Source: Rhizaria sp. SCN 62-66 (Eukaryota). Taken from it: DNA of 20,000 nt. Position 1 is the stretch's first letter. Each line of letters begins with the position of its first letter. Made by a program: the position numbers and the translations under genes. Location of the stretch: contig MEDY01000268.1 in assembly GCA_001724265.1 (NCBI GenBank), positions 44,418-64,417 on the forward strand, in the 5' to 3' direction. A model generated the notes under the pieces. It searched no databases and was not told the DNA's origin. It was given only the letters and a program-made list of their open reading frames with translations. Positions 1 to 20,000 of the stretch are shown here, one piece after another.

Positions 1-3000
1 GCAGTCGAACACCCGTCGGGTGCAGGTGTCGCAGCCATGTTCACGGTGCTGCCTCCCAGAGCTCTCACAACATTCGCGTCGGTGGAAACCACGGTCGCCG
101 CCGTAGAGTTAGCGCACATCGCACCGCTGATACGGAGAGCACCAGTGTCCGCGCTCGCGGCAGCGCCAGCGTCGGTGTTGATGTGCGTGTAGCTCTTCCG
201 CCGGGGGACCTCGATGCCCATCGCACCGCCCCACCAGGCCCCAGTGCCAATGTCTTGGCACCGAAACAACCCGCCATTTCGCCTACCCAGGTTTGCGCAT
301 ATCTCCACGCTCGGAGCCGCGCCCGAAAACGCGCCGCCGGTCGCGTGGACGTCGTCGACGATGCGCGGCGGGAGCAGTAGTGGCGACTGCGGCTGCCCTG
401 CGGGCGGCTGCGTCGGCGCGATCGCCAACTGCTGCAAAGCGTCCGACTCGTTCGAGGGCGAGGCAGGGTGCGAATGGAAAAAGATGCCGTACTCGACCGC
501 GAGCTCCGACTCCGGCAGCGCAAGGCTGACGTTGCTGCTGTTCTGGCTGATGCCATTACCGCTACTCACGGCTGTGCTCGCGGGCAGCGCGGGGTGCCGC
601 TCGCTCTGATCGCGCGGCTGCAGCATGACCCGCTGCAGCAACTGCTGCTGCTCCAGTTGGAGCTCCAGCTGCAGCTGAATCAGCGCCGGGGACGGCGAGA
701 TGTTGATAGGGGGGCCAAACATAAGCGGCGACAGCGACTGCGACTGCTTCTGTGCATGAGCCTGGTGCAAGTTGAGCGCCACCGGCGGCCGACCAACCGA
801 GCGCGTCCAACCGACCGAGAGCGGCTGCGCCTGCGAGATAGACTGCGTCGGCAGCGCTTGACCGGAGAGCGAGAGCGTTGCCTTAACGTCGACGGGCTGC
901 GGGGGCCAGGGTGAGAGCGTGAGTGAAAGCGAGCTCGTGAGCGCCTGCGAGAGCGACTGTGCGCGCGCCTCGGTGGCCACGGTCATCACCGCCGGCCCCT
1001 GCTGCTGCCGCGCCAGCCGCTCCTGCTCGCGCTCGCGCTCGCGCTCGGTTCCGGCCGCGTCGCCGCCCGTGGCTACGCTCGCGTCGACAGCGCAGAAGTC
1101 GGTGGCCCTGGAGTTGGCGCTCGCGAAGAGTGCCCACGCGGGCGACGTCGACGCGGACGAGTCAGCCGACGACGACGAGGACGTCGGTGACGACAGCAGC
1201 GACGACGCGGAGTACAGCTCGGGCGCAGACAGTCCGCCGGCGGGCGATCCCGGCGGCGCTGTCGTCAGGACCGAAGCCTGTTCCGGGGGTGTCACGGTCA
1301 AAATAACCTGTGACGACTGCGCGATGCACTGTTGCAGCTGCAGCTGTGGCTGTTGCTGTTGCGCCATGGGTAACAAGGACAGGGTCACGCCCGCGGCCTG
1401 CTGGAGCAAGAACGGCTTCGCAAGCGGCGCGGCCGCGGCGGCGGCTGTGGCGGGAGAGTGCGCCGGCGTAACCGTTGCGGGGGCGAAACTGAAGCCGCAG
1501 CCGGGCGCAGCGTTGGGAGACTTCCCAAGAGCCGTGCAAAACACGCCGGCAGCGTCAGTGGCAACGCGGGCACCGACAACGTTGGCGGAGACGCTGTTGT
1601 TGGCGTCGTCGTTCTTGCAGTCGGTCATCAGTGTCGCGCCGCCGGCAGCAGCGGAGGCGCTGGCGGGCGCTGAGGAGAGCACGCACAGCCTGCGCGCTGC
1701 TTGCGCCCGCACTGCGTCGTCGGCAGCAGCAGTACTACCAGTAACGGCTGGAACAGAGATACATGTAGTCATGGACACGGGCACGTCGTCGTCGCGAATG
1801 ACATCTGCACCGTCACTCTCATTGTCACTAGCACCGTCGCCGTCGCTGCCACCGTCGCAGTCGCTGTCGCCGCCGCTGTCATCGCCACGTTGGACGCCAC
1901 GATGAAAGCCGCGCTGATAGCCGCCAGCAGGGACGTGCGCCGCGTGCGCCGCCAGCGGCTGTGGCGACCGCACATGGGCGGACCTGCCCAAGACGGGCAC
2001 CCGCAGCGCGTGCACGCCGTCGTCGTCTCTGCTGTCGTCTCTGCAGTCGTCGTCGCTGTCATTGGGGAGGGCACGCTTGTGCGAGCGACCCCGGTCGCGA
2101 CGACCCCGGTCGCGGTCGCGGTGGGTCGTGCAGTGGGCAGGGACGTCACCGCCGGCGGCGCAGAGCGCGGCTCGGCGGCTCGGCGGCTGGCTCGTGTCGG
2201 TCGCGTTTTCGGCGCCATCAGCAGTAGCTGCAGCAGCAGCAGTGAAGCTGCTCTGCAGCGAGAGATTGATAGCGCGCGCCGAGGTGAGGCCAGTAAAGGG
2301 CTCGGTCTCCGAGTCCGACGCAGCGCCGTTGTCGTTGCTGTTGCCCGCGCGGTCGTCGGTGGCCGCGATGTGCGCGACGGCCGCCGCGTCGAAGTCGGCG
2401 TCGGTCGTCCCGACGACCACAGCCCCCGCGGTGGGGGTCGTGGGGTCCGCGGCCACACTTCCAACGTCAATCATAATCTCAGTCGCTACGACTGCTGCCG
2501 CGGCAGCGATGGTTGCGTTCTGAGGCGGGGACGAATCAGTCGTGGGGAGTTCAGTGGGGGTTGAGACCATGGCGGACCGGCAGAGACCAGCAGTCCTAAC
2601 AAATCAAACGCAACATATATGAAGATTAACATTAGCGGCGAATGAAAATAAATTACCAAAATATTGCTATATCGTGAATATACATAGAATTAAAACCTGA
2701 TTTTGAAGTATATCGTGAGAATTCTTCGGTTAAGTTTGTCGAACCGTGTGTTCTGTGATTGTCGTACCTGGCTCGAGAGCTGGGCCGCGAAAGAGCGCCC
2801 CACTTCTGCTGTTGTTCCTGTTGCTGCTGCTGTTGCGCCGCGGCGCGCGGAGCCGGCGAAACCTCAAACGCGCTGGCGGCGTCGCTGGCGCTGGACCCGC
2901 TGAGCGCCGAGTCGCTGTGGTCGTCGCCGTGGCTATCTCCGCGCTGCCACTCCTCCTGCAGCGCGGCCAGAGCGAGCGACGACTTGTGCGTCGGCCACCG

Positions 3001-3777
3001 CAGGCTCAAGACGCCCGCCGCCGCGGCCAAAGAGTCCGTGTGGGCGGGGGCGTCGGTGGCGTTTGCGGCGGCGGCGGGGGCCGCGTGCGCGCCGCTGCTG
3101 GGAGGCGCAGATGGGCAGTGCGCGATGGTTACGTCGCAGGAGATATTATCGGCGGGACGCGGAACCGGCGCGGACGGCTTCGAGTGCGCGTGAAGACTGG
3201 GTTGCATGCTCGGGGAATAAACCCGCACCGCTGCGGCAACTCGGACGATGCTATGCTCTGAAGGAGGCGCGGTGTAGGCAGAGTGCGGTTGAGTCAACGG
3301 GAGCGGGGTGGCAGTTGTGATGGGAGGCACGTCCTGATCTTCGCGAAGTGACCTGGAAACGAGGCACGGTGACGGATCGTTGGCATGTATTTCCTTGAGC
3401 ACGGCCGCGCCTGTGAGGTACATGCTCTTGGTAAACGTTCCGGGGGTCGTACCGTTGAAACTGGGGCGGCAGGGCGGGAGGACGCCACGGCCAAGGAGAG
3501 CAGGCGAAGGCGTAACCAGGGTGGAAGTCGAGCAGGCAGCACATTTCCCACAGTTCTGCCCTGCACATGCACCTACATTAGGAATAAACGGAACTCCTGT
3601 CGTACCGTCGTGCGTGTGCATGGACTTATGCTGGTTTTTGAGCACAGAACTGTCAACGGGAAGTGGGGGCGTCTCCGAGGAGGTTCGCCATTCGTTGGCG
3701 GACGCGAATCTGGACTGCAGAGCCGACGAGGAAATTACGGCGCTCGCCGACGCATCTGTGGCATTAGAATCAGCCAT
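1..3777 (-). CDS. Large low-complexity (Ala/Ser/Gln/Asp-rich) hypothetical protein, 3'-truncated by the window edge; exons 3777-2768 and 2595-<1; >1200 aa
   Basis: Manual translation shows a stop-free minus frame from 2594 to position 1 (TAGLCRSAMVSTPTELPTTDSSPPQ...ATPAPDGCST), absent from the ORF track because it has no stop in the window. It joins ORF 2653..3810 in frame through a phase-2 GT-AG intron. The first ATG is at 3777 (MADSNATD); the true start is uncertain. No domain recognised. Confidence 0.75.
2596..2767 (-). other. Spliceosomal intron (172 nt, phase 2) of the left-edge gene
   Basis: Donor CAG|GTACGA at 2767, CTAAT branch-like motif, acceptor TTTGATTTGTTAG| ending at 2596, and a drop in GC. 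The frame is preserved (AG+G = Arg). An alternative in-frame donor TG|GTAATT lies at 2656. Confidence 0.7.
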
Positions 3778-4141
3778 CTGCAAAACTCGTATCTGTGACA
3801 CTCCTATCACCTAATAGATTATGCAAAATACCAAGTATGGATGTCTAAAAGTGCGAATCAAAAGAGATGCAAGCAGGGGTTAGGGAGGTGGGCGAGGAAT
3901 TTGAAAGAGGAGTTAACACAATGCCCAGTCACTGTTCGGGCGTAATTGTGCAGTATAATATGAAAAACAAGCCATAGTATCTAATTTAATCAAATGCACT
4001 AGTTTTCACTCAAACAAAATCACCTAACGACTCATTTCCTTATGGGCAGGAACGGATCTGAAGCGGCCTAACTTTGGCGACAAGCCTGATATCATGATAG
4101 GTCTCCTTATCGGAGACAAAATCAGGAATTCGGCTACTCTA

Positions 4142-4179
4142 TAGCGCCATGTGGGCACTTTAGCGCCATGTGGGCACTT
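4142..4179. repeat. Perfect tandem duplication of the 19-mer TAGCGCCATGTGGGCACTT
   Basis: Read directly: 4142-4160 is identical to 4161-4179. Confidence 0.95.
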
Positions 4180-5018
4180 TGCAACGGCACGTTTCTGATT
4201 AATCTAGCATTTCCGCGTTAACTATTATATTCTTGCACCAATAATTATTCATACATTGCTTATTTTATCCTGATTTCAGACTAATATGCATTCTCCCTAC
4301 TTGGCAAAGCAGCTGGGCTCATTATCAGCCGAACAAAAAGTGATCGTTTTAGCAGACGACGCAACTCCTAGCATCATGCTCACTGATGACGTTCTCCATT
4401 GCCACATCAACCTTGCTCTCAACCTCGCCATCAAAGTTGGCTTGATGTGGTATTACGGTGAGATTCTTCCCGACAATTCTTAAGTACTTTTCTCACTGAT
4501 AACCATTTCAATCTGAAACAAAATTCAGATAACTGTTTTGATTGTAATTCTTGTATTTTAATATATTTTTTTCGTTTTTCAATTCTTTGTTGTTCAATTA
4601 CTTTTTTTTTTCTTTAAGACATTCCTCTTTCAGCCGTTACCATAATCGACCATCTAATTTTTTTAATGAAACTGTTGACTTACACCTCCAAAACATGAGG
4701 ACAAACATTACAAATAAAACAGAGAAATAAGAGAATGAATGATATGCTTTATTGAACTCAAGAAGAGCGAATATATATCGCGAATAAAAAGCTTCACGCT
4801 AACGAAAACTAGAAAATGTGAACGTCAAAGTCACCTGTAATCACACACAATGATACTTATACGAACATTAAAAAAGGCTATACATTAATGGTGCTACAAA
4901 ACACAAATATGGAACCGTATTCACCGATTTGCAGCGCTCAACGCGGTTCAGAACATGTTTCTGATGGCACGTTCCGATGCGACACAGCATCTCAGCATCA
5001 TATCGCTGCCTCTGCTGC

Positions 5019-6555
5019 TCAGATGTCCCCGATACCGATCATGGACTTCATGATCTTGGACAGCGACGGGTAGTTTGTGAGCATGTGCTTGGGGTTGTTT
5101 TGCATCGCGCTCATAATCACGCCCATCGCAAGCGCGAAAAATCCGTAATCGATGTAGTGGATCTTGGGGAGCCAGCCCCACTTGCGGACGCACTTGTACG
5201 CCGACTGCAGCGCGGGTGACATGCAATAGATGGCGAGCTCGAGCCTGCGCGCCTTGCTCTCGAGCAGCACGGCCAGCCCAGCCATCGGTCCGACCGTGAT
5301 CCACGTGCTCGGGCCCGAGAGCATGTTAAGCCGCATCAACAGACAGCACATGGCCCAGGCGTTGGCGCAGTAGAGCGCGAGGAAAGCGGCGGAGCGAACG
5401 CACGAGCGAAGCAGCGCACGCATCGCGGCGACGGGGTCCTTGAGGAACGCGTGCCAGCGGAAGAGCACGACGGAGGTGAAGTTAAGCGGGAAGTAGAAGC
5501 GCAACGAGAGCTGGAAGAAGTGTTTGATCACGAAGCTGAAGTAGTGCGCCACGCAGCCCTGGCCCGGGTGCAGCACCGCGCACGCGGGATGGCATTGCGC
5601 CTGAATAGACGGGTACAACGCAGCAGAATCAGCCGCAGAGTCAGGCACGGAGTCAGGCACAGAGTCAGAAGGTCGTTGTCGCATCAAATACATACAGAGA
5701 GATAAAATGAGAGATATATGGGCTCAACATTAAGAAAACAGCAGTGTAACAATATATCATAGCAGAGTATATGCGTTTTTAAGAGAAAAACAACAGCTAA
5801 AGGAAGATATGCATGGCGATTTGGAGCGTACCTTGACAGTCTTGGTCTCTGGGTTGAGGAACTTGCTCCACTCGATCGCGCCGAGCCCGCGCGCGCGGCG
5901 GCACGCGTCAATGGCCGCGGTGTCCACGGGCAGCCCGCGGCCGGCGCTGGCGACCATGTTGATCGTCGGCTTCGTCTTCCAGCCGGCCATGAGCAGGAAC
6001 TTAAGATACGAAGGCGGGAGTGTGTCCTGCTCGTAGATGTACGCGAAGAGGATGTGACACGCCGACAGACACAGCAGCGCCGTGTCGCCGTGACGGAAGC
6101 GCTTAAGCGGCGCGGGGTACCACGGCTGGTGGGTCGTGCCGTGGGCGAGGATGGCCATGGCGCGCACGAAGAGGTACACCGCGATCGACGGCCGGTCCGC
6201 GGGCTTGAGCGCGGCGATGCTGCCTGCCGCGATAGCGCCCGAGAGGAACGACGGAAGGTGGCCCTTCTCCTGCGGCAGCACGGCGTGGATGAGCCCCAGC
6301 ATCGCCTTGTACGTCCCCGCGAAGCCGCCCAGGAAGAGACCGAACCGCAGCGACTGCTCGTTGAGCAGGGCCGACACCGATCGCGGGCGGCGCATAGAGA
6401 TGATGTGACCAAGAAGCGCGACGACAACCTTAAGCCCCACGCCAATGCCAAAGTTGCGCACGGCGGAGACCAGCGCGTCCACCACGGGGTGCCGGCGCGG
6501 GGACGAGGAGGCTGCGGCGGCGGCGTCGCTGCATTTGCGGGATGGGCCCTGCTGC

Positions 6556-6587
<32 letters not shown>

Positions 6588-6983
6588 TTGCTGCTGCTGT
6601 TGCTGCTGGGACGAGCTGTAAGGCGTAAGGGTAACGCCACTAGCCGAGGTAAACGTGGCGCGGGGGCCGCTGCCATTGCTGGAGTCGGTGAAGGCGGACG
6701 CGGCGCCAGGGGCGGCTGGGGAGGCAGTGTTTGAGTTGCTCGTTTGAGTGGCGACTCGGTGGAGATCGGAGAAAGGGTTGTTCGCTGCAGTTGCAAGCAT
6801 GCGCTCAGCCGGTGGAGTATCAGGGTTGGACGAGGCGGAAGCAAGAACCGCGGAACTGGGGACGCGACCGCCAATCGGGGAGGGCTCGATATCCAACGCA
6901 CCGCAGAACGAGCAGACGTGTGCGAGGGGCGCAGCGGAGGGCTGCTCTTTCACGGGGATAGACAGCCCGAGGGTTGAACTCAT
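5019..6983 (-). CDS. TMEM135: TMEM135 (PMP52)-family multi-pass membrane protein; exons 6983-5832 and 5600-5019; 577 aa
   Basis: Family-like segments include SLRFGLFLGGFAGTYK, SFLSGAIAAGS, IAVYLFVRA, LFAYIYEQDTLPPSYLKFL, CAVLHPGQGC, RSAAFLALY and LAVLLESKARRLELAIY. ATG at 6983, TGA at 5021-5019, with a phase-0 intron joining TVK|AQCHP. The N-terminal extension is low-complexity and contains Q20. Confidence 0.88.
5601..5831 (-). other. Spliceosomal intron (231 nt, phase 0) of the TMEM135-like gene
   Basis: Donor AAG|GTACGC at 5831 and acceptor TCTATTCAG| at 5601, with about 120 nt free of AG before the acceptor. It contains an in-frame stop at 5757-5759. Confidence 0.88.
5621..5668 (-). repeat. 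Four tandem imperfect 12-mers inside the TMEM135 intron
   Basis: The minus strand reads CTGACTCTGTGC CTGACTCCGTGC CTGACTCTGCGG CTGATTCTGCTG. Confidence 0.85.
6549..6608 (-). repeat. Coding CAG/CAA microsatellite, Q20
   Basis: 60 nt of CTG/TTG triplets on the plus strand, in frame in TMEM135 exon 1. Confidence 0.95.
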
Positions 6984-8191
6984 TTTGTACGAATGTCAAT
7001 CTTTTCACAAAAGTATGGGCTGCCAAAAGTGGGAGTTTGAAGACGAATATTGACGCCGGATATGAACGTTTTGCAATCGTGACGAAGCAACCCCGACCAA
7101 CAGTTTTGAGATCTGACGAGCACCAACACATATTCAAAGATATTCAGCGCCCTATAACGTAGTTAAGAAAGTTTGTTCAGGATTACTTTATTTGCGTATG
7201 CATGATTTACGAATACTTGCATAATTTTTCTTAAAATAACGAATTTACGACAAGAAGTGCCATTTTATGCCGGACTACCTCGTTTTTTCACTCCACCGCG
7301 CAAACACATGTGTTGATTAATGCGATTGTTTGGGCCACATTTATATTTTTGAACAATTTCATAGAACTTTTGCAATTTAAAAACATTCGTAATATGTAAA
7401 ACCTTGCGTAATTTTAGTTGGCAGTGTATATTTGTACTATCAGATAGAAAAATCACTCCCCCTCCAAAGCCTATGAGGTGTTTGACCTATGGTATCTGCA
7501 GCTGCCAGTCATACGGACTTCGCAATAAGAGGAGCTGGTGCTCCCCACTCACCCGACTACACCGACATGCGTGGGATCGAACTTCTGCGTTGTCAAACAG
7601 GGACTCCATCACACCAAACACAGCATCCGTCACGGGTTACACATGGTGTATTAATACACTTGTTGTCGCCACGTGTTTGCTGAGCTTGGTACTCGCGCTC
7701 TTCGACGCCTTCGCGATGCTCGTGGCGATGCTCGCGTTTCTCAGCCTCGCGTAGTCGATCTACAACGCCGCCTTGCTCTGGCCCTCGGTGCCGCATTGAA
7801 CCTGACCTGATCAGGGAGGGTAGGCATTGGCACCTACGACAGATGACATACAAAATCTTACACATAAGCATGAGAACAAACGAAGAATCCGATTTAAACG
7901 ATGTATTTTGCGCCAGAAAGTATCGCAAAAATTCTCGACATCTCTCAAGTTGGTCCCACCACGAGCGCAACTCAGACCACCGAATTGATAACAGGGTAAG
8001 TTGCGTGAAACACCGCTGGACTGCGTCGCCGTCGCCAAATGGGGACGACATCTTCGTAAAGCATCGTGTTAATGTCGAAAAAAACGTTGTGTTTATATTA
8101 ATCCTATGATTATGATATAAAATTTTATGGAAAATTTACGTCATTTCCAATCCGCACATCGTTACGGTGGTAAGCAGAGCACTACACAGCC

Positions 8192-11100
8192 TCAAGCCGT
8201 GCCCTCACGCCTCTCATCAGTGAGTGTCATCAGCACTGCGACCTGTCCATCACCAATACTCACCGTCTGCGCGACGTGCTGCATGAGTACCGCGCTGCGC
8301 AGCACGGTCGGCGTCGTGCGGTCGCTGCCTTCGCCGCCGCCCCAGCGCCAGACCTCGCCGCGCGGCGTGAGCCCCAGCGTGAAGCCCGCGCCGGCGACGA
8401 AATCGACGAGGCGCCGCCACGGCTGCAGCGGCCGGAAGCCCGACGTCAGCTCCACGGGCGCCGCCGTGAGCCCGCCGGAAGTGGTCGCAGCCAGCGTACT
8501 GTATCGGCGCCGCCCCGCCGCGCCCGCCGCGGCCAGCGCGGCGGAGTTGAACGCAGCGCTGCCACCACCACCGGCGGCAGCGTCGGCGGCGTCGGGCGGC
8601 AGGTGGCCGAGACTGAGGGCGCCAAAGCGGCCGCCCGCGGATCGCAGCAGCAGACCGGCGGCGCGGGCCGCGATGCTGCCGGACGCCACGGGCGACGGCG
8701 ACAGCGGGTCCTTGCTGCCGTCGGCGTGGCCGCGAGACTGGCCGGAGACGGGAACAGCGAGCGTTTGCGACTGCGAGAGAGGGAAGTTGGTGCGCCCAGT
8801 CGTCGTCGTCGTCGTCGGCGTCGCCGTCGTCAAACTAGCGCTGTTGCTGTGGCCGATGCCGTGCAGCTGGGCCTGCGAGTGCGACGGTGTGATGAGTGGC
8901 GAAGGCAGCGGCGACAGCTCAACATGCTTCGAGTTTGAGCTTATCGACGGCGTAGTCACCGTAGTTGGCATTGTACCACTGTTTGCGCTTGTGTCGATGA
9001 CGGGCGGCCGCTGGAGGAGCGAGAATGAGGCGCCGGGAGCAAAAATAGACTTGCGGTCGCGCATCGGCCCGGCTAAGGGAGTGCTGACATTGCTGTCCGG
9101 CGGCGCAGTGGCGGAGTTGTGCTTCGCGGGCTTGCAAGGTGTCTGCGTAAACGGACTAAGTTCGTCGCAATTTTCGCTGATATTCTTGCGTTGCGTGCTA
9201 CCGTTATTGCCCGCACTCGCCTCAGCGCCTTCCGCAATACTTGACGTCTGCAGTGAAGAGCTCGCCGCTGCACCGCTGCCAGTGCTGCTTCTGTTTCTGC
9301 TCGCGGTTGCTGTGTTCGCGTGCGTGTTAGTGCGCACGGTCGAGTACAGCCGACCTTCTTCACTGAGCACCGCGGCGTGGTCCATGCCCGCGCTGACCTT
9401 AAAGGCCTGCACGCGGAACAGCGACATCACCAGCTGCGGCTCCGCGATCACGCGGTCGCTGCGCGCGTGGCCCAGCTGTCCGTTGTCGTTGAGTCCCCAG
9501 GAGTAGACGTTGCCGTCGCGGCCGACCGCGTAGGTGAACCCGTGTCCGCACGAGACCTGTGTCCACCACTCGACCCACTGCGGCCGGCTCAGCTTGCGCG
9601 GCTTGACTACGACAGGCGGCACCGCGCGCGACGGGTCGTCGGTCGGGTGTCCCAGCTGGCCCTGCAGCGATACGCCCCACGTGTAGAGCGCGCCTGTCGA
9701 CGTCACGGCCGCGGCGTGCGTCAGGCCGACCGAGATGGCGGCCACGGCGCGCCCGCTGAGGTCCGGCACGGGGAACGGCAGCAGGGCGTCGTACTCGCCC
9801 GCGGCCGGCGGCGCCGTCGGCAGCGTGAGGAACGGCACCGTGTGCGCGGTCGCGATGCGGCGACGCAGCTGCGACGGACTCCCGCCCATCGGCGACGACG
9901 ACGACAACATGGCGGAGATGCCCGCGGGGCTACGGGGCGAGAACGGCGACTGCGGGCCCTGTGACTGCGACTGCTGCTGCTGCTGCTGCTGCTGCTGTTG
10001 ACGCGAGGGCGAGTGCAGCATGCGACGCGCCTCGGCCAGCGCGGCCGCAGAGAAGTTAGGCCGCCCGTTGCTGTAATTGTGGTTCGCTCCCATCGCGGAC
10101 GACTCAGCAATGAGACTCAGCGCGCCGCCGCTCGGAGCGTCGTTCTGCGCGGCGGCCGCGGCAGCCTGGTCCATGAGACGCAGCAAGTCGGTCGCAATTG
10201 TGCCGCGCTTCACCAACGCCGGCGGCTGCTGTGAGCCCCCCGCGCCGCCAGAGCCCACGGTGGCGCCGGCAACAATACTGCTGACACTGGTCGAGAGCTG
10301 GCGTGCAAACGGAGACATGGGCGTGCCGGGGGACATGCCGCCAGACGCACTGTCGCTGCCACTCTGCTGCTGCTGCTGCTGTTGCTGTTGCTGTCCAGTA
10401 CTGACGACGCCACCCTCGCCGAAGTGCCGCGCCGCGGCGAAAGCGGCTGCGGCTGCGGCGGCGTTGCGCGAGAGCACGCGCACGATCTCCTCGTTGGGGC
10501 CCGCGCCCTTGGCGGCAGCGCGGCGGGCCTTCTCGCGAGTGCGCCGCGCGGCCTCGTTCGCGCGCCGCGCCGCCGGGTCGGCGCTGTCGATGCCGAGCAC
10601 GCCGAACGCGCCGGAGCCGCAGGAGAAGACGCTGTCGTCGTCAGTGATGAAGAACGACCAGTGCCGGCCCGCGGCGACGGCGACGACGACGGCGCGCGCG
10701 AGCAGCGACGAGCCATGGTGCAGCGAGCACGGCCGCGGGCGAGGCGCGCGGTCGCCCAGCCCGAGCTGGCCGTAGGCGTTGTCGCCACAAGAGAAGGCCT
10801 GGCCGCGGTCCGTCAGCAGCAGCGTGTGGCGCCCGCCCAGCGCGATGCTGGCCACGGACTCGCGCAGCCGCAGTAGCGTCGGCGTAGCCACAGGAGGGAT
10901 CCCCGCAAAGGCCTTGACAATAAACGTATGCGACGGCGCTGGCGCGGCGATGGTCGGCGCCGCTGCGCCGGTGAGCGCGGGCGGCGCGGACTTGCTGTCG
11001 AGCGGTCCCAGACCGATCTGCGCGGTGCCGGCCTCGCCCCAGACGAAGGGCAGCGTGACGGTGCTGACGAGCGCGGCGGAGCGGTTCTGCTGCTGCTGCA

Positions 11101-14100
11101 CCATCAGCGGCGACGACGACAGCGAAAACACAGACGGACGCGCCTGCCGCAGCGGGCCCAACGACGGCGACGGAGCCGTCACCGGCGTGCGCTGCAGAGT
11201 GCGCAGTAGACGCTTGTGGCCCGCGACAAGGCGGTCGACGGAGAAGCCGATGTCGAAGGCCTCGTCCGTCTCATCTGCATCGCTTTGGCCCGCCGCCCTG
11301 GCAGAGGGCTTGCCACTGGATTTGCTGTCATCGCCACTGACGTCGTCGGCGTCGCTAGTTGTTGTGTCCATGCGTCTGTCGGCGCCAGACTCGGATTCGT
11401 TCTCGTGATCGTTAGCGTCGTCATCGTCGCTGTCGCTTTGGTCCTTGAGGTTGAACGTGCGCACGCCGTCGACCTTCGCTCTCAGCTTGCCGCCGCCAGC
11501 GTCACCGCCATGCGCGAGGGACGGCGGCAGCATCACGTGCGGCAGCGCGTACGCGTGCTTCTTCTTCTTCTTGCCGGTGCCGCTCTTGTGACTCGGACTC
11601 TCAGTTTCATCGTCTTCGAGCGCGTTGAGTGCGGTGGCAACGCGGTTGAGATCCTCCAGCGTCGGCCTATGCGCCAGCGCAAGAAGCAGACTGTGCGCCG
11701 TCTTCTCGTACGCACCGCGCCGCACGCCGCCGCTGTTGACGCTAAGGCGCCGCGCGCCCGCCTCACCGTCCCCCTGCTGCTGTTGCTGCTGTTGCTGGAG
11801 GTGGCTCTGCGCGAGCGCGAGCGCGGGGTCGGCCTCGGTGGTGTGCGACAGCACCGCCGCCGACTCGGGCGCGGGCCGGCGCTGTAGGAAAGACGACAGC
11901 AGGAACTCTTTCTCCTTCTTGGCCGCCGCGCTGAGCTGCACGCTGTCCAGGTCGCGGCGCAGGCGCTCCAGTAGCATCGCGTCCGCCTTGCCCGCCAGCA
12001 CGCTGCCGCGGTGGCCGCCCGCGCCCGGGCCCGCGCCGGGGCCGCCGCCGCCCGTCATCGCGGCAGCTGCCGCGTGCGCCGGCAGAAGCAGCGGGCGCAC
12101 GGCGAGGCTTGCTTCGAGCGTCTTGGCAGCGGCCTCGCGCGCGGCCGCCGTCTGCGGCGCCACGATGCGCCGCAGCGCGGCGAGCGTCGCCGCATCGACG
12201 TTGCCCGCGCCGCTGGCCGCGTTCATCACCGGCGACGTGGCCGATGACGGCTGCGATCCAGAGCCAGTGCCAGAGTCAAAGCCGTGTACACTGGAGCCCT
12301 TTGCGGAGATGCTAAAGCCGGGGCGCCCGATGCGGCCGCGCTCGCCCACCCCGGGCTGCGTGCCGACCGTGGGCACCTCGAAGTTAAGCCGCGGACGCTG
12401 GGCGAGCAGCGCTGCGAGCTGCGAGATGCGGGCCGCCGCGAGCGCGTGGCCGCCGCCGCGCGACTGTTGCTGCGCCAAGAGCTCCGACGTGAGCGTCTGT
12501 GTATGGTGGCGGTGCCGCGCGAGAACTGAGCTGCGGTCGCGCGCGCCTGGGCTGCCCATCGCGCCATTCGCGCCGTTGCGCGTCGGCGAGTGCGCGGCTG
12601 CAACGGCTGCGGCAGCGGCGGCGGCCGCGGCGGCTGCGGCTGCGGCGTTGGTGGCGTCCTTACTGCTGACCGGCGCCGCTGTCGCCGCCGCAGCGGGCAC
12701 GGGGGCGCTGACCGTGGGCGCGGCGGTGGCGAGCCGGCGCGTCGTCGAGTTCGAGCTGCTGGCTGCGGCGGCCGCGGCGGCAACGGCGGCGGCGGGCCCC
12801 GGCAGCAGCGTCACCAGCCCCAGCCCCGCGGCGGCGCCGGAGCGTTCGCGCGCGAGGCCAGAAGGCGTGCGGATCTTGCGTAGCGGGCACAGCAGCGCGC
12901 CGTCGGCCGCGGAGGCGTCGCCGTCGCCGATAGCTGCGTCGCCACCGAGGTCGGAATCCGGGCCGAGGCTGCGGTGGCCCGGAAGACTGCCAGTCAGACT
13001 GGGTGCAACACGTGTCGACGCCGTCGCAAGTGCGCTGGCGCCGGAACTTTTCCCGTTGTGAGGAGGCGGCCGGCGCGGCGAAGCTTGCGAGTGCGGCCGC
13101 GGCACCGTGTCGCCGTGGTGTTGCTGTTGCTGTGGTTGCGGAGGCGCGTTCCACGTGTACTCACTGCGGTTCCCGCCGTTGGCGTTGCCGCTGTGTGCGG
13201 AGGCGGGGCGCACGAACGACGCCGTGTCGGTGGGACCCAGCGCGCGCGCGCTCAGCGGCGGCGGGTGCGGCCGTAGCGCCACGGCCGCAGCGCCGCCGCC
13301 ACTGCTTTTGCTGTTGCCGTTCACGCCGCCGTGCGAGACGTTCGCCGCGCTCGATCCCGCGTGACCCGCTGTACCTGTGGCGTGCGCGCCGGAGTTGCTG
13401 TGTGCGGCGATGGCGGCGGAAAGGCTTTGCGGCGCCGCACTGGCGACGCTCCAGCGCGCGCTCGCGGCTACCGCGGCCGCGGCCGTGTGGCCGCGGATGC
13501 GCGCTTCGCTCGCGCTTTCATCCGCGCCGGGCAGCGGCAGCGGCAGCGCCAGTGCGGCGCCGGGGCCGGGGCCAGCGGCGGTCAAGCTGAGACCGAGGCC
13601 GAGAAGGGCGGAGGATGGGAGTGATGTGATTATGTTACTCGACGCGTCCGCCGCGCCGTTGGCCGTTGCAAGGAGCTGCATCGGGGGCTTGAAGTGGCCG
13701 GGCAACGGCGCCGTGAGCCGGAAGCTGCTGTTGGCCGCCCCCGCCCCTGCGCTCTGCTGCCGCCGCTGCAGTCGGTCGTCCACGCTCGCGCGCCCACCGA
13801 CGTTAATATGATGCTGTTGCTGTTGATGAAGAGGAAGCGAGGGCGCCGCGCGAGGGCTGGAGAACAGGCTCGCGAAATGCGACGCTTGCGTCATCGACAT
13901 CGACGGCGACTGCGACTGCGGGCCGCCGCGGGCAACCACGGCGCTAGTGTGCGGCCGCTGCAGAGGTGTGGTGTGTGCGCCGCGCTTGTTGTCACCGGTA
14001 GCAAACCCGTTCGCGTGTGCGAGCACGAGCGTGGCCTTGCGCAGGGCCGCCGCGCTGCCGCCGCCCGTTGTTGGTGTTGTCGCCGCAGTGGCCGAGGATG

Positions 14101-15256
14101 CTGTCGCAAGTGCGCCTTTGCTCGGCAGCGACGAGACGGCGGAGTCAGCGAAGCACGCCACGGTGCCGCCGCTGCTGCGCGTGACGACGACGTCCGCGGC
14201 GACAGCGTCCGCGGCGGCGCGGACGGCGGCGTCCATGCGCGGCGAGTGCAAGTACCCCGCGTGGCTTTGCACCGCGAGCTGACCGCCGCCGCCATTGACC
14301 GAAGAGTGACTGTGCGCTGCAGAGAAGCCGCCACGGGCCGAGCGGAAGCCGGAGGACTGCATATGCGCGTAGCCCGCGCTGGCGAAAGAGCCGCCGCCGT
14401 GGTGGCGGGCAGACTGGCCGCGCGCTGAGTGGCTGGTGTGCGCAGGGGCAGCGGTGGCGACAGGGTTGCCCCAACCGACTGCGCCGCTGCTGCTGGAGCT
14501 GGTGGACATGTTGTATCCGTTGACGTCCGCGCCTGGGACGTCGTCGTCGAACACGGGGTCTGTGGCCGATACCCAGCCACGCGCGCGCTGCGCCGCTGGT
14601 CGGGGCGCAGTCGCAGGCGAGAGCGCGGGAACGTAACCCGTGGCTGTAGGACTCATGAGTACGGGGCCTGCAATGCTTCCTGCGGCGCAGCCGTCAGCCG
14701 AGGGGAGACTGGCCGTGCGGGCCAGAGCGGGGCCGGCGACCACAGACTGCTGTTGTTGGTTCTGAATCTGCTGTTGCTGTGAGAGCGCTGCGGATAGCGA
14801 GAGCGGTGAGACGAGCGAGTGACCGCGGGCGCCGCCGTGGTTGGGGTTGTGTGGGTACGCAGTGCCGGCGCGGGACCGGGAGCGCGCCGACAGCAACGGC
14901 GACACAGCCGTCGTCACAGTCGCGTTGTTGCTGCTGTTGCTGCTGCTGCTGTTGCTGGCGTAGCTGGCGTTGTTGGCGATTGCGTTGGCGTGGGCGTGGT
15001 TGGCCGTGTGGGGGCGCGATAGCTGCGGCGGGGGCGGGTTCGCGCCCGAGCTTGCGGTGGGCAGCGCGGGCGAGTCGACGCCGCCGGGGCCTGAGCCAGG
15101 AGCGAATGCCGACGAACCAGAGACGTAACTGGAGGACGGGGGGCCGGAGGGGGCGACTCCGCTGCACAGAGTTGTGGAGAGGTGCGCAGTGGCAACTGTG
15201 GGGGCGGAGAATGGGTCTGCAAAGCTCGGCAAAAGTGCCGGGAGGGTAGGCTCCAT
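8192..15256 (-). CDS. 2354-aa RCC1-repeat (RCC1/BLIP-II beta-propeller) protein with a long disordered N-terminal region and RPEL-like motifs; apparently a single exon
   Basis: 7065-nt ORF from ATG 15256 (an in-frame TGA lies upstream) to TGA 8194-8192. RCC1 signatures include IALGGRHTLLLTDRGQAFSCGDNAYGQLGLG, VAAGRHWSFFITDDDSVFSCGSGAFGVLG, ISVGLTHAAAVTSTGALYTWGVSLQGQLGH, VSCGHGFTYAVGRDGNVYSWGLNDNGQLGH, VSAGMDHAAVLSEEGRLYS and FVAGAGFTLGLTPRGEVWRWG. Confidence 0.9.
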   Translation of the reverse strand: MEPTLPALLPSFADPFSAPTVATAHLSTTLCSGVAPSGPPSSSYVSGSSAFAPGSGPGGVDSPALPTASSGANPPPPQLSRPHTANHAHANAIANNASYASNSSSSNSSNNATVTTAVSPLLSARSRSRAGTAYPHNPNHGGARGHSLVSPLSLSAALSQQQQIQNQQQQSVVAGPALARTASLPSADGCAAGSIAGPVLMSPTATGYVPALSPATAPRPAAQRARGWVSATDPVFDDDVPGADVNGYNMSTSSSSSGAVGWGNPVATAAPAHTSHSARGQSARHHGGGSFASAGYAHMQSSGFRSARGGFSAAHSHSSVNGGGGQLAVQSHAGYLHSPRMDAAVRAAADAVAADVVVTRSSGGTVACFADSAVSSLPSKGALATASSATAATTPTTGGGSAAALRKATLVLAHANGFATGDNKRGAHTTPLQRPHTSAVVARGGPQSQSPSMSMTQASHFASLFSSPRAAPSLPLHQQQQHHINVGGRASVDDRLQRRQQSAGAGAANSSFRLTAPLPGHFKPPMQLLATANGAADASSNIITSLPSSALLGLGLSLTAAGPGPGAALALPLPLPGADESASEARIRGHTAAAAVAASARWSVASAAPQSLSAAIAAHSNSGAHATGTAGHAGSSAANVSHGGVNGNSKSSGGGAAAVALRPHPPPLSARALGPTDTASFVRPASAHSGNANGGNRSEYTWNAPPQPQQQQHHGDTVPRPHSQASPRRPPPHNGKSSGASALATASTRVAPSLTGSLPGHRSLGPDSDLGGDAAIGDGDASAADGALLCPLRKIRTPSGLARERSGAAAGLGLVTLLPGPAAAVAAAAAAASSSNSTTRRLATAAPTVSAPVPAAAATAAPVSSKDATNAAAAAAAAAAAAAAVAAAHSPTRNGANGAMGSPGARDRSSVLARHRHHTQTLTSELLAQQQSRGGGHALAAARISQLAALLAQRPRLNFEVPTVGTQPGVGERGRIGRPGFSISAKGSSVHGFDSGTGSGSQPSSATSPVMNAASGAGNVDAATLAALRRIVAPQTAAAREAAAKTLEASLAVRPLLLPAHAAAAAMTGGGGPGAGPGAGGHRGSVLAGKADAMLLERLRRDLDSVQLSAAAKKEKEFLLSSFLQRRPAPESAAVLSHTTEADPALALAQSHLQQQQQQQQGDGEAGARRLSVNSGGVRRGAYEKTAHSLLLALAHRPTLEDLNRVATALNALEDDETESPSHKSGTGKKKKKHAYALPHVMLPPSLAHGGDAGGGKLRAKVDGVRTFNLKDQSDSDDDDANDHENESESGADRRMDTTTSDADDVSGDDSKSSGKPSARAAGQSDADETDEAFDIGFSVDRLVAGHKRLLRTLQRTPVTAPSPSLGPLRQARPSVFSLSSSPLMVQQQQNRSAALVSTVTLPFVWGEAGTAQIGLGPLDSKSAPPALTGAAAPTIAAPAPSHTFIVKAFAGIPPVATPTLLRLRESVASIALGGRHTLLLTDRGQAFSCGDNAYGQLGLGDRAPRPRPCSLHHGSSLLARAVVVAVAAGRHWSFFITDDDSVFSCGSGAFGVLGIDSADPAARRANEAARRTREKARRAAAKGAGPNEEIVRVLSRNAAAAAAAFAAARHFGEGGVVSTGQQQQQQQQQQSGSDSASGGMSPGTPMSPFARQLSTSVSSIVAGATVGSGGAGGSQQPPALVKRGTIATDLLRLMDQAAAAAAQNDAPSGGALSLIAESSAMGANHNYSNGRPNFSAAALAEARRMLHSPSRQQQQQQQQQQSQSQGPQSPFSPRSPAGISAMLSSSSPMGGSPSQLRRRIATAHTVPFLTLPTAPPAAGEYDALLPFPVPDLSGRAVAAISVGLTHAAAVTSTGALYTWGVSLQGQLGHPTDDPSRAVPPVVVKPRKLSRPQWVEWWTQVSCGHGFTYAVGRDGNVYSWGLNDNGQLGHARSDRVIAEPQLVMSLFRVQAFKVSAGMDHAAVLSEEGRLYSTVRTNTHANTATASRNRSSTGSGAAASSSLQTSSIAEGAEASAGNNGSTQRKNISENCDELSPFTQTPCKPAKHNSATAPPDSNVSTPLAGPMRDRKSIFAPGASFSLLQRPPVIDTSANSGTMPTTVTTPSISSNSKHVELSPLPSPLITPSHSQAQLHGIGHSNSASLTTATPTTTTTTGRTNFPLSQSQTLAVPVSGQSRGHADGSKDPLSPSPVASGSIAARAAGLLLRSAGGRFGALSLGHLPPDAADAAAGGGGSAAFNSAALAAAGAAGRRRYSTLAATTSGGLTAAPVELTSGFRPLQPWRRLVDFVAGAGFTLGLTPRGEVWRWGGGEGSDRTTPTVLRSAVLMQHVAQTVSIGDGQVAVLMTLTDERREGTA
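9971..10000 (-). repeat. Coding CAG microsatellite, Q10, within an RCC1 insertion
   Basis: (CTG)9 TTG on the plus strand. Confidence 0.9.
10364..10393 (-). repeat. Coding CAG/CAA microsatellite, Q10, within an RCC1 insertion
   Basis: 30 nt of CTG/TTG triplets on the plus strand. Confidence 0.9.
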
Positions 15257-15947
15257 CAGAGTCCGCAGCTGTTGCTTGGAGCAGGAGTGTCGCGAGCTGG
15301 AACGCCAAGGCTTGACGTTGCGAGGCAGGCTTATTCAAGTCGCTCTAGTGAGCTTTCCTAAAGCCAGGTAGTGTACTAGCCAGACAATTTCGAAATTAAA
15401 CAGTACTTCGAACCGACTCTCCGTCTTATATGTCCAATAATCTAAGTGATATGCGTTGCGAGTGGCGCGTGCGAGGGAAGTCGTCGACGAGTTGATGGGT
15501 GAGCTAGTGTAACGGAAGGAGCGCTGAAAGGAGTTATATAAAGAGATAGAACAATGTGATTTTAAGTACAGCGAGGTGTAATCGTAAATTGCCGATCATT
15601 GCGACCGCTAGATCTCCGCACGGATTATAAGTCTCTTGTCAGGTCCTTTCGTTATGACCGTTTCGTCACTGTTCCCAACCTCGCGCCTGGCCACTGTTGT
15701 GACGCAAACTCATAACATCGATTGGACTTGACCAGATCAATACCGCTACAACCGATGTAAAGGTATGTTGATTTATTGTTGCTATAAAACTTAAACACTG
15801 CAATTTTAATACAGCTGCGCGTCACTCTGGCCACGAATCATATTATTATCAGATCATATCCATCGCAGAGAGATGTGTCCACTCCTTCACATTTCTCTTC
15901 GCACAAATCGCTCACACGCTCTTACACCCATACGCTTTCACGCTCAC

Positions 15948-18190
15948 TCACTGGTAGAACGCGCTGCGCGCAGGCGCCTTAATGCCCGCGACCCGGCGCG
16001 GCGGCGCGCGCTCCAAGTACGCCAGAGTGTCGTACCACTCGCACTTGGCCGCGGCCTCTTCCGTCATTCCACGAGCACTGCCGTTCTCGCTGTTGCTATC
16101 ACTGGCAGCCTTGCAAGTGCGTGCTGCAATGCGGGCGCTGCGGGCGACGTAGGGCAGCATGGGTAGCCCGTCGGGCCCCAGTTCCTCCTTGCCCTCCGCA
16201 CTCGCACTCGCCTTCGGACTGGCACTGGCGTTACATTCAGCGCTGTTCGTGACACAACGCGCCTTGTTGACCGCGACGCCGTCGCGCATGCCAATGCTGA
16301 CGCAGTAGTGCCCCTGAATGAGGTGCCACTCCTCGAACTCGTCGAAGATCTCGATCCGCTCCGTCCGCTGCAGCACCCCCCGCTCGATGTAGTAGCCGTA
16401 CACGTCGTTCATGCTCCACGCGCCGTGCCGCGCGAAGCCCAGCTCGAGGAAGCGTCGCCGCTGCGCCTTGAGGTCCGGGTAGGCAGGCAGCCCAAGCAGC
16501 GGGCAGCCGCGCGCCGCGAGGTTGGCCATCATGGTGCGCCCGAACGGGTCGTTGGGGTGGATCTGTTCGTATGTGGCCAGCACCACGGGCCCCGTAAACG
16601 CGCCAACGACGCCCGAGCCCAGGACCGTGGCGGTGACTGGCGCGCCGTTGCTGTTGCTGGTGTCGGCGCTGGCCACGGTCGTCGTCTTGAGCACCGTCTC
16701 CGTCTCCGCGTCAGCAGCTGCGCTGTTGCTGTTGCTGTTGCTGTTGTCGGTCTCGCTCGCGCTCGCAGCCGCCGCAGCCGCTGCTGCAGCGGGAGTGGGC
16801 AGGGAGGCGACGTACGACAGCACGCCGGCGCTATCGTGCGGCTTCATGTACACGAGCACACACTCGGACAGAAACAGCGTCGGAGCCGCGAAGTTAAGCC
16901 GCGTGTGCTGAGTCAACAAAGCGTGGAGCGCGGGGATGTCGCGCAAGTCGGCGCCCACGAGCGCAAAGTCGCGCCAGCGGCCGCGCGCCGCGCCGAGCTC
17001 AGGCAACTGCGACTATGACGGTGTCGAGGAGGAGGACGACGACGACGACGATGACGAGGCAGATCCGCTACTGCATGAGTCGGCGTATGCAATGTTGAAG
17101 CAGTTGGGGTTGGGCGCGGCGAGGTGTGTCTGGAGCTCAGGCGTGGCGGCGATGATCGCGAGCTTCTGCGCCACAGACGACTCGAAGTCGATCTCGACGT
17201 AGTAGTCTGGGGTCTGCCGGGGGTCACCGGTGGCCTTGAGGCGCCAGTAGGTGGTGTCAAAGCCCGCGCCCAGAGACACAACCTGAGAAGTCAAACAAAA
17301 CAACACAACATAGCAGAACAGAAAATGGTTGTGAGAAGCGAGATGTGAGCATGTGAGAGTACAACTTATCTGATGGATGAGAAGCACTTAAACACGTGCA
17401 AGATATAAACGGTCAGTGAATGGTCAAGGTTTCGCGCTTAACGCGGGCGGCGTACCTGTGCAGGAAGCCCGTGCGCGCGCGAGACGGCGACGAACTCCTG
17501 GAGCAGCTGGTCGAGCGCCTGCACGCGGGAGAAGTACCCGCGGTTGATGAGCGGGGACCGCCGCACGAAGGCTGGCGGGAGAAGTGTCGCGGGCGCGGGC
17601 GCGGGGGCCGGCGCGGGCACAGTGGTGGCCGCGGATGAGGAGGACGACGCCGTGGCGGCGGAGCCGCCCAGGGGAGCGGGCTGGACCGGGGCGGGCTGCG
17701 CCGGGGCAGCATCAGTCTCGGGAGCGGCAGCAGAGGCAGCGGCGGGGGTTGGGGTCTGAGGTGCGCGGGGGCGGGTGTTGGGCAGCGCCGGGTGGGCAAA
17801 AAAGGTGATAAAGTCGTCCTTGAAGTAGCCCAGCTGCGCCGCGGACCTGTGGCGGGACAGCGAAACAGCGGAGCGCGTGTGACGAGATGAGCGAAGAAGC
17901 AAGGAAAGATGACGAATTGCGGCGTGACAAGAGGACAGAGAGTGAGCGCGGCCGAGGAGATATATATAAAATAGGCAAGATAACCGATGTTGACAAAAAT
18001 GATGGCTCGGCGGACATTGAAACGGTCGGCGCAGTGTGCAAGGGGAGGATTGCAAGAAGAGGGATGATGCGACTAGAGGATTGACATACAGCTTTGAGAG
18101 AATAGCATCGTTGGCGGTCTTGCGGACCTCGAGGCCAGCATTGACACCGGCAGCGGCGTCCTCCAAACCCATGGGGCCGGTGGCTTGCAT
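15948..18190 (-). CDS. LCMT1: Leucine carboxyl methyltransferase 1 (PP2A C-terminal methyltransferase; LCMT1/PPM1); exons 18190-18090, 17846-17456 and 17282-15948; 608 codons with one in-frame TAG at 17015-17013 (codon 254)
   Basis: Motifs: VRKTANDAILSKL|SAAQLGYFKDDFITFF, RRSPLINRGYFSRV, Q|VVSLGAGFDTTYWRL, YVEIDF, LVGADLRD, PTLFLSECVLVYM, YEQIHPNDPFGRTMMANL, ERIEIFDEFEEWHLIQGHYC. There is no C-terminal Kelch region, so LCMT1 rather than LCMT2/TYW4. Functional status is uncertain because of the TAG. Confidence 0.9.
17283..17455 (-). other. LCMT1 intron 2 (173 nt, phase 0)
   Basis: CAG|GTACGC donor, pyrimidine tract and TTGACTTCTCAG| acceptor; splicing restores QVVSLGAGFD. Confidence 0.9.
17847..18089 (-). 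other. LCMT1 intron 1 (243 nt, phase 2; length a multiple of 3 and stop-free)
   Basis: CT|GTATGT donor, CCCGCCACAG| acceptor and pyrimidine-rich body; splicing restores SKLSAAQLGY. Confidence 0.88.
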
Positions 18191-18505
18191 TGCAGAGCGC
18201 GCGCTGAAGACCGATGTGAGATTTGAAAGACATTACGAAGTCAAGTGGTTGGGGGACAGGGGTGGGAGTCGGTGTGAGTGAAGGGTTGCCCGAAAAGATC
18301 ATTAGAGAGAGACAGCAAGCAGTTCAAGACATATAATAGAAAGAAATTGCTTTTTATATCAGATCCCGTATTGAGTTATTTGGAAAGTCGCAGGTGACGG
18401 ATATTTAGCGAGAGTGAGCATCCGATTCTTGAACCCTCGCGCACTCACTCATCAACCACGACTGCACCTCGCCCCACGCACTTCGCTCTTTCGCTCCAGA
18501 CCGGC
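18191..18505. promoter_or_regulatory. Probable bidirectional promoter region between LCMT1 and RPC11
   Basis: Divergent ATGs are 315 bp apart, with an AT-rich core at about 18330-18380 (CATATAATA, TTTTATAT). Inferred from gene geometry only. Confidence 0.55.
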
Positions 18506-19228
18506 ATGAGTTCATTCTGTCCGCTGTGCGGCAACGGTCTTCAGATCAAGGAAGACGCTCAGCTACGTTATATCTGCCGCACGTGCCCTTATACGTGCTC
18601 TATCGTCCGCGACCAGATTTTCCCCCTCAACCTCAAGAAGAAGCAGGTTGACGATGTCCTCGGCGGCTCCGAGGCCTGGGAGAACGTCGACAAGACCCAG
18701 GGTACGCATACATGCTACAATACGTTTGTATCACCTCTGTTTTATCCCCACAGCGCGTGTGTTTATCCTCCAGTACTTATCGTGCCGACCGTTTTCCCAC
18801 TCTTTCACGCGCGCTTACTCACACTCTCTCTTTTTTTCTCTCTGTTCCCCGTTCGATGTTTTGTTGCGACTCTACAGTCACGTGCCCCAAGTGCGGCAAC
18901 CAAGAAGCCTATTTCATGCAGATTCAGACGCGCTCTGCCGACGAGGTACGCCTTTTTTGCACTCTTCCAACTCTCTCACTCTCCCATACCAACACACACG
19001 CTTGGCTTGACGCTCTTAACTAACACACGCCTCAGGACTTGACTCACTCATGTTATATCTCTATCTATACTATACTCACTTTTTCATGTTTATCTTTTAT
19101 TTCAAATTTCACCACTTGTTGTTTGTCATTCCTGCTGCCGCTATTCTCATAATCACCCACAGCCGATGACGACGTTCTACAAGTGCACCAACATGCGCGA
19201 GTGCGGCGCCCGCTGGAAGGAAGGTTAA
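18506..19228 (+). CDS. POLR3K: RNA polymerase III subunit C11 (RPC11/RPC10/POLR3K); exons 18506-18701, 18878-18945 and 19163-19228; 109 aa
   Basis: The spliced product is MSSFCPLCGNGL...CRTCPY...[64 protein letters not shown]. It has two zinc ribbons, the C11-specific VDDVLGG..AWENV segment and the TFIIS-like QTRSADEP acidic hairpin. TAA at 19226-19228. Confidence 0.96.
18702..18877 (+). other. RPC11 intron 1 (176 nt, phase 1)
   Basis: G|GTACGC donor, pyrimidine-rich body and CTCTACAG| acceptor; the frame is restored (G+TC = Val). Confidence 0.93.
18946..19162 (+). other. RPC11 intron 2 (217 nt, phase 0)
   Basis: GAG|GTACGC donor and CCCACAG| acceptor; splicing restores [10 protein letters not shown]. 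Confidence 0.93.
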
Positions 19229-20000
19229 AGCTTGGCAACAGCGCTCAAGCAAGCGTACGCCACGCCACGCAGCTTGCTTGTATTGCATTTTGCTTTTCCT
19301 CAGCCTTGCGATGGTCATTTATTGGTGACAGGTGGCCACGCGCCGCACCGCAGGCGCCACAGACAAGCGTCTCATCAGCGCGTACTGTCTTTGCGTCTGC
19401 TCTGAGGCGCTCAAGCAGCCCGGCGTCCCGTCAGTGATGTCAGACGCAGTGCGGTGCGCGCGTATGCAGTGCTAGAGCGTGGCCGATGCGCGCCGTTGCA
19501 ACCGCCGTCTTTAGCTACGTCTGCGTGTAACCGCAGTCGTTGGCCACTACTCTCATTTCCACCCCCGTAGATACCACTTGTTACTTAGTTCTCACAGCAA
19601 CCTCGGCATTCAGGACAGATGCTTGTCGTTGCTCTCTATTGTATTTCAAATACACTGTCTTATTCTTAGTCTCGTTTGTTCATGCCCGTATTCTTCTTCT
19701 TGAAAGCTTATGACTTCTCACCGCTTCCCTTGCGTCAAGAACCGATGGTTTTTCAGCAAGACACCAATGCTTACGCTGTCGTAGAACTGATTAGCATAGT
19801 TCCATAAAAAGAGGCGTACCCATCGGTCGGTGAGTGCGTTTGTCAAGCTCGCTTGTTGATATTCATTTTGATGGGAAGGCAGCGGTTCTGAAAAAAGCCA
19901 TTAAGGTAACTTTCAAAAAGTTCCGCCCCCTTTTTCGGAAAGTTTCGTCAGAAAATGTATTAAAATCAGGAATGAATCAAAACAGCAGTGAATTGAAAAA

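Follow-up and report, generated by a model that had tools for sequence, protein, structure and literature searches.

Does a single TAG in the middle of an otherwise intact LCMT1 gene end the protein, or is it read as an amino acid? The codon occupies positions 17013..17015, on the minus strand, of a 20,000-nucleotide stretch of DNA from Rhizaria sp. SCN 62-66 (the window, analysed here as a whole). An earlier note, made from the sequence alone, had offered four explanations: gene-specific readthrough, a very rare sense codon, a CAG-to-TAG mutation and a consensus error. The rare sense codon is the one that held up; the other three are unlikely. The reading that we prefer, with a probability of roughly 0.78, is a variant nuclear code in which UAG is a rare codon for glutamate and UAA and UGA are stops.

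The TAG joins two open reading frames (15948..17006 and 17013..17387) in one frame (...STPS*SQLPE), as the note had seen. In our exon model, which lies on the minus strand throughout, exon 1 (18090..18190, 101 coding bases) opens with an ATG placed by the frame and is followed by intron 1 (17847..18089, 243 nt, GT..AG), which a spliced contig from sequencing run X5 omits. Exon 2 (17456..17846, 391 nt), modelled from the sequence, is separated by a predicted phase-0 intron (17283..17455, 173 nt, GTACGC..TTCTCAG) from exon 3 (15948..17282, 1335 nt), which has 444 codons including the TAG and runs to a terminal TGA at 15948-15950. The TAG is codon 254 of 608, and the 253 amino acids ahead of it match the length that had been forecast for a product stopping here.

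Comparison with Pfam and the PDB agrees with the description of an otherwise intact LCMT1 that has its TAG in a Ser-rich linker. With the TAG scored as X, exon 3 gives one match to the Pfam LCM family (residues 1-158, 47.6 bits); scored apart, its halves reach 24.4 and 25.3 bits. Human LCMT1 (3iei) aligns to exon 3 on both sides of the TAG (residues 1-53, 105-160 and 235-335), and the codon itself (X90 of the exon) falls in a Ser-rich insert that has no human counterpart. Directly upstream, the Ser-rich low-complexity linker (17016..17075, minus strand) is likewise outside the human alignment. The LCMT1 position is itself uninformative about the inserted residue, and the assignment of Glu to it comes from other loci. 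A second copy of LCMT1, which the note had thought worth seeking, did not turn up in the genome, where the sole other LCM-family match is a bacterial-type methyltransferase.

The earlier argument from splice phase also stands. After the conserved helix of LCMT1, GT occurs only in phases 1 and 2, and all of the AGs between the TAG and 16908, four in number, are in phase 0, so a GT-AG intron cannot excise the TAG in frame. Two phase-0 GC dinucleotides (17159 and 17090) are dissimilar to the LCMT1 donors, GTATGT and GTACGC. Contigs from three of four runs, which represent three separate studies (X3, X4 and X5, of which X3 is possibly the source run itself), differ at the TAG site by no letter, in a comparison of assembled contigs that hides minor alleles and leaves out the repeat at 17019-17066. 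The contig from the fourth run, X7, ends before the TAG. X4 also contains contigs from relatives, at 85-88%.

The assembly that holds the window is eukaryotic (34.9 Mb, 714 contigs), and the genome was found in bioreactor and wastewater runs. Among homologues that carry a species name, with multi-domain outliers excluded, the best matches to its PP2A B56 are from Mataza sp. D1 (65%) and Paulinella chromatophora (61%), and a quick tree of this one gene, built from 45 of the 120 matches, unites it with both of them at 100%, on a long stem. Dynein heavy chains occupy at least 11 loci of the genome, and the host is probably a flagellate filosan cercozoan. A test of rhizarian affinity by the polyubiquitin junction met no assembled junction among the loci covered. 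It is GC-rich with long GT-AG introns, and is not a ciliate.

TAG inside genes and at gene ends

Across the genome, UAG appears to be a sense codon, with UAA and UGA as the terminators. We trained a coding model on the genome itself, applied it to 159 loci (789 kb, roughly 2% of the genome and in part selected for TAG) and recorded which stop came first once 80 coding-like codons had passed. This stop was TAA in 66 cases, TGA in 40 and TAG in 15. Coding-like sequence continued beyond 13 of the 15 TAGs, but beyond 1 of the 66 TAAs and none of the 40 TGAs (13/15 versus 1/106, Fisher p = 1.5e-14); the two exceptional TAGs, with noncoding sequence behind them, are both preceded by a donor-like site. 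The 69 putative gene ends, which were set by the coding model rather than by transcripts, comprise 44 TAA, 25 TGA and no TAG (p = 1e-7 were TAG at its 20.7% share). This comparison of ends with interiors, which the note had proposed, extends its observation that the four complete genes of the window end in TGA, TGA, TGA and TAA and none in TAG.

A stricter, two-sided filter retained 24 TAGs, 3 TGAs and no TAA in approximately 142,000 coding-like codons. Five of the 24 TAG sites come from twenty unselected 10-kb stretches and the others from loci partly fetched for TAG, so the rate of about 1 per 6,000 codons, well under 1% of Glu codons, is an estimate on the upper side. At such rarity none would be expected in the 4,000 other codons of the window. 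The argument that the note had raised against genome-wide reassignment, based on those codons, is therefore unsupported. The codons flanking the 24 sites are diverse and TAG is missing from the putative ends, which speaks against programmed gene-specific readthrough; context-dependent stops of the Condylostoma kind were likewise rejected on the 0 of 69 putative ends, with a small share possible. Five sites of a looser filter (L152, L166, L170, L056 and L181) are apparent wrong-frame calls that are missing from the stricter set.

In-frame UAG occurs without an alignment gap in eRF1, in kinases and in the Ubc6-like enzyme, so no intron fits at these positions. The only eRF1 found has a TAG within exon 2 and terminates in TAA; it aligns without gaps to residues 30-266 of human eRF1, with the TAG opposite E107. 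We found no second eRF1 in the genome, in which the remaining family match is Pelota. The same 1626 letters of the gene are present in a second assembly (locus L191), and a metagenome scan for close eRF1 relatives returned this identical locus alone (1 of 32 loci).

Among 142 Pkinase matches, nine have a lone TAG and one a lone TAA, four have mixed stops, and a lone TGA does not occur; five of the nine lone TAGs are interior and four are intron acceptors. A search with PK_Tyr_Ser-Thr added one further interior TAG, making six kinases in total, and the other two of its three new lone TAGs were dropped as intron acceptors. The interior TAG of the L070 kinase lies in an insert and was excluded from residue scoring. 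In the Ubc6-like enzyme, the interior TAG is opposite D in yeast Ubc6 and S in human UBE2J2. Genes with strong codon bias lack it: no interior TAG was found in 43 DEAD or 54 kinesin matches, the one lone TAG of each of these two families being an intron acceptor, and two TAGs in dynein AAA_6 matches are intron acceptors by appearance. Past codon 142, TAG is absent from the longest nine of the dynein frames, which total about 25,000 codons, an alignment of dynein paralogues gave no informative TAG, and a Pfam match was absent from 12 of 13 further TAG regions. The TAG in LCMT1 is real, and is neither gene-specific nor the sign of a broken gene.

A CUA-anticodon tRNA, eRF1 and the inserted residue

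The note had suggested looking for a tRNA with a CUA anticodon, and the genome contains one intact gene with a Glu-type body. A pattern search, blind to intron-containing tRNA genes, gave 19 matches, of which one is a real tRNA (contig C84, locus L085 1489-1561, minus strand). It scores 58 bits in Rfam, is also called by ARAGORN, has standard pairs throughout and an oligo-T run behind the gene, and the eukaryotic genes on either side share its genome's codon style. Compared with 19 other tRNA types of the same organism, it is closest to Glu(CUC) (score 68, 47/73) and then to Glu(UUC) (score 51), and its scores against the tRNA-Gln of the organism are 34 and 24 (38-40 of 73). The first five acceptor pairs are shared with the tRNA-Glu of the organism, and the T stem also with Glu(CUC). 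The body of this tRNA points to a tRNA-Glu, evidence that is independent of site counts and favours Glu as the residue.

ARAGORN labels any CUA tRNA as Pyl. tRNA-Pyl has a 6-bp anticodon stem and a reduced D loop; the standard cloverleaf, 5-bp anticodon stem, D-loop GG and T-loop UUC set the present tRNA apart from it. No UUA anticodon occurs among the 20 tRNA types seen, in searches that were not targeted at UUA.

The D and T arms of the CUA tRNA are closer to bacterial tRNA-Glu than to that of the host, and a bacterial origin is possible. All 120 bacterial tRNAs returned as sharing these arms, a set picked by the D/T-arm pattern itself, have Glu anticodons, and the anticodon loop of 87 of them is one change from that of the CUA tRNA. 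The bacterial matches are all G1, whereas the CUA tRNA has U1-A72 as in the host tRNA-Glu; chosen by pattern and uniformly G1, they do not establish a transfer to the host. Four viral scans (0, 0, 6 and 0 matches) yielded no donor: two of the six matches resemble Glu-type CUA tRNAs, one of them called by ARAGORN, and are only 48/73 identical. Blastn to phage tRNA-Glu gave no significant match (E 0.2-7).

Substitutions in eRF1, also on the list of the note, are present as well. T32S and G57S each occur in 0 of 118 homologues and T58K in 1 of 118, and there are further changes at L124M and K130Q; E55, NIKS, L69, S70 and YxCxxxF are unchanged. Thr32 bonds the guanine of UAG (PMC5304391), and these changes lie at or beside the residues for the third stop base, from which we infer that they may affect the reading of UAG. 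T32A is lethal in yeast (PMC4381064) and reduces release at UAA and UAG equally (PMC3384315), so the effect of T32S is unpredictable from that of T32A. T32S retains the hydroxyl.

Glu as the residue at UAG has moderate support from the sites and the tRNA, which both favour it over the Gln (SQSQ) that the note had guessed. In the column of the eRF1 TAG, the 118 homologues have E 106 times, D 11 times, V once and Gln never; the closest homologue (P0004, 84%) has Val at this position. The TAG of the C18 kinase falls in the hinge column, in which 27 kinases of the same organism have E 20 times, D four times and Q never. Pfam bits summed over eight sites, for the eight residues out of 20 that were tried, are highest for E (599.7), followed by Q (595.6), K (594.3), D (593.3), S (589.3), Y (582.0), L (579.1) and W (576.8), a lead for Glu of 4.1 bits over Gln, 10.4 over Ser and 20.6 over Leu. 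Glu is the sole best residue at four sites, is tied with Gln at one and is 0.3-0.4 bits below D or K at three, and one site supplies 2.4 bits of the lead over Gln. No residue stood out in a model of flanking residues, in which E minus Q is 2.3 bits, compared with 9 to 39 for true Glu sets and -67 to -1 for Gln sets. This result would suit a young codon, produced at tolerant sites when point mutations hit many different neighbouring codons.

A proposed code and its alternatives

We propose that C36 was replaced by A in a tRNA-Glu that had been duplicated or acquired, giving a CUA anticodon that would pair with UAG by Watson–Crick rules and not with UAA, a logic that is established (PMC5304391). 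eRF1 would have been altered around the third-base pocket, and UAG would have been lost from gene ends and have come back in coding sequence at low frequency. LCMT1 would then be translated through to the TGA at 15948-15950 as a protein of 608 amino acids, with Glu in a tolerant linker. The TAGs, their absence from the sampled gene ends, the tRNA gene and the eRF1 changes are observed; charging with Glu, the effect of the eRF1 changes, the efficiency of decoding and the order of events are predictions of this scheme.

The strongest competitor, which overlaps with the proposed code and which we regard as a minority possibility to be taken seriously, is an ambiguous intermediate in which the Glu-type CUA tRNA and eRF1 compete and UAG is Glu part-time. 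Selection would have cleared UAG from the ends of genes and from the bulk of coding sequence, and the eRF1 UAG may be a feedback switch. TAG is indeed far below other A/T-rich synonyms at similar codon totals (about 24, against 754 GAA and 749 TTG in the training set, in which GAG and CTG number 5702 and 5256), and interior TAG is missing from the long dynein frames and the DEAD and kinesin matches. The count of one CUA gene found versus eight Glu(CUC) loci also fits competition, as does the TAG in eRF1, a strongly biased gene. Equal rarity would, however, be expected of a young and fully efficient codon, and no TAG occurs at the 69 putative ends. That TAG stands at a kinase hinge and inside eRF1 and LCMT1, both single-copy, speaks for efficient decoding.

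The eRF1 gene has a GC3 of 0.89-0.94 and yet carries the TAG, and the codon behind it is the only AAA among the 22 Lys codons of exons 2-3. A gene this long would carry a TAG by chance with a probability of 4-7%, a coincidence without significance, which makes the idea of feedback suggestive at most. In bacteria, RF2 is made by a frameshift at an internal stop in its own message. Plant eRF1 is subject to an autoregulatory circuit of readthrough and NMD (PMC5397192). As in those systems, release-factor expression here could depend on a termination codon in its own message; unlike them, the internal UAG would be at codon 107 and decoded by a tRNA, an arrangement that is purely hypothetical. We consider it rather unlikely that the code is early and ambiguous in this specific form, with a single Glu-type CUA tRNA, possibly bacterial in origin, set against an altered eRF1 and the eRF1 UAG acting as RF2-like negative feedback on the balance of termination and Glu insertion.

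Less likely again is a genome-wide sense UAG with a different meaning, of which Gln (the Iotanema case) or a Glu/Gln mixture would be the most plausible. Two TAGs lie in Gln runs (both in L063) and one is opposite the Gln of the organism's own ubiquitin (L141); Gln is also second in the Pfam sum, and a separate GlnRS (contig C9) is present alongside a cytosolic GluRS (C207) and one of mitochondrial type (C27). CAG-to-TAG transitions in tolerant Gln runs would, however, be expected under Glu too, and the absence of Gln from the eRF1 (0/118) and kinase hinge (0/27) columns and the poor alignment of the CUA tRNA to tRNA-Gln (24-34 versus 68 for Glu-CUC) argue against it. Leu, at 20.6 bits behind, fares worse still.

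The standard code, with the LCMT1 TAG as a nonsense allele or a case of gene-specific readthrough and the other TAGs as independent lesions, is very improbable. To our knowledge, LCMT1 is not known as essential in protists, and its TAG is in an unconserved linker, both of which would suit a null allele. This explanation nevertheless demands nulls in the sole eRF1 and the sole LCMT1 found, lesions that are always TAG and never TAA (24 TAG, 3 TGA, 0 TAA), the absence of TAG from gene ends and the chance presence of a CUA tRNA that is intact. Least credible is a consensus error, editing or a GC-AG intron that ends at the TAG: the AG of the TAG is a potential acceptor for the phase-0 GC at 17090, and the site is known from contigs rather than raw reads, but the letters agree in three runs and studies (one possibly the source), the eRF1, kinase and Ubc6-like alignments are gapless at their TAGs, and an X5 contig crosses the LCMT1 TAG unspliced to 17018 while another X5 contig is spliced at intron 1 (weak evidence, as X5 is flagged as probably DNA).

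Relation to known UAG-only codes

Glu at UAG with UAA and UGA as stops is most likely new among nuclear UAG-only codes; in a partial coverage of the literature, we found no nuclear code with UAG as Glu and UAA as a stop, and no cercozoan case beyond exLh. The rhizarian exLh (Sainouroidea) reads UAG as Leu and Iotanema spirale reads it as Gln (Panek et al. 2017, PMC5304391). As in both, UAG is sense here and UAA and UGA are still stops, and exLh is likewise rhizarian. The residue differs (most likely Glu here), as does the evidence: a CUA tRNA is predicted in the account of those two, and its gene was found here. The eRF1 of Iotanema is likewise changed at T32, but to T32G, compared with T32S, G57S and T58K with L69 kept here. 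In Iotanema, roughly 8% of the codons for Gln are UAG (PMC5304391), whereas its share of the Glu codons of the present organism is far below 1%.

Other changes confined to UAG are described in phyllopharyngean ciliates, as Leu in three TARA MAGs and as Gln in Hartmannula and Trochilia, and also in Protocruzia (Gln) and Scotinosphaera (Ser) (PMC11687900). The present code resembles these in that UAG alone is changed, the CUA tRNA derives from a canonical isoacceptor and the case is built on genome data without proteomics. None of the UAG-only codes listed there uses Glu, and the host here is a non-ciliate whose B56 falls in a clade with Mataza and Paulinella.

Glu at UAG is itself known from codes in which UAA is also reassigned. 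Oligohymenophorea sp. PL0344 reads UAG as Glu and UAA as Lys, with UGA as the sole stop and ten CUA genes (PMC10553269); it shares with the present case a tRNA-Glu-like CUA tRNA that reads UAG as Glu, but in the present genome most putative ends are UAA and the search gave a single CUA gene. Both UAR codons are Glu in peritrich ciliates (PMC11687900) and Blastocrithidia (PMC12153298). UAG is read as Glu there as we propose here; unlike in those codes, UAA is at 44 of the 69 putative ends here, continues into coding-like sequence in 1 of 66 cases and accounts for 0 of the 27 stops with coding-like sequence on both sides.

If the proposed code is correct, this organism would represent a second rhizarian lineage with a change of UAG alone, to a residue different from that of exLh. 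With the tRNA gene and eRF1 both in hand, unlike in exLh and Iotanema, the separation of UAG from UAA is directly testable. The rarity of UAG may mark an early stage and bears on the codon capture and ambiguous intermediate models, and codes this rare could escape surveys that are built on frequent codons. In this host, an organism of wastewater and bioreactor samples, the products of eRF1, LCMT1 and a number of kinase genes would be cut short by standard annotation.

Surroundings of the LCMT1 gene

Pfam matches were used to identify the frames neighbouring LCMT1. On the minus strand are a 2380-codon frame with RCC1 repeats (window 8192-15334) and a TMEM135-like gene (5019-6995), and the plus strand encodes an RPB9/RPC11-type zinc-ribbon subunit (18398-19300). 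Two further minus-strand frames (3-2603 and 2653-3810) have no Pfam match. Short contigs from sequencing run X4 are approximately 85-88% like the window at 17130-17204 and 18087-18160, stretches that both exclude the LCMT1 TAG; judging by this resemblance, they come from a related strain or species. Elsewhere in the genome, a 1385-codon frame (L080, G000:C41) encodes a bacterial-type LCM-family methyltransferase enlarged by low-complexity inserts.

Ubiquitin genes and the base after stop codons

Divergent, single-unit ubiquitin genes (L139, L142, L143 and L146) start with MSMQIF and end with GG-HPQ, and several of them lie in tandem on contig C3. We take their extra Ser to resemble the rhizarian polyubiquitin insertion; no unit-unit junction is assembled in the loci seen. 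A ubiquitin-like domain with an interior TAG is fused to an unrelated tail at L141 (G000:C681 3012-3227), on a contig of lower GC content, and is possibly a mobile element.

Across the 159 sampled loci, the base directly 3' of putative terminal TAA or TGA codons shows a strong purine bias (G in 48/69, A in 14/69).

Relatives of eRF1 and origin of the CUA tRNA

The closest eRF1 homologue (P0004), from another metagenome, is 84% identical to that of this organism and shares its K58 and V34. T32 is retained in this homologue, and Val occupies position 107, the site of the TAG in the organism's own gene. Two unrelated metagenomic eRF1 genes (L204 and L205) carry in-frame TAA or TGA where the counterpart of the pair has Gln, a pattern that probably reflects ciliate-type codes.

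The tRNA-Glu-type gene with a CUA anticodon (L085 1489-1561, G000:C84, minus strand) has D and T arms that exactly match bacterial tRNA-Glu, with whole-length identity of up to 60/73, and a host-like acceptor stem; it is identical to the host's own tRNA-Glu at 46-47 of 73 positions. Its source may be bacterial, organellar or ancestral.
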